Shown one piece after another: positions 1 to 64,000 of a DNA stretch of 64,000 bases. The notes below the pieces were generated by a model. It made no database searches, was not told the DNA's origin, and saw only the letters and a list, made by a program, of their open reading frames with translations. Numbering within the stretch: the stretch's first letter is position 1; each line of letters opens with the position of its first letter. The DNA comes from Bacteroidales bacterium (lineage in GTDB: Bacteria; Bacteroidota; Bacteroidia; Bacteroidales; JAAYJT01), in NCBI GenBank assembly GCA_014860575.1, contig JACZJK010000040.1, forward strand, positions 34,082 to 98,081, written 5' to 3'. Position numbers and translations under genes: made by a program.

Positions 1-503
1 AACTCGATACATTGTTTAACATGCTTGGCCTTGGCGCCCTTAAATATTTTATCCTGAAAGTTGATCCACGCAAAACAATGCTGTTTAATCCCCAGGATTC
101 AATAGATTTCAACGGAAATACCGGGCCTTTTATCCAATATACACATGCCAGGATACAATCAGTGTATCGTAAGGCCGTTGATGCCGGTTGGGATGTTGAA
201 AGCTTAAACTGGCATGTTGGCGTTCCTGAAATACTTCCCCAAAAGGAAAAAGCTTTGTTGCGTATTTTATTTGAATACCCCATTGCAGTGAAGGAAGCCG
301 GCGATCAGTTAAGCCCGGCAGCAATCGCAAATTACGTGTACGAACTTGCACGGGAGTACAACCAATTTTATCATGAGTTTCCAATTCTGCGTGAAGAAAA
401 CACCGATCTGGCAACATTCCGTTTGGCCTTATCTATTTTTACGGGGCAAATAATTAAACAGTCAATGAGATTATTAGGTATTGATGTGCCGGACAGAATG
501 TGA
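1..503 (+). CDS. argS: arginine--tRNA ligase, C-terminal part (5' end outside window)
   Basis: Frame is open to the window edge. DALR anticodon-binding-domain sequence (GPFIQYTHARIQSV, ANYVYELAREYNQFYHE) and the LLGIDVPDRM terminus are typical of ArgS. Confidence 0.85.
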   Translation, partial: LDTLFNMLGLGALKYFILKVDPRKTMLFNPQDSIDFNGNTGPFIQYTHARIQSVYRKAVDAGWDVESLNWHVGVPEILPQKEKALLRILFEYPIAVKEAGDQLSPAAIANYVYELAREYNQFYHEFPILREENTDLATFRLALSIFTGQIIKQSMRLLGIDVPDRM

Positions 504-513
504 TTTATTTTAG

Positions 514-594
514 ATGAACTACTCAATTCTCTAAACTTCCTAAACTATCAACACTCTAAACTTCTAAACTTTCTTAGCGTCTTAGAGAAATTCA
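514..594 (+). repeat. degenerate tandem array, 8-nt period (core unit TCTAAACT, about 10 units)
   Basis: Read directly: ctcaattc/tctaaact/tcctaaact/atcaacac/tctaaact/tctaaact/ttcttagc/gtcttaga. The core is G-free on the + strand and starts 11 nt after the argS stop. A reverse-complement homologue lies at 41817-41890. Confidence 0.9.
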
Positions 595-650
595 CTGAAT
601 AAACCAGTTTTAGGATCAATGCCAGAACTTTACTTCAAATCCTGTATTCG

Positions 651-2207
651 TTAAAGCCCCGCCACAACCATCTTGCGGATCAGAGTCAATTTATCACTTT
701 TTAGATTCACGTAATAAACTCCTGGCGGAAGCTTATGTTTTGAAGCATCGAAAGTAACACGATAACTACCTCTTGCTTTAAAAGTGTTGTGTTCCAATGT
801 TGCTAAGTTTCTTCCAAACTGATCATATACGGCAAGCTGAATGATGCCAGGCTCGGAAAGCTTATAAGAAAATGTCGTAGTTTGAAGAAAGGGGTTCGGA
901 TAATTTTGTTCCAGACTGAATGGACGAAGTTCCTTTTCCGGTATGCCGACATTGATATCAACAATTGCCGTCCAGATGCTGTTATTGCTGTTATCCATGC
1001 GTGTCCAGACGGGCCTTACCATGTTATTGTAGACCGCAATGTTATTGTAGTCTCCAAAAAATACGTTTGGTGTCGGGGAAAACGGCGATTCGCTGATCAG
1101 GATGTTTTCGAAAGTTTCACCACCATCATGAGAAATAGCCAGGTACACATCAGTCTTGTTATCCACATAATTCCGGCGGTCGTAGAAAACAAAATACAGA
1201 TGGCCGGTAACCTGGTCAACATCCATCCAGGTAAAAAACTGGTGCTTTCCGGGGGGGTCATCATTCACGCGTTTGGGTTCAGTCCAGGTTTCGCCACCAT
1301 CGGTTGATTTTACGAGCCAAACGTCTGTGTCGTCCGAACCATTGCTTTGATCCGCGTAATTGATATAAATTGTTCCGTGGTTTGGCCCTCCACTCAGGTC
1401 GCATTTGGTTATCGGCATCCCGTTTGACCGGAAGATTCCGGGTATAGAAATATCCCACCCACCAGGTTGTGCTGTAACGAAAATGTCTTCCTCAAGCCAG
1501 GTTTCGCCCTGATCCAGAGAGCGGTCGAATACAATTCCTGCCGGTCCTGACCATGAAACGTAAATCTCGCCATTGGGTCCTACTGCGGGCACAGCGCCTT
1601 CGGTGGTATCGTCGCTATCAATGCAGTTGCCTGCAACTTCGTTGATACGAAACGCGGGGCTCCATGTTTGTCCTGTATCTGTTGACTTGCTGAACATGAT
1701 ATTGCTTTCACAAAGCGGGTTGCTGCTGCCATAGTCGTCAAACTGAGTCCAGGTAACGTAGATGTTATTATTTGTGCGATCAACCACGCCCCATTCCTTG
1801 TCCTGGGCCTTGGCTCCATTCAGACCCATAAAAGTTCCGGCACCCCAGGTGCGGCCTATTTTATCGAATTTCTGGCAAACGATGCGGTCAATCCAGTTTC
1901 CTGAAACCGGGTTCGAAAGATGAAAGAAATAGAAATCACCAAGTGTATCGGCAATGATTACCGGGTCGCCCCATACACCATAATCAGGTTCGGTAAGGAT
2001 GCCATGCTCCCAGCTGAGGCCGCCATCTTCCGAGTAGAAATAATTGTTGAGGTTGGTTCCGGCCATGATTTCCAAGGTATTCTTTGGATTGATGTAAATA
2101 CTTGGTTCATTGAATCCTCCATAATCGCTCATTCTTACATTGAGGTACTGGGCGTTCAAAATAATAGAGCAGGTTGAAAGAGAAATCAATAGAAATAAAT
2201 TTTTCAT
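651..2207 (-). CDS. secreted BNR/sialidase-like beta-propeller protein with T9SS C-terminal sorting domain
   Basis: 518-aa ORF with signal peptide MKNLFLLISLSTCSIILNA. Five Asp-box/BNR motifs (SEDGGLSW, STDTGQTW, SLDQGETW, STDGGETW, SHDGGETF). The last ~80 aa (NYPNPF...GVYYVNL) fit the T9SS CTD pattern. Confidence 0.8.
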   Translation of the reverse strand: MKNLFLLISLSTCSIILNAQYLNVRMSDYGGFNEPSIYINPKNTLEIMAGTNLNNYFYSEDGGLSWEHGILTEPDYGVWGDPVIIADTLGDFYFFHLSNPVSGNWIDRIVCQKFDKIGRTWGAGTFMGLNGAKAQDKEWGVVDRTNNNIYVTWTQFDDYGSSNPLCESNIMFSKSTDTGQTWSPAFRINEVAGNCIDSDDTTEGAVPAVGPNGEIYVSWSGPAGIVFDRSLDQGETWLEEDIFVTAQPGGWDISIPGIFRSNGMPITKCDLSGGPNHGTIYINYADQSNGSDDTDVWLVKSTDGGETWTEPKRVNDDPPGKHQFFTWMDVDQVTGHLYFVFYDRRNYVDNKTDVYLAISHDGGETFENILISESPFSPTPNVFFGDYNNIAVYNNMVRPVWTRMDNSNNSIWTAIVDINVGIPEKELRPFSLEQNYPNPFLQTTTFSYKLSEPGIIQLAVYDQFGRNLATLEHNTFKARGSYRVTFDASKHKLPPGVYYVNLKSDKLTLIRKMVVAGL

Positions 2208-2316
2208 AGCCTTCCGGAATTAAGATGAAACCTTTGCGACAATTACAAAAACGTTGCTTACAAAAGTAGGGATAATATTTCAAGCTTTATTGGGTGGTGC
2301 GATCACCAAAAAATGA

Positions 2317-2433
2317 CTGCCTCAAGAAGTTAATTCTTGTCATCCTGAACGAAGTGATGGATCTGAACTATCTTGATATTCTTCGATGCGTTCAGGATGA
2401 CAAAAAAAAGTAAAACCACTAGTTTTAAGGCAG
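2317..2433. repeat. nested palindromic intergenic element, copy A (core TGTCATCCTGAACGAAG...CGTTCAGGATGACA)
   Basis: Outer arms are ctgcctcaa / ttaaggcag and the inner arms are a 20-bp imperfect inverted repeat at 2338-2402. T-runs flank both sides. The same architecture occurs at 26062-26195, 29138-29270 and 51193-51279. Confidence 0.9.
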
Positions 2434-2458
2434 CCTTTTTTGAAAATACTTTCTCAGT

Positions 2459-4381
2459 TTATCGCACCATTACCTTTTGGTTTGAAGTCCCTGCTTCGGA
2501 TTCAATTTGCAGATGATACATGCCAGGTGTAAGTCCATTTGTGTTGATGTTGATAGTTTTATCATTAACCAATGTGGAAATTACAAGTTGCCCGGTACTA
2601 TTGAAAACCTTAATCTCCCTGATGTTGCGATTGGCCTGAACGTGCAGGAAACCGGTCGCAGGATTCGGGTACACCATTACCGCATTGGGTTCGCCAAGTG
2701 CGTTGATTCCGATATAATAATCAAACGTTACCGGAACTTCAATGATGAAGTTATCCGGATCGTTGCTTTCAATTAACAAATATGCGTAATAGGCTTTTAT
2801 TTCCAGACCTGCCGAATTGAAAGTCACTGTAACAATATCCTCTGCCATCGGCTCAACTATGCCTGATTCCGGGCTTACAGAAAGCCAGCTTAGAGCTTGG
2901 TAAGTAATAACATTTTCTTCTGGACTTGTGCTTTCTACGTATTCAATATTTATATAATAGGACAACGGGCCTTCACCTATATTACCTATAGTCATTTCCT
3001 GTGTCTCAATCTGGTTTGGTACGATTTGTTGCATCAATTCGCCAGGGTTAACTACAATTGTAGGTGGCAGGAAATAAGAAACAATAAGTGTCGCTGGAAC
3101 ACTGACTGTTGGATTGCCGGGATCATTGCTTGTTATCTGAAGAACAGCTTCGTAATCGCCATAATCCAGGCCTGTTGCATCAAAAGTAACCATTACATCC
3201 AGGGTTTGTCCGGCACCAACGGTTCCGGTAGAAATAGCTGTATAGAGCCAATCATCGGGTGGAGGAGTGATCGCAATGATTTCATATCCGAAAATTTTGT
3301 TAGGTTCTCCTTGTGTACAACCACCAAGGGTTATTGTACCTTCAAAAAGGTCGGGATAAATCCATAAACCACCTGCAAGATGTTGCGCTCCATGTTCGCC
3401 ACTAATACTGTGTGATACGCCGGTGAGCGTTCCATCAGGCATGGTCATCTGCTCAACCTGGCAGCCCAGATCCGTAATTGTTCCAGTAAAGAGCCACATA
3501 TAAGGGCCGCCTGGTGATAGCTCATCATATGCAATGCCGTAACAACTTGGAGTTGTTGGTCCTACCAGAAGAATAGTACCTGTACGGCTTACCAGCGTTA
3601 AAGCTGTTGACCAGTTATTGACCCAAAATCCATCTGCTGCCTCATCGTACGCAATTGCCCTTACTGCACCGGTATAGGGAATAGTGCTTACAAGTACTTC
3701 GTTCACGAAATCCATCTTCCATATGCCTGTATTAGCTACTGCATTGCTGCCATAGAAAAACTCACCATCAAAAGCCAGGTCCCTGATACCAGTAACTCCA
3801 GGGATTGTGAATGTTTCAATAAAAGTTCCATCAAGGGCGAATTTATTTATTGACGGGCCAATCCAAACTGCTGTATAGATATATTCGCCATCGGTTTCAC
3901 TACCGGCGTGGTTTGACATAGCTGAAGATGTTTGCACATCATACACAAATTGCAGGTCCCACATCGCAAGTGTGTTTTCCACTTCACGAGGTGTTGCTGA
4001 AGGATCGGTTTCTGCATTGGCAGTGTTGCCGTATGCAAAGTCAAGTTCGAGGAAATGGTATTGTTGTTTCTGTCCTCTTTTGCCAATAAAGTCAATCTCG
4101 ATAGTAAAATTAAGATCATCTTCGCCAATGTTGCTGATTGACAAAACCTGAACTGATGCGGCGTTTGGCTCGAGCACTTCCGAGAGGGCAGTGGGGTTTA
4201 CAGAAATTTCGGGGTCAAGACGATCGTAGGCAGCTGCACAAGCAAGATTGTCATCAACCATAAGCACGTGATTCAATTCATGTGAAGACGCTGTGATCCC
4301 GGTAGCTTGTGCGAGCCATTGCGCAACTGATTGCAAACTAATAGCAATTATTGCGCTAAACAGAAGTACTTTCTTTATCAT
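2459..4381 (-). CDS. T9SS-sorted secreted protein, function unknown
   Basis: ORF 2459-4414, trimmed to the Met that starts the signal peptide MIKKVLLFSAIIAISLQSVAQ. C-terminal VYPNPATGFLHVQ...GMYHLQIE is a T9SS CTD. The last ~130 aa are paralogous to the neighbour 4611-6446. Confidence 0.75.
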   Translation of the reverse strand: MIKKVLLFSAIIAISLQSVAQWLAQATGITASSHELNHVLMVDDNLACAAAYDRLDPEISVNPTALSEVLEPNAASVQVLSISNIGEDDLNFTIEIDFIGKRGQKQQYHFLELDFAYGNTANAETDPSATPREVENTLAMWDLQFVYDVQTSSAMSNHAGSETDGEYIYTAVWIGPSINKFALDGTFIETFTIPGVTGIRDLAFDGEFFYGSNAVANTGIWKMDFVNEVLVSTIPYTGAVRAIAYDEAADGFWVNNWSTALTLVSRTGTILLVGPTTPSCYGIAYDELSPGGPYMWLFTGTITDLGCQVEQMTMPDGTLTGVSHSISGEHGAQHLAGGLWIYPDLFEGTITLGGCTQGEPNKIFGYEIIAITPPPDDWLYTAISTGTVGAGQTLDVMVTFDATGLDYGDYEAVLQITSNDPGNPTVSVPATLIVSYFLPPTIVVNPGELMQQIVPNQIETQEMTIGNIGEGPLSYYINIEYVESTSPEENVITYQALSWLSVSPESGIVEPMAEDIVTVTFNSAGLEIKAYYAYLLIESNDPDNFIIEVPVTFDYYIGINALGEPNAVMVYPNPATGFLHVQANRNIREIKVFNSTGQLVISTLVNDKTININTNGLTPGMYHLQIESEAGTSNQKVMVR

Positions 4382-4551
4382 TAGGTTTATTTTGCCACAC
4401 CTGAGTACTAACACAAAGCAAATGTAATAATAATTGGTTGGGTTAGTTTTGATCGATGATAAAATTAATGATTATCAAGCAATTCTAAGTCAATATTATC
4501 GAATCCTATAGATCTCTTCAATATTGGCCTTCTAAGCTCTTTGCACCACAT

Positions 4552-4587
4552 GAAAAATCAAAAGGCTGCCTGAGAGGCAGCCTTTTG
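4552..4587 (-). terminator. intrinsic terminator hairpin downstream of 4611-6446
   Basis: Perfect 12-bp stem caaaaggctgcc/ggcagccttttg with a 5-nt loop. It is followed on the - strand by a TTTTT run and lies 24 nt after the stop codon. Confidence 0.75.
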
Positions 4588-4610
4588 ATTTAAAATTATT
4601 GCATTTTACT

Positions 4611-6446
4611 TTAATCAATCATTACCTTGCGGTTTGATATACCCGCTTCAGTTTCAATTTGAAGTAAATAAATGCCAGGAGCCAGAGATCTGGTTTCAAG
4701 ATTGGTTGACTTGCCATCAATTCGTTTGCTGAGCACTAGTTGCCCTGTATTGGTAAACAACCTTGCTTCATTCATCTGGTGGTTGGCCTGTATGCGCAGA
4801 TAATCCGAGGTAGGATTTGGGTAAACCATTACAGAATTAGGTTCTCCCAATTCATTTACTCCCAGAATTACATCAAGCGTTACTGGTACGATCACAACTG
4901 GATTAGCAATGTCATTGCTTTTTACTTTTAAGATTCCTTCATAATCTCCAACAGTAAGCAGGGTGGCATCGAATGTGACAGTGTGGTTTGCATCTTCTGC
5001 AGGGTCGAGCAGGCCGATGGCGGGCGCAACAGATAACCATTGTGCCATGCCGTCGCCTGTGAGGGTACCGCGAATATTCCAATTGTAATCCAGGCTTGAA
5101 ACTGTCCAGCCTACACCAGGTTTAATAAAATGGCCGTTAGGATTTGCTGGTCCTGCATCAGCACCGATAGGAAATATGCCACCAACTGCTTGAGCAACCC
5201 AATAACCAATCCAGATATCTTCGCCGGTAATTGTAATAGGTGTATTCAGGGTGAGTGTGAACCATCCCGGGAATGTAGCAGCAAAAGCCTGCTCTAAGAG
5301 CAGTGGTCCTGGTTCATACGATTCACCTTCTCCGTAAATTCTGATCTTGAAGGCGCAATTTTCAGTATGATAAATGTAGAAATCGACCTGGGTGAGCTCC
5401 ATGCCGGCATAAGGCAATGTCATACTATGTGGAAATCTTGCTGCTACTTCATAAACGGTTGGATCAGGATATCCAACTCCAGTATCATTAGGTCCATCAT
5501 AGTTCAGTAAAACATCTTCCGTATTGGATGGAGCGTTTCCGCCGGGTTTGTGATTAGGATCAGCAACCAAATCCATGCCAGTGGTTTTGAATTCATTGTA
5601 ATAACCGGTGGATTCAGCAATAGCCTGATTTTTTTTATCAGGGAAAGCATAATTTATCTCAATGCTATAATCTAATGGTGCATTTCCAATATTGGCAACG
5701 TTAATCATATCTGTGGATGATTCTCCGGTTGAGAGATCAACCATGAATTCTTCAGGAGTAACTTCAACCTGTGGTACAGTTCCTGAGGCAAGCTCAGTAA
5801 AGGTGACATCATCAAAGTAGAATTTAGGCGTTTGGCCGGTTGGTGCACCGGCAAAAACGTTCATTCCACCAAGTTGAACAATGCCTTGAACTCCCTGTGA
5901 GCTAAGACTCCACTGCCATTCATGAATCAGATTATTATTAATGTAGAGTTCTGCCCAGTCTTCATCAAGGTCAATAATGTTATGGATGAGCACCCATTGA
6001 TTTTGGGGATAATTAAAAGTAGCGGCATTTTGACCACCGGCATGAACTAATCCTGTGCCATCATTATTAAAATAAACTTCCAACACCCATTCAATACCTG
6101 GCGACTGATAGCGCTGAAAATTATAGTAGCCTGCAAAACCTGTTGGAACAAAGTAATACATATCAAGCTGATATTTCCCACTTATCTTGTTTCCAAATCC
6201 TAAAACAAGGTCAGAAACACCTTCCACAAGAACCGATTTTGTTGGGCTGTTAGATTGATCATTAACGATAAAAGCATCCTCGGTCGTTCCGGGAGTATTG
6301 CTCCATGTGGTCCAGGCATCACTTTGCACTGCAAGGTAACCCCCAACAGTATAGGACTCAAAATCATCTTCATAGATGATCGTTTGTGCGGTGATTTGCA
6401 TTGTGAATGCAATCAGGGCAAGGGAAAGAAGTAGTTTTTTCATCAT
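4611..6446 (-). CDS. T9SS-sorted secreted protein, function unknown
   Basis: 611 aa with signal peptide MMKKLLLSLALIAFTMQITAQ. C-terminal VYPNPTSDYLRIQ...GIYLLQIE is a T9SS CTD. Confidence 0.75.
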   Translation of the reverse strand: MMKKLLLSLALIAFTMQITAQTIIYEDDFESYTVGGYLAVQSDAWTTWSNTPGTTEDAFIVNDQSNSPTKSVLVEGVSDLVLGFGNKISGKYQLDMYYFVPTGFAGYYNFQRYQSPGIEWVLEVYFNNDGTGLVHAGGQNAATFNYPQNQWVLIHNIIDLDEDWAELYINNNLIHEWQWSLSSQGVQGIVQLGGMNVFAGAPTGQTPKFYFDDVTFTELASGTVPQVEVTPEEFMVDLSTGESSTDMINVANIGNAPLDYSIEINYAFPDKKNQAIAESTGYYNEFKTTGMDLVADPNHKPGGNAPSNTEDVLLNYDGPNDTGVGYPDPTVYEVAARFPHSMTLPYAGMELTQVDFYIYHTENCAFKIRIYGEGESYEPGPLLLEQAFAATFPGWFTLTLNTPITITGEDIWIGYWVAQAVGGIFPIGADAGPANPNGHFIKPGVGWTVSSLDYNWNIRGTLTGDGMAQWLSVAPAIGLLDPAEDANHTVTFDATLLTVGDYEGILKVKSNDIANPVVIVPVTLDVILGVNELGEPNSVMVYPNPTSDYLRIQANHQMNEARLFTNTGQLVLSKRIDGKSTNLETRSLAPGIYLLQIETEAGISNRKVMID

Positions 6447-6568
6447 AATAATTAATTAGGTTAAACGAAAAGGTTATAGTTGGGCAAATATAACTATTAT
6501 TGATGCAACTGCGCTATATTATTGCTTAGAAATTTGTTAAAAAACTTTTAATTCCAGATTAAGATGAA

Positions 6569-7171
6569 CTAATTTGCCATTAAATCTTCTGCCTTTTGCG
6601 GGCTTATGATGAACCTATAGGGTAGCTGAGCATCTTCTTCAGCATAGGCAATACCAATGCGGGGAGTGCACATTATCTTATGATGATCAATGCTTAAGCC
6701 TGTATCTTCAAGCCAAATCAACTCGCCTGCCAGGTCAGTTCCAGTATGGTTTTTATTTATTCTCAGGGCTTTTGAAACCCTTCCCGGTCCACATATGAAC
6801 CCATTATTAAATGGGGTATCAGCCAGTCGCTGTCTAATGCTTTCTAATCCATGAGTTGCCAAAATGCCACGTATAAGAACCGCATCAGGTACTTCCACGG
6901 GGCCGGTAACAATATTAAATAGTGAGTGGATGCCATAACATAAGTAAACATAGGCTACCCCGCCACTTTGATACATTACCCTTGTACGTAGCGTACGTTT
7001 CCCGGCATAGGCATGCGAAGCTTTGTCACGAATGCCGGCATATGCTTCCGTTTCAATGATGATACCCCCACAAACCGCACCTTCAAAATTTGTAAACAGG
7101 GCCTTACCTATCAAATCCCTGGCGATTTTTGTAACATCTGCTTCCAGGTAGTACGACTGCCTGAGTTTCAT
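6569..7171 (-). CDS. mpg: DNA-3-methyladenine glycosylase (MPG/AAG family)
   Basis: 200 aa. IIETEAYAG...DKASHAYAGKRT.RT.VMY..GG.AYVYLCYGIH..NIV is the characteristic MPG family pattern. Confidence 0.85.
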   Translation of the reverse strand: MKLRQSYYLEADVTKIARDLIGKALFTNFEGAVCGGIIIETEAYAGIRDKASHAYAGKRTLRTRVMYQSGGVAYVYLCYGIHSLFNIVTGPVEVPDAVLIRGILATHGLESIRQRLADTPFNNGFICGPGRVSKALRINKNHTGTDLAGELIWLEDTGLSIDHHKIMCTPRIGIAYAEEDAQLPYRFIISPQKAEDLMAN

Positions 7172-7281
7172 GAATGATCAGTTCTTTTGTGTTAATACCA
7201 TTTTGCCAGCCAAAATTACAAAAGATATGCAAGGTTGCCATAAATCATGGAATTGCCTTGCAAAACCCTGTTATATTATTT

Positions 7282-7289
7282 TACCTTTG
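7282..7289 (+). promoter_or_regulatory. candidate Bacteroidota -7 promoter box (TAccTTTG)
   Basis: Matches the TAnnTTTG motif about 77 nt upstream of the ATG at 7366. Confidence 0.35.
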
Positions 7290-7365
7290 CCATTATAAAA
7301 AGTAAGAAACCATATTTTTTATGCCTGCTATTTTTTAACCTTCATTAATCACCATTTAAAAGTAA

Positions 7366-8154
7366 ATGATTAAAACAATGAAAAAGTATCTAATTAGAAC
7401 ACTGTTGTTTGCCTTGATATCCTTTATTGGTGTTCAAACATTGCATGCCCAGGGATCACTGATCCGGAAAGCTAAGGGTCGTGTCGAAGATAAGATCATT
7501 GACAAGATCTTCAATGACACAGATGAGAGCAAAGAAACAGAAACAGAAGTAGCTGAACCTGAATCCGCTGAAACTACCAGAAACCGAAAGGGAAGCGGCC
7601 TCTCACAGGATGTTCCTGATGTGAATCAGTACATTGCCGATGCTGATGAAGCTTATGCCAATAAGAGCTACTCCGAAGCAAAAGCTGCTGCAAGGCAAGC
7701 GATATGGGGTGTTGAAATTGAGATCGGAAATAATATCCTGAAATCGCTTCCCGATAATGTTGAAGGATTGAAAGCTGTTCCCGAAGAAGACCGTGTAACA
7801 AGCACAGGTGTTGGCTTTGTAGGCCTTGTGATTGAACGTGTTTACCAGGGAAAGGATGACATGGAGTTAAGGGTCAACATCGGGAATGATGCTGCTTTAC
7901 TCGGAATGGCCGGTATGTACATGGTTAGTGGAATGTACCAGTCTACCGACGAAACCAACCAGAAGCAGATTCGCTTTAAAGACCATAACGCCACCATCAG
8001 CTACGACGATTACGATGGTTACTCGCTGGGAGTTCCATTTGGGCAATCATCTATTTTTGTAGTTAAAGGAGCCAACTTCGAAACCGAAGCCCAGTTTATG
8101 GCGGCCGCCAACCATTTTGATATTGACAGAATTAAAAAAGATCTAGGAGAATAA
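7366..8154 (+). CDS. hypothetical secreted protein (paralogue of next gene)
   Basis: 262 aa with a signal peptide ending in LHAQ. It shares the layout ...A.QAI..IE..IG..I.K.LP... followed by a beta-rich C-terminal half with 8154-8750. Confidence 0.6.
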   Translation: MIKTMKKYLIRTLLFALISFIGVQTLHAQGSLIRKAKGRVEDKIIDKIFNDTDESKETETEVAEPESAETTRNRKGSGLSQDVPDVNQYIADADEAYANKSYSEAKAAARQAIWGVEIEIGNNILKSLPDNVEGLKAVPEEDRVTSTGVGFVGLVIERVYQGKDDMELRVNIGNDAALLGMAGMYMVSGMYQSTDETNQKQIRFKDHNATISYDDYDGYSLGVPFGQSSIFVVKGANFETEAQFMAAANHFDIDRIKKDLGE

Positions 8155-8750
8155 TGAAAAATTTAATTTTTACTTTAGTATTTGCCTGCACCCTGGCTGC
8201 AGGCCTGAACGCCCAGGATGTAAACGCTCAGCTTAGCGAGGCCAAATCTTCCTATAATTCAGGCGATCTTCAAAGCACACGTTTTGCGCTGCAACAGGCA
8301 ATCAATGAGATTGATAAAGCTATTGGCGCTGAAATCATGAAAATCCTGCCAACCTCAATGGGGGACTTAAGTTTTATTGAATCAAGCGATAATATTACAG
8401 CAACTTCTTCAGGCTTCGCGGGTGTTTTTGTAAGCCGCAGTTATGGTGCAGAAGATGAAACCAATGCATCCTTGCAGGTTATCAGCGATTCACCAATGCT
8501 TGCCGGTGTAAACGCACTTCTTGCAATGCCAATGTTTGTAAGCGATCCCAGCCAGAAAAAAATCAAGGTTGGAAGTTACAGGGCATTGCTGCAAAAAACC
8601 GAAGACGAAAACGGGGTATCATGGGATGTTCAAATTCCTGTACGATCCACTTTGATCACTTTGCATACTACCGGAATTGACACTGAGAAAGCAGTTACTG
8701 AAATGGCCGGCACCATTCCTGTAGACCAGATCGCGAAATTTGCCCAGTAA
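8154..8750 (+). CDS. hypothetical secreted protein (paralogue of previous gene)
   Basis: 198 aa with signal peptide MKNLIFTLVFACTLAAGLNAQ. Its start overlaps the upstream stop (TAATG). Confidence 0.6.
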   Translation: MKNLIFTLVFACTLAAGLNAQDVNAQLSEAKSSYNSGDLQSTRFALQQAINEIDKAIGAEIMKILPTSMGDLSFIESSDNITATSSGFAGVFVSRSYGAEDETNASLQVISDSPMLAGVNALLAMPMFVSDPSQKKIKVGSYRALLQKTEDENGVSWDVQIPVRSTLITLHTTGIDTEKAVTEMAGTIPVDQIAKFAQ

Positions 8751-8777
8751 ATGTAAAATACATTTCTAACTCACAGA

Positions 8778-8822
8778 AGAAAGCCCGGATTGCATCGCAA
8801 TTTGGGCTTTCTTTCTTATTTT
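8778..8822 (+). terminator. candidate intrinsic terminator
   Basis: Stem agaaagccc/gggctttct encloses a small inner hairpin attgc-atc-gcaat and is followed by a T-rich run. It lies 28 nt after the stop at 8750. Confidence 0.5.
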
Positions 8823-8824
8823 CA

Positions 8825-8832
8825 TAGCTTTG
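8825..8832 (+). promoter_or_regulatory. candidate -7 promoter box (TAgcTTTG)
   Basis: TAnnTTTG motif 35 nt upstream of the ATG at 8867. Confidence 0.4.
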
Positions 8833-8866
8833 CAAATCACCAATAGATTTAATTAATTCAACTACT

Positions 8867-9694
8867 ATGGAAAACCTGAATTTAAATGAAATCAATTTTG
8901 ACATGTTTAGGATTTTGTTGGTCGAATACGGCGCCAGGGTGCTTGGGGCTATCCTGGTACTTATCGTTGGTTGGCGGATAATCGCAATGATCAGGCGGGC
9001 AATGACCAGGGTAATGGACAAACGGGAAATCGACCCCTCTCTCAAATCCTTTTTACGGGGTTTGTTTGTGAACCTGCTCAGGATCATGCTTATCATCAGC
9101 ATACTTGGCATGGTAGGCATTGAGATGACTTCTTTCATTGCAGTAATCGGCGCCGCAGGTCTTGCCATTGGATTAGCTCTTTCTGGCACACTGCAAAACT
9201 TCGCCGGTGGAGTGATCATTCTTTTATTAAAGCCATTTAAAGTTGGAGATTTTGTGGAAGCACAGGGATATGCAGGTACAGTGAAAGAAATTCAGATTTT
9301 TAACACCATCCTGAAAACAATTGATAATAAAACAGTCATCATCCCTAATGGGGTACTTGCCACGGGATCAATGATCAATTTTTCTACCGAACCAATGCGG
9401 CGGGTTGACTGGACATTTGGTATTGCTTATGGCGACAACGCAAGCAAGGCCAGGGATTTGCTTTTGGATCTGATGAAATCTGATGAACGCATTGTCGCAG
9501 AACCTGAACCTTTTGTCGCAATTTCAGCGCTTGCCGATAGCTCTGTTAATTTCACCGTGAGGGCATGGGTCAAATCCGCTGATTATTGGACTGTATTTTT
9601 TGAGATGAACCAAAAGGTGTATGAAGCCTTCCCGCAGAATGGGCTGAACATTCCGTTCCCGCAAATGGATGTTCACTTATCTCAGCAGAAATAA
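8867..9694 (+). CDS. mechanosensitive ion channel, MscS family
   Basis: 275 aa with three N-terminal TM helices. The MscS beta-domain pattern follows (FKVGDFVEAQGYAGTVKEIQIFNTILKTIDNKTVIIPNG). Confidence 0.85.
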   Translation: MENLNLNEINFDMFRILLVEYGARVLGAILVLIVGWRIIAMIRRAMTRVMDKREIDPSLKSFLRGLFVNLLRIMLIISILGMVGIEMTSFIAVIGAAGLAIGLALSGTLQNFAGGVIILLLKPFKVGDFVEAQGYAGTVKEIQIFNTILKTIDNKTVIIPNGVLATGSMINFSTEPMRRVDWTFGIAYGDNASKARDLLLDLMKSDERIVAEPEPFVAISALADSSVNFTVRAWVKSADYWTVFFEMNQKVYEAFPQNGLNIPFPQMDVHLSQQK

Positions 9695-9724
9695 TATTGG
9701 GAATATCAGTTTATTAATAAAAAT

Positions 9725-9761
9725 GCTGATAAGGTTCGCATAAATACCGAACCTTATCAGC
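9725..9761. terminator. bidirectional terminator hairpin between convergent genes
   Basis: Perfect 14-bp stem gctgataaggttcg/cgaaccttatcagc with a 9-nt loop. A/T-runs flank both sides. Confidence 0.7.
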
Positions 9762-9792
9762 ACTTTTAAGTTGTGGGTTTGTATGTTTGGCT

Positions 9793-11484
9793 CTAATTGA
9801 CTACTGTTATTTTTTGTGTCAATGTTTGATCGCCGATTAAACCCCTGATGAGATACATCCCTGGTTTCAAGGCGCTCGCATCAACAATTAGCTGATGCAT
9901 TCCTGCGTCAAATTTCCCTTTGGCTAATTGCGATTGCAATTGTCCCATAAGGTTGTAAACAGCTACCTCAATCTCAGTATTTGTTGCAAGGCTGAACTCA
10001 AGAATGCCGAAGTCATGTACAGGGTTTGGGAAAAATACAACCTGTCCTGCTTTATCCGGTTCATTTATACTCAATGTATTGCCTACATCAAATTGCGCTT
10101 TAGCCATGCTGCCAAAGGTTGTGCCAAGCAAAATCTGGGTATTCGTACCATAATACAAAAGGAAAAATCCCGGCGGCTGAAGTCCGTTTCCGGCAGCATC
10201 GTTAATTGTGAATTCATAGCATCCCAGGTTGTCGAAAGGCAAAGCGATTTCATGGATTTCACCAGGGACTGTATAAGAACCGCCGCTGAAAACAACTTCT
10301 CCACTCATATCTTTCACGTCCCATGTAATATCCTGGGGGCTGTTATCAAGGCGAAGTCTTAACTTCACCTCGTTCGGGGTGGCAATAGAACGGTCGAAAG
10401 AATAAGTTGCAATATTGTTGTTTTCAAAACCATCTGTTGTGCCGTTTACATTTTCAAGGATAATTTCGAGTTCGTTTTCCGGCAGCACCACATAGGCTAA
10501 TGCGGGAAGCTCTACCTGTTCTGTTTCCAGGAAGTCCAGATTACCGGTCCAGTTGTATATCATTGGTTCTTCACCATTCGTTGAATAAACGATATCCATC
10601 GAGATTAATGGATCGGAGCCATAATTGGCAACAGTCACAATGGGTGCAAGGTTTCCTGAACAGTCGGTTGGAGCAAGGTTCGAAATTTTTAGCAAAGCTG
10701 CATCTGTGTCGAAGTACGCCAGGAAAAGTTCATTGTCGCTATTGGCAGCCTGTTGAACACTTTTTGATACATTTTGCTGCACAAAACCAACAACACCCAA
10801 CTGGCTCATATTATAAATATTTGCCAGTTTCCATGATTCTTTAATGATAATGTAGTCGCCTTCCTGCCAGGCAGTTGCCAGGTCAGTTCCATTTTGGTTT
10901 GGAAGCATCTTTTTCATTACATCATGAAATACCATTTCACCGTTGCTACCGGGAGGTGATGTGAAAGTGATTGTTTTCTCAATCACAACCATATGGGCTT
11001 TAAAAGTGCCTGTGATATCCTGCGCTGCCCTTATTCGCATAATCACATGAATTGAGTCCTGTGCAGTCGAAAGGTAATGATGCATGTCAATCTCAAAAGG
11101 TGATGGCAGCGCGTAATACTGATCTATCAGGGCCTGTGTGAACCCATGAGGTCCTCCGGGATAACTAAATCCTGCGCCGGAAGGTTTGTATCCGTCGATC
11201 ACTGCAGTTGGAACCCCATTAATGTTATAATAGGAAACCCGTGCATTGTTTTCAGCAACATTATGATTGTGCATGGGATCGTAACCTGGAAAATACCAGT
11301 GATACTTTATAGCGGTAAGTTTATGCCTGTTTGCATTCAACAGGGCATCAAATGCAGGGTTCTGAGAGGCGCAAGGGCCGCAGGAAGCGTTGGTTGCTTC
11401 TTCAATAAGAACGAGGCGTTGTGTTTGGGCAGAGATTCCCAGAGAAAGGCTTGCGAAAAATAAAAGAAGTAAAATGTGTTTCAT
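9793..11484 (-). CDS. T9SS-sorted surface protein with N-terminal thioredoxin-like CGPC region
   Basis: 563 aa with a signal peptide. EEATNASCGPCASQNP resembles Omp28-related/thioredoxin-fold Bacteroidota proteins. C-terminal FFPNPVHD...GMYLIRG is a T9SS CTD. Confidence 0.65.
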   Translation of the reverse strand: MKHILLLLFFASLSLGISAQTQRLVLIEEATNASCGPCASQNPAFDALLNANRHKLTAIKYHWYFPGYDPMHNHNVAENNARVSYYNINGVPTAVIDGYKPSGAGFSYPGGPHGFTQALIDQYYALPSPFEIDMHHYLSTAQDSIHVIMRIRAAQDITGTFKAHMVVIEKTITFTSPPGSNGEMVFHDVMKKMLPNQNGTDLATAWQEGDYIIIKESWKLANIYNMSQLGVVGFVQQNVSKSVQQAANSDNELFLAYFDTDAALLKISNLAPTDCSGNLAPIVTVANYGSDPLISMDIVYSTNGEEPMIYNWTGNLDFLETEQVELPALAYVVLPENELEIILENVNGTTDGFENNNIATYSFDRSIATPNEVKLRLRLDNSPQDITWDVKDMSGEVVFSGGSYTVPGEIHEIALPFDNLGCYEFTINDAAGNGLQPPGFFLLYYGTNTQILLGTTFGSMAKAQFDVGNTLSINEPDKAGQVVFFPNPVHDFGILEFSLATNTEIEVAVYNLMGQLQSQLAKGKFDAGMHQLIVDASALKPGMYLIRGLIGDQTLTQKITVVN

Positions 11485-11672
11485 GGCTCTGATATTGAAA
11501 TGAATATAAATGTGAGGACAAAACTTTTTTGTCTCTTGATCAATCGTTTATCATTTGCAAAGTTGACTGCAAATATAAGCCATGTAAAGCATAAAGGCCG
11601 CTATCTTCAACCTGAATCTTTGATTTTTTTGTTATAAACAGGATTGTAGATATGATTTTTCATGAAAAGAAC

Positions 11673-11680
11673 TATCTTTG
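11673..11680 (+). promoter_or_regulatory. candidate -7 promoter box (TAtcTTTG)
   Basis: TAnnTTTG motif 64 nt upstream of the ATG at 11744. Confidence 0.4.
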
Positions 11681-11743
11681 TACATTCAAATAAAATCCTG
11701 CACGATTATTGCTTTAGCTATTTGCTCTTAAATTTCACACAAT

Positions 11744-12487
11744 ATGAAAAAAATAGTTTTACTCCTTCCGATCCTTTTGTTGACCTTTTTTGTAGCATTT
11801 TCGCAAAGCTTTACGCTTTCCGACGCCAATGGCCCGTTAACACACGATACAATTATTGAGATACTCGCACCACCCAGTCAGGATGTTGTGGAAGTTCATG
11901 TTTACATGACCAATACTTCCTCACAGGAAATAAACCTGCTAGTAAAAAAACAAGAGTTAGAAATTCTTGAGGGTTCGATGAATACTTTTTGTTTTAATCA
12001 ATTATGCTTCCCGCCTCATGTCATGGTGGCGCCTTATCCCCTTTTAGTGCCGCCGGGAGTGACTACGGGAGACATTGATTTTTACGGAGATTATTATCCT
12101 TTCGGGATTTCAGGGCATTCTTTAATCAGGTATACTTTTTTTATAGAGCAAAACCCCAATGATTCTCTAAGTGTTGTGATCAAATATATAACAGGAAATG
12201 TAGGGATCAGCGAACATTTTGCCAGCAAATCTAAAATTTCCAAACCTTACCCAAACCCTGCTTCTTCCTCGGTTTCATTTGATCTGGACTTGCCCTTGCA
12301 AGTTGGTGATGCAGGAATAGTTATCAGAAACCTACTCGGCGCCGAAGTGATGAGATTCCCAGTGAACAACCGGACAGGAAGGATAACTTTACCCGTGGAA
12401 CAGCTTACAGAAGGCTTGTATTTTTACACACTTACAATCCAGGGCGATTACCCGGTACAAACTGGTAGAATCGTGATCCAGAAATAG
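11744..12487 (+). CDS. small T9SS-sorted secreted protein, function unknown
   Basis: 247 aa with a signal peptide. C-terminal PYPNPASSSVSF...GLYFYTLTI is a T9SS CTD. Confidence 0.7.
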   Translation: MKKIVLLLPILLLTFFVAFSQSFTLSDANGPLTHDTIIEILAPPSQDVVEVHVYMTNTSSQEINLLVKKQELEILEGSMNTFCFNQLCFPPHVMVAPYPLLVPPGVTTGDIDFYGDYYPFGISGHSLIRYTFFIEQNPNDSLSVVIKYITGNVGISEHFASKSKISKPYPNPASSSVSFDLDLPLQVGDAGIVIRNLLGAEVMRFPVNNRTGRITLPVEQLTEGLYFYTLTIQGDYPVQTGRIVIQK

Positions 12488-12526
12488 GTTTATACCCTAT
12501 CTCTGAAGTTCATGGTTTCAAAATTT

Positions 12527-13018
12527 TTATAAATAATTATTCAGGATCGCAGGCAGTTCATTCCATTTGGCTAGGATGTGATCAGCCTGTGGATAATTTC
12601 CTTCGATCCTTTTTTCATGGAACCAAATAGTGGTCAGTCCGGCTTCTTTTGCCGGGGCAATATCTTTTTCATAAAGATTGCCGATGGAAATGCAGTTCCC
12701 TGAAACGTTATTAACCGCCTTTGCGATCCGAATAAAAAACTCCGGATCGGGCTTTGCGCACCCGAGTTCGGAAGAAGAAAAGAAGTGATCAAAGTATTGA
12801 TCAGCGCCCACTCGTTTCAGCGCAGCAATCATGTCGGTTGTATCAGAATGTTTTGCGCTGGTGGCTATGCAACAAACGAAATTCCTGCTTACTTCTTCCA
12901 GCATTTTTTCTGCGCCGGGCACCCATTCCACCCTTTCCCAATCTTTCATTGCGCCGCCAAGATCCAGGTCCCTCATGATGGTATCACCCCAGTCAAAAAT
13001 CAATGTGTTTTTTCTCAC
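12527..13018 (-). CDS. HAD-superfamily hydrolase
   Basis: 163 aa. Motif I is FDWGDT, followed by later S/T and K...D motifs (IATSA, GCAKPD, IGNLYEKD). A GTG start overlaps the stop of the upstream gene. Confidence 0.7.
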   Translation of the reverse strand: MRKNTLIFDWGDTIMRDLDLGGAMKDWERVEWVPGAEKMLEEVSRNFVCCIATSAKHSDTTDMIAALKRVGADQYFDHFFSSSELGCAKPDPEFFIRIAKAVNNVSGNCISIGNLYEKDIAPAKEAGLTTIWFHEKRIEGNYPQADHILAKWNELPAILNNYL

Positions 13019-13752
13019 GACATTTCAGTGTTTATCAGGTTATTGATCTTTCCATCCTCGTAGAATGGGATCGCATTGGAAATGTTGAGTCTTGTGCATT
13101 GGACTATGTCCTTTTCATAACCCAGCGCTTTTAACCTGCGTGCATGGTTGCAAGTTGATAGCACTTGCGCCAGATCCTTTTTGTTGGCCTTCCACAAATT
13201 CGAGGCAACAACTGCAGCATCGGAAGTGATTATGAAAAGTTTGCTTTGCGAGATTTCTTCAACGAATGCCCCTGCGCAAATCGTATCTTCGAGACTGAAT
13301 TGGTTTTTCCAACCGGCGCATAATATCAATACATGAGTTTGCTGCTTAATAAGATGTTTGCTCAATGCTTCAAGGTTCGAGAAAGCACCCAGATACAGGC
13401 GGTTTTCCTTTGCTGCAAGTTGGATGGCTTTGGTTCCGTTGGTTGTGAGATAAACAATGTTTTTCCCGGCAATGGCTCTGTTATCAAAATCGAAAGGGGA
13501 GTTGCCTAAATCAGCGTAAGCATGTTTGATCCCATCCTTTTCGCCGGCAATCAAACATCCTTTTTTCTTCCCTTCGAGTGCTTCTTTTTTACTGGCAACC
13601 GGAATGATGCTTTCCGCACCATAATCGAAGGCAGCAATCATGGAAGTGGTGGCTCGGAAAACATCCACAACCACCACTATTTGATTTCTTTTTTTATCCG
13701 TGAAAGGAAAAAGCGCCGGAGACAAACAAATCTCTATGGATAATGCCTGCAT
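13015..13752 (-). CDS. 2-phosphosulfolactate phosphatase (ComB) family protein
   Basis: 245 aa. VVVDVFRATTSMIAA and GEKDG match ComB-family signatures as I recall them. Confidence 0.65.
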   Translation of the reverse strand: MQALSIEICLSPALFPFTDKKRNQIVVVVDVFRATTSMIAAFDYGAESIIPVASKKEALEGKKKGCLIAGEKDGIKHAYADLGNSPFDFDNRAIAGKNIVYLTTNGTKAIQLAAKENRLYLGAFSNLEALSKHLIKQQTHVLILCAGWKNQFSLEDTICAGAFVEEISQSKLFIITSDAAVVASNLWKANKKDLAQVLSTCNHARRLKALGYEKDIVQCTRLNISNAIPFYEDGKINNLINTEMS

Positions 13753-13769
13753 TGCCTTTGCATTGAAAT

Positions 13770-14858
13770 TTAGCCTTTGTAAAACGGAAACTTAACCACT
13801 TTGGCTTTGAGGGGTTTGTTGCGAACCATGATACTGATCTGGGTATCAAGTGCGCTGAAGGCTGTTTTCACATAACCCATTCCAACACCGATTTTTAGCG
13901 AAGGCGACATGGTTCCGGAAGTTACTTCGCCAATAATATTACCGTCATCATCGGCTATTTCGTAATGCTGGCGTGGAATTCCCTTGTCAATCATTTCGAA
14001 GCCGACAAGTTTCTGTGTAACTCCTTCCTGCTTTTGTTTTAAGAGGGAAGTTTTATTAATAAAATCCTTATGATCCGCAAATTTTGTGATCCAACCCAGG
14101 CCGGCTTCTATTGGAGAGGTTGTATCGTTTATATCGTTTCCGTAAAGGCAAAAACCCATTTCAAGGCGAAGCGTATCGCGGGCAGCCAAACCAATTGGTT
14201 TGATACCAAAGAACTTTCCGGCTTCAAAAACTGCGTTCCATATTGTTTCAGCATCTTCGTTGGCCATATAAATTTCGCAACCGCCTGATCCGGTGTAACC
14301 GGTAATTGAGAAAATCACTTCTTTCACTCCTGCAAATTCAATTTTCTTAAAAGTGTAATATTCCATGTCCATGATAGGATCCGGAGTGAGTTTCTGCATA
14401 GCTTCCAGCGCCTTTGGTCCCTGCACAGCAAGTTGGGATATTTCGTCCGAAGCATTATAAAGTGAAGCGCCGAACTTGTTTTGGGAATTTATCCAGTTCC
14501 AGTCTTTTTCGATGTTCGATGCATTGACAACAAGTAAATAGGTTTCGGCATCAACACGGTAAACAAGCAAGTCGTCAACAATTCCGCCGTTTTCATTCGG
14601 GAAGCAGGAGTATTGAATTTTACCGTCATAAAGTTTGGATACATCATTTGAAGTTACCCATTGCAGAAAGTCAAGAGCTTTGGGTCCTTTTACCCAAATC
14701 TCGCCCATGTGTGAAACATCAAATACTCCAATGCCTTTCCTCACAGTTTCGTGTTCAATATTAATACCTTCAAATTGAACCGGCATAATATACCCGGCAA
14801 AAGGAATCATTTTTGCGCCCATGGCTTCATGAAATTTGCGGAAAGCTGTGCTCTTCAT
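13770..14858 (-). CDS. gcvT: glycine cleavage system aminomethyltransferase (T protein)
   Basis: 362 aa. N-terminal FAGY.MPVQF..I..EH..VR...G.FDVSHMG and full-length colinearity with GcvT. Confidence 0.9.
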
Positions 14859-14900
14859 AATCGTGTAGTTTTAATATTAGAGGGTCGTGTTAAAGTAAGG

Positions 14901-14908
14901 CAAAAGTA
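14901..14908 (-). promoter_or_regulatory. candidate -7 promoter box for gcvT (TActTTTG on - strand)
   Basis: Reverse complement of caaaagta, 43 nt upstream of the gcvT ATG at 14858. This leaves too little leader for a riboswitch. Confidence 0.4.
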
Positions 14909-15056
14909 CTAAATTGTTTAAGCTGAAATAATTTTCTGGCAGATAATAGCATCTCCTGATTCTATCTTTTTAAATGTGCACGTTTCTTTTTTACCTTGGT
15001 GAAGGACTATATTTAGTTCATGAAAAAATAAATATTTGTTAATCAGATTTTAGTTT

Positions 15057-15064
15057 TATCTTTG
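15057..15064 (+). promoter_or_regulatory. candidate -7 promoter box for rho (TAtcTTTG) with TTG at 15036-15038
   Basis: TAnnTTTG plus an upstream TTG at 18-nt spacing. This would give a ~120-nt C-rich/G-poor leader before the rho ATG at 15189. Confidence 0.35.
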
Positions 15065-15188
15065 CATCATCATTTTCATCTCTGACTCTATTTGATTCTT
15101 CCTGAATTTTCAGTTAAGACCTTTTCTTATAAACAATTAACCAGCACGATTTTCTAATGCTGGCATTCCAAACACTCATTATTATTTT

Positions 15189-17165
15189 ATGTACGACATA
15201 GTTGAATTAAACGGCAAATTAGTAGCTGATTTAAAAGAGATTGCCCAGAATCTTAAAATTCCGCGGTATGAAAAACTCACAAAGCAAGACCTGATTTACA
15301 AGATCCTCGATCATCAGGCTTTGAATCCCCCCCAGGATATTCTTGATAAAGAACGAAAAGCCGATAGTCAACCACGCGGCAGACGAAAACGGATAATCAA
15401 AGAGGACAAAAGAAGCGATAACAAACCGCGACAGGAGAGGGATGACAATAAGCCCCGTAACGATCGCCCCGAGATCAAACCTATGCAGGAAAGAACCGGC
15501 GGTAAACTTCTGCATGAAAGTGCTGGTGAAAAACCTCGTCAAGAAAGAACTGAACACAAACCACAGCAGGCAACTAGGCCAGAACCGACACCACAGCCTG
15601 AGACTGTACAACCGGAAGCAAAACCACCCGTTGCTGAAAACCAGCCCAATCTGCCTGAAAAGGATGGAGCCCGTCATGATGACCGCAACAGAAAACCTGG
15701 AAAAGGTAACTTTCACCAGGATGATCGCAGAAAACCAGGCAGAAAACCGCATTCCTCTCAAGATAAGCAATCGGTAATTGAAGAACTTAAAACTTTTGAA
15801 GTTGATAATGGCGAACTAATCATTGATCCTGTTATTGAAAACCCTGTTGCTGAAAACGTTGAAACAAACATTTCAGAGATTCCTGAGGTAACACAAAATG
15901 AATCAGAAAGCCAGGCCGAAGTTGCAGCAACCGAATTGCAACAAGAACCCGATCGCCAGCAACGGGATCGCCATCAGGGTCAGAAAGATAATTTCAAGCC
16001 ACGCTATCCTGAGAAGCGTAGAGATAACCAGGATTCATTTGCTGATTTTGAAGGCATCGTGATCAGCGAAGGCGTACTCGAAATAATGCCGGATGGGTAT
16101 GGATTTTTGAGATCATCCGATTACAATTACCTGAATTCTCCCGACGATATTTACGTTTCGCAATCACAGATAAAGCTTTTTGGATTGAAAACCGGAGATA
16201 CCGTTCGCGGTACTATCAGGCCTCCAAAAGACGGTGAAAAATATTTTCCGCTCATTAAGATTGAGCTTATAAATGGTCGCACAACCGATGAGGTTCGCGA
16301 TCGTATTCCTTTTGACTTTCTCACACCTTTATTCCCTGAACAGAGATTCAAGATTACAGGGCACAAGAGCGAAACCCTGTCAACACGCATCATTGACTTG
16401 TTCACTCCGATCGGTAAGGGCCAGCGTGGTCTCATCGTAGCACAGCCTAAAACAGGTAAAACAGTTTTGCTTCAGGAAATAGCGAACGCAATAGCCGCCA
16501 ACCATCCGGAAGCTTACATGATTGTTTTACTGATTGATGAAAGACCTGAAGAAGTAACAGATATGGCTCGTAATGTTAAAGCCGAAGTAATTTCTTCAAC
16601 TTTTGATGAGCCAGCCGAAAAACATGTACGCATTGCGAACATTGTGCTCGAAAAGGCAAAACGACTGGTTGAATGTGGCCATGATGTTGTAATTCTGCTC
16701 GATTCAATTACACGTTTGGCCAGAGCTTACAACACTGTTTCCCCTGCATCGGGCAAGGTATTGTCGGGTGGGGTAGAGGCCAATGCCCTTCAGAAACCCA
16801 AAAGGTTTTTTGGCGCAGCCAGACAAATTGAGAACGGTGGTTCACTTACAATTCTTGCCACGGCACTTATTGATACCGGTTCGAAAATGGATGAGGTTAT
16901 TTTTGAAGAGTTCAAAGGCACCGGTAATATGGAACTGCAACTCGATCGGAAACTCGCCAACAAACGCATCTGGCCTGCCATTGATATTGTAGCTTCTAGT
17001 ACGCGCCGTGAGGAACTACTGGTTCAGAAAGATTTGTTGCAGCGCTTGTGGATACTCAGGAACCATCTTGCTGATATGAACGCAATTGAAGCTATGGAAT
17101 TTCTTAAAGACAGGATCAAGTTTACACAAAACAACGAAGAATTCCTGATCTCGATGAATAGCTAG
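15189..17165 (+). CDS. rho: transcription termination factor Rho with a ~240-aa disordered N-terminal insertion
   Basis: 658 aa. Canonical Rho elements are present: OB-fold GYGFLRS, Walker [13 protein letters not shown] and Walker [21 protein letters not shown]-rich low-complexity insert occupies aa ~45-285. Confidence 0.95.
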
Positions 17166-17186
17166 AAACTAAATGCAGATATAACG

Positions 17187-17225
17187 GGTTACTTGAATGC
17201 ATGGCAGGAGAGTAACCTTTTTTTA
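17187..17225 (+). terminator. candidate intrinsic terminator after rho
   Basis: 7-bp stem ggttact/agtaacc with a 17-nt loop, followed by a T8 run. It lies 22 nt after the rho stop. Confidence 0.45.
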
Positions 17226-17275
17226 TTTTACTTGTTTCAGAAACCTGTCATTATTGCTCAATCAATACTGTGGTG

Positions 17276-18541
17276 ATGCGAACCAGGAATAATATCAGAA
17301 TTTTTTTCAGGATACTCGGACCGGGGCTTATGTATGCCGGGGCTGCAGTGGGAGTATCGCACCTGGTGCAATCAACAAGGGCGGGCGCTGCTTATGGTTT
17401 TGATCTTCTGCTCATTGTTGTCATTGTCAATGTAATAAAGTATCCTTTTTTTGAAGCTGCACCCCGATATGTTCTCGGCACCGGAAAAAACCTTATTGAA
17501 GGTTATCACAGACTTGGCAAATACGCCGTCATTATCCTTGCGGTTCTTACGCTGATCACCATGTTTCCGATTCTGGCGGCTGTTTCTATTGTCACCACGG
17601 GAATATTCAGCCATGTATTTTCAATTGGCATGGATATCAATCATCTAAACACCATACTGCTTCTTGTGCTTATGCTGATTGTTTTGCTGGGTCAGTACAA
17701 AACCCTTGATAAAATAATCAAATGGGTTATTATTGCATTGGCTGTTTCAACTTTATTGGCTGTGGCGTTTTCCGCACGAAGCGGTTTTGAAACCGGAAAT
17801 TTTACCAATCACTTTGACTGGTTCAAGCGGGTTGATATCCTTTTTCTGATTGCCCTGATTGGTTGGATGCCAGCTCCTATAGATGTTTCGGTGTGGAGTT
17901 CAATGTGGTCCGAAGCCAAACTGAAAAACATGGGCAACAAACTTAAGCTGCGCGGAGCTTTACTTGACTTTAAAATCGGTTATTGGGGAACCACATTTCT
18001 TGCAGTAGCGTTTGTGTTGCTCGGAGCTTTTGTTATGCAGGGCAGCGGCGAAACCCTTGCAGCAGACGGAACCGGGTTCGCAAGGCAACTCATCAGTATG
18101 TACACTAGCAGCCTTGGATCATGGACCTATCCTGTAATTGTGATTGCAGCGCTGTCAACCATGCTCAGCACAACGATTACCGTACTGGATGCGTATCCAC
18201 GCATTTTGCGTCCTATTACCGAAATCCTTGTTCCAAGGTTCAAAGATGAAAAAGAAGGTCAGAATAAAATTTATCGTTTCTGGATGTTTACTTTGGTTGC
18301 CGGAACGATAATTTTGGTGAATTATTTATCCCAACCCATGCGGTTTATGGTTGATCTGGCCACTACACTTTCTTTTGTGACCGCGCCTATTTTCGCGGTT
18401 CTTAATTATAAGGTTCTAACACACAGCAATCTGCCGCTGCACGCAAGGCCTGCAAAGTGGATGCGGGTTTTTAGTATTTTTGGAATTGTATTTTTATCGC
18501 TTTTCAGCATTGTATTTATCATCTGGAGATTTTTTATCTAA
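17276..18541 (+). CDS. NRAMP-family divalent metal transporter
   Basis: About 421 aa. GPGLMYAGAAVGVSHLVQSTRAGA is N-terminal and about 11 hydrophobic segments follow. The ATG at 17276 is preferred over the GTG at 17270. Confidence 0.75.
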   Translation: MRTRNNIRIFFRILGPGLMYAGAAVGVSHLVQSTRAGAAYGFDLLLIVVIVNVIKYPFFEAAPRYVLGTGKNLIEGYHRLGKYAVIILAVLTLITMFPILAAVSIVTTGIFSHVFSIGMDINHLNTILLLVLMLIVLLGQYKTLDKIIKWVIIALAVSTLLAVAFSARSGFETGNFTNHFDWFKRVDILFLIALIGWMPAPIDVSVWSSMWSEAKLKNMGNKLKLRGALLDFKIGYWGTTFLAVAFVLLGAFVMQGSGETLAADGTGFARQLISMYTSSLGSWTYPVIVIAALSTMLSTTITVLDAYPRILRPITEILVPRFKDEKEGQNKIYRFWMFTLVAGTIILVNYLSQPMRFMVDLATTLSFVTAPIFAVLNYKVLTHSNLPLHARPAKWMRVFSIFGIVFLSLFSIVFIIWRFFI

Positions 18542-18552
18542 CACCTTGGCAA

Positions 18553-19419
18553 ATGAAAAAACTATTTACACTCATCTTGATATCCCTTTTTGCATTGGGA
18601 TGCCAGCAATCAAACAAAAGCGGGAAACCAGTTATTTCTGTGAGTATTTTACCTCAGAAATATTTTATCGAACGCATAGCCGGAGATCATTTTGAAATTC
18701 ATGTGATCACACCACCCGGTTCAAGTCCTGAAACCTATGAACCTGTTCCACAGCAGATGAAAACCCTGTCTCAGTCGGTTTTGTATTTCGCGAATGGTTA
18801 TCTGATGTTTGAAGATTACCTGGTTAAAAAATTGGGAGATGAACTCAGTGCAAAGATGGTTGATCTGAGCCAGGGAATTGATTTGATTGCCAGCGATATT
18901 GTTGAGCATGGCGATCATGTACACATCCACGGTGTTGATCCGCATTACTGGTTAGCAACCAACGAAGTTAGAATTCAGGCTGAAACAATCCTGAAAACAC
19001 TTTCAGCTTATGATCCTGAAAATGCTGAAACCTATGAAGCGAACTTTTCGGAGTTTGTCAAAGACATTGATGCATTGGATACACATATAAGAGAATTGCT
19101 TGCCGGTAGCAAAACAAAAGTCTTTCTAATTTACCATCCGGCCTTTGGATATCTGGCTCGGGAATACGGGCTTGAACAGGTAGCGATAGAAATGGATGGT
19201 AAAGAACCAACTGCTTCGCACATCAAAAGTGTTGTTGATCTTGTAACTGCAGAAGGTATCAATATGGTGCTTATACAAAGCCAGTTTAATATGGCGGCTG
19301 CGGAGGTGGTTGCAAAAGAAATTGGTGGAACTGTTGAAATTCTCAATCCCTTGCCGGAAGATTGGCTGGAAAATATGTATGCCATTGCGCATTCTTTTCA
19401 GAAAGCGTTGAATCCTTAG
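18553..19419 (+). CDS. metal ABC transporter substrate-binding lipoprotein (ZnuA/TroA family)
   Basis: 288 aa with lipobox LFALGC. His-rich loop EHGDHVHIHGVDPHYW. It starts 11 nt after the NRAMP stop. Confidence 0.85.
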   Translation: MKKLFTLILISLFALGCQQSNKSGKPVISVSILPQKYFIERIAGDHFEIHVITPPGSSPETYEPVPQQMKTLSQSVLYFANGYLMFEDYLVKKLGDELSAKMVDLSQGIDLIASDIVEHGDHVHIHGVDPHYWLATNEVRIQAETILKTLSAYDPENAETYEANFSEFVKDIDALDTHIRELLAGSKTKVFLIYHPAFGYLAREYGLEQVAIEMDGKEPTASHIKSVVDLVTAEGINMVLIQSQFNMAAAEVVAKEIGGTVEILNPLPEDWLENMYAIAHSFQKALNP

Positions 19420-19552
19420 TGTGTAAATCTCGTGCCTGCAATTTTCGTTTAGCCAACGGAAATAGAAAAATAACAAAATTCGGGCTTTAGCCACATTCAG
19501 ATGAGTCTGATCTAAATTTTGGATCGGATCAATCATGAAAGCTGAATAAAAT

Positions 19553-19560
19553 TAACTTTG
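19553..19560 (+). promoter_or_regulatory. candidate internal -7 promoter box (TAacTTTG)
   Basis: TAnnTTTG motif 30 nt upstream of the ATPase ATG, inside the 170-nt gap that splits the transporter genes. Confidence 0.35.
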
Positions 19561-19589
19561 CACTACAACCAATCCAGTTCAATCTGGTC

Positions 19590-20345
19590 ATGCAAAAAAT
19601 CATAGAGTTAATTGATGTTACTGCCGGATATGGCCAGGAGTTCGCATTAAAGGATGTGAACCTCGAGGTGTATGACAACGACTTTATTGGTGTTATTGGC
19701 CCCAACGGCGGCGGGAAAACCACCCTTGTCAAATTAATTGTAGGCTTGCTCAAACCAACAAAAGGAAGGATAGTCCTGAACCAACAGCGAACTGATGGGC
19801 TTCAGAATATTATTGGTTACCTTCCGCAGGTAAACAGGTTCGATACCCGTTTTCCGATTTCTGTGATTGATGTTGTGCTCTCAGGGCTCATTTCAGAAAA
19901 AAGTATTTTGTTCAGGTTCGGAAAAAAGGACAAGGAGAAAGCCCAGGCTTTGCTTGAACAGATGGGAGTAAGCCATTTAAGGAACAGACCTATTGGAGAA
20001 CTATCAGGCGGGCAGATGCAGCGCGTTTTTTTGTGCCGCGCCATCATAACTTCGCCAAAACTGCTCATTCTTGATGAACCAAACACCTTCGTTGATAACC
20101 AGTTTGAGGCTGATCTTTATGAAACCCTGAAACAACTAAACACGCAAATGGCTATAATGATTGTGTCGCATGATGTTGGAACCATCAGTTATTACGTAAA
20201 AACCATTGCCTGTGTGAACCGCTTCCTGCATTATCATCCTTCAAATATTATTTCGGAGCAACAACTTGCTGCGTATGGTTGCCCTATCCAGATTATTACC
20301 CATGGCGATATTCCCCATACTGTATTGAAGAAACATAACCACTGA
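19590..20345 (+). CDS. metal ABC transporter ATP-binding protein (ZnuC-like)
   Basis: Walker A GPNGGGKTT, signature LSGGQMQR and Walker B LLILDEP. Confidence 0.9.
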   Translation: MQKIIELIDVTAGYGQEFALKDVNLEVYDNDFIGVIGPNGGGKTTLVKLIVGLLKPTKGRIVLNQQRTDGLQNIIGYLPQVNRFDTRFPISVIDVVLSGLISEKSILFRFGKKDKEKAQALLEQMGVSHLRNRPIGELSGGQMQRVFLCRAIITSPKLLILDEPNTFVDNQFEADLYETLKQLNTQMAIMIVSHDVGTISYYVKTIACVNRFLHYHPSNIISEQQLAAYGCPIQIITHGDIPHTVLKKHNH

Positions 20346-20346
20346 T

Positions 20347-21195
20347 ATGCTGGCTGAATTTATTGAACTGCTCTCTTACTCGTTTTTTTATAATGCATTG
20401 CTGGCGGCTTTGCTGGCAAGTATTTCATGTGGAATTGCCGGAACCTATATTGTTGCCAGGCGGAAGGTTTTTATTGCCGGGGGCATAACGCATGCTTCAT
20501 TTGGTGGGATCGGAATGGGGTATTTTTTAGGGGTCAGTCCTGTGCTGGGAGGTTCAGTCTTTGGGTTGTTATCAGCCTTGGGTATAGAATTTATCGCAAA
20601 AAAAACTGAAATACGGGAAGATTCAGCCATTGGGATTATTTGGTCTTTGGGAATGGCGTTGGGTATAATTTTCATCTTTCTCACTCCAGGCTATGCACCC
20701 AACCTGATGACCTACCTTTTTGGTAATATTTTAACAGTAAGCAGCGCTGACATTCTATATATGGCCGTCCTTTGCCTATTGCTAATTTTATTTTTCCTGA
20801 TTTTTTACCGCATCATCCTCTTTATTGCATTCGACGAAGAATATGCCCGCAGCCATAAACTACCCGTACAAACGTTTAATTATCTTTTGATTACCCTCGT
20901 AGCCTTAGTGATTGTTCTCAATATAAGGATCGTAGGAATAATCCTGGTTATCTCCTTCTTTACCATTCCTCAATCCACGGCAAATCTGTTCACCCGTAAT
21001 TTTAAGTGGATTATTTTCTACTCAATAATATTTGGAATGTTGGGTTCCTTCCTGGGGTTATACATATCCTTCAAGGCAAACCTTCCTTCAGGCGCTACCA
21101 TCATTTGTGTATTTGTGCTTATTTATACGGTGGCATGGATATATCGTACCATTCAAAAAAGAAGGCTAATACACCGGCAACTAAGGATATCCTGA
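20347..21195 (+). CDS. metal ABC transporter permease (ABC-3/ZnuB-like)
   Basis: 282 aa, polytopic. It starts 1 nt after the ATPase stop and shows the ABC-3 family pattern. Confidence 0.85.
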   Translation: MLAEFIELLSYSFFYNALLAALLASISCGIAGTYIVARRKVFIAGGITHASFGGIGMGYFLGVSPVLGGSVFGLLSALGIEFIAKKTEIREDSAIGIIWSLGMALGIIFIFLTPGYAPNLMTYLFGNILTVSSADILYMAVLCLLLILFFLIFYRIILFIAFDEEYARSHKLPVQTFNYLLITLVALVIVLNIRIVGIILVISFFTIPQSTANLFTRNFKWIIFYSIIFGMLGSFLGLYISFKANLPSGATIICVFVLIYTVAWIYRTIQKRRLIHRQLRIS

Positions 21196-21232
21196 GATCA
21201 TACTACACTTCAGATGGATCTTGTCTGCTTTT

Positions 21233-22465
21233 CTATATACGGCTGAGTTTAGCCCTCACTTCTCTATATCCTTCCCAATCAAAACAATCCAAGAATTCGA
21301 GGCCTTCTTTGGCTCCATGCAGGAACATCCTGACTTGCTCTGACCTGCTGATTTCAAAATCCAGCCAATTGAATTCCTTATCAGCATCAATATGGCATAT
21401 CAGTTTGTTATAGTCCGGGTTGCGTTTCAAAAAGTCATAGTCATGAATCTGGCGCATTGAACTTATCATTGACCCAAAGAAATTTGTCAAACTATTGAGT
21501 TTTGAATAGGATTCCCGGTAAGTACTGAGTTTTGCACCAAATGTAGGCCAGCGAGGTACCCCGCCATCACTGCGGTGAAACACGTTAATCGGGAAGTTTG
21601 AGAGCATACCGCCATCCACAAAAGTAACTTTTGATGGAACTTCACCTGCATACCTGCAATGCGTCATCCAGTTGGCATCATTTTTAGTCCCACTGTTTGG
21701 AATGGAATCAAAGGTTACCGGCTCAAAGAACAAGGGGATCGACATGGAAGTGCGAACCATTTTTGCCGGGCTTACCTTTTCGGGATCTTTAAAAAACAGT
21801 TCAGTCATCTCTGGGAATTCGATCTTGCTGTGTGTGGTAACGTCTGCTGCAATGATGGCGAGTTTTGGTACAAGCTTATCTATGTTACCATCACGCACAT
21901 TTTTCATTTTAGCGGGCAGCTTGCCCATCAATTTCTTAATGTCGGCCATTGTTTTAACACCCGCTTTGGCCAACTCTTCTGTGATCCAGGTCTCAAAATT
22001 ACTGCCGGGGTTCAAGCCGAATTTATCCATGATTGTTTTATACAATGTCCGGGCATTAAAGAGAACCCGCAGTCCGATTCCTTTTTCTCCCCTGACCGCT
22101 TTCTGGATGATGCTTCGTACAGCTTTATCTCCATCCACCAGGTCGAAGAGGCTTTTCCGGCTCAGGATGTCGAGGATTTTCTCCGACTTGGCTTCCTGCA
22201 TAGGACCAAGACCGGCAATCATCATTGTGTTGATTGCTCCGGCAGAAGTTCCGGCAAGACTGAAAAACCGGATGCCGGCAGCTTCAAGCACATAGGTGTA
22301 GCCAACGAGGGCAATCCCGAGTACGCCGCCGCCTTCCTGCACTAAATCAACATATTGGTTTCCCTGCCCGTCTTCAATATCAGAAAATCTTTTTCCGCTT
22401 TTTTTTAAGGCTTCAGCCTGTGCAAGGATTTTAAGAAAATCCTGGTTTTCGATAAAATCTTTCAT
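21233..22465 (-). CDS. patatin-like phospholipase
   Basis: 410 aa with oxyanion GGGVLG, nucleophile elbow GTSAG and catalytic Asp in FVDGGMLSNFP. Confidence 0.85.
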   Translation of the reverse strand: MKDFIENQDFLKILAQAEALKKSGKRFSDIEDGQGNQYVDLVQEGGGVLGIALVGYTYVLEAAGIRFFSLAGTSAGAINTMMIAGLGPMQEAKSEKILDILSRKSLFDLVDGDKAVRSIIQKAVRGEKGIGLRVLFNARTLYKTIMDKFGLNPGSNFETWITEELAKAGVKTMADIKKLMGKLPAKMKNVRDGNIDKLVPKLAIIAADVTTHSKIEFPEMTELFFKDPEKVSPAKMVRTSMSIPLFFEPVTFDSIPNSGTKNDANWMTHCRYAGEVPSKVTFVDGGMLSNFPINVFHRSDGGVPRWPTFGAKLSTYRESYSKLNSLTNFFGSMISSMRQIHDYDFLKRNPDYNKLICHIDADKEFNWLDFEISRSEQVRMFLHGAKEGLEFLDCFDWEGYREVRAKLSRI

Positions 22466-22797
22466 GGTTGTAAAGGTTTGGAAGTGATTGTTTAAACAAG
22501 CACAAAGTTAAGTGATCAAATCATGTTTTATGTGAATGAAATGTTAATTTAATGCCAGCCCCTTTTCATTATCATTTTTTTAATTCGGACAACGATTCAA
22601 GGCAATGAGAAATAGAAAATCAGCAGCTTATGAAGTTTTAGCCGGTTTGATATTATAATTCCTGTTTGATTTGTTTATTGATCTGAGCCTGATAGACTTT
22701 TTATGTGCAAACCCTGGAATATATTTTATCTCCTGACTACAATTGCAAAAATTAAATTATTGTAATAACGTTATCTCTCAGCACAAAATCCAACTTT

Positions 22798-25149
22798 ATG
22801 CGATTTACAATACTCCTTGCAGTTTCATTGTTGTCTTTTTTAATTACCATCATCGGCAGTTCCCATGCACAAACCAACCGTTATAGCCTGAGTGGATTTG
22901 TTTATGAAGCAGGCAGTCGCGAATCCCTGCCGGGTGTTAATATTTACTTCCCGGAACAACGAACCGGTACAAGCAGCAACAATTATGGATTTTACTCCAT
23001 TACACTTCCCGAAGGAAATTACCAGGTAGTTTATTCCTCGGTAGGGTATAATCCACAGGCTTTTGAAATTGAACTGAACAAACATATAACCTTTGATGCA
23101 TTTCTCGATCCTTCCATCGAGCTTTCGGGTGTTGAAATTGTTGGCGAAAGGGTTCCTGCCATTACTGAAACCCCTATGATGAGCACAATAGATTTGCCGG
23201 TAAAACAAATTCAGCGCATCCCGGCATTGCTTGGCGAAAAGGATGTGCTAAAAATCATTCAGCTCATGCCCGGGGTCAAAAAAGGAACTGAAGGAAGCAG
23301 CGGTTTTTATGTGCGTGGGGGTGGCGCTGATCAAAATCTGATTATCCTCGACGATGCTACGGTTTACAATGCTTTTCACCTTTTTGGTTTCTTCTCACTG
23401 TTCAATGGCGATGCACTCAAAAGTGTTCAGTTGACTAAAGGTGGGTTTCCTGCCCGTTTTGGCGGACGTTTGTCATCGGTGCTGGAAATGACCATGAAGG
23501 ATGGAAATCAGGAACGGATCAGCGGTGAAGCCGGGATTGGAATCATTTCCTCACGGCTACTTCTCGAAGGGCCGATTATCAAAAATAAGGCATCATTCAT
23601 TGTTTCCGGTCGACGAACCTATCTCGACGTGCTTGCCCGGCCTTTTATGCCTAAAGATGAAAAATTTGGTTATTATTTTTATGATCTCAATGCCAAAGTA
23701 AACTATACCATAAATAATAAGAATCGACTGTATTTAAGCGCTTATGCCGGTAGGGACAAATTCTTTGCCAGGTTCAAAGACTTTTATTCTACCAACGATG
23801 CGGGCATGTATTGGGAAAATGCTACAGCCACCCTGCGTTGGAACAATCTGATCAACCACCGCTTGTTTGCAAATGCATCGCTGATATTTAGCCAGTACAG
23901 GTTGAATATTTACGTGAAAGAAAAATACGACAACAATTGGTTTGAACTTTCGTATGCATCAGGCATCCGCGATCTATCGCTGAAATACGACCTGCATTAC
24001 TCACCACATCCTAATCATACCATTAAAGCTGGCCTGATTTCTACCTTTCATCACTTCACACCCAGCGCAGTAGTTTTAAGAGATGATTACCTGCTGGAGT
24101 ATGAGGAAAACGTTAAGGCTATTGATGTACTTGAATCGGGGCTTTACATCGAGGATGAAATAAAACTGGGTTCGAAAATACGTGCCAATGCGGGCATGCG
24201 GCTTTCGCATTTTGTTGATAAGGATGCCAGTTATATCAATCCCGAACCCAGGGTAAGTTTGAGTTATCTTTTACCAAAGGAAATTGCCATCAAGGCTTCC
24301 TTTGCGACTATGAACCAGTATGTGCATGTGCTTAGCAATACCGGTATTGGCCTTCCCACAGATCTTTGGGTTCCAAGTACAAAGAATGTACCTCCGCAGA
24401 AAAGCCGGCAGGTGGCGCTTGGTTTCGCCAAAGACCTTAAGGATCAGAACCTGGAAGTATCCATTGAAGGCTATTACAAAAAATCAGACAACACACTGGG
24501 CTATCGCGAAGGTGCCAGTTTTCTTTTAATTGGCGACCCTACTGGCGCCGAAGAAGTAAACTGGGAAAACGAGGTTACATCAGGACAGGCCTGGGCTTAT
24601 GGAGCAGAGCTTTTAATTCAGCGTAAAACCGGGAAATTGACTGGTTGGATAGGATACACTTTATCATGGGCTGAGCTTCAGTTTGATGAAGTGAATTTCG
24701 GCAAAAAGTATTTTGCTCGTTACGATCGCCGTCACGATATTTCTGTGGTAGCCGTTTATGAGATCAGCGAAAAACTCATATTTTCAGGAACCTGGGTTTA
24801 TGGGACCGGCAATGCCATTACTTTACCAATTGGTGAGTATTGGTCATATCCTCACTCGATGGGCCAATACGATGGTTTCAACCCCGGTTTTTGGTGGGGC
24901 AATGTGAACGATTATGGCGGAATAAACAATTTTCGGATGGCGCCTTACCACCGTCTGGACCTTGGCATACAATTTATCCAACAGTATGAAAACTGGAGGG
25001 GAACCTGGGAACTCAGCGCATATAATGCTTATAACAGAAAAAATCCGTTTTTCTATTATATAGGCTATACCGGTGCTGACGAGCGCGCGCTCATGCAGGT
25101 ATCTATCTTTCCTATTATTCCTTCTTTATCTTATTCAATCAAGTTTTAA
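22798..25149 (+). CDS. TonB-dependent receptor with N-terminal CarboxypepD_reg-like domain
   Basis: 783 aa with a signal peptide. YSLSGFVYEAGSRESLPGVNIYF is followed by a plug region and a long beta-barrel ending in YSIKF. Confidence 0.85.
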   Translation: MRFTILLAVSLLSFLITIIGSSHAQTNRYSLSGFVYEAGSRESLPGVNIYFPEQRTGTSSNNYGFYSITLPEGNYQVVYSSVGYNPQAFEIELNKHITFDAFLDPSIELSGVEIVGERVPAITETPMMSTIDLPVKQIQRIPALLGEKDVLKIIQLMPGVKKGTEGSSGFYVRGGGADQNLIILDDATVYNAFHLFGFFSLFNGDALKSVQLTKGGFPARFGGRLSSVLEMTMKDGNQERISGEAGIGIISSRLLLEGPIIKNKASFIVSGRRTYLDVLARPFMPKDEKFGYYFYDLNAKVNYTINNKNRLYLSAYAGRDKFFARFKDFYSTNDAGMYWENATATLRWNNLINHRLFANASLIFSQYRLNIYVKEKYDNNWFELSYASGIRDLSLKYDLHYSPHPNHTIKAGLISTFHHFTPSAVVLRDDYLLEYEENVKAIDVLESGLYIEDEIKLGSKIRANAGMRLSHFVDKDASYINPEPRVSLSYLLPKEIAIKASFATMNQYVHVLSNTGIGLPTDLWVPSTKNVPPQKSRQVALGFAKDLKDQNLEVSIEGYYKKSDNTLGYREGASFLLIGDPTGAEEVNWENEVTSGQAWAYGAELLIQRKTGKLTGWIGYTLSWAELQFDEVNFGKKYFARYDRRHDISVVAVYEISEKLIFSGTWVYGTGNAITLPIGEYWSYPHSMGQYDGFNPGFWWGNVNDYGGINNFRMAPYHRLDLGIQFIQQYENWRGTWELSAYNAYNRKNPFFYYIGYTGADERALMQVSIFPIIPSLSYSIKF

Positions 25150-25160
25150 ACACCAGCATT

Positions 25161-26042
25161 ATGAGAACCAAGAGTCTATTATATATTTTTGCCGTCGGCA
25201 TCATTTTTTGGGTTTCCTGCGAGGAGATTGTAGATAATGTAGATCTGCCTGAAGCCAAACCAAAGTTGGTTGTGTATAGCTATATCCAACCAGGTACTGA
25301 TACGATTACTGCCCAGGTTTCGCTATCAAGGCCAATTACCGAACCATGGAGTTATGAACAGCCTTTCCTTGACGATGCTGAAGTAAGTATTAAAGTGGAT
25401 CAGGGGCAGGAAATTGCGTTGCAATTTGATCCAAACACAAACCACTATTTCTCAGCCGTTGGCGCTTCATTTATTGAAGTGGGAAAAAAGTATGAAATAA
25501 ATGTAAAATCAAGAGATGGCAAAGAAGTAGCTGCAGATTGTGTGATCCCTGCACAAAATACCTCTCTGCGGATCGTAAAAATAGATTCTGTAGAAATTGA
25601 AAACAGAACACGTTACCGCTTCCGGTTCGAATTTGACGATCCAATCGGAGCACCCAATTATTACCGACTTATTCCTAAAGCCATCATGAAATCTGAATGG
25701 GAAGGCGTAGAGTATATTTATGAATATGACGCCAACTTCAGTTACGGTGAACAATACATTGCTGTGAAAGAGAGAGATGGCGAAACTTTTATTCTTGAAT
25801 GCGACATTGAAGTGTGGACCGATCCAGGCTGGAGCGGCGGTGAAAGGCTGGCAGGAGTTAAAACTTACCTTCTTTCAACCGATGAGCATTATTATCACTA
25901 TCATCACTCCCTCGAAAACTACGAACCTGATAATCCGTTTTCTGAACCTACAATCATTTATACAAATATGAACAACGGACTTGGTGTGTTTGCCGGGTAC
26001 AATCCGTTTGTACTGGAGTATTGGATGGATGGGCCGAGATAG
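25161..26042 (+). CDS. DUF4249-like lipoprotein (usual partner of CarboxypepD_reg TonB receptors)
   Basis: 293 aa with lipoprotein-like FWVSC. C-terminal NGLGVFAGYN. It starts 12 nt after the receptor gene. Confidence 0.65.
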   Translation: MRTKSLLYIFAVGIIFWVSCEEIVDNVDLPEAKPKLVVYSYIQPGTDTITAQVSLSRPITEPWSYEQPFLDDAEVSIKVDQGQEIALQFDPNTNHYFSAVGASFIEVGKKYEINVKSRDGKEVAADCVIPAQNTSLRIVKIDSVEIENRTRYRFRFEFDDPIGAPNYYRLIPKAIMKSEWEGVEYIYEYDANFSYGEQYIAVKERDGETFILECDIEVWTDPGWSGGERLAGVKTYLLSTDEHYYHYHHSLENYEPDNPFSEPTIIYTNMNNGLGVFAGYNPFVLEYWMDGPR

Positions 26043-26061
26043 TTTCACCAAACTATAAAAA

Positions 26062-26195
26062 CGAGGCTGCCTCGAAATTTCTGCGTTTGCTGGTTTTTGT
26101 CATCCTGAGTGTAACGAAGGATCTGGTTTTGAAGCTAAGAAGAGATCCTTCACTTCGTTCAGGATGACAAGATTCGACCTTTTGAGACAGCCTCG
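26062..26195. repeat. nested palindromic intergenic element, copy B
   Basis: Outer arms are cgaggctgcctcg / gagacagcctcg. The inner core is tgtcatcctgagtgtaacgaaggatc...gatccttcacttcgttcaggatgaca (26098-26169). It lies 26 nt after the gcvP stop, with a T-run on the - strand. Confidence 0.9.
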
Positions 26196-26220
26196 ATTTT
26201 AGATGAAACTGTTTAAAAAT

Positions 26221-29103
26221 CTATTTCAACATTTCCGTTGTTGGTTCAAAGGTGCACACCAGGTTGCGGTCGCCAAAGGCATCGTCAATACGTGTTACTG
26301 AGGGCCAGTACTTATCTTTTTTAAGGTAAGGCGTCGGAAATGCAGCTTTCTCCCTTGAGTAAGTATGGTTCCACTCAGTTGCAACAACCATTTCACAGGT
26401 GTGTGGGGCATTTTTAATCACGCTGTCCTGTAAGGCAACTTTTCCATCTTCCACTTCGCGCATTTCATCACGAATGGTCATCATGGCATCACAGAAGCGA
26501 TCGAGTTCTGATAATGGTTCGCTCTCGGTAGGTTCAACCATAAGCGTTCCGATAACCGGAAATGCCACGGTGGGTGCATGAAAGCCAAAATCCATGAGCC
26601 GTTTGGCAATGTCAATTACATTCACCCCGCCTGAACGGCTAAAGCAATTACAGTCAATGATCATTTCATGCGCTACCCATCCGTTTTTGCCAACGTACAA
26701 TATCTTATAATCACCTTCAAGCCTGGCTTTAAGGTAGTTTGCATTCAGCATGGCGTATTTCGTAGCTTCGGTCAAACCTTCGGCGCCCAACAGCTTGATA
26801 TAGGCATATGAGATTGTAAGGATCATTGCACTTCCATAAGGTGCAGCAGCAACAACCATTTCGTTTTGCTTATTGCCCATATCCACTACCGGATGCGTTG
26901 GAAGGTAAGGAACCAGATGGCTCGCCACACCAATAGGGCCGGCTCCGGGGCCACCTCCACCATGTGGAATTGCGAAAGTCTTGTGCAGGTTCAGATGGCA
27001 AACATCTGCGCCGAGTATTCCGGGATTGGTGAGCCCAACCTGCGCATTCATATTGGCGCCATCCATGTAAACCTGGCCACCGTTTTCGTGAATAATGTTT
27101 ATAGCATCCAGGATTCCTTCTTCATACACTCCATGGGTGGATGGATAGGTGATCATGGCAGCCGCAAGATTTTCACGATATTTTTCTGCCTTTTCTTTCA
27201 GATCTCCAAGGTCAATATTGCCCAAAGGGTCTGTTTTAACAACAACTACATCCATGCCTGCCATGGCGCAGCTGGCCGGATTTGTTCCATGTGCCGAAGC
27301 GGGGATCAGACAAATATTACGGTGGCTTTCACCCTTTGCTTTAAGGTATTCACGGATAACCAGCAAGCCTGTATACTCACCGGCAGCTCCTGAATTGGGT
27401 TGAAACGACATGCGGGCAAAACCGGTGATTTCGCAAAGATCTTTTTCAAGTTGTTCAATCAGCAGGTGGTATCCTTTGGCTTGTTCAGCAGGAACGAAGG
27501 GATGTATTGATCCAAATTCAGGCCAGCTCATCGCAAACATCTCTGAAGCTGCATTTAGTTTCATGGTGCATGAACCCAGGGGAATCATAGTGCGGTTAAG
27601 CGCCAGGTCCCTGTTTTCAAGCTTTTTCATGAAACGCATCATCTCTGTTTCATTATGAAAACTATTGAAGTTCTCATGGGTAAGATATTGACTCGTACGT
27701 TTGAATTCCGAACCAAATGTTTCAATCTTTCTGCATTCAACCGGATCGCACACAAATGTTGTGAAAGGCTTTGCTGCTGCATTGGCAAAGATTTCGAGAA
27801 TCTTGTTGATGTCCTCCAGCGTAGTTACTTCATCAATGCTAATTACCAGCATTGTTTGGTATATGTAGCGGAAGTTCATCTTGTTTTCAAGTGCAACTTT
27901 TTTGATTGCTTCCATCGAAACACCGCCAGGCAATTCAAAACACAGCGTATCGAAGAAATTCTGGTTGAGTTGTTTGAACCCATACTGCTTTGCTTCATTG
28001 CCGAGCACCCCGGCTAAAATATTGATATGCCTTGCAATCTCCATAATGCCCTTAGGCCCATGATATGCAGCCCACATTCCCGACATGATAGCCAGCAGTG
28101 CCTGTGCAGTGCAGATATTGGATGTTGCGCGCTCGCGTTTAATATGTTGCTCTCGGGTTTGAAGGGCCATGCGCAAAGCCCGGTTTCCATTGGCATCAAC
28201 AGAAACACCGATGATGCGTCCCGGAAGGTGACGTTTATGATCTTCTTTGGTAGCAAAATATCCTGCATGCGGGCCGCCAAATCCCATTGGAAGGCCAAAA
28301 CGCTGGCTTGATCCCACTACAACGTCAGCGCCCCATTCTCCCGGAGGAGTGAGCAGCGCCAGACTCAGCAGGTCGGCGGCAACGGCAACGGCAATTCCTG
28401 TTGATGCTGCTTTTGCAGCCAGATCGCGGTAATCATAGATTGCACCTCGTTCGTCAGGGTATTGAACCATGAGGCCAAACACTTTTTCATTCAGGTCGAA
28501 GTTTTCATGGTTGCCAATCTGAACCATGATATCAAGGTGTTGAGCGCGGGTTTTCAGCACGGCAATTGTTTGTGGGAACATCCTTTCGGAAACCAGAAAT
28601 ACATTCGCATTGCTTTTGACTTTGTCGCGTGGGCGGGCATTGTACAGCATAATCATGGCTTCGGCAGCGGCAGTACCTTCATCCAGCAGCGAGGCATTGG
28701 CAAGTGGCATACCGGTGATATCGCTGATCATGGTTTGGTACATCAGCAATGCTTCAAGCCTACCCTGCGAAATTTCAGCCTGGTAAGGTGTGTATGAAGT
28801 GTACCAACCCGGATTTTCAAGTATGTTGCGTTGAATTACACCAGGCATAATGGAATTGTAGTACCCCATACCAATAAACGACTTGAAAATTTTGTTTCGT
28901 GCACCCAAATCCCGCAGATGGTTGATGAGTTCAAACTCGTTGAGACCTGCGGGCAGGTTCAATCCTTTTTTTAATCTGATAGCGGCTGGTACCGTCTGGT
29001 CAATGAGTTCGCCGAGAGAGTTAAGCCCCATGAATTTAAGCATCCTGGCTGCTTCATCCTTGCTGGGCCCATTGTGTCTTTTCAGGAAGTTGTCTGTGAT
29101 CAT
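26221..29103 (-). CDS. gcvP: glycine dehydrogenase (decarboxylating), single-chain P protein
   Basis: ORF 26221-29169, trimmed to M23 (MITDNFLKRHNGPS) because the upstream 66 nt run into repeat copy C. Full-length GcvP colinearity, including the PLP region NLHKTFAIPHGGGGPG. Confidence 0.92.
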   Translation of the reverse strand: MITDNFLKRHNGPSKDEAARMLKFMGLNSLGELIDQTVPAAIRLKKGLNLPAGLNEFELINHLRDLGARNKIFKSFIGMGYYNSIMPGVIQRNILENPGWYTSYTPYQAEISQGRLEALLMYQTMISDITGMPLANASLLDEGTAAAEAMIMLYNARPRDKVKSNANVFLVSERMFPQTIAVLKTRAQHLDIMVQIGNHENFDLNEKVFGLMVQYPDERGAIYDYRDLAAKAASTGIAVAVAADLLSLALLTPPGEWGADVVVGSSQRFGLPMGFGGPHAGYFATKEDHKRHLPGRIIGVSVDANGNRALRMALQTREQHIKRERATSNICTAQALLAIMSGMWAAYHGPKGIMEIARHINILAGVLGNEAKQYGFKQLNQNFFDTLCFELPGGVSMEAIKKVALENKMNFRYIYQTMLVISIDEVTTLEDINKILEIFANAAAKPFTTFVCDPVECRKIETFGSEFKRTSQYLTHENFNSFHNETEMMRFMKKLENRDLALNRTMIPLGSCTMKLNAASEMFAMSWPEFGSIHPFVPAEQAKGYHLLIEQLEKDLCEITGFARMSFQPNSGAAGEYTGLLVIREYLKAKGESHRNICLIPASAHGTNPASCAMAGMDVVVVKTDPLGNIDLGDLKEKAEKYRENLAAAMITYPSTHGVYEEGILDAINIIHENGGQVYMDGANMNAQVGLTNPGILGADVCHLNLHKTFAIPHGGGGPGAGPIGVASHLVPYLPTHPVVDMGNKQNEMVVAAAPYGSAMILTISYAYIKLLGAEGLTEATKYAMLNANYLKARLEGDYKILYVGKNGWVAHEMIIDCNCFSRSGGVNVIDIAKRLMDFGFHAPTVAFPVIGTLMVEPTESEPLSELDRFCDAMMTIRDEMREVEDGKVALQDSVIKNAPHTCEMVVATEWNHTYSREKAAFPTPYLKKDKYWPSVTRIDDAFGDRNLVCTFEPTTEMLK

Positions 29104-29137
29104 TACTGTGTGTTGATGTTTAAGAGAGTTGATGTTT

Positions 29138-29270
29138 TGAGGCTGTCTCGAAAGGTTGAATCTTGTCATCCTGAACGAAGTGAAGGAACTCTACATATCT
29201 GTATATTGGATTCTTCGCTGCGCTCAGAATGACAAAAAACGATAAATATAGAACTTATGAGCCAACCTTA
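29138..29270. repeat. nested palindromic intergenic element, copy C
   Basis: The left arm gaggctgtctcgaaaggttgaatcttgtcatcctgaacgaagtgaagga is the near-exact reverse complement of the right arm of copy B. It lies between the hppA stop and the gcvP start. Confidence 0.9.
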
Positions 29271-29374
29271 TTGTTATGTTCAAGTTTATAATCTTCAATA
29301 AAAGTAGTTCACTGTTAATTGCTCACTGCCAACTTCATTCGGAATTCCGGGTTTTGCGTTCTCGATCCTTTTTT

Positions 29375-31708
29375 TTATCCGAAAATCCTCTGAATCAATT
29401 CAACAATAAGCCTGTTAAGACCTATGGTGGTTCCAACAAAAACAATACTTACCATGCTCATAAGCTTAATCAGAATGTTGATACTGGGACCGGAAGTGTC
29501 TTTGAATGGATCGCCAACGGTATCACCAACAACGGCTGCTTTGTGAGGATCGCTTCCTTTTCCGCCATAAGCTCCGCCTTCAATATATTTTTTGGCATTA
29601 TCCCATGCACCTCCTGAATTTGCCATCATGATAGCAAGCACAAATCCGCTGGTTAGGGCTCCGGCCAGCAATGCAATTACAGAAGCGGGCCCGAATAATA
29701 TTCCGACAACAATCGGTGTGATTACGGCCATCAGCGATGGTGTGATCATTTCGCGTTGTGCTCCCTTGGTACTGATAGCAACGCAACGGGCATAGTCAGG
29801 TTTTTCTGTGCCAAGCAGGATGCCGGGAAATTCCTTAAACTGCCTTCTTACTTCTTCAACCATGGCTTGTGCGGCGCGGCCCACTGCTCCCATTGACATA
29901 GATGAAAAAACAAACGGGAGTACAGCGCCTATGAACAGACCAATCAATACAAGTGGATCCATCAGGTTAACAGTAAGATGCCATAACCCATCAGAAAACT
30001 CCAGGAAGGAATCATATCCTGAATCTTCAGCGCTGGCAATTGCCGCATCCCAGTTATCAACATTAACAGTGTTCAGATGGAGTGCTTCCATAATTTTGTG
30101 GCCATACTCTGCGAGCAGTGCGAGTGCTGTGAGCGCTGCACTTCCGATGGCAAATCCTTTACCTGTGGCAGCCGTTGTATTTCCAAGCGCGTCAAGTGCG
30201 TCGGTACGCTTGCGAACCTTTGGATCCATATGTGCCATTTCGGCGATACCACCTGCATTATCAGCTACAGGGCCGTAAGCATCGGTAGCAAGTGTGATTC
30301 CCAGCGTGCTGAGCATACCCACAGCCGCCAGGCCAATGCCATACAATCCAAACATTCCGGCACCTGCGAAATAATAAGCACCTAGTGTTGCGATCACAAT
30401 AGTAATTACTGGAATAGCGGTGGATTTCATGCCTAGGGCAATTCCACCAATAATAATGGTAGCCGGCCCGGTCAGAGCTGTGCCGGAAAGATTTTGCGTT
30501 GGCTTATAATTATCGGATGTATAATATTCTGTGAAGTAACCGATTACGTTACCGGCAATCAATCCAACCATCATTGAACCCCATAACCCTATATTGTCCA
30601 TTCCCACTATCCACCATACAATGAAGAATGAGGCGACGGAGATTATGGCAGTTGAGCTATAAATACCGGTGCGTAAAGCCTTGAGCAATGTTTTTTGGGT
30701 AGCATTATCATCTGCTTTTACAAGAAAAGTTCCTATAATTGAAGCCAGGATTGCTACTACAGCTATCATTCCAGGCAATAATATGTACTGATAAACCAGG
30801 GCTTCCCTGAGTGATTCTTCCCAACCGGAAGTTACAGCCAGCGCTGCAACAGCGCCCAGGGCCATGGTAGCTACTATCGAGCCTACATAGCTCTCGTAAA
30901 GGTCGGCGCCCATACCTGCAACGTCTCCTACATTATCGCCAACATTATCGGCTATGGTTGCCGGGTTGCGGGGATCATCTTCCGGAATGCCGGCTTCAAC
31001 TTTGCCTACGAGATCGGCGCCCACATCGGCAGCCTTTGTATAAATTCCCCCACCTAAACGGGCAAACAGCGCCATTGCTGAAGCTCCCATACCGAAGGTA
31101 ATCATGATGGGAGGTATTTCACCGAGAGGAACCACAAAAACATAACGCAGTAGAATGTACCAGATGGCAAGGTCAAGCAGGCCAAGGCCAACAACGGTCA
31201 TTCCCATTACGGTTCCCGAGTTAAATGCAACCCTAAGACCTGCGTTCAAACTTTCGCTTGCAGCCTGGGCTGTTCTTGCATTGGCTTTGGTAGCTACCCG
31301 CATACCTATATAACCGGCAAGACCCGAAAAGAAACCACCGGTAATGAAAGCTATAGGTACGAACTCAGAAAGCCATCTTTCGCCGGTGAGAGCTGGAAGT
31401 ACCCACGATATGAATCCTAATAAAACAAAAAGTACAAAGAAAAAGATACCAACAACCTTGTATTGCTGGCGAAGGTAAGCCATTGCACCTTCCTGAATGT
31501 AATTTGAAATTTCCTGCATCCGTTCAGTGCCCGGGCTTTTTTTGTTAACAGATTTTGCCAGAAACCAGGCAAATACCAGTGCAACAATCGAACCTATTGC
31601 GATCAAATACATCAGATCAAATCCTCCAATAGTTTCAGATGCTTGTGCGGAAGCAGCAAACGGCAGAATTGCCATTGCCATCAGTAAGAAGAGCTGCTTT
31701 TTACTCAT
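29375..31708 (-). CDS. hppA: membrane-bound proton/sodium-translocating pyrophosphatase
   Basis: 777 aa, polytopic. Motifs [28 protein letters not shown] and [15 protein letters not shown] are present. Confidence 0.95.
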
Positions 31709-32155
31709 AAGGTTTGGTTTAAATTGGTTAAAGGTTTACTTTGAATAATTTCGGTTTGGTTGTAAGTGTTTCATAAATATTGATGAATGCCGCTTTATAT
31801 AGCCTGGCCATGAAACGCGGGCAAAAATAGCAAAGTATTTTATAAATTGTGCCTGGAACCCAACGCAAGTTTTTAAAAGATATTCAAACAGCCGGATGCC
31901 TTATGCACTATTCTAATTTATAAACAGCGAAGTCCTGTGCTGATATATGAAGGAACTTCTTTTTACGCTGCCATAATCATTAATAATCCACAATAGCAAA
32001 AAAATAAAAAATTTTTAGGGTCTAAAAGCGTTTCTGCAATATTGCTTACTTTTACAACCCTTAATAATTGCTGCGATGTTCAACAATTGGCCGTAACAAC
32101 TTGTTTTGCTTGTATCGAAAAATCATTTTCCAGAATAATTTGTAAAGACAACAGG

Positions 32156-32746
32156 ATGAGAAAGATTCAATTGGAAATAAAGGGAATGTCTTACAGCCAA
32201 TCGCAAACAAACGCCTATGCTTTGATCTTAGGTGAAGTGGATGGTAACCGAAGGTTGCCAATCATTATTGGCGCTTTTGAAGCACATGCCATTGCCATTG
32301 AGCTCGAAAAAATTAAACCAGCCAGGCCATTGACCCACGACCTTATAAAGAGTTTTGCCTCCACATTCGAAATTGAAATGAGCGAGGTGGTGATAAACAA
32401 ATTTCAAAAAGGCGTTTTTCATGCTGAACTGATTTGTTCAGATGGTAACCGGGAAATGTCTATTGATTCACGCACTTCCGATGCCATTGCCCTTGCCATC
32501 AGGTTCAGCTGCCCGATTTATACTTACGAATCAATCCTTAGCGAAGCCGGTGTTATTGTTGACGATGAAAACGAGGAGACAGCCCAGGAAGCAGAAAAAG
32601 AAAAGGAAAGGGCCACCCACGACCTCAGACAATTTAACCTTAGCGAATTAAAAGCCATGTTGCAGCAATCAGTTGAAGCAGAAGAATACGAGAAGGCATC
32701 AAGGATCAGGGATGAAATTAAAACCCGTAAAGGCGACCCTACATAA
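32156..32746 (+). CDS. bifunctional nuclease (DUF151/BFN) with C-terminal UVR motif
   Basis: ORF 32042-32746, trimmed to MRKIQLEIKGM. The RRLPIIIGAFEAHAIA...RPLTHDL pattern is present, and EEYEKASRIRDEI is a UvrB/C-type motif. Confidence 0.8.
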   Translation: MRKIQLEIKGMSYSQSQTNAYALILGEVDGNRRLPIIIGAFEAHAIAIELEKIKPARPLTHDLIKSFASTFEIEMSEVVINKFQKGVFHAELICSDGNREMSIDSRTSDAIALAIRFSCPIYTYESILSEAGVIVDDENEETAQEAEKEKERATHDLRQFNLSELKAMLQQSVEAEEYEKASRIRDEIKTRKGDPT

Positions 32747-32902
32747 AACATATGCAATTACAAGCTTTAGCCGAAAGCCAACTAAGAGTTCGCAAACATG
32801 AATAAACCGGGTAAGATAAGAATAACAAATACCTAATTCAGTATTACATTTTAGTGATCTTACTCACCAATACCATCATTAACTAATTCTTAACCCGATC
32901 CT

Positions 32903-34387
32903 ATGAAACATAACCGTAAAAGTTTGCCGCTTGTTATCGCGTTGATACTAATGGTAACTGTGGCTTTTGCCTCACAACAGCAGGACAGTATTGTTCAAAT
33001 TGCTGATACGACAATTCAGGTGGATCAAATTGAGGTTTCGACTGGTTCAGAAACATCATCTATTTTATTGTCAGATGCCGAAGGCGTTACAGGAATGAAG
33101 CTCATTACAATCCTTCGTGGAATGCTAGGCCTTGTTGTGCTTCTTATTATTGCTTTTTTGTTGAGTTCGAACCGCAAGGCCATTTCCTGGAAACTAGTGG
33201 GTATTGGATTGTCTATCCAGGTTGTGTTGGCCATAGGCGTGTTGAAAGTGCCATTTATTATGAGCTTCTTTGAGTTTATAGGGAAGATATTTATAGTCAT
33301 TCTTGACTTTACCCGCGTGGGAAGTGAGTTTCTGCTTGGTGGTTTAATGAATGTTGATGCTTACGGTTTTATTTTTGCTTTCCAGGTGTTGCCTACAATC
33401 ATATTTTTCTCGGCTTTAACCAGTTTGTTGTTTTACCTCGGCATCATACAAAAAGTGGTTTACGGACTAGCTTGGCTTATGACCAAAGCTATGCGCCTAT
33501 CGGGGGCTGAAAGCCTGTCGGTGGCCGGTAATATTTTTCTCGGCCAGACTGAAGCGCCACTTTTAATAAAAGCTTACTTGCCTAAAATGACAAAAAGTGA
33601 AATGCTGCTGGTAATGATCGGAGGGATGGCTACCATGGCCGGAGGAGTATTGGCAGCTTACATAAGCTTTTTAGGGGGGACCGACCCCGTGCAACGGCTC
33701 ATGTTTGCCAAGCACCTGATCACTGCATCTGTCATGGCAGCGCCGGGAGCGGTGGTGGTAGCAAAAATGCTGGTCCCACAAACCGAAGATATTGACCGGA
33801 CCATTGAAGTAACTAAAGATAAGATTGGCAGCAATGTGTTGGATGCAATATCGAACGGAACCGGCGAAGGCTTAAAACTTGCCGTAAATGTTGCAGCCAT
33901 GTTGCTTGTGTTTTTAGCTTTTATTGCGATGGCAAATTTTATTTTACTCAAAACCGGCAATCTTTTGGGTCTGAACCCCATGATTGCAGAATTCAGCAAT
34001 GGGCAATACAATGCTTTGTCGTTGCAGTTTATTCTGGGTTATGCTTTTGCTCCACTCATGTGGTTGTTAGGAGTAGCAACCCCTGATATTACCCTGGTTG
34101 GCCGCCTGCTCGGTGAGAAACTGATCATGACAGAGTTTATTGGCTATGTGAGCCTTGCCGAGCTGAAAGAGGCAGGAGCATTTGCTTCGGGTAAATCAAT
34201 CATCATGGCTACCTATATTCTTTGTGGTTTTGCAAACTTTGCTTCCATTGGTATTCAGATTGGCGGAATTGGCTCCCTTGCACCAAACCAACGCGTATTA
34301 CTTTCAAAATACGGGATGAAGGCGCTGGCAGGAGGAACGCTTGCTTCCTTGTTTTCAGCAACGATTATAGGGATCATACTGGGGTGA
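32903..34387 (+). CDS. concentrative nucleoside transporter (NupC/CNT family) with ~65-aa N-terminal extension
   Basis: 494 aa. GQTEAPLLIKAYL and the C-terminal GFANFASIGIQIGG are typical CNT motifs. Confidence 0.85.
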   Translation: MKHNRKSLPLVIALILMVTVAFASQQQDSIVQIADTTIQVDQIEVSTGSETSSILLSDAEGVTGMKLITILRGMLGLVVLLIIAFLLSSNRKAISWKLVGIGLSIQVVLAIGVLKVPFIMSFFEFIGKIFIVILDFTRVGSEFLLGGLMNVDAYGFIFAFQVLPTIIFFSALTSLLFYLGIIQKVVYGLAWLMTKAMRLSGAESLSVAGNIFLGQTEAPLLIKAYLPKMTKSEMLLVMIGGMATMAGGVLAAYISFLGGTDPVQRLMFAKHLITASVMAAPGAVVVAKMLVPQTEDIDRTIEVTKDKIGSNVLDAISNGTGEGLKLAVNVAAMLLVFLAFIAMANFILLKTGNLLGLNPMIAEFSNGQYNALSLQFILGYAFAPLMWLLGVATPDITLVGRLLGEKLIMTEFIGYVSLAELKEAGAFASGKSIIMATYILCGFANFASIGIQIGGIGSLAPNQRVLLSKYGMKALAGGTLASLFSATIIGIILG

Positions 34388-34553
34388 GGTTCCAGGTTCC
34401 AAGTTCAAAGCCCCAAGCCCCAAGACATAAGGAACAAGACACAAGACCAATAACCAGCAACCAGTAACCAGCAACCAGCAACCCGTAACCAGCAACCAGT
34501 AACCAGCAACCAGCAACCAGTAACCAGCAACCCGTAACCAGTAACCAGCAACC
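34388..34553 (+). repeat. 166-nt array with strict 7-nt period filling the whole nupC-thyA spacer
   Basis: There are 9 drifting units: ggttcca x2, agttcaa, agcccca x2, agacata, aggaaca, agacaca, agaccaa. Then 14 YAACCAG units and a partial unit run to the thyA ATG. Confidence 0.95.
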
Positions 34554-35345
34554 ATGCACCAATACCTCAAACTTCTTGATCATATTTTAAAGAACGGAGT
34601 CAGTAAAAGCGACCGCACAGGCACAGGAACCTTAAGTGTGTTTGGTTACCAGATGCGGTTCGACCTGGGCAAAGGTTTCCCGGTTCTTACCACCAAAAAA
34701 CTTCACCTGAAGTCAATCATTTATGAATTGTTATGGTTTTTGAACGGGGATACCAATATAAGGTACCTTAACGACCACGGAGTAAATATCTGGAATGAAT
34801 GGGCCGATGCAAATGGCGATCTGGGTCCTGTTTATGGCAAGCAATGGCGAAGCTGGCAGGCTGAAAATAAAGTTATTGACCAGATTTCGGAAGTAATTGT
34901 GCTTATCAAAAACAACCCCGATTCACGCAGGATGATCATCAGCGCCTGGAATGTTGCGGAATTGGAAAGGATGGCTTTGCAACCCTGCCATGTCCTGTTT
35001 CAGTTTTATGTGGCGGGCAACAAGCTTTCGTGCCAGCTTTACCAGCGCAGCGCCGATGTTTTCCTTGGCGTTCCGTTCAATATTGCATCTTATGCCTTGC
35101 TTACAATGATGATTGCCCAGGTCACCGGATTAGAGGCCGGAGAGTTTATTCACACTTTTGGCGATGCTCATCTTTATCTGAACCATCTCGACCAGGCAAG
35201 GCTTCAACTTACTCGCGAACCCAGAAATCTGCCTCAGATGCTTATCAACCCCGATGTAAAAGATATTTTTGAATTTAAATTTGAAGATTTCCAGCTTACC
35301 GGTTACGATCCCCATCCGCATATCAAAGCCAGTGTTGCAATTTGA
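34554..35345 (+). CDS. thyA: thymidylate synthase
   Basis: 263 aa. DRTGTGT.S.FG, the catalytic Cys in [13 protein letters not shown], and [19 protein letters not shown] are present. Confidence 0.97.
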
Positions 35346-35360
35346 AAAGATTTTATTGCT

Positions 35361-36596
35361 TTACAGGTAGTCTGCTTTTTCGCTGTTTTCACCCAGAAAA
35401 GGTGCGACGGCACGATTATAAATTCCATGTACGAACGCTATGGCCATCCCGTAATTGGTTACAGGTATGCCAGCATCCACAGCAGGTTTGAGCCGGTTAA
35501 TCAGTTGTTTGCGGGTGATCACACAACCACCGCATTGTATTACAATGGCATACTCATTGATGTTGCGGGGCAAAGATGAAAGACCGGCTACCACTTCGTA
35601 TTCCAGTTTTTTGCCGCTGAAATTGCTTAGCCAACGCGGGATCTTCATCCGCCCGATATCATCGCAGGAAACATGATGGGTGCAGGATTCCAGGATCAGC
35701 ACCCGGTCGCCATCCTTTAATTTAGCAAGTTTTGGCGTTCCTTTCAAATAATTTTCAAAATCACCTTTTTGCCTTGCAAGCAAAATGCTGAAACTTGTCA
35801 ACGGAATATCCTTAGGTATCGAAGCATCCGCTTTAAGAAAAACCTGGCTGTCGGTGACTACCAACGCTGGTTTCGGGTTCATTCGTTTGATGAAGGCATC
35901 CACTTCGCGTTCTTTTACAACTACCGCTACGCCATCATGATCAAGTACATCGCGGATTACCTGCACCTGGGGCAGGATCAGGCGACCTTCGGGAGCTTCA
36001 ATATCAATAGGTGTAATCAACAGCACAACATCGCCGTAAGAGATCAGGTCGCCAACGATTGTCTTTTTTAACAACGCAGATTCCGGCATCAACCTGCGCA
36101 TCAGTTCCACCAGCATTTCTACCTGCCACTTATCGTTACTGGCAGCAATGAAATCCACAACTGTAACTTCGTAATCGGTTCTGATTTTTCCAATAAATAC
36201 GGGATTCGCGGGAGCCAGATCTGATTTATTGTGAACCACAAAAAACGGGATATCATGTTCACGAAATTTTGCCACCAGGTTTTCTTCATGCTCATTCCAG
36301 GCGTTGTTAGCGATCACAAGAATAGCCAGATCAATGGTTTTGAGCGCTGCTTGTGTTTTTTCGATTCGCTTCCCGCCAAGTTCTCCGGTATCGTCAATAC
36401 CGGCGGTATCCACCATGATCACCGGGCCGAGGCCATGAATTTCAATTGATTTTTTAACCGGGTCGGTGGTGGTGCCGGCCACATCGCTTACAATGGCGAT
36501 ATCCTGCCCGGCCAGCGCATTGATGAGCGAGCTTTTGCCATTGTTGCGGCGGCCGAAGATGCCTATATGCGGTTTGGTTTCCCTTCCTTTTGCCAT
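35361..36596 (-). CDS. hydF: [FeFe]-hydrogenase H-cluster maturation GTPase HydF
   Basis: 411 aa. GTPase motifs GRRNNGKSS, DTAG and NKSD are present. The dimerisation region is PIDIEAPEGRLILPQVQVIRD. The C-terminal cluster ligands are ESCTHH...QCGGC. It is colinear with Thermotoga HydF as I recall it. Confidence 0.88.
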   Translation of the reverse strand: MAKGRETKPHIGIFGRRNNGKSSLINALAGQDIAIVSDVAGTTTDPVKKSIEIHGLGPVIMVDTAGIDDTGELGGKRIEKTQAALKTIDLAILVIANNAWNEHEENLVAKFREHDIPFFVVHNKSDLAPANPVFIGKIRTDYEVTVVDFIAASNDKWQVEMLVELMRRLMPESALLKKTIVGDLISYGDVVLLITPIDIEAPEGRLILPQVQVIRDVLDHDGVAVVVKEREVDAFIKRMNPKPALVVTDSQVFLKADASIPKDIPLTSFSILLARQKGDFENYLKGTPKLAKLKDGDRVLILESCTHHVSCDDIGRMKIPRWLSNFSGKKLEYEVVAGLSSLPRNINEYAIVIQCGGCVITRKQLINRLKPAVDAGIPVTNYGMAIAFVHGIYNRAVAPFLGENSEKADYL

Positions 36597-36600
36597 GATC

Positions 36601-38046
36601 TTATTCGTCGCTTAAATCGTTCAGTGAGTAGCCAAGTTTTAGCAGGTTATCGGGTTTGAGGATTTGATGGAGCTTTTGTTCCGGAAGCAGATCAAGTTCC
36701 TGGTTCGCATGAAAAATATCCAGACCTTTCGTTTTCATTAGCTTTGCCAGTTCACCTGCTTTGTGATAGCCGATATAAGGAAGCAGCGCTGTGCTGATAG
36801 CCGGACTTTGCATCAGCCGCTTAATTGAAATTTCCACATTCACTGTAAGATCCTTGAGTAGGTTTTCCTTCAGGATCGAACCCATTGCAATGAGCAGTTT
36901 AAGGCTTTCGATCATTGCATGGCCGATAGCTGGTAAATAGGCATTGAGTTCAAGGCAGCCCTGAGCACAAAGATTGGTGATCAGGTTATCATTGCTGTAA
37001 ATTCTTTGGGCGCTGCTAACCACAAATTCCGGAATCACAGGATTGACTTTACCTGGCATAATGCTGCTTCCGGCTTGTTTTTGCGGAAGGTTCAGCACAG
37101 GAGTTCCACTAAGGTCCGATCCCAGCATTCGCAAATCGGAAACCATTTTTTCTAGGTTCACAGCATGGGATTTGAGCGTGGCGTGCACTTCAACAAAGGC
37201 ATCCTGGTTGGATGTTGTATCCGAAAGATTTTCGCCGCGTGTTACCGGCAAACCCGTGAGTTTTTGAAGTGTTGGAACTACTTCCATGATAAAAAAGCGG
37301 GGAACTGCCAACCCGGTTCCAATTGCGCTGCCACCCAGGTTTACCACCTTGATGCGTTCAAAACATTTGCTCACTCGCCACCAGTCGCGCGAAAGCGCTT
37401 CAGAGTAAGCGCTGAAAAGTTTGCCAAAAGAAGAAGGCACAGCTTCCTGCATTTGTGTGTAACCAATGCGTAGCACGTCACGGTATGCCTGCTCAAGCCG
37501 TTCAACCTCGGTTCGCAATTGATTGATAACTGTTTCCAGTTTATTGAGCAGCAACATTATCGCCACTTTCAATGCTGTGGGAACCACATCGTTGGTAGAT
37601 TGAAACAAATTGGCGTGCTCGATCGGGTCAATAACTTTGTAATTGCCAGGTTTATGACCGGCTTTCATCAAAGCAACATTGGCAATGATTTCGTTCACAT
37701 TCATATTGATGCTGGTTCCGGCACCACCACTAATGGCCGGAACAATAAAATTCTCAAAATGCTTTCCTGCAATTACTTCGGCAGATGCTTCTATCAGGTA
37801 ATCAAGGATTTTATCATCAGGTAAAGTTATCGGGAGCCCTTTTTTGCCATAGCGTTCGCGAGCAGCATGACCAAACTGTTTTCCGGTGAGATAGCAGGAC
37901 TGTTTCACAAATCCTAAGGCTTTATACCATTCCAGCGGGAAAGGGGTGAGATCGGGGAAATTATTTTTTGCCCGCAATGCATGAATACCATATAGGGCCT
38001 CTTCAGGAAGCTCAAGTTTACCGATGAAATCTTCTTCTGTGCGCAT
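36601..38046 (-). CDS. aspartate ammonia-lyase-like class-II fumarase/aspartase superfamily lyase
   Basis: ORF 36601-38067, trimmed to MRTEEDFIGKLELP. The superfamily signature GSSIMPGKVNP and QSTNDV are present. It lies 4 nt upstream of hydF. Confidence 0.8.
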   Translation of the reverse strand: MRTEEDFIGKLELPEEALYGIHALRAKNNFPDLTPFPLEWYKALGFVKQSCYLTGKQFGHAARERYGKKGLPITLPDDKILDYLIEASAEVIAGKHFENFIVPAISGGAGTSINMNVNEIIANVALMKAGHKPGNYKVIDPIEHANLFQSTNDVVPTALKVAIMLLLNKLETVINQLRTEVERLEQAYRDVLRIGYTQMQEAVPSSFGKLFSAYSEALSRDWWRVSKCFERIKVVNLGGSAIGTGLAVPRFFIMEVVPTLQKLTGLPVTRGENLSDTTSNQDAFVEVHATLKSHAVNLEKMVSDLRMLGSDLSGTPVLNLPQKQAGSSIMPGKVNPVIPEFVVSSAQRIYSNDNLITNLCAQGCLELNAYLPAIGHAMIESLKLLIAMGSILKENLLKDLTVNVEISIKRLMQSPAISTALLPYIGYHKAGELAKLMKTKGLDIFHANQELDLLPEQKLHQILKPDNLLKLGYSLNDLSDE

Positions 38047-38210
38047 GTTGTTGCGTTTGATGGACAAAAGTAAGGATTATTGAGCGATAAGCGATTTGGG
38101 TTTACCACGCATAGGCTTTTTTGCAGAATCGCAAAATCACCTATGGTCTAGATAAGTACGAGCAACAGCTACAAATAGCTGCCCTTGTTTATCTGTTTTG
38201 TGATTTGTTT

Positions 38211-38226
38211 TGGTTCGAAGTTTGCA
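38211..38226 (+). promoter_or_regulatory. candidate sigma-54 promoter (TGGTTCG-aagt-TTGCA)
   Basis: GG-N10-GC spacing is canonical, with 10/12 core matches to TGGCACG-N4-TTGC. It lies 40 nt upstream of the ATG at 38266. Confidence 0.4.
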
Positions 38227-38265
38227 AAACCTCGCTGACAAACCTTTAACCAAAACTATATTGTT

Positions 38266-38556
38266 ATGTTAAATTATCACGAACCAGTTGAAGAACTCAG
38301 CAAGGAAACCAGAGATTTTTCGAGGGCTTTGGTAAGTCTGAAAGAAGAAATTGAAGCCATTGATTGGTATCAGCAACGCATTGATGCTGCCGGTAACGAA
38401 GACCTTAAAGCTATTTTGGAACACAACCGGGATGAAGAAATAGAACATGCCTGTATGACCCTGGAATGGCTAAGACGTAACATGCCAGGGTGGGACGGAC
38501 AGATGCGAACTTACATTTACAAAGAAGGAGAGATTATAAGTAAGGAACAGGTTTAG
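38266..38556 (+). CDS. encapsulated-ferritin (EncFtn)-like ferroxidase, lacking cargo-loading peptide
   Basis: 96 aa. HEPVEEL, LKEEIEAIDWYQQR and NRDEEIEHACMTLEWLRRN match EncFtn metal-site motifs. The C-terminus YKEGEIISKEQV has no targeting peptide. Confidence 0.7.
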   Translation: MLNYHEPVEELSKETRDFSRALVSLKEEIEAIDWYQQRIDAAGNEDLKAILEHNRDEEIEHACMTLEWLRRNMPGWDGQMRTYIYKEGEIISKEQV

Positions 38557-38742
38557 CCAGAAATCACCAGTAATCTGGAAATAGGGACACTAAAATAATT
38601 CGTAAAGGACCTTCTCTCTATTTGGCTTCGACTTCCAGGGATGATATCAGGTATTGTAGAGATTTCTACACAACTCAATATATCTGTTGGGGAAATTTTG
38701 CAACCTACGGCTTTGAAAATTGTTTCTTTAAAAACTACCACG

Positions 38743-39897
38743 ATGGACAATATAACTATTGACAAATTCAAAGAACTAGCAACAGTTCACGAACCTCATT
38801 GCATTAGCATATTTATCCCGGCCCACAAAGCCGGGCAGGAAGTGAATCAAATGCTTGATAAGAAGAATATGAAAAATCAGGTAAAGCGTGTTCGCGCTCG
38901 GCTCGAATCGTACAAGCTTAAAAACCAGGAAATAGACAAGATTCTTCAGCCAGTAGTTAAACTGGTTGAAAACAATGGGTTCTGGAAACAGCAGTCAAAC
39001 GGCTTGGCGGTATTCAGAAATGCTAGTCTCTTTCATTACTTTACATTACCTGTTGAGTTCGAAGAAAATATTTATGTAGCGGATCATTTTAATCTTAAAC
39101 CTTTGATGCCTTATTTGAATGATAATGGCAGATTTTATATTCTTTCACTAAGCCTGGGAAGTGTCAAATTATTTGAGTGCCATCCTCACCGGATCGAAGA
39201 ATTAGTGCTAGGGGAGATGCTTCCTAAAAATATGGAAGAGGTTGTAGGTTCTGATATGAAAGAAAAGAACCTTCAGTTCCGTACTGGTCAGACAGGCACA
39301 AACCAGGCATTGTTTCATGGCCACGGAGCTGGCAAAGAAGATGGGAAAGAAGAAATCATTAAGTATTTCAGGGCTATAAATGAAGGAGTGTTGAAGGTTC
39401 TGCAGCAGAAGAGCGATCCGCTTATTGTTGCCGCGGTTGACTTCCTTGTGCCTTTGTATCGTGAAGTAAATGCTTATAAAAATCTGGAAAACGAATTTAT
39501 TGCAGGCAATCCTGAACATGAGCAGCCAACGCTGCTTCATGAAAAAGCGAGGCTTTTACTTAAGGATTATTTCAACAGCCGTAGAAAAGAAAAGTCTACG
39601 GCGTTTGAACAGGCAATCTCAAATGAAAAGGCATCCGTTAATGCAGCGGACATAATCCCTGCAGCAGTGCACCAGCGGATTGATACCTTATTCATCTGTA
39701 AGGGCAGCGAGATGTGGGGAACATTTGATGAGGCCAACAATGAGATTAATATTCAGGATAAGATAGCTGAGCAGAGTGTGTGCTTACTGAATATGGCTGC
39801 TGTGAACACAATACTGAACAATGGCACTGTGTTTTTTATGGATCCGGAGAAGATGCCTGATCCCAATACTGAACTAAATGCCATCTTCAGGTTCTAA
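38743..39897 (+). CDS. uncharacterised protein, probable bacterial eRF1-like (baeRF-type) family member
   Basis: ORF 38641-39897, trimmed to MDNITIDKF (385 aa). The N-terminal HEPHCISIFIPAHKAGQEVNQ, the LQFRTGQTG...FHGHGAGKED loop and the NAIFRF terminus resemble baeRF proteins from memory. The family call is unverified. Confidence 0.45.
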   Translation: MDNITIDKFKELATVHEPHCISIFIPAHKAGQEVNQMLDKKNMKNQVKRVRARLESYKLKNQEIDKILQPVVKLVENNGFWKQQSNGLAVFRNASLFHYFTLPVEFEENIYVADHFNLKPLMPYLNDNGRFYILSLSLGSVKLFECHPHRIEELVLGEMLPKNMEEVVGSDMKEKNLQFRTGQTGTNQALFHGHGAGKEDGKEEIIKYFRAINEGVLKVLQQKSDPLIVAAVDFLVPLYREVNAYKNLENEFIAGNPEHEQPTLLHEKARLLLKDYFNSRRKEKSTAFEQAISNEKASVNAADIIPAAVHQRIDTLFICKGSEMWGTFDEANNEINIQDKIAEQSVCLLNMAAVNTILNNGTVFFMDPEKMPDPNTELNAIFRF

Positions 39898-39968
39898 AAA
39901 ATATCCAAAGTATAATTTTCAGAACCAGCATTTGTGCCTTACTCTATAAAAATTTAAATATCAGACTG

Positions 39969-41225
39969 ATGAAAAATTACAAATATATCATCATTGGCGG
40001 CGGAACTACCGCGGGATATGCAGCAAAAGAATTCGCTGAACAGGGTATTCAAAAAGGAGAGTTGTGCATCGTTTCAACTGAATCCATCCTGCCAATGAAT
40101 CGGCCACCATTTTCAAAAGGCTACCTCAGAGATGGTAAGAATACTGAGGAAATTCTGATAAAGGAAAAGGAATTTTATCTTAAAAATGGGATTGATGTAT
40201 TACTTGAAACAACTGTTAAAGCAGTGAACTTTGGACATAAAAAACTTGACTTAGGCGACGGTCAAGTACTCGGATATGAAAAATTGCTGATCGCTACCGG
40301 ATCGCAACTAAAACGACTCAATATTGAAGGCAAAGATTTGGATAATGTTTTTTACCTCAGGAGCATTAAGCAATCCGACAACATAAGAGAACAAGCCGCT
40401 AAGGCTCAAGAAGTAGTTGTTGTGGGAGGAGGCTATATTGGCACTGAAACGGCAGCTTCTCTAAATCAAATGGGCCTTGATGTGACCCTTGTATTACCTG
40501 AAGAAAGACTGCTTTCAAAATTTGCATCGGCAGATATTGCTGCATTTTTTCAGAATGCGTTCGAGAAAAAAGGAGTGAATCTGGTATTTCGCGAAAGCGT
40601 AATAAAATTTCATGGAAATGAAAAAGTTGAATCGGTAGAACTTACATCTGGCAAAATGTTGGAAACTGATATGGTTGTGGCTGGCATTGGTGTGAGACCC
40701 AACATCAATATCTTTGAGAACTCCGGCCTTAACATTAACAAGGGCATTGTAGTAAATGAATTCTGCGAAACCAATATTGAAAATGTATATGCTGCCGGTG
40801 ATGTCGTTGAATTTCCTGATTTGATTTTTGGGAAAATTAAAATTATTCAACATTGGGAACATGCCTTTGAACAAGGGCCTCATGCTATAAGGGTGATGAC
40901 CGGTAAGCGGGAACCATATGTTTTCCTTCCATTCTTTTTTTCCGATGTTTTTGAGTATTCCTATGAATTTTTCGGTGACACCGAAGATGCTGATGAGGTA
41001 TTCAACAGAGGCAATCTGGAAACCGGCGATTTCAGCACCTGGTGGTTCAAGGGCGACAGGCTGGTAGCCGCCTTTATAATGAGTTCGCGTCCTGAAGAAG
41101 AAGGTAAGTTAGCCCGTGAATGGATCACCAACAAGAGAGATGTTGATAAAGTTAAAATCATGGATAGCGGTTCTGAAATGAATAAACTCGTTGTAAATAC
41201 CGGTTTGTATGAAAATGAATTTTGA
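39969..41225 (+). CDS. FAD/NAD(P)-dependent oxidoreductase, monodehydroascorbate-reductase/ferredoxin-reductase-like
   Basis: 418 aa. The two Rossmann motifs are IIGGGTTAGYAA and VVGGGYIGTE. N-terminal YKYIIIGGGTTAGYAAKEFAEQGIQKGEL and C-terminal LPFFFSDVFEYSYEFFGD are colinear with plant MDHAR as I recall it. Confidence 0.7.
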   Translation: MKNYKYIIIGGGTTAGYAAKEFAEQGIQKGELCIVSTESILPMNRPPFSKGYLRDGKNTEEILIKEKEFYLKNGIDVLLETTVKAVNFGHKKLDLGDGQVLGYEKLLIATGSQLKRLNIEGKDLDNVFYLRSIKQSDNIREQAAKAQEVVVVGGGYIGTETAASLNQMGLDVTLVLPEERLLSKFASADIAAFFQNAFEKKGVNLVFRESVIKFHGNEKVESVELTSGKMLETDMVVAGIGVRPNINIFENSGLNINKGIVVNEFCETNIENVYAAGDVVEFPDLIFGKIKIIQHWEHAFEQGPHAIRVMTGKREPYVFLPFFFSDVFEYSYEFFGDTEDADEVFNRGNLETGDFSTWWFKGDRLVAAFIMSSRPEEEGKLAREWITNKRDVDKVKIMDSGSEMNKLVVNTGLYENEF

Positions 41226-41347
41226 TTTTCCACATCGGCATTTATGGTTCCATTATACTTAGGAAATGTTTTAATTTTATCGGTGAACCCAATAAATCGG
41301 ATTAATATCTAAATATTTTAAAATCAATTAATTTAAAAAGTGAAATT

Positions 41348-41791
41348 ATGAGTAAACATTATGCAAATGCCAGTTGGAACAAGACCCTTGTACAGGGCAA
41401 CGGAAACTTCAGGCTCAAAACCAGTGGATATGAAGGCAGCCTCAAATTTTCTTCGCGTTTTGAGGATAATAAGGATGCGTCGAGTCCTGAGGAATTAATA
41501 GGTGCAGCCCATGCAAGTTGCTTTTCAATGGCGCTTGCCCACGCCCTCGACAAAGCCGGTTTCAAACCCGTAAAGATAGAAACCGAGGCCGTAGTTACGC
41601 TTGCCAAAACAGGAGATTCTTTTTCTATAACCGAAATCCTGCTTAAGACCAAAGGCAACGTTCCTGCTATTCATAAATATAAATTTGAAGAAATCGCTAA
41701 AGATGCCAAGGAGAATTGCCCGGTATCAAAAGCGCTGAATTCAATAAATATAGTGTTGGAGGCTGAGCTAATCGTTGCTAAAGATACCTAG
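41348..41791 (+). CDS. osmC: OsmC-family peroxiredoxin
   Basis: 147 aa. EELIGAAHASCFSMALA and the second Cys in KENCPVSKAL are present. Confidence 0.85.
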   Translation: MSKHYANASWNKTLVQGNGNFRLKTSGYEGSLKFSSRFEDNKDASSPEELIGAAHASCFSMALAHALDKAGFKPVKIETEAVVTLAKTGDSFSITEILLKTKGNVPAIHKYKFEEIAKDAKENCPVSKALNSINIVLEAELIVAKDT

Positions 41792-41816
41792 CCTGTTGAT
41801 TCTTTATCTCTCTCTC

Positions 41817-41890
41817 GCTAAGAAGGCTAAGGAAGTTTAGAGTGTTTAGAAGTTTAGAGTTTAGGATGTTTAGAAAGTTGAGCAACTTGA
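41817..41890 (-). repeat. degenerate tandem array, 8-nt period (AGTTTAGA on + strand = TCTAAACT on - strand)
   Basis: Units read gctaagaa/ggctaagga/agtttagag/tgtttaga/agtttaga/gtttagga/tgtttaga/aagttgag/caacttga. The reverse complement aligns with 514-594, including the shared ctcaa..t and ttcttagc ends. It ends 2 nt before the stop codon of the 41893 gene. Confidence 0.9.
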
Positions 41891-41892
41891 AT

Positions 41893-42708
41893 TTATTCCG
41901 GTTTTCTTGCAACACTCAATAGATGTTTTGCTTGGTTAACCATGTGAATATCCTCGCAATGTTTAATAATGAAATTCATCCAGGGCTTTTTGAGATCCTC
42001 ATCAAGCTGATGATATAATTCAAAGCGCTCACCAAAAATGCCTTCGACCCCTGCCAGGTGCAGGGGTTCGAAGCCAGTTTGCTCCATGAGTACGTTCACC
42101 TCTTCGGGATGTACGAAGTATGCATTCGTAAACAACTCGGTATCTTCCACGAAACGATCATCCGATCCGGTTTCCCAAAGTTTTTTAGCTCCATCAGGAT
42201 AGCGCACGCCCATCGGATTATGTTTCAAACCATAAATCATTGCGCAAATTCGGGTCATAAAGGAAGAGAAAACGAACCCACCCGGTTTGAGATGTTGAAA
42301 GGCCAAATCAAGAACCTTCAATCGCTTCTCTTTACTGATCAAATGATACAAAGGGCCAAGAATAAGAATCCCATCCCATTGTTTATGATCCCATTTTTTA
42401 CTATCCAAAGCATCCGACCGGTTAATGAAAAGCAAATTCCCGTGGCTGTTCAAACGTTGCTTCACAAGCTTTATATTGTTGTCTGACAAATCATTGAGCC
42501 CCAGTGAATATCCCTTGTTCAGCAGTATCTCAGCTATGCGTCCCGTTCCACACGCTACATCAAAAATTGAATCTCCGGGTTTGAGGTATTTATTCACAAA
42601 ATGCATGGTTACCGGAATCTCAAAAGGATGTTCATCGAGGCGGGCATCTTCGTCCTTAACATGTTCATTGTAATAGTCCCTTACCTTGTTTTCAGTTTGT
42701 TTCGGCAT
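41893..42708 (-). CDS. class I SAM-dependent methyltransferase
   Basis: 271 aa with motif I DVACGTGRIAE and motif post-I/II spacing. Confidence 0.75.
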   Translation of the reverse strand: MPKQTENKVRDYYNEHVKDEDARLDEHPFEIPVTMHFVNKYLKPGDSIFDVACGTGRIAEILLNKGYSLGLNDLSDNNIKLVKQRLNSHGNLLFINRSDALDSKKWDHKQWDGILILGPLYHLISKEKRLKVLDLAFQHLKPGGFVFSSFMTRICAMIYGLKHNPMGVRYPDGAKKLWETGSDDRFVEDTELFTNAYFVHPEEVNVLMEQTGFEPLHLAGVEGIFGERFELYHQLDEDLKKPWMNFIIKHCEDIHMVNQAKHLLSVARKPE

Positions 42709-42886
42709 AATTTTTTTCGGGTTGTATAAAATAAGCTGGTTGAGAAAACTGCGAATTTAAAGCAAAGACACAATTACAGTGTAAGGCTTGGTTTATCCTC
42801 AATTACCCTGAAACTACCAGGTCTTAATATCTCAGGGATTTTAGCATGCTTATCCTCTACTGTTAGGAAAGTAAATACAGTAATGA

Positions 42887-43204
42887 TTACAAATTTTGAG
42901 AGTAATTATCTGTTTTCCATTTATCATCCTTGATTTCTCTTTCAGCCTGTAACCAATTTTCCATTTCAGAATTGGCTGCATTGTCTTTCTCATGAGAAAT
43001 CTGATGAGCTCTTTGGCGAATTTTTTCCTCTAAATCCACCTGATGTTCGCCGGTTGGAAATACACTCTCAGCAGTTGTATCCTTGTTGCCACTTTTCTTT
43101 TTCGAACCAGTTGGTTGCTTAGTAGGTTTCATTGCCTTTGATTGTGTATCTGCGACGGATGGTTTTTGTGAAGCGGATTTTGTAGCATTTGATTTGCGTT
43201 CCAT
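42887..43204 (-). CDS. DUF2934-like small basic protein
   Basis: 105 aa with a disordered K/S/T-rich N-terminus. The C-terminal IRQRAHQIS......NWLQAERE matches the DUF2934 pattern. Confidence 0.6.
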   Translation of the reverse strand: MERKSNATKSASQKPSVADTQSKAMKPTKQPTGSKKKSGNKDTTAESVFPTGEHQVDLEEKIRQRAHQISHEKDNAANSEMENWLQAEREIKDDKWKTDNYSQNL

Positions 43205-43593
43205 ATGAATAAGGATTTAGTGTTAATTTGTAAGATCATTGATGTTAATGATTTCTGCTTCCTTTGGAGAAATCCATTATCTCCTTATGGTAGGAAAGAC
43301 AAATGTTATACCAACCAAAATTATTAATAAGAAGATAAAAGATGTAATTGTTCGGTAAGCATTGTTTACAGCAAAATCGCTGTTTATCTATTAAACAGTG
43401 CTTGTATTGGATGATCACTATTGTGGATTTCCCGGCTAAAATGTAGAAGCAACGCTACATTTCAGTAATAAAGTGAATTTCATTTATGCCAGGAAAGCAA
43501 GGGAAGAATACCAGATAATGCCTGTGTATAACATTTGCTGATTACTGGGGCATATCTTATCCACTATAAAAACCTGGGGTTATTGCAGGATAT

Positions 43594-44343
43594 TTACATT
43601 AGCCTGTTTCGCTGATAATATTCTGATAGTTCATGTTCATACGACATTTCGATCGGCTGGTCAGAATCATAATCCGGAGCGTCTTTGATTGTATCAGTAG
43701 TCAGATTTATTTTGACTTCCCGGTTCGCATAGCTGATTTCTTTCATCCAGTCAACGGCAAGCATTACCTTTTTGCTCCATGGCAGCCAATTGCTTGTATC
43801 CACAATCAGGTATACAAGCTGCCAATCGGCATCGTCAACAATAAGGTCTTCAACGTGGCCGAGGGTATCATCAGTTGCCCGGATATTATATCCTTCAACA
43901 TCCTTGAAACTTCTGAGACTTGAATTCATAGCTTTCTCACTGATTTGTTTATTTTTGGGCACGTTCAGTGGCCTGGCCGGAAAATATGCACCTGAAGGCA
44001 AAGGAGGAACATACCCTGCACCCCAATACATCGGATAGCCATAATGTTCGTAAAGCTTCTGTTCGTATTCACGCGAAATTGTTGGTATTTCAGCCGGCGC
44101 GGGACTGAGTCCGATCTTTTCTTTTGAGGTATTCAATAGAATTTGATTATTCTCCCAATTTGGGTTAATGATAACATCAACCGGCAATATGACTCTTTTG
44201 TCGTTAAAGAAACCTCCGAAGTCAGCCTCAAGATATCTGACTGCCCAGTTGTCTTCATCAAAAAGGAAATCCTTAATTTTCCCTTCCATTCCATCATTTG
44301 TTTCAATGGAATAACCTATTAGATTTTTCAAACTGTGTTTCAT
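43594..44343 (-). CDS. PRC-barrel domain protein (two barrels)
   Basis: 249 aa. The pattern L.GY.I...D...G.V.D...D...W.V.YL occurs twice. Confidence 0.7.
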   Translation of the reverse strand: MKHSLKNLIGYSIETNDGMEGKIKDFLFDEDNWAVRYLEADFGGFFNDKRVILPVDVIINPNWENNQILLNTSKEKIGLSPAPAEIPTISREYEQKLYEHYGYPMYWGAGYVPPLPSGAYFPARPLNVPKNKQISEKAMNSSLRSFKDVEGYNIRATDDTLGHVEDLIVDDADWQLVYLIVDTSNWLPWSKKVMLAVDWMKEISYANREVKINLTTDTIKDAPDYDSDQPIEMSYEHELSEYYQRNRLM

Positions 44344-44465
44344 TGTATTACGATTTTAGGTTTATGAAATTTATTTTGATTGAGTAAAATCAGGTTTCAA
44401 CGCTTGTGAATGATTGCTGATGAGAAAGGTTTATAGTTATCAGTCATTCATTTTTGTCGCAAACC

Positions 44466-45017
44466 TCATTCGTCTTTCGGTCTTAAGTAGGAAATGATAT
44501 GGTCTGCAAAATTCGAAACATCTTCCGCACCCATGGCCGTAATAAAGTTGTTGTCATTTGCAACGCTGTTGCCCTGGTAATCGGCTCCGGCATTGATCAT
44601 ATCCGTTTTTATAGCATGGTGTGCAGTCATTTTCCTGTTTTTTACCAGGTCTGCTTCTATCAGTAATTGTGGTCCATGACAAATTGCAGCAATCAGTTTC
44701 TTTTCCGCATTAAATTTCTTAACAATCTCAATTGCTGCTTTATTTCTCCTTAAACGATCTGAATTGATAACACCGCCCGGCAAAATGAGCGCATCGTATC
44801 TGCTGGGATCTGCATCATCAATCAGGGCATCCGACTTAAAATCTCGACCCCATTGTTTTTTATTCCATGATTTTAGCAGGGAACCTTCGGCAAGTATATG
44901 AACTGTGAAACCATGTTTTTCAAGTTCTTCTTTAGGAACCGTTAGTTCAACTTCTTCAAATCCATCGGTTGCCATGATAGCAACACTTATTTCTTTCAAG
45001 TTTTCTTGTTTTGTCAT
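44466..45017 (-). CDS. DJ-1/PfpI-family (type 1 glutamine amidotransferase-like) stress protein
   Basis: ORF 44466-45092, trimmed to MTKQENLKEISVAIMATDGFE. The nucleophile elbow AAICHGP is present. Confidence 0.8.
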   Translation of the reverse strand: MTKQENLKEISVAIMATDGFEEVELTVPKEELEKHGFTVHILAEGSLLKSWNKKQWGRDFKSDALIDDADPSRYDALILPGGVINSDRLRRNKAAIEIVKKFNAEKKLIAAICHGPQLLIEADLVKNRKMTAHHAIKTDMINAGADYQGNSVANDNNFITAMGAEDVSNFADHIISYLRPKDE

Positions 45018-45249
45018 ATATGATTGAATGCTTTCTTTGACGGGTAATGAAATAATCATTCCAAAGCTCGCCAACTTGCCATTGTACGACATGTGCCAAT
45101 AATTACAGCGTATTCGGCCAAGTTCTCAGAAAATAAAATGAGATTCGCCCATTAAATGATGTAAGAAGAATAAACACCCCTAAAGACTGGTATCATAAAA
45201 AAGAGAAAATTATTTCAGTGTAAAAGGTTTGCCACGATTCACACAATTC

Positions 45250-45270
45250 AATGTTGAAACATTTCTACAA
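45250..45270. promoter_or_regulatory. dyad AATGTTGAAAcatTTCTACAA (arms TGTTGA-N6-TCTACA), candidate activator site
   Basis: 18/21 identical to 49414-49434. It lies 95 nt upstream of the sigma-54-like element at 45365. A second TGTTGAAA sits 22 nt downstream (45274-45281). Confidence 0.45.
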
Positions 45271-45364
45271 GAGTGTTGAAAATAGTATTCAACTCCACAT
45301 AATCTTTTCCGGCAACAGTTAAATAGAGCAGACTTCCATAGAGTTAAAGTCGCTTTAGGATTTA

Positions 45365-45379
45365 TGGCACGGTTTTGCA
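45365..45379 (+). promoter_or_regulatory. sigma-54-like element TGGCACG-gtt-TTGCA (spacing one nt short)
   Basis: Both half-sites are perfect consensus, but GG-to-GC spacing is 9 nt rather than 10. It lies 38 nt upstream of the dodecin ATG. Confidence 0.35.
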
Positions 45380-45416
45380 ACAAAGCCTGAAAGTATTAAC
45401 CAAAAAAGTAGAAATT

Positions 45417-45620
45417 ATGAAAATGGTAAAAGTAATTGAAGTTATAGCTTCATCGGATAAAGGTTTTTCTGAAGCAACTCAAAATGCTGTAGATGAAGCC
45501 GGGAAAACCTTAAAGAACATCAAATCAATCTATATTAAGCATATGCATGCAAACGTTGAAAACAACCGGATTGTGTCCTATGCTGTGAATGCAAAGATTT
45601 CTTTCGAGATTGAGAAATAG
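45417..45620 (+). CDS. dodecin-family flavin-binding protein
   Basis: ORF 45375-45620 (TTG), trimmed to the ATG at 45417 (67 aa). VKVIEVIASSDKGFSEATQNAV......NIKSIYIK is the typical dodecin pattern. Confidence 0.75.
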   Translation: MKMVKVIEVIASSDKGFSEATQNAVDEAGKTLKNIKSIYIKHMHANVENNRIVSYAVNAKISFEIEK

Positions 45621-45662
45621 AACTTAGCTTTGGGCTGAGGGCTTGGGGCTTGGAGCTTGTTT
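45621..45662 (-). repeat. 6-unit array, 7-nt period (CTTGGGG-type on + strand = CCCCAAG on - strand)
   Basis: Units read aacttag/ctttggg/ctgaggg/cttgggg/cttggag/cttgttt. The array occupies the entire 40-nt gap between two convergent stop codons. The unit type matches 34409-34424. Confidence 0.85.
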
Positions 45663-47001
45663 AAAGTTCAATCCCAAACCGGCGGAGCTTATTATAAAGT
45701 GTTTTTCTGTCAATGTTTAATAATTTGGCGGCTTCTGATTTGTTATAGTTCGCTTCTTTTAGCGCTCTTTCAACCACCAGCTTCTCTGCTTTTTCAGTAG
45801 CATCTTTAAGATCAAGATATGCATCATTCGATTCATCAGTATGATCTGATTCTTCTTGATGTGTGCTTAATTCCAAAGGCAAACAGCTTAGGTCAACGAC
45901 TGAATTGCGGGTCACAAGTACACTGCGTTTTACTACATTGCGCAATTCGCGAAGATTACCATACCAAGAGTATTTTTTAAATACAGTAGCCACCTCATCG
46001 TCGAAACCTGTCACTTCCTTTTTTAAATCGCGGTTAGCCTCTTTAATAAAGTGATTTGCGAAAATTAAAATATCATCGCCACGTTTACGAAGCGGAGGAA
46101 GCTCAAGTTTAAATTCGTTGATCCTGTGATAAAGGTCTTCACGAAAGTTCCCATTGCCTGATGCTTTCAATAAATCGCTGTTGGATGCTGAAATTATGCG
46201 AACATCAACATCAATAGTCTTGCTGTCGCCTACGCGGGTAATTACCTTATGCTGAATTGCCCGTAATAATTTTACCTGGGTTTCGTAGGTAAGGTTGCCA
46301 ATCTCGTCAAGAAAAATGGTACCGCCATTGGCTTGTTCAAAGTATCCCGATTTATCGGATATTGCACCGGTAAAGGAACCTTTTATATGACCGAAAAGCT
46401 CACTGGCTGCAAGTTCGCGGGGTATGGCACCACAGTCAATAGCCATGAATTTTTTATTCTTGCGGCTGCTGTTTTGATGGATTAACCTGGCTATATATTC
46501 TTTTCCAGAACCGGTTTCACCCTGTATCAACACCGACATATCTGTTGGAGCCACCAGCCTAGCCTGGTCAATCACCTCAAGCATTTTGGTACTTTCACCA
46601 GTAATAAAAACATCTTCAGTTGCTACCTGATTACTTACTTTTACCTTGATGGCACGCCTTATTGTATTGCTTATCTCTTCAGGTTGAATAGGTTTGGTAA
46701 CATAATCAAAAGCTCCGGCCTTTATGCTTTCAACTGCTGCCCGAATTTCGGCATAAGCTGTCATCATAATAACCATTGTATCAGGCGATCCCTGGCGGAT
46801 AAATAACAAGAGTTCTGTTCCATTGATGTCAGGCAAGCGTATATCGCACAAAACAACATCAATTCGCTCAGCGTTTAGAATTTTAAGTGCCGGTTTTCCT
46901 CTTGAAGAAGTAAAAATCTGATATCCTTCTTTCTTAAAATAGTTTTCTAGCAAATTAACAATAAAAGGATCATCGTCTATAATTAATATTGAGGTTTTCA
47001 T
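45661..47001 (-). CDS. sigma-54-dependent response regulator (NtrC family)
   Basis: 446 aa. REC domain, then an AAA+ domain with Walker A GETGSGKE and the GAFTGA-type loop GSFTGA, then a C-terminal Fis-type HTH AAKLLNIDRKTLYNKL. Confidence 0.92.
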   Translation of the reverse strand: MKTSILIIDDDPFIVNLLENYFKKEGYQIFTSSRGKPALKILNAERIDVVLCDIRLPDINGTELLLFIRQGSPDTMVIMMTAYAEIRAAVESIKAGAFDYVTKPIQPEEISNTIRRAIKVKVSNQVATEDVFITGESTKMLEVIDQARLVAPTDMSVLIQGETGSGKEYIARLIHQNSSRKNKKFMAIDCGAIPRELAASELFGHIKGSFTGAISDKSGYFEQANGGTIFLDEIGNLTYETQVKLLRAIQHKVITRVGDSKTIDVDVRIISASNSDLLKASGNGNFREDLYHRINEFKLELPPLRKRGDDILIFANHFIKEANRDLKKEVTGFDDEVATVFKKYSWYGNLRELRNVVKRSVLVTRNSVVDLSCLPLELSTHQEESDHTDESNDAYLDLKDATEKAEKLVVERALKEANYNKSEAAKLLNIDRKTLYNKLRRFGIEL

Positions 47002-47064
47002 TGCCAGGGTTATTAAAAGTTTATTTGTAAAGGTAATACTATAATTGCCATAATAGTTTTTAAA

Positions 47065-49353
47065 TCAACGCATTTCATTTCTGGCCTTTCGTATAACTGC
47101 TATTCCCGCCTCTATTTTACTCATCGCATTTTCAATAAGAACAGGATCGTGGCTGGATACATTCCTTAAATATCGGTTTTCTATTGCTTTAAGCAGTGAA
47201 GTGGCTTCTATAAAACCTAACTGCTCGAAGGCGGGTGCAAGACGATGGGCCGCTTCAGCAATAGATTGGTAATCATTGTCTGCGAATGATTTTTTTATTT
47301 TTTGCAATAGGGTTTCTCCATTATCAAGAAAAGTGTTGAACATTAAAATTATAAATTCTGTATTCCCTTTGGCGATTTTAAACAATTCACTCAAGTCAAA
47401 TTCTGAAGCCCCTTTTAATTTTGGTATGCTTGCATGAACGCATGAGGCTGCATCGTCCGTGTTATTCGAATGGATCAGGATTTTTTCATAAAATTCATCT
47501 TCTTTGAAAGGTTTAAGTATTACGTCGTCCATACCTGCTTGTATATACTGTTCTATATGCCTTCTAAGCACATTGGCAGTCATAGCTATGATAACTGAAG
47601 GTCGGTGGTTTTTGAACTTACTCTCTATGTTTCTGAAATGCAGGGCAACATCAATACCGCTTGTGCCAGGCATATTGATGTCGAGAAAAACCAGGTGATA
47701 GCGACCCGGGATGAATAGTTTGATTGCTTCTTCGCCTGATGAGGCAAAATCGCCCTTGATCTTATTGTTGCTAAGGATCACGCTTCCCAGCAGGCGGTTC
47801 GCAGGATCGTCGTCAACAAAAAGAACATTGACATGACTGAGCGAAATCCGTGGCAATGAGGTTTTTTTGTTCCGAATTTGATTGTATGGTTTGGTTGGCC
47901 TCTTGAATGTAAGTGAAAACGAAAAAGTTGAACCTTCACCCAACCGGCTTTTAACGCTAATTGAACCACCCATGGATTCAACAAGATTCTTGCTGATTGT
48001 AAGACCCAAACCTGAACCAAAGTAATTGCGGCTGATAGAGCCATCACCCTGCTGAAAGGGATTAAATATCCTTTCAAAATTCTCTGGTGCGATACCAATC
48101 CCGGTATCCGTAATTTCAAAAAGCAATGTTAGTTCCTCAAGGCTGGCACTAATGGTTGAGCAACCGAGCGTTACACTTCCTTTTTGGGTGAACTTTAGAG
48201 CGTTGTTTAAAAGATTGATGAGAACCTGCCGGAGTTTGGCAGGATCACCACACAATACTTCATCCAAAGATAGATCTGAATGGATTTGAAAGTCCAGGTT
48301 CTTCTTTTTTTGCCGGACTTCAAGTACATCGGTTACAGCATTAATCACTTCTGAAAGCCTAAATGGTTCATCTTCTACTTCAATCTGGCCTGCTTCAATC
48401 TTTGATAGAATGAGGATATCGTCAATTAATGATAGCAGATGCTGTGATGAATTCTTCACCACATCCATATAAGAGGATTGTTTTTTTGAGAGTTTAGTTC
48501 TCCCCAACTGATCAGTAAAACCAATGATTGCATTGAGTGGCGTTCTGATTTCATGCGACATCTGTGCTACAAAATTGCTTTTGGCCTTATTGGCAGCCTC
48601 TGCTTCTTCTTTTGATAGCTTTAACTTGTTTTCTACAATCTTGGTTTCAGTTATATTCTGCAGAATAATTACACACAAATTCTGATTTTCATAATCTAGC
48701 AAGGGCGTTAGTTGCACTGAATAAAAGTGAGTTCCATGATTGAATTCCCTGCTCACAGATGTGCCATCAAAAGCTATTTCGAGAAGTGGCAGCAGTACGT
48801 CAATAATACTCTGTGGAAGCCGGTTCAAAAGATTTGTAGTTTCGCTGTGAACAGAAAACTTTTTACGTTTCCATCTCTCATCCCCAACACTGCACTGTAT
48901 CTCCATACTCTTATTAACCAGCAACATCATGAGGCCGGGAACATTTTCAGCCAGGATTTTGTAATAGTGCAGTTTATTAAGTTGTCGCTCATTTTGTTCA
49001 AGAGCCTCGTCCAACAAAAAACCCGATTCAATATATCTGAAAGTAACATGATCCTGTACATGTTCAAGTATGCTGAACTTGGATATCAGCTTAACAGTTT
49101 TGCCATTGTTGCCTAAGTGCTCGATCAACTGTACAAAGAACCCTTTTTCCTCCTTTTGCAGGATCCGGCTTAAATGCTTCGCAATTTGGCTTTCGTTAGC
49201 AGGTACAATGCTACGTATGGATCTGCCGATCAGTTCTTCAGCCGTTGTATAGCCCAACTGTTGAACCGCAGATGCATTGATTTTACTTATTTTCCACTCT
49301 GAATCATAAACGATCACCGGGTTGGGTAATACTTCAAGATCCATGTGTCTCAT
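47065..49353 (-). CDS. hybrid sensor histidine kinase (PAS-PAS-HisKA-HATPase-REC-HPt)
   Basis: 762 aa. H-box SHEIRTPLNAI, N/G boxes NLLNNALKFT, DTGIGI and GSGLGL, a receiver with FLDINMPG, and a C-terminal HPt AHRLAPAFEQLG. Confidence 0.9.
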   Translation of the reverse strand: MRHMDLEVLPNPVIVYDSEWKISKINASAVQQLGYTTAEELIGRSIRSIVPANESQIAKHLSRILQKEEKGFFVQLIEHLGNNGKTVKLISKFSILEHVQDHVTFRYIESGFLLDEALEQNERQLNKLHYYKILAENVPGLMMLLVNKSMEIQCSVGDERWKRKKFSVHSETTNLLNRLPQSIIDVLLPLLEIAFDGTSVSREFNHGTHFYSVQLTPLLDYENQNLCVIILQNITETKIVENKLKLSKEEAEAANKAKSNFVAQMSHEIRTPLNAIIGFTDQLGRTKLSKKQSSYMDVVKNSSQHLLSLIDDILILSKIEAGQIEVEDEPFRLSEVINAVTDVLEVRQKKKNLDFQIHSDLSLDEVLCGDPAKLRQVLINLLNNALKFTQKGSVTLGCSTISASLEELTLLFEITDTGIGIAPENFERIFNPFQQGDGSISRNYFGSGLGLTISKNLVESMGGSISVKSRLGEGSTFSFSLTFKRPTKPYNQIRNKKTSLPRISLSHVNVLFVDDDPANRLLGSVILSNNKIKGDFASSGEEAIKLFIPGRYHLVFLDINMPGTSGIDVALHFRNIESKFKNHRPSVIIAMTANVLRRHIEQYIQAGMDDVILKPFKEDEFYEKILIHSNNTDDAASCVHASIPKLKGASEFDLSELFKIAKGNTEFIILMFNTFLDNGETLLQKIKKSFADNDYQSIAEAAHRLAPAFEQLGFIEATSLLKAIENRYLRNVSSHDPVLIENAMSKIEAGIAVIRKARNEMR

Positions 49354-49413
49354 AATAGAAGTCCTTCAGGGAAAATAACACTCTGCACTATTGCCTCGCT
49401 ATATTAACCCGTG

Positions 49414-49434
49414 AATGTTGAAATTGTTCTACAA
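49414..49434. promoter_or_regulatory. dyad AATGTTGAAAttgTTCTACAA, second copy of the 45250 motif
   Basis: It lies 85 nt upstream of the sigma-54-like element at 49519 and 61 nt upstream of the kinase ATG on the other strand. Confidence 0.45.
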
Positions 49435-49518
49435 AAAGCATCATCACTCATTATAAAAACCAGATTTAACACACAGGTATAGAGCAATCTACATACGTTG
49501 TGAACAAATCATTTTATG

Positions 49519-49534
49519 TGGTACAATATTAGCA
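49519..49534 (+). promoter_or_regulatory. candidate sigma-54 promoter (TGGTACA-atat-TAGCA)
   Basis: Canonical GG-N10-GC spacing with three mismatches to the consensus. It lies 34 nt upstream of the USP ATG. Confidence 0.4.
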
Positions 49535-49567
49535 GCTATTATATCAACACGTTTTAAATATAAATTC

Positions 49568-50422
49568 ATGGACTTGAAGAATATACTAATTCTAACAGAG
49601 CTTGACGCATTATCAGCAAAGGTTACCGGTTTTGCAATCAATCTGGCCGTACAAATGAGTATTCCGGAAATAGTGCTTTTAAATGTGATCATACCGGCAA
49701 ATACCCCGGCTTTTTCAGCATCAGGTGATGTTTTTACGTCTGAAGGAAATATGGCCGACCATTTCAATCTGGCTTTGTTGGAAAAGCACCAGCGACTTGT
49801 GAATGAAGAAGCAGCCAGGCTCACAAATGAAATGGTTCAGGTAAAACCAATTGTAAGATTTAATAACAGCAAAACCGATCTGAACGGATATATGGAAGAA
49901 TTTCAGGCTGGATTATTAGTGTGTGGCAGCCGGGATGAAAACACTTTTCTGGAAAAGCTTTTTGGTTCAGATAGGGAAAAGATCATCAGAAAGGTTGATT
50001 ATCCTGTGATTTTCTTAAAAGAGGATACAGATACCGACGAAATAAATAACATACTTGTGGCCATTGATATTGACGAAGAAGATCAAAGCGGCCTGAAAGA
50101 AATAGTAGGTTTTGCCCATGCCCTCAAGGCAAGGATGCAACTACTTCATGTGCTTACTGATGAAGCCAACTCATCGGAATATGCCATTGAAAGACTACGT
50201 ACTCTGGCAATTAAAAATATGTTTGGCCATTACGATATCAATGTGGTGAATAACGATAGCCTCGAAAACGGAATTCGCAACTTCGTGAGGAAAAATAACC
50301 CGGAAATGATTGCCGTGCTATCGCAGGGGAAAGGAAAGATCAAAAAATTGATCTTCGGCAGCAACACCAACAATATCATTAAAGAATCGGACAAACCGGT
50401 TTTTGTGAGTAAGCTAAACTAA
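49568..50422 (+). CDS. universal stress protein, tandem Usp domains
   Basis: 284 aa. Two Usp-like halves each end in a G..G... motif (LLVCGSRDEN, IAVLSQGKGKIKKLIFGSN). Confidence 0.8.
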   Translation: MDLKNILILTELDALSAKVTGFAINLAVQMSIPEIVLLNVIIPANTPAFSASGDVFTSEGNMADHFNLALLEKHQRLVNEEAARLTNEMVQVKPIVRFNNSKTDLNGYMEEFQAGLLVCGSRDENTFLEKLFGSDREKIIRKVDYPVIFLKEDTDTDEINNILVAIDIDEEDQSGLKEIVGFAHALKARMQLLHVLTDEANSSEYAIERLRTLAIKNMFGHYDINVVNNDSLENGIRNFVRKNNPEMIAVLSQGKGKIKKLIFGSNTNNIIKESDKPVFVSKLN

Positions 50423-50736
50423 AGTGAGAACTTCTCAAAACACCTTGCTCTGCGACTTCCACCCTGTCAAATTGCAATCATTGTTTCGCAATATCTTTAT
50501 GCCAAGCAGGCTAACAAGAAAGTATACCCGAGAATGTAAGGATCCAATATTTTGAAGAAGCAGAAACGGCCTGGGACTGGCTGAGTTCCTGATTACAAAC
50601 TATTTCCTTAACGCAGTACTGTCAAATACGGTCAGGAAGTTAAATAAAATAGCGAAATTCTGATCCAACATATGGAACAGAATTCCGCTTTGGTGCTTAG
50701 ATTTAAATTGGTAAACCTCCGTAGATCTGCTAATGG

Positions 50737-51153
50737 CTATTCAAACCATTGCTCGATATCCTGGATGGTTCTTTGAAAGCCATCTCTTACTGAAGCATAT
50801 GTATTCTCAGCTGCAGTACTCACATCATCCCAGGTATCATTAGATGCTTCTCTCAAATCATCCATGGCTTCCTCAAGTTCCGATCTTTCATTTAACAATT
50901 CTTCTCTCGCATCTTCAAGCTTTTCCCTTGCCTCTGCTGTTGCGCCTTCCATTCTCCTGTCAATTTCTGCAATCCGCGCATCAATTTCATTTTTCAGATT
51001 TTCATATCTGGCTAACAGTTCATCGCGCTTTTCCGCACGTTCTTCCTCCATTTCAGATGTTTCCCTGCCTTTTTCGTTTTCAAAATTACACGATGACAGT
51101 ACGACGGCTGAAATGATTATGAGCAAAATGCTTAATTTACTTATGGTTTTCAT
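50737..51153 (-). CDS. coiled-coil, Glu/Arg-rich lipoprotein (LEA/YtxH-like)
   Basis: 138 aa with lipobox VLSSC. The mature part is a low-complexity amphipathic helix. Confidence 0.6.
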   Translation of the reverse strand: MKTISKLSILLIIISAVVLSSCNFENEKGRETSEMEEERAEKRDELLARYENLKNEIDARIAEIDRRMEGATAEAREKLEDAREELLNERSELEEAMDDLREASNDTWDDVSTAAENTYASVRDGFQRTIQDIEQWFE

Positions 51154-51192
51154 TGGTAAAGGTTTTTAATTATTTACTGTTTTAAATATGTT

Positions 51193-51279
51193 GGGGATGT
51201 CTCAAAACTTTGACGCTTTTGTAATCCTGATCAGCCGCAGCGGATCAGATGACAAGAATCGCCTTTTAAGACATCCTCC
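51193..51279. repeat. nested palindromic intergenic element, short variant (copy D)
   Basis: Outer arms are ggatgtctcaaaa / ttttaagacatcc. The inner part is gtaatcctgatcagccgc-a-gcggatcagatgac. The architecture matches copies A-C but the central loop is deleted. Confidence 0.75.
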
Positions 51280-51302
51280 GGCAACTTAATTTCTCAAAGA
51301 GA

Positions 51303-51488
51303 TTAGAGCGATCTTACTTCTTTGATAACTTCGTCACGTGATTTGCCAATTTTCTTCTGGAGTTTTCCCAAAAGCTCATCTTCTTTGCCTTCGGCATACG
51401 TAAGATCATCGTCTGTAAGGTTTCCATACTTCTGCTTAAGCTTGCCTTTCAGCTCATTCCAGTTTCCTTTGATTTCTAACTTGTCCAT
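51303..51488 (-). CDS. csbD: CsbD-family general stress protein
   Basis: 61 aa. [23 protein letters not shown]...GK.DEL.GKLQ is the CsbD pattern. Confidence 0.85.
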
Positions 51489-52032
51489 AATTTCAGAATT
51501 TTAAGTGTATAATATTGACTAATTTTTTAATCCGGCTTTAACTAATTGAAAACTCTATGCCATAAGTGATGATAGCGATTTGCCCTAAACATATAGTCGC
51601 CTGATTACAGTGTGTTTTCATCCGTTTTCAAAAGACTGTGCTTTACAGCCTCTTTAATTTGTTGAGGACTATATTCTACATGATAGGGGAGATAAGTAAA
51701 CAAATAAACAATGTCAGTATGCGAACCGTTTATTTAATTATTGACTACCAGGTGAAAGCAAGCGTTCAAGGGCAGCATTATTCTATTATTCAGGCTTGAT
51801 AAAGTTCTTTGTAAGTATTCCGTTTTCAAAAGATTATATCAAATTGGCTTGTGTTTTTCAAAAACTTCTCTGAACCCTGCCTGAAAAGGGAAATAACTTC
51901 ATGTTTCGATCTGCATGTTTTTCAGCCTGATTTTTATTGCAGGCGGTAAATAACAAACCAATGATCATTAATTGTAAGATGACTGGTTATGAACTTCAAG
52001 AGTGACACGCAAAATAACTTCACCCGAATATC

Positions 52033-53166
52033 ATGAATACACTGATTGATTCTGATAGCAATGAAAAACGCTATTTGATAGCAAGAAAAATTACCTACTT
52101 CTTTTTGGTTATAATCCTTTTTATATATGGTTTGATCGCCATCCGCAACTTTCTCTACCCAGTTGCCTTCGGATTATTATTTGCATATCTGCTTTATCCT
52201 ATGGCTAGGTGGCTCGAGAAAAAAAAGCTGCCACGCATATTGGCCAATATGATTGTGATTATTGGCTCTCTGGCTATTTTGGGTACCCTGATTTTATTTG
52301 CTTATCGCATGGTATCATCCGTTGCCAGCGAACTACCGGAGCTTTTTGAAACCGGAATTGAAAATCTCTCGGAAATGCTTGCTGATATTGTATCTTATTT
52401 TGGCTTCGACAGAGTGAATACACAGAAACTAATACAGGATCAAAGTTCCTCTTTGTTTGAATCGAGCGGGAAATATCTGGAAACTGTTTTTAATGCAACT
52501 AGCTCCACCATCGTGGCTATAGGATTAATGCCGGTGTATATTTTCCTGTTCCTGTATTACCGGACAAAGTTTATGTATTTCTTAATAAAGCTTGCGGGAA
52601 ATTCATTTAAACCGAATATGATTGGAATCTTACGGGAAACAGCCACGGTAATGGTTCAATACATCTCAGGCGTTTTTATTGTTGTTCTTATCCTTTGTGT
52701 AATCAATTCTTTAGGCTTGTGGATCATTGGTCTAAAACATGCAATTGCACTGGGCATTATTGCAGCACTGTTCAATTTCATTCCCTATTTCGGAACCCTT
52801 CTGGGTGGCATTGTGCCTCTTTTATTCGCGTTTCTTATTGAGGGGAATCCTGGTATGGCCTTCAGGGTGGTTTTGCTTTTTATTTTTATACAGTTTATTG
52901 AGAACAATTTACTCACTCCTAATATCGTTGGTGGCAATGTTAAGATCAATCCATTTTTTGTAATTACAGGTCTTTTTGCGGCCAGCATGGTGTGGGGTAT
53001 TCCCGGAATGCTTCTGGTTGTACCTTTCCTGGCAATTATGCGTATTATCTTCTCATATAATGATGCATTAAGGCCGTACGCATTTCTACTGGGAAATGAA
53101 GGAACCAATAATTATTCAATTACTTTAAGCAAGATCAAGACTGTGTGGTCGAAAAAAAAGCAATAA
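52033..53166 (+). CDS. AI-2E family transporter (PerM/UPF0118)
   Basis: 377 aa with about 8 TM segments. FNFIPYFG and the IENNLLTPNIVG motif are present. Confidence 0.8.
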   Translation: MNTLIDSDSNEKRYLIARKITYFFLVIILFIYGLIAIRNFLYPVAFGLLFAYLLYPMARWLEKKKLPRILANMIVIIGSLAILGTLILFAYRMVSSVASELPELFETGIENLSEMLADIVSYFGFDRVNTQKLIQDQSSSLFESSGKYLETVFNATSSTIVAIGLMPVYIFLFLYYRTKFMYFLIKLAGNSFKPNMIGILRETATVMVQYISGVFIVVLILCVINSLGLWIIGLKHAIALGIIAALFNFIPYFGTLLGGIVPLLFAFLIEGNPGMAFRVVLLFIFIQFIENNLLTPNIVGGNVKINPFFVITGLFAASMVWGIPGMLLVVPFLAIMRIIFSYNDALRPYAFLLGNEGTNNYSITLSKIKTVWSKKKQ

Positions 53167-53191
53167 AAACCTTCTTTTCTAATCATCACTT

Positions 53192-54823
53192 ATGAAAAAA
53201 TCAAAAATATTACTTCTGGTTATCGGCAGCCTATTCGCCTTGGTGCTGGTAACGATGCTTCTGTTACATGCTTTTCTACCGGGAATATTCTCTGAGAAAA
53301 TTGAAGAAAAAATCAGAACGGCATTGAGCCCGGAGTCAATTGATCTTTACGAAGTTAACGCAGGTACTTCAAGTTTCAGTACTTTGTTTCAAACAACAAT
53401 TATTTCAAGTATCCGGATTATCCCTAAAGCCATAGCATTTAGTGAAAAAGACGCAGGTTTACTTCCGAACCAGATATTTGAAACAGAAGTCCACAACCTC
53501 AGCATTTCTTCGGTGACTTTGATTTCTCTTGCACTTGGAAGGAAAAACGTGAAGGTTAACCGATTCTCCACCGATAGTATTTTCTTAGTCGTATACACCA
53601 ATGAAGCTGGGAAAAAGGAATCTAATTCTGCGCAAAGTAATAAAATGGAACAACTCTCCCTGAAAAATATATGCACAGGTAAACTCAGAATAGAACAACA
53701 ATCAGTAGCTGATACATCAAGGCAGGTTCTACAAACAGGCGCAGTTGATTTCGGTGCTGTGATCAACTTCTACGATGAAGGTCAAAATTATTTTTTGAAC
53801 CCGGGGATAACGGAACTTTCCTTACGGATATTGGATGCAACCACTTTCTCATCCACCGGTTTATACAGCTTCAGAATTGACAGCATATCCTTCGATGGCA
53901 ACGGTCAAACCACTGAGCTGACTGGGTTGAAAGTTATCCCCCGTTATAGCAAACAAGAATTTTATAAACATTTGCAATTTCAAACCGATCGCTTCGATAT
54001 TGGAATAAATCATATCAAAATTTCAGGTTTCAAGCCGGATGAATTTATCCAGGATGGCGCAATAGTGATTTCAGAGATTGAAATGAATGGAGGGAACGTG
54101 GAAGTTTTTCGTGATCGCAAGGCACCTTTTAATGAACAGCAGCGCCCGGTTATGCCTGTAAGCCTGATACAAAATGCAGATTTTGGGCTTTTTGCAGGCA
54201 AAATTCTGTTCAATGATTTTGATATTGTATACGCAGAACTTCCAGCCGATTCAGATTCAGAAGGCAAAATTCCGTTTGAGCAGCTAAGCGCTGTAATCAG
54301 TAACATATCCAATCTCAAGGATTCATTGGCTTCAGACAGCAGCATGACCATTCATGCTGAGGCTTTGATCTTTGGCGAATCAACGCTCAGCGCAGAGTTT
54401 AAATATAGTCTTACCGATTCTACGGGCACTTATGAAGCAAAAGGAAGATTGGCAGCACTCGCTTTTAAGGTAATTAATACGGCAGTTTATCCCCTCACAG
54501 GTGTGAAGATAAAAGCGGGCATGCATCAGAATTCATCGTTTCACTTTTATGGAAACGATGTTAGGTCGGTTGGAGAACTCAGGTTGAAATATTCAGATCT
54601 TGAAGTTGAGTTAATTCCGGATGGAAGAAAAGTGTTTCAGGGCATTGTAGGTTTTGCAGGCAGAAAGGCCTTATATCATCCGTCAAATCCGGGAAAGAAC
54701 GATGAACTTAGAATCGGCAGGATTGAGTTCGAACGCGACGTCAGTCGGTTCGTGTTTAATTATTGGTGGAAATCTTATCTTTCGGGGATAAAGAATTCTG
54801 TGCTAAGGGATCTTGTAAAATAA
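53192..54823 (+). CDS. hypothetical membrane-anchored protein
   Basis: 543 aa with a single N-terminal TM segment (ILLLVIGSLFALVLVTMLLL). I recognise no motif. It starts 25 nt after the AI-2E gene. Confidence 0.6.
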   Translation: MKKSKILLLVIGSLFALVLVTMLLLHAFLPGIFSEKIEEKIRTALSPESIDLYEVNAGTSSFSTLFQTTIISSIRIIPKAIAFSEKDAGLLPNQIFETEVHNLSISSVTLISLALGRKNVKVNRFSTDSIFLVVYTNEAGKKESNSAQSNKMEQLSLKNICTGKLRIEQQSVADTSRQVLQTGAVDFGAVINFYDEGQNYFLNPGITELSLRILDATTFSSTGLYSFRIDSISFDGNGQTTELTGLKVIPRYSKQEFYKHLQFQTDRFDIGINHIKISGFKPDEFIQDGAIVISEIEMNGGNVEVFRDRKAPFNEQQRPVMPVSLIQNADFGLFAGKILFNDFDIVYAELPADSDSEGKIPFEQLSAVISNISNLKDSLASDSSMTIHAEALIFGESTLSAEFKYSLTDSTGTYEAKGRLAALAFKVINTAVYPLTGVKIKAGMHQNSSFHFYGNDVRSVGELRLKYSDLEVELIPDGRKVFQGIVGFAGRKALYHPSNPGKNDELRIGRIEFERDVSRFVFNYWWKSYLSGIKNSVLRDLVK

Positions 54824-54943
54824 ATATCAGTCAAATTGATTTTCCGGCAGAGCCTTCTAATTTTCAGGAAAATGCAACGGATCAACAATATATGGTAAAA
54901 AAAAGAGCTGAAAATCAACTCCTTTTTTACGTTTAAGCGAACA

Positions 54944-55303
54944 TTAGTCCTGCTTGTGGTTATTGTTATCCTTATCTTTCTTAAAGAGTTCGCCATTCTT
55001 ATCAAGTTTTACGGTACGTGTTTCGTCTGTACCTGGCCTGGTCAGTGTAATTTCATAATATTCACCAGCACCATCTTTTTTCGTGACAAGGTATGCGGTT
55101 TCCTGAACTACCCAGCCTCTGTAATCTGTGCCGGTCATAGCATCTCTTACTGCCTGTGGCAGTTCCGCGTATTTTACTTCTGTTCTTTTGTCACCATCCT
55201 GATCAAGGGCGATGATATTAGCAGTTTGTCTGAAATCATTTTGGATTCCAAAAGCACTTGTTATAACTGCAAAACTGAATGCTACTAAAAATAGGGTTTT
55301 CAT
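54944..55303 (-). CDS. small secreted protein, function unknown
   Basis: 119 aa with signal peptide MKTLFLVAFSFAVITSAFG and a Lys/Asp-rich tail. Confidence 0.6.
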   Translation of the reverse strand: MKTLFLVAFSFAVITSAFGIQNDFRQTANIIALDQDGDKRTEVKYAELPQAVRDAMTGTDYRGWVVQETAYLVTKKDGAGEYYEITLTRPGTDETRTVKLDKNGELFKKDKDNNNHKQD

Positions 55304-55642
55304 AATTATTAAGTTTTAAATGTTTAAAAATAAGAACTACTTAACATAACTCAATAGGGATGCCAAAAACCATATGATTGCATAAGTATCAGTAAGTCTG
55401 TGTGATATGGAGTTATTGCTCAAAAATGAATGAATGTAATTGTTGGGGACTTCTGCAACAGTTGCTGGTGATTTTCTACAGACTTGCGAACCTTTTGATG
55501 TCAATCCGTGCTATCTTACTTTGGTAAATAATTGGTATTTAATATCTTGACTTTCATTACTTAGTATAACATTGCCTTGCTCTTCTATTGGTTCAAGACC
55601 CTGGCAAATGACCTCCCAATCTTGTTCCCAGGTTTAAAAAGA

Positions 55643-55730
55643 AATGTTCAAATGTTCTATGGTTCAACTGTTCTATGGTTCTATTGTTCTATTATTCTAC
55701 TGTACTATTGTTCTATTGTTTGTACTGTCG
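55643..55730. repeat. 11-unit array, 8-nt period (ATTGTTCT-type)
   Basis: Units read aatgttca/aatgttct/atggttca/actgttct/atggttct/attgttct/attattct/actgtact/attgttct/attgtttg/tactgtcg. Confidence 0.9.
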
Positions 55731-55770
55731 TTTTTTTCTCACCGTAACCATCCTAAACGACCCTATAGTT

Positions 55771-55812
55771 AAAAAAAGAGGTTCCTTTCCTCATTATCAG
55801 GAAAGGAACCTC
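55771..55812 (-). terminator. intrinsic terminator downstream of 55902-56129
   Basis: Perfect 13-bp stem gaggttcctttcc/ggaaaggaacctc with a 9-nt loop and a T7 run on the - strand. Confidence 0.8.
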
Positions 55813-55901
55813 AGGAATTTGGGTTGCTAACTAAGGAGGGTTATATAGAAGTTAGATTCACCACAGACATTTATGTTTCAAGACTTATCACTGCCTTAAG
55901 G

Positions 55902-56129
55902 TTAATCTAACCGGTTATGTTTATAGCCTGGCAACACTTCTCTTCCTCTGATCAATCTGCGTAATATCGAAATTACTGCCAGGATTAATAGAATATGAAT
56001 AAGTTGTCCCAGCCCGAATATGAGGAATCCAAGTGCCCAAAACAATATGAGCAAAACTGCAATGAAATATAGAAATCTGATAACATCAGGTTTTATTGGT
56101 TTTACGTCTAAGTCCGGCAAGGTAAACAA
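55902..56129 (-). CDS. lmo0937-like tiny membrane protein (start uncertain)
   Basis: The C-terminal 50 aa (FIAVLLILFWALGFLIFGLGQLIHILLILAVISILRRLIRGR) fit the family. There is no in-frame ATG. The TTG at 56129 overlaps the upstream gene by 44 nt, so the true start is probably further downstream. Confidence 0.5.
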   Translation of the reverse strand: MFTLPDLDVKPIKPDVIRFLYFIAVLLILFWALGFLIFGLGQLIHILLILAVISILRRLIRGREVLPGYKHNRLD

Positions 56130-56310
56130 TGCACCCTGCCATGAGTAAAGCTACACCCGACCAGCGTGGGCAAACGAGGCCGCTTTCTGTTTCTTTAACA
56201 ATTTCTTCATTCATGTCATCATACGTGGTAACTTTTCTCTTAATAGTTAAACCAGACATGATGTTAAGAATGTTGCCGATAACGATAAGAACTATTCCTG
56301 TTTTTTTCAT
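56086..56310 (-). CDS. small two-TM membrane protein
   Basis: 74 aa with two hydrophobic segments (GIVLIVIGNILNIMSGL, GVALLMAGCIVYLAGL). Confidence 0.5.
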   Translation of the reverse strand: MKKTGIVLIVIGNILNIMSGLTIKRKVTTYDDMNEEIVKETESGLVCPRWSGVALLMAGCIVYLAGLRRKTNKT

Positions 56311-56348
56311 AATCGCTGTATTTTTTATATGGTTATTAATTTTTGTTT

Positions 56349-56477
56349 TTATCGTGTTAAAGAAGGGTGCGCTTCGAACCCGTCCTCGATACTGAAATTT
56401 GTTTCGTGGGATTTTACAACACCTGAAAACACAAGTCCGGTAACTAAAATTAAAAAGCCTATCGTCGCACTTCTCAT
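56349..56477 (-). CDS. possible 42-aa signal/TM micro-protein (not in ORF track)
   Basis: Hand translation gives MRSATIGFLILVTGLVFSGVVKSHETNFSIEDGFEAHPSLTR. It ends 39 nt upstream of the 74-aa gene on the same strand. Confidence 0.25.
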   Translation of the reverse strand: MRSATIGFLILVTGLVFSGVVKSHETNFSIEDGFEAHPSLTR

Positions 56478-56755
56478 AACAATTGATTTTGTGTTTAACA
56501 ATAGTGCAATGGTAACGTAGTTAAATACTATGCCAGATTGTTATAGCTGTAAAATACTATAGAACCCATGATCCTCAAATACAAACGTATAAAGGCGGTT
56601 CGTGAAGAATTAACGATGATGTGGTATTGATCTAAACGTGGGAAATATTCTACAATCCTGCCACAATTTGAGGGGCCTGGTTCGGAATATCTCCTTAATT
56701 ACACTGTTGTGAGGCCACTTCCTCCTATCTTTACAATCAATTTAAAACTTAAAAT

Positions 56756-57694
56756 ATGAAAGCTTTAGTTATCAATCGCTTTGGCGAACCAGAAGAATTA
56801 CAGATTCAGGAACTCGGAATACCCATGCTCAAAGCGGGAGAAGTACTTGTGCGTGTGCATGCTGCCGGGATCAACCCAGTGGATTACAAAATACGAAATG
56901 GCTCAATGAAACTAATCACCGGTAAGAAGTTTCCACGTATCCTGGGTGGCGATGTTGCCGGGGTGGTGGAGCAGGCCGGGGAGAGGTCGGCATTCCGCCC
57001 GGGTGACAAGGTTTTTGCCATGCTCTCAATAACTGGCGGGGCTTATGCTGAATTTGTTTGTGTGAAAGAAAACCAGTTATGCCATATTCCTGAAGGTTTC
57101 AGTATGGTTGAAGCAGCCGCCGTGCCACTGGCTTCACTTACCGCGTTGCAGGCATTCTGGAAAGGCGATGGGATCAAACCCGGCGACAGCGTGCTTGTAA
57201 ACGGGGCTTCAGGTGGTGTGGGCTCTTTCGCCGTTCAGATCGCTAAAGCGTTGGATGCCCGTGTAACCGCTGTTTGCAGCACAAAGAATGTTGATTTTGT
57301 GAAGAGCCTTGGCGCAGATAAAGTGATTGATTATGAAAAAGAAGACTTCAAAAAGCTGGATGAAAAGTTCAGTGCCGTATTTGATGCCGTTGCAAAGAGT
57401 TCGTTCAGAAAATGCAAAAAGTTGTTGACCGATGATGGCAAGTATGTTTCTACGCTTCCCAATAATGGGCTTTTCCTGAGTCAGGCGTTTAATTTTACAG
57501 ATAAAAAGAAAGCCTATTTCATTGGAACCAAATCATCAGGCCATGACCTTGCGATTATTGCCGGTTTTATGAAAAAGCATTTGTTAAAACCATATATTCA
57601 ACAAAGCTTTCCGCTTGCCGATGGCGCCGAAGCCCACCACCTGATCGAAACCGGAAGGGTGAGGGGCAAGCTGGTGTTGAAGGTGATTGAATAA
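56756..57694 (+). CDS. NADPH:quinone oxidoreductase-like medium-chain dehydrogenase/reductase
   Basis: 312 aa. GEVLVRVHAAGINPVD, cofactor loop GASGGVGSFAVQIAK, and C-terminal RGKLVL. Confidence 0.85.
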   Translation: MKALVINRFGEPEELQIQELGIPMLKAGEVLVRVHAAGINPVDYKIRNGSMKLITGKKFPRILGGDVAGVVEQAGERSAFRPGDKVFAMLSITGGAYAEFVCVKENQLCHIPEGFSMVEAAAVPLASLTALQAFWKGDGIKPGDSVLVNGASGGVGSFAVQIAKALDARVTAVCSTKNVDFVKSLGADKVIDYEKEDFKKLDEKFSAVFDAVAKSSFRKCKKLLTDDGKYVSTLPNNGLFLSQAFNFTDKKKAYFIGTKSSGHDLAIIAGFMKKHLLKPYIQQSFPLADGAEAHHLIETGRVRGKLVLKVIE

Positions 57695-57922
57695 TTGGGA
57701 TGGATGGATTGCCATCAATTGTAGCAGACCAGAATATTTGAGTTCCATTCAAGCATCATTGATAATCGCGTCAGATTTGCCAGCGAATTTTCAGCAGAAG
57801 TTATTTGTACATTCATAGTTGGCTTTGGAGATTGTAAGACAGACGGACATGAAGCAACAAAAAGGTTAAAGAATTCTGATAAGAAAATTGGAATCATTGA
57901 TTAACCAAATAATCTGATTGAA

Positions 57923-59239
57923 ATGAAAGTAAAATTATTCCTGATCGCATTTGTGATGTTCACTTTGAATTCCATTTGCCAATCGTTTGAATTGACGTTT
58001 ACGGCAGATTTCAATAATTCTTACGTCCAGCTCGATAGTGTTAAAGTCCACAATCTGACTCAGCAAACAGAATCAATTCACATCTGGCCAGATACTGTTT
58101 ATTACATTGAAGTCTTTTCAGGGGATGAGTTCTTATTGATTGGCTATTCAGATGATTTTAATGTTGGCCTCCAGGAATATGAAATTGATTCTGACAGGTT
58201 TACATTGTTCCAAAATTTTCCGAACCCTATGGTTAATTCTACAATAATCACATTGTATATTCCAGGAAAAGGTGACGTTTGTCTGGACATTTATGATATG
58301 CTCGGAAGAAAATTAAATTCTTACAACCGGACTTTAGACAAGGGAACGCATAGATTTAAATTATCATCCATTTCCGAAAAAATGTTTTTTGTTTCTGCAC
58401 AATGGGAAAACACAGTACAGAGTATTAAAATCCTGTCACTTAGCCCGCAATCTGGAGCAAACTCCCTGTTAGAATTTGTCAGCAGTAGCGGGAACGTTCC
58501 TGTATTCAAAACAAAGCCACTGAACCAAGGTATCTCAATAGAGTCCGGAATTTGGGATATTCCTTCACAGAGTAAAACCTATACCTTTCAGTTTGCAAAG
58601 AATATACCTTGTATAGAGCACCCGACGGTTTCCTATGAAGGTAAAGTCTACAATACTGTTCAGATATTAAGCCAATGCTGGTTGTCAGAAAATCTAAATG
58701 TTGGTTCAATGATAAACGGAGATCTGGAACAGACTAACAATGGTGTAGTAGAAAAATATTGTTTAAACAACGTGGAAGACAGTTGTAGCATATATGGCGG
58801 TCTTTATCAATGGAATGAAATGATGAACTATAATCAAGCCGGTGACACCAATACTATATGCCCACCGGGTTGGCATGTTCCAACCGACATTGAGTGGCAA
58901 ATTCTTGAAGGGGTTGCAGATAGCCAGTATGGAATTGTAGATTCCATTTGGACATCTAATTGGTTGTACAGAGGATTCGATCAGGCTTTGAACCTGAAAT
59001 CTACAACGGGATGGTATAGCTATGGTAACGGATTGGATATATAAGGATTCTCTGCCAAACCGTCGGGGTCACCATATCCACAAAATTATATGTATTATGC
59101 TTCGTTTTGGAGTTCTTCAAAAAAGTGGAATTACTATTTATATTGGTTTCGCAGGTTCGCTTATTTCGAGAATGGTTTGCACAGAGGTTCTACCTCCGGG
59201 CAAAATGGATTTTCGGTTCGATGTATAAAAAATCAATAA
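57923..59239 (+). pseudogene. FISUMP (Fibrobacter succinogenes major paralogous) domain protein interrupted by one in-frame TAA at 59042-59044
   Basis: The ORF stops at ...GWYSYGNGLDI*. The same frame continues GFSAKPSGSPYPQNYMYYASFWSSS...NGFSVRCIKNQ* (to 59239), which completes the FISUMP domain begun at KVYNTVQILSQCWLSENLN...CPPGWHVPTDIEW. Confidence 0.75.
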
Positions 59240-59397
59240 GTAAATTTTCTAACCCAACTGAACCAGCCTTACATTTTGTGGTTATTAAACATGTATTTTG
59301 TTCGATCTGTATGATCCTGCGAATATGTGTTTATAACCAGGACGCCTTGCTCAGCATTGTCTGAGCGCCTTGGTTTCACCACAAAACCCAAACCCGG

Positions 59398-60969
59398 ATG
59401 ACTGAAAAAAAGGAGAAGAAAGATTTCGTTAAACGTATGCTCGATACACTGGAGGTTGTCGGGAATAAACTGCCTCAACCTGTTACACTTTTTGCCATAC
59501 TGATGGGCGTCACGCTGCTGCTGTCATGGATATTCGGTGGCATCTCCGTAGATCATCCCGGCAAGGCTGCTGGTCTGCTTGATCGTGATGGAAATCCGGT
59601 TGGCGCTATCGAAGTAATAAACCTTTTATCGCGCGACGGTTTCCAGCTAATTATGACTAGAATGGTAAGCACCTTTGCCAACTTCCCGCCACTGGGACTG
59701 GTGCTGGTAGTGATGCTTGGCATTGGCGTAGCCGAATACACCGGCATGATTTCGGTGGCTTTGCGGCTTTTTGTTTCAAAGGTTCCTCGTTCGGTCATCA
59801 CTTTTTCCATTGTTGTAGCCGGCATGCTTAGCTCTGTGGCTGCGGATGCAGGTTATGTGGTGCTGATACCCCTGGGTGGGGCCATCTTTCTGGGTTTGGG
59901 AAGGCACCCGCTGGCAGGCATTGCAGCGGCATTTGCCGGTGTTTCGGGCGGCTTTGGCGCCAATTTTATTCCCACCGGCCTCGATCCTATGATTGCGGCT
60001 TTTACTGAACCTGCCGCCCAGATCATTGATCCGGATTATACTGTGAACCCACTTTCAAACTATTACCTGATGGCTGCCTCTGTGCCACTGATAGGCCTTG
60101 CAGGAACCTGGATCACAGAAAAGATCCTTGTGCCACGACTTGGCGAGTACAAGCCACCCAAAGATGTTGTTATCGAAGAACAGCCTCCGATTACAAGCCG
60201 TGAGCGCAAAGCCCTGACATGGGCCATTTTTACAAACTTCCTACTTTTTGGTGTTGTATTGCTAACTATCATTCCGGCTGATGGACTGCTGCGCGGCGAT
60301 ATCAACCCCGAAACAGGTTCCCGCAGCATGCGCCCCTTTTACGACTCGCTGGTACCCATTATGTTTTTCCTCTTTCTTTTCACCGGAATGGTTTACGGGA
60401 TCGTGGCAAAAACCATCAAAAGCGATAAGGATGTTACAGATATGACCGCCAAAAGCATGTCAACCATGGGCATGTACATTGTGATTGCGTTCGTGGCTTC
60501 GCAGTTTGTGGCATATTTTAACTGGTCGAACCTTGGGAGTGTATTGGCTGTAGAAGGCTCGGGTGCGCTAAACGCCATTGGTTTTACGGGCGGGCCATTG
60601 CTGGTAGCATTCATCATAGTGGCATCAATGGTAAACCTGATCATGGGCAGCGCTTCGGCCAAATGGGCCTTGCTGGCGCCGATTTTTGTTCCCATGCTGA
60701 TGCTTACAGGATATTCCGCTGAAACCGTGCAGGCAGCCTACCGTATCGGCGATTCTTACTCAAATATCCTTACGCCGCTGATGCCGTTTTTCCCGTTAGT
60801 CATTGTGTTCGCACAAAAATATGTGAAGGATGTGGGCATAGGCACGCTCATTTCAATGATGCTGCCCTTTGCGATTGCTTTTGCTTTGATCCGCATTCCA
60901 ATGTTGTTGTTATGGATTTGGGCGGGATTGCCATTGGGTATAGAAGGGCCAATATACTATACCCCATAA
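59398..60969 (+). CDS. AbgT-family (p-aminobenzoyl-glutamate/antimetabolite) transporter
   Basis: 523 aa, polytopic. The N-terminal LD.LE..GNKLP.P and overall AbgT layout are present. Confidence 0.8.
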   Translation: MTEKKEKKDFVKRMLDTLEVVGNKLPQPVTLFAILMGVTLLLSWIFGGISVDHPGKAAGLLDRDGNPVGAIEVINLLSRDGFQLIMTRMVSTFANFPPLGLVLVVMLGIGVAEYTGMISVALRLFVSKVPRSVITFSIVVAGMLSSVAADAGYVVLIPLGGAIFLGLGRHPLAGIAAAFAGVSGGFGANFIPTGLDPMIAAFTEPAAQIIDPDYTVNPLSNYYLMAASVPLIGLAGTWITEKILVPRLGEYKPPKDVVIEEQPPITSRERKALTWAIFTNFLLFGVVLLTIIPADGLLRGDINPETGSRSMRPFYDSLVPIMFFLFLFTGMVYGIVAKTIKSDKDVTDMTAKSMSTMGMYIVIAFVASQFVAYFNWSNLGSVLAVEGSGALNAIGFTGGPLLVAFIIVASMVNLIMGSASAKWALLAPIFVPMLMLTGYSAETVQAAYRIGDSYSNILTPLMPFFPLVIVFAQKYVKDVGIGTLISMMLPFAIAFALIRIPMLLLWIWAGLPLGIEGPIYYTP

Positions 60970-61012
60970 GATTCTGAACAATTGCTTTGATCAAACAATT
61001 TAATTTTGTTTC

Positions 61013-61468
61013 ATGAAGATAACTACAAACACCGTTGACGAATACATCAACCAGTTGCCTGAAGACAGGCGGCAGGTATTGAGCAAATTGAGGCAGGTTA
61101 TTCTTGAGAACCTCCCTGATGGCTTTGTTGAAGAAATAAATTATCGCATGCCAAGCTATGTTGTTCCGCATTCCATTTATCCTGCAGGTTATCATTGCGA
61201 TCCTAAAGTTCCACTGCCTTTTATAAGCTTTGCTTCCCAAAAGAACCACATCTCATTTTACCACATGGGTGTTTACACTGACCCAAACCTGCTGGAATGG
61301 TTCGCACAGGTATTTCCAAAACACAGCAACAGCAAACTAGATATGGGCAAAAGCTGCATCCGGTTTAAAAAACCGGAGCATATTCCCTTTGGGTTGATTG
61401 CTGAACTTCTTGGTAAGGTAACGCCAAAAATGTGGATCAAAACTTACGAAAGCCAGCTAAAGAAATAA
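61013..61468 (+). CDS. DUF1801 (YdhG-like) domain protein
   Basis: 151 aa. VDEYI..LPEDRRQVL..LR..I...LP...E.I.Y.MP.Y pattern. Confidence 0.65.
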   Translation: MKITTNTVDEYINQLPEDRRQVLSKLRQVILENLPDGFVEEINYRMPSYVVPHSIYPAGYHCDPKVPLPFISFASQKNHISFYHMGVYTDPNLLEWFAQVFPKHSNSKLDMGKSCIRFKKPEHIPFGLIAELLGKVTPKMWIKTYESQLKK

Positions 61469-61503
61469 TTTTATTTTTGCTATTCACAAAAACTAGAAAT
61501 CTT

Positions 61504-61932
61504 ATGAAAACATTAAATACATACCTTACTTTTAATGGGAATTGCGAAGAGGCTTTTAATTTCTACAAATCAGTGTTTGGCGGTGAGTTTTCCTATCTGG
61601 GAAGGTTTGGCGAAATGCCGGACGCGGAAAATGTTCCTGAAAGTGCGAAAGACAAGATCATGCATGTGTCACTTCAGATCAGCAAGGAAACCCTGCTGAT
61701 GGGCAGCGATGCATCCGAGGAATATGGAACGGTAGTTACTTTCGGTGACAATATCTCACTCTACCTTGGCGCTGATACCCATGAGGAAGTGAAAAGCATC
61801 TTCGAAAGGTTGTCATCGGGTGGAACCGTTACGATGCCACTTGAGAAAACCTTCTGGAGCCCCTTGTTTGGCATGCTAACTGATAAATTCGGCATCAATT
61901 GGATGCTGAGCGTGGAAGAAGAAATGCCCTGA
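61504..61932 (+). CDS. VOC/glyoxalase-fold protein (PhnB-like)
   Basis: ORF 61432-61932, trimmed to MKTLNTYLTFNGNCEEAFNFYKSVFGG. C-terminal FWSPLFGMLTDKFGINWML. Confidence 0.75.
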   Translation: MKTLNTYLTFNGNCEEAFNFYKSVFGGEFSYLGRFGEMPDAENVPESAKDKIMHVSLQISKETLLMGSDASEEYGTVVTFGDNISLYLGADTHEEVKSIFERLSSGGTVTMPLEKTFWSPLFGMLTDKFGINWMLSVEEEMP

Positions 61933-61946
61933 AAAACTGTAGTCTT

Positions 61947-62405
61947 ATGAAAAAAATACTGCTTGTATTCATGCTGATTGCAGGAATTGCCTATGCAAAT
62001 GCCCAGCAACCAAAAGCAGAATATGACCCGGAGCTGGCCAAGGAACTTGGAGCCGATGATTACGGCATGAAAACCTATATGCTTGTAATTCTGAAAACCG
62101 GTTCACAGGTAATTGAAGATAAGACGGTACGCGACAGCCTGTTTGCAGGGCATATGAAAAATATCTACCGCCTGGCAGATGAAGGTAAACTTATCGTGGC
62201 CGGGCCACTTTTTGCTAATGAGAACAATTACCGTGGAATTTTTATCCTTGATACCGATTCAATTGAATTGGCAAACGAATGGGTGCAAAGCGATCCGGTG
62301 ATCCGTGAAAAAGTGTTGGATGCAGATATTTATAAATGGTATGGCGCTGCTGCTTTGCCATCTTATCTTGAGGTTCAGGAAAAGGTAACGAAAACAAGTT
62401 TTTAA
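61947..62405 (+). CDS. YciI-like secreted protein
   Basis: ORF 61899-62405, trimmed to the signal peptide MKKILLVFMLIAGIAYANA. EGKLIVAGPL...GIFIL......A.EW...DP is YciI-like. Confidence 0.6.
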   Translation: MKKILLVFMLIAGIAYANAQQPKAEYDPELAKELGADDYGMKTYMLVILKTGSQVIEDKTVRDSLFAGHMKNIYRLADEGKLIVAGPLFANENNYRGIFILDTDSIELANEWVQSDPVIREKVLDADIYKWYGAAALPSYLEVQEKVTKTSF

Positions 62406-62488
62406 TTTCGAATTCCAATTCCGGGAAGCTTTTCCGGTCGAAAATACTATTCCACATCTTTTTCGTTTATAGTTGCAAATTTGTAAAC

Positions 62489-63256
62489 ATGGCACTCAAA
62501 GAAGAATTTGAAAAATCCGGAATCTGGCTTTTCAGGCACAGAAGTCATTTGCCACTCCTGGTCTTAGGGGTTGGCGCTGTTATGGTAATCCGGACAGAGG
62601 TGTACCCCGAAACCTTTATTCTGGAAGAAACGCCGTATGAAATTTACTTTGAGATGTTTTGCCTAATGGTCTCTATCTTTGGCCTGGCAATCAGAATTTT
62701 CACGGTAGGTTATACACCACCGAATACTTCGGGCAGAAATGTGAAAGGACAAGTTGCCGAAAGCCTCAATACAACCGGTATTTATTCAGCGGTGCGACAC
62801 CCATTGTATCTGGGTAATTTCTTCATGTGGCTGGGTATTGCCCTCCTTACAGGAAGTTTATGGTTTGTTATCGCATTCATCCTTTTTTATTCGATTTATT
62901 ATGAAAGGATCATGTTTGCCGAAGAGCAATTTCTTTCAAAAAAGTTTGGTATTGCTTATGATACATGGGCAAGCCGTACACCCGCCATTATCCCATCTTT
63001 CAGGAAGTTCGAACCCGCAGGCGCTAAGTTTAACTGGAAAAAAGTCCTGAAGAAAGAAAAGAACGGCTTACTGGCCGTATTTCTCATTTTTGCAATGTTT
63101 GATGTTATCGGCGAATTGATTGAACACCGTGAAGATTTTAATTATTTTTTAATGCTCATGATGTTGTTTAGCACCCTTCTATATTTCATTGTCAAATTAC
63201 TCAGAAAACACACTTCCTTGCTCCAGGAAGAAATGTTATCCCAAAATCAAGCATGA
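62489..63256 (+). CDS. isoprenylcysteine carboxyl methyltransferase (ICMT/PEMT)-family membrane protein
   Basis: 255 aa, polytopic. L.TTGIYSAVRHPLYLGNF..W.G motif. Confidence 0.7.
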   Translation: MALKEEFEKSGIWLFRHRSHLPLLVLGVGAVMVIRTEVYPETFILEETPYEIYFEMFCLMVSIFGLAIRIFTVGYTPPNTSGRNVKGQVAESLNTTGIYSAVRHPLYLGNFFMWLGIALLTGSLWFVIAFILFYSIYYERIMFAEEQFLSKKFGIAYDTWASRTPAIIPSFRKFEPAGAKFNWKKVLKKEKNGLLAVFLIFAMFDVIGELIEHREDFNYFLMLMMLFSTLLYFIVKLLRKHTSLLQEEMLSQNQA

Positions 63257-64000
63257 TAATACAGTTGCTTTTGTTGGTAGCCGGCCTTTTACTGCTGGTG
63301 AAAGGCGCCGGCTGGCTGGTTGACGGCGCGACAGCGCTGGCTAAAAAATACAACATCCCTGACCTGGCCATTGGTTTAACCATTGTAGCTTTTGGCACTT
63401 CCGCCCCTGAATTGGTTGTAAATGCATTTGCCGCATCCAACGGATTTGACGGTATCGTTTTCGGCAATGTAATTGGCAGCAACAATTTTAATCTTTTTGT
63501 GATCCTTGGCATTTCAGGACTGATCATGCCACTTGCGGTTCATTCCGGAACGGTTTGGAAAGAAATTCCTTTGTCGTTGCTTGCAGCGGTGCTGCTTTTC
63601 CTGCTTGCAGGCAATTTTAGTTTGGGGGCCGGCATACTTTCCCAGATTGACGGACTGATACTCTTATGCTTCTTTGCGGCCTTCCTGTATTATGTTTACA
63701 GGCAATTACGAACCGACCCTGCAAACATTGAAATCAAACATAAACATGTGGCCGGGCATATTATTTTCTTTCTGCTGGTAGGCGGCCTTGCCGGCCTGGT
63801 TGCCGGAGGAAAATTTGTTGTTGACAGCGCCGTGAAAATAGCAAGCGAGCTTGGCGTTGAACAGAAGATTATCGGCCTCACAATTGTAGCTGCCGGAACC
63901 TCCCTTCCCGAACTTGCTACATCCGTGGTAGCAGCCCTGAAGAAAAACGCTGACATTGCCGTTGGCAACATCATTGGTTCCAATATTTTCAATATTTTCC
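63253..64000 (+). CDS. Ca2+/Na+ antiporter (CaCA/YrbG family), N-terminal part (3' end outside window)
   Basis: Not in the ORF track because no stop lies within the window. Hand translation gives MIIQLLLLVAGLLLLVKGAGWLVDGA..., with the alpha-1 repeat GTSAPEL and the alpha-2 repeat GTSLPEL. The ATG overlaps the upstream stop (ATGA). Confidence 0.8.
   Translation, partial: MIIQLLLLVAGLLLLVKGAGWLVDGATALAKKYNIPDLAIGLTIVAFGTSAPELVVNAFAASNGFDGIVFGNVIGSNNFNLFVILGISGLIMPLAVHSGTVWKEIPLSLLAAVLLFLLAGNFSLGAGILSQIDGLILLCFFAAFLYYVYRQLRTDPANIEIKHKHVAGHIIFFLLVGGLAGLVAGGKFVVDSAVKIASELGVEQKIIGLTIVAAGTSLPELATSVVAALKKNADIAVGNIIGSNIFNIF

Follow-up and report, generated by a model that had tools for sequence, protein, structure and literature searches.

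An EncFtn core encoded next to a Balon-family gene in a Bacteroidales locus: probable remains of an encapsulin operon

Does a ferritin of the encapsulated type (EncFtn), encoded with no encapsulin shell gene beside it, form a unit of its own with the eRF1-like protein encoded immediately downstream? An initial annotation of the DNA analysed here had presented the two genes in this way, as a shell-less ferritin paired with a translation factor inside an oxidative-stress unit. The window (the whole stretch of DNA analysed, 64 kb) comes from an uncultured, probably anaerobic Bacteroidales bacterium; its features are collected in Table 1, and related loci carry L numbers, L001 being the closest relative. 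We conclude that the locus is probably a decayed, clade-specific encapsulin operon, now a co-regulated stress operon composed of a sigma-54-type promoter, the EncFtn, a Balon-family factor, an MDHAR-like reductase and OsmC.

Table 1 Features of the locus, with window coordinates, strand and the basis of each assignment.
Feature	Coordinates	Strand	Basis
Putative sigma-54-type promoter TGGTTCGAAGTTTGCA, -24 GG / -12 GC	38211..38226	+	Conservation, canonical GG-N10-GC spacing
EncFtn core of 96 aa, truncated by a premature TAG	38266..38556	+	PF22277, TIGR04535 and 5da5 alignment
Premature stop TAG, opposite CAG (Gln) of L001	38554..38556	+	DNA alignment, codon table
In-frame linker and cargo-loading peptide remnant PEIT-SNLEIGTLK, ancestral TAA	38557..38598	+	DNA alignment with L001
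Perfect dyad TGTAGA-gatt-TCTACA (TGT-N10-ACA)	38655..38670	.	27-nt invariant block, related dyads elsewhere
TTGG-N9-GCA, sigma-54-like, one base short of canonical	38687..38702	+	GG-to-GC = 11 positions, not 12
Balon-family (bacterial aeRF1-like, Pfam baeRF_family7/3) protein, 384 aa; predicted ribosomal A-site hibernation factor	38743..39897	+	Pfam, NCBIfam, Foldseek
MDHAR-like FAD/NAD(P)H oxidoreductase, Pyr_redox_2 + Reductase_C	39969..41225	+	Pfam, solved matches
OsmC-family peroxiredoxin	41348..41791	+	TIGR03562, 159.7 bits (cutoff 85.8)
NtrC-type sigma-54 enhancer-binding response regulator	45661-47001	-	Response_reg + Sigma54_activat + HTH_8 (Pfam)
PAS hybrid histidine kinase	47065-49353	-	PAS + HisKA + HATPase_c + Response_reg + Hpt (Pfam)

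The EncFtn hallmarks noticed at first sight in the 96-aa ORF are present. The ORF matches the Pfam EncFtn-like profile PF22277 (E=2.6e-42, 142.9 bits, cutoff 27) and TIGR04535 (141.1 bits, cutoff 125), and it aligns to residues 8-96 of the R. rubrum EncFtn 5da5 (E=2.4e-30). The TIGR04535 match covers profile positions 1-91 of 114 and leaves 92-114 unmatched, indicating that the C-terminal tail is absent from the ORF. The 5da5 alignment shows E27/E28/E30/W34 of the entry site conserved along with E58/H61, the ferroxidase ligands: the R. rubrum ferroxidase centre (Glu32/Glu62/His65) corresponds to E28/E58/H61, the entry site (Glu31/Glu34/Trp38) to E27/E30/W34, and both sets are invariant across an alignment of eight EncFtn sequences. 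Judged by its sequence, the ORF is a bona fide EncFtn core. It has the length of the R. rubrum 1-96 construct, which was crystallised as an iron-bound decamer (PMC5012862), and the similarity between the two (E=2.4e-30) suggests that the window EncFtn may likewise form an annular decamer with ferroxidase activity. EncFtns without a shell oxidise iron and do not store it (PMC11202242).

The premature TAG at 38554 is also present in SRR12686320 and SRR12686319, runs that were assembled separately and are both 100% identical to the window. Right behind it the same frame encodes P-E-I-T-S-N-L-E-I-G-T-L-K-TAA, a canonical cargo-loading peptide (CLP); the L001 EncFtn ends in QAEFESNLEIGTLK followed by its stop, and L(E/N/Q)IGTLK is the C-terminus of EncFtns whose gene has a shell gene beside it. 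The earlier statement that this ferritin has no cargo-loading peptide is thus right for the ORF, which stops at residue 96, but incomplete for the DNA, where SNLEIGTLK persists in frame beyond the TAG only. Recoding or read-through of the TAG was dropped as the default reading: TAG terminates 8 of the 38 long ORFs of the window, and no tRNA genes were found in its 64 kb.

That the window holds no encapsulin shell gene, as the annotation had stated, was corroborated by every search made: an HMM built from 7 neighbouring shells reached E=0.41 at best against all 428 stop-to-stop ORFs, tblastn with the 7 shells gave E>2 throughout, and Pfam scans of about 45 window ORFs found no Linocin_M18. The related loci present a different picture, with the order EncFtn-shell-baeRF-flavoprotein(-OsmC) in L005, L007, L008, L167, L168 and L170/171; in five of these (L005, L007, L008, L167, L170) a family-1 shell gene was located exactly between the EncFtn and the Balon-like gene. 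The window and L001 have the same EncFtn-baeRF spacer, and the shell gene is missing from both. Because relatives have the shell in the operon and the window keeps an in-frame docking peptide, the shell-less state is secondary; it is also recent, and the window ferritin is not ancestrally shell-less. The idea of an intrinsically shell-less ferritin is thus not supported: the state seen here comes from the absence of the shell gene together with a nonsense codon, and it should not be counted as a new ferritin class.

The nine CLP codons differ between the window and L001 by 5 synonymous and 0 non-synonymous changes although both loci are without an adjacent shell, which suggests that a shell is encoded elsewhere in these genomes. 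In the corresponding alternative, an encapsulin acts in trans: a distant shell loads the full-length (L001-type) EncFtn, and the window represents a very recent loss-of-docking mutant or has a leaky TAG. We regard this as possible but doubtful. The CLP codons indicate purifying selection after the loss of the operon shell, the alignment reveals no excess of lineage-specific amino-acid changes in the window EncFtn core, and cargo encoded apart from the shell operon has been proposed for BfrB of M. tuberculosis (PMC8346489). However, the 64-kb window has no shell, none of the best 120 of 1450 shell homologues lies on a contig as long as that of L001 (302,948) or that of the window (98,562), and a leaky TAG is at odds with its use as a normal stop in a window without tRNA genes.

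The loss of the shell gene and the severed docking peptide might also mark the EncFtn ORF as a pseudogene in the making, functionless and upstream of a working Balon-flavoprotein-OsmC unit; EncFtn alone cannot store iron (PMC11202242, PMC8346489), and the baeRF-flavoprotein unit manages without any EncFtn in L003, L006 and L009. This is unlikely, given that the 96-codon core is intact with every metal ligand present, that its 15 synonymous and 14 non-synonymous differences from L001 correspond to a dN/dS of about 0.3 (a rough value, estimated from difference counts), and that the promoter is conserved. Moreover, other lineages naturally retain short EncFtns that have no CLP, such as L150 (92 aa) and L155 (95 aa), neither of which has a shell nearby.

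The second ORF begins with an ATG at 38743, 186 nt past the TAG and on the same strand, as first described; its product has 384 aa, not 385, and nearly all its homologues have this length. Its eRF1-like (baeRF-type) identity was confirmed by Pfam matches to baeRF_family7 (E=2.8e-46, 157.7 bits, cutoff 27.2) and to baeRF_family3 (E=4.7e-35, 121.9 bits), the family of Balon itself; the NCBIfam Balon equivalog NF052287 is matched over its full length at 124.9 bits, far under its 330-bit cutoff. Comparison with Balon (8rd8_B) gave E=9.4e-6 by phmmer, E=5.2e-27 with the family profile and an hhalign probability of 99% over 342 columns, at an identity of only about 17-20%. The Foldseek search that the annotation had proposed for an eRF1/Dom34/Vms1 fold, run on an AF2 model (pLDDT 86.4, pTM 0.77), placed Balon (TM 0.69-0.74), Msmeg1130 and Rv2629 on top, followed by aRF1/eRF1/Pelota. 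The modelled protein has the three-domain aeRF1/Pelota fold and, with Balon as its best PDB match in sequence and in predicted structure, is placed among the Balon-family ribosome hibernation factors; on sequence it counts as a homologue of Balon by the wide definition adopted in 2024 (iterated HMMER; PMC10901736). The description of baeRFs as experimentally uncharacterised is therefore outdated: work published in 2024 established Balon, Rv2629 and Msmeg1130 as ribosome hibernation factors, and homologues of Balon, encoded in stress operons including OsmC, bind to the A site and inhibit translation (PMC10901736).

Within the family, 0/41 members have NIKS, which is absent from the window protein too, and none of the 41 has an HP dipeptide in residues 16-45; the decoding-centre HP motif of Balon is missing, its THREHP lying opposite the family's THRAG-EV in the alignment. 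Two strands predicted in the model (325-329 and 334-338) lie within the C-terminal region that aligns to Balon, and may correspond to the beta-hairpin insertion through which Balon contacts EF-Tu. The protein was also considered as an encapsulin cargo and rejected as such: it ends in LNAIFRF (LNALxRY in the family consensus), and no LxIGxL-type peptide is present there.

The annotation had pointed to a TGQ that might occupy the GGQ-loop position. The position is correct: TGQ lies in a disordered middle-domain loop (residues 172-197, pLDDT <50 in the AF2 model) at the GGQ/lasso position, 11 residues longer than that of Balon, in which the middle domain has a lasso loop and a bL27 trap. The catalytic role is not favoured. 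(S/T)-G-Q occurs in 28 of the 41 family members, Q183 being exchanged for H, N, I, K or S, among others, in the other 13, and hhalign sets the GAG of the window loop opposite the GGS of Balon; with TGQ in 28/41 only and GAG facing GGS, TGQ is unlikely to be the equivalent of a catalytic GGQ. Other loop residues are more constant: L177 and H192-G193 are invariant and Q178 is present in 40/41 members, whereas Balon is without Q178 and H192-G193. The GGQ tripeptide itself occurs somewhere in the sequence of 2/41 members and is absent from the window protein. Vms1-type factors use GSQ/TAQ variants. Since the HP motif is missing and the longer loop has conserved residues of its own, the contacts, and even the activity, of this protein could differ from those of Balon.

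It is nevertheless distinctly unlikely that the 384-aa protein is an active rescue factor (a peptidyl-tRNA hydrolase or Vms1-like), working through this loop, and not an inert A-site plug. The conservation just described is unusual for a baeRF, the two members with GGQ fit such an activity, and Burroughs and Aravind (PMC6514570) note that activity is conceivable for a small number of baeRF families in which a Gln is conserved; but the replacement of Q183, the GAG opposite GGS and the low pLDDT of the loop argue against it, as does the non-catalytic nature of the closest solved relatives (Balon, Rv2629, Msmeg1130).

TGGTTCGAAGTTTGCA (TGG-N9-TTGCA) is located 55 nt 5' of the EncFtn ATG. L001 and L172 have an identical element in the corresponding place, and those of L008 (TGGTTCGATGTTTGCA) and L170 (TGGTTCGAATTTTGCG) are near-identical; the sequence is consistent with function as a sigma-54-type promoter. 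A related element, TGGCA-N6-TTTTC, stands before the first gene of the operon in no fewer than 12 of the 25 related loci, where 0.025 occurrences per 260 nt would be expected; the -12 element is TTTTC, not TTGC, in many of the related loci. In L006 and L009, TGGCAAGGTTTTTTCA stands directly 5' of baeRF and is the element that precedes EncFtn in L005 and L007.

Both elements reported earlier from the spacer, the palindrome and TTGG-N9-GCA, were found (Table 1). The dyad lies within a 27-nt block that is the same in L001 as in the window, whereas the sequence on either side has diverged. Dyads of the form TGT(A/G)GA-N4-6-T(C/A/G)(T/C)ACA occur just 3' of the shell gene in L005, L007, L167, L170 and L172, and related ones about 70-140 nt 5' of sigma-54-type promoters in other loci; as a single site in the window, the dyad is not above chance by itself. 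It is probably a site for a regulator or an enhancer-binding protein (EBP). A terminator or a known RNA element was rejected: no terminator-like site was found at the dyad or between EncFtn and baeRF, and no Rfam family reached its gathering score there (mir-287, 19.3 vs 80 bits, is at chance level). A second 'island dyad', a site with one mismatch at 49478-49493 5' of the Usp gene, was likewise discarded (3 matches vs 1.67 expected, chance level). TTGG-N9-GCA is probably degenerate because its spacing is one base short, and it was rejected as a working sigma-54 promoter, L001 having GA in place of GC; in L167, TGGCATATTCTTTC is located about 40 nt 5' of the baeRF ATG. The EBP and kinase genes (45661..49353) are syntenic in L172, and a homologous EBP gene lies near the L004 island; the pair are candidate regulators of the operon and may act on its promoter.

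Downstream, an MDHAR-like flavoprotein and OsmC follow on the same strand, as originally read. The best solved matches of the flavoprotein are plant monodehydroascorbate reductases (E=1.5e-72), then putidaredoxin/rubredoxin reductases, and OsmC is a TIGR03562 match. The MDHAR-like gene is the most constant partner of the Balon-like gene: among loci whose baeRF shows 48% identity or more, it follows baeRF directly in 16/25, and it never does so in loci with a more distant baeRF. OsmC is syntenic in L001, L005, L006, L009, L014, L167 and L172, and is named among the common neighbours of Balon-type genes (PMC10901736). An anti-phage defence role was set aside: PADLOC gave no matches for the four operon proteins, and a weak domain-level match only for a neighbouring methyltransferase.

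The conservation of the gene pair, which the annotation had proposed to check, proved partial. EncFtn and baeRF directly adjoin in the window and in L001, and baeRF lies within 10 kb of EncFtn in about ten related loci; but in the both-gene relatives other than L085/L086 (the window population) and L001/L002, the shell gene lies between them or an encapsulin pair is on the opposite strand 3-5 kb off. A metagenome scan with EncFtn yielded relatives all at 76% identity or less, with L001 and the window population not among the matches listed. Among 80 other EncFtn loci, 79 lack baeRF; most baeRF relatives in turn are without EncFtn, and in the syntenic L172 the order is EncFtn-shell-flavoprotein-OsmC, with no baeRF. 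The two genes therefore do not make up a tight unit, and the EncFtn-Balon linkage, confined to a Bacteroidales clade, is modular. The impression that a linkage of ferritin and translation factor is undescribed agrees with the literature searched, where no report of a conserved EncFtn-Balon linkage was found; each part is of a known kind.

The ferritin and the translation factor are probably joined by co-regulation, not by physical partnership, and the most likely role of the operon is iron detoxification together with translational shutdown and peroxide defence. Under oxidative or stationary-phase stress, the nearby NtrC-type activator would turn on the presumably co-transcribed genes. The 96-aa EncFtn core would form a soluble decamer and oxidise Fe(II) to a product that could not be stored, unlike the shell-enclosed form of the relatives; the 384-aa protein would occupy the ribosomal A site, silencing or protecting ribosomes with no peptide release; and the flavoprotein and OsmC would clear oxidants.

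Ribosomes of anaerobes may carry Fe(II). A deliberate coupling of iron sequestration and ribosome hibernation in one sigma-54 regulon of anaerobic Bacteroidales is an improbable extension of this scheme. In that case, on exposure to O2 or peroxide, EncFtn/encapsulin would strip and oxidise labile Fe(II) and the Balon-like factor would shield ribosomal active centres from Fenton cleavage, with the MDHAR-like reductase as the redox link and the shell-less, tail-less ferritin of the window as a free cytosolic ferroxidase that took over the role. Very improbable is a dedicated pair of an intrinsically shell-less EncFtn and an eRF1-like quality-control factor, e.g. one sensing iron or oxidation jointly with ribosome rescue: the adjoining or nearby genes and the existence of natural CLP-less, shell-less EncFtns (L150, L155, PDB 3k6c 's-FLP') are in its favour, but the shell or opposite-strand arrangement of the other both-gene relatives, the 79/80 EncFtn loci without baeRF and the baeRFs without EncFtn, the composition of L172 and the origin of the CLP loss in a nonsense codon are all against it.

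For encapsulin biology, the decayed-operon reading suggests that a Balon-type factor, an MDHAR-like reductase and OsmC, all encoded downstream of a sigma-54-type promoter, are conserved candidates for accessory genes in EncFtn operons, and it yields a natural series of variants: shell with docking tail; a called protein joining EncFtn to shell; shell with tail-less ferritin; tail without an adjacent shell; and neither shell nor tail. This series can be used to ask what the cellular role of unencapsulated EncFtn is. For ribosome hibernation, it places Bacteroidota Balon-family genes in a defined, probably oxidative-stress regulon, and draws attention to a subfamily whose middle-domain loop is distinct and highly conserved.

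Compared with known systems, the regulatory elements resemble, on sequence evidence, those of sigma-54 (RpoN)/NtrC systems: GG-N10-GC at 38211-38226, a TGT-N10-ACA-type dyad, and an NtrC-type EBP with a hybrid kinase 6-10 kb away. They differ in the TTTTC at -12 in many related loci and in the location of the window dyad, 3' of the promoter and about 17 nt before the mis-spaced second element. The s-FLP (PDB 3k6c, NE0167; PMC11202242), matched by the window ORF at E=1.3e-28, is similar in its length of about 95 aa, in having no apparent targeting peptide and in its predicted decamer; the window EncFtn, however, is short through one nonsense codon, behind which its targeting peptide can still be read in frame, and its sister in L001 is full length. 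The family-1 encapsulin/EncFtn iron-storage operon of R. rubrum (Rru_A0973-0974; He et al. 2016, PMC5012862; Andreas & Giessen 2021, PMC8346489) shares about 60% of aligned EncFtn residues, including all ferroxidase and entry-site residues, and relatives of the window have the cargo gene directly 5' of the shell gene and an LxIGxLK docking peptide. In contrast, the window locus is without a shell, has its docking peptide behind the premature stop, and runs on into the Balon-like gene, the flavoprotein and OsmC, which are not named as encapsulin accessory genes in the literature searched. Finally, Balon (AOC03_06830, Psychrobacter urativorans) and Rv2629/Msmeg1130 (Helena-Bueno et al., Nature 2024, PMC10901736) share the three-domain aeRF1 architecture of the 384-aa protein. 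Its likeness to Balon includes full-length homology (profile E=5.2e-27, TM 0.69-0.74), the absence of NIKS and GGQ from both, a predicted two-strand element in the aligned part of the C-terminal domain that may match the insertion of Balon, and a stress-operon context with OsmC and a universal stress protein nearby. The differences are the best Pfam family (baeRF_family7 here, baeRF_family3 for Balon) and the identity of about 17-20%, the score under the NCBIfam equivalog cutoff, the missing HP motif, the 11 additional residues in the M-domain loop, and the gene neighbours: RaiA for Balon, and an encapsulin module with an MDHAR-like reductase here.

The 96-aa ORF matched the encapsulated ferritin (EncFtn) families PF22277 (E=2.6e-42) and TIGR04535 (141 bits, cutoff 125), and aligned to residues 8-96 of the R. 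rubrum EncFtn (5da5, E=2.4e-30) with the ferroxidase ligands and entry-site residues kept, which bears out the initial annotation of this gene. The TIGR04535 match ends at profile position 91 of 114; consequently, the tail is missing from the window ORF, and the cargo-loading peptide is indeed absent from it, as first noticed. The EncFtn of the closest relative (locus L001, a 303 kb contig of JGI 3300076801 with the gene order of the window and an aeRF1-like baeRF protein 81% identical) has 110 aa and the C-terminus ...QAEFESNLEIGTLK. In the DNA alignment, the window TAG (38554-38556) lies opposite a CAG of L001, and the frame reads on after it as PEIT-SNLEIGTLK-TAA (38557-38598); L(E/N/Q)IGTLK is the exact C-terminus of the shell-adjacent EncFtns in the related loci L005, L007, L008, L167, L170 and L172. 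An isolated error does not account for the TAG: the 96-aa product was also called on contigs of two further runs, SRR12686320 and SRR12686319, with 100% identity to the window over 13.4 and 5.4 kb. The window uses TAG as a normal stop, at the end of 8 of its 38 long ORFs, and no tRNA gene was found in these 64 kb.

Features of the putative ferritin operon and its surroundings
Feature	Position	Strand	Remarks
Tandem array, 7-nt unit AACCAGC	34452-34554		14.7 copies, 85% matches; runs up to the thymidylate synthase start codon (34554)
Sigma-54-type element TGGTTCGAAGTTTGCA (putative)	55 nt upstream of EncFtn ATG		canonical GG-N10-GC spacing
EncFtn, 96 aa	38266-38556	+	PF22277, TIGR04535
Dyad TGTAGA-gatt-TCTACA	38655-38670		
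TTGG-N9-GCA element	38687-38702		
baeRF, 384 aa	38743-39897	+	ATG 186 nt past the EncFtn stop; homologue lengths and N-termini
DUF2934, double PRC-barrel protein, DJ-1/PfpI, dodecin (per L085 gene calls); sigma-54 enhancer-binding protein, PAS hybrid kinase, tandem universal stress protein	42887-50422		stress island
NtrC-type enhancer-binding protein and PAS hybrid kinase	45661-49353		gene pair syntenic in L172

A baeRF profile scan of one genome per species gave 80 loci, whose neighbours were tabulated by tblastn. Three of them (L005, L007 and L008; baeRF 59-60% identical) carry EncFtn, a family-1 encapsulin shell gene, baeRF and a flavoprotein on a single strand, and the order is identical in L167, L168 and L170/171, found by look-ups from shell proteins. 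In L004, L024 and L037 the EncFtn-shell pair lies 3-5 kb from the baeRF-flavoprotein pair, on the opposite strand, and in L025 it lies 5 kb upstream. The spacer without a shell is common to the window and L001, and from the dyad onward it is homologous to the region just past the shell stop in L005 and L007. A further locus, L172:1152-4413 (JGI 3300076002, Ga0645779_18865), shows synteny to the window on either side (80%, 73% and 79.5% DNA identity); it contains EncFtn with the cargo-loading peptide, shell, flavoprotein and OsmC and lacks a Balon-like gene, the reverse of the window arrangement. The simplest history would start from an ancestor that had both modules, with reciprocal losses later. 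The predicted ancestral operon carried the shell between EncFtn and baeRF, and the window ferritin would be secondarily shell-less; the initial view of an intrinsically shell-less ferritin is unlikely in the light of this position of the shell in relatives and of the peptide in frame behind the TAG. In L167 (7042-9525), baeRF and flavoprotein are each split into several short called ORFs, by either pseudogenisation or assembly frameshift errors, and EncFtn, shell and OsmC are intact. P0156, a 382-aa protein from a Bacteroidales MAG, has an EncFtn domain joined directly to a family-1 shell (…ITSIEENENNVTELGDNEPGEIKSIKINT-MDLLKKNLAPI…); it may be a true fusion in a bacterium, or one assembly may have lost a stop codon. 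A 2021 encapsulin survey (PMC8346489) states that all Flp-fusion encapsulins are archaeal.

Viewed from the ferritin side, the shell was directly downstream in 71 of 80 metagenomic EncFtn loci among the matches listed, with the sequence ending too early to judge in 7 more, and baeRF was nearby in just one of these 80. This makes the EncFtn-baeRF association a peculiarity of one Bacteroidales clade: the gene pair recurs there, and wider conservation was not borne out. The steadiest partner of baeRF in the clade is not the ferritin but the flavoprotein, present in 16 of the 25 loci whose baeRF has 48% identity or more and in no locus below 48%, independently of the presence of EncFtn or shell. 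Among solved structures it is most similar to plant monodehydroascorbate reductases (E=1.5e-72), in agreement with the MDHAR-like assignment made initially, and an OsmC peroxiredoxin is encoded downstream on the same strand, also as annotated. The Balon-like and MDHAR-like genes (38743-41225 in the window; L001-L024, L037, L168 and L170) form a tight pair with gaps of 17-373 nt. This partner does not appear in the neighbour lists of the Balon paper (PMC10901736), as far as its available text goes.

The window itself contains no detectable shell gene, as proposed from the sequence (seven-shell HMM over all 428 ORFs, lowest E=0.41; tblastn, E>2; Pfam on about 45 ORFs, no shell match), and none of the best 120 of 1450 shell homologues came from a contig of the length of the L001 or the window contig. 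Between the window and L001, the EncFtn core has 15 synonymous and 14 non-synonymous differences, and the nine cargo-loading peptide codons have five and zero, respectively. Because the peptide differences are synonymous only, though both lineages have no adjacent shell, they suggest that selection on the docking peptide continued once the operon had lost its shell; this speaks for a shell in trans, present until recently if not today. The R. rubrum 1-96 construct forms an iron-bound decamer with a ferroxidase centre (PMC5012862), and shell-free EncFtns oxidise iron and do not store it, according to two sources (PMC11202242, PMC8346489), the first of which already recognises short EncFtn-like proteins without the peptide as 's-FLP' (3k6c). 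The window gene could be on its way to loss; its core has all ligands and no excess of lineage-specific substitutions, and the product probably remains an active soluble ferroxidase. EncFtn genes of 92 and 95 aa without targeting peptide occur in L150 (3598-3876) and L155 (217-504), with no shell found within 6 kb; the former lies 3' of a sigma-54 enhancer-binding protein and a response regulator and 5' of a patatin-like lipase. L025 (3964-5045) is a tail-less ferritin adjoining a shell: its EncFtn ends ...EITKIETE without the LxIGxL peptide, and the shell gene begins 12 nt on.

Both same-strand ORFs initially described are in the sequence. The longest reading of baeRF opens at 38641, and the ATG at 38743 was preferred because nearly all homologues have 384-386 aa and begin MD(H/N)I... 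The baeRF-type call was upheld by Pfam (baeRF_family7, E=2.8e-46; family3, E=4.7e-35). The sole NCBIfam match was the 'AOC03_06830 family ribosome hibernation factor' (full length, 124.9 bits vs the equivalog cutoff of 330), and the sole significant PDB sequence match was 8rd8 chain B, Balon of Psychrobacter urativorans (E=9.4e-6); a 41-sequence family profile matched Balon with E=5.2e-27 over residues 7-374 (hhalign probability 99%, 342 columns). The AlphaFold model built on this alignment is confident (pLDDT 86.4), loop 172-197 excepted, and a structure search with it returned three Balon entries as the best matches (TM 0.69-0.74), with mycobacterial Msmeg1130 and Rv2629 next and aRF1, eRF1 and Pelota ranking after these. 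Profile and predicted structure place the 384-aa protein in the Balon family in its broad sense. The earlier statement that such proteins had no experimental characterisation is out of date, because a 2024 Nature paper showed Balon-type proteins to be translation inhibitors that bind, together with EF-Tu, in the A site of the ribosome; they have neither NIKS nor GGQ and are located in stress operons, with OsmC a named neighbour (PMC10901736). The TGQ suggested to occupy the GGQ position does lie within the loop at this position, but G182 and Q183 are found in only 28 of 41 family members and hhalign pairs G-A-G of this loop with G-G-S of Balon, so a catalytic role seems possible but unlikely.

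L001 and L172 share the putative promoter TGGTTCGAAGTTTGCA without a mismatch, and L008 and L170 have near-identical versions of it. In at least 12 of 25 loci, vs 0.025 expected per 260 nt, the first operon gene (EncFtn if present, else baeRF) has a related TGGCA-N6-TTTTC element in front of it. In L006 and L009 the element directly before baeRF is the one preceding EncFtn in L005 and L007, which argues that the encapsulin module may be a cassette that was gained or lost downstream of a single promoter. Between EncFtn and baeRF, neither a terminator nor an Rfam element was found. The palindrome and the TTGG-N9-GCA element reported there are both present; the latter is probably degenerate, since its spacing is one base short of sigma-54 and it is not conserved in L001. 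The palindrome belongs to a dyad family, TGT(A/G)GA-N4-6-T(C/A/G)(T/C)ACA, whose members occur downstream of the shell gene and some 70-140 nt ahead of promoters; the match count within the window is not above chance. It may be a regulator site, possibly bound by the NtrC-type enhancer-binding protein; these promoter, regulator-site and operon readings are inferred from conservation. A one-mismatch copy, TATAGAGCAATCTACA (49478-49493), is located between the hybrid kinase and Usp genes, in their divergent region. A set similar to the stress island around the operon (Usp, HSP20, CsbD, dodecin, EBP) surrounds L004. The SAM-methyltransferase conserved downstream of OsmC (41893-42708, minus strand) has a domain-level PADLOC mad2 match (E=6.3e-15), probably a generic methyltransferase similarity because no further defence component was found nearby.

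The literature search found no paper with both 'encapsulin' and 'Balon'. Ferritin and encapsulin are not mentioned in the available text of the baeRF survey (PMC6514570), the Balon paper and its supplements (PMC10901736) or a 2025 preprint on hibernation-factor evolution, and a keyword search of the large-scale encapsulin survey (PMC8346489) and the FLP review (PMC11202242) gave no match for a release factor as accessory gene; the ferritin/translation-factor linkage, first thought undescribed, was found in none of them. Co-regulation is most likely the reason for the EncFtn-baeRF linkage, and a direct functional tie between iron handling and the protection of ribosomes ranks below it as a minority possibility. 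All operon components belong to known kinds, and stress operons that combine a Balon-type gene with OsmC were known before. New are the conserved presence of genes for a Balon-family protein and an MDHAR-like reductase within Bacteroidales EncFtn encapsulin operons, the decayed variant seen in the window, and the distinct conserved loop of this Balon subfamily. Compared with Balon, whose own Pfam family is family3, the HP motif is missing in all 41 members, and the loop in the GGQ/lasso position has 11 extra residues and its own signature (L177 and H192-G193 invariant, Q178 in 40 of 41).
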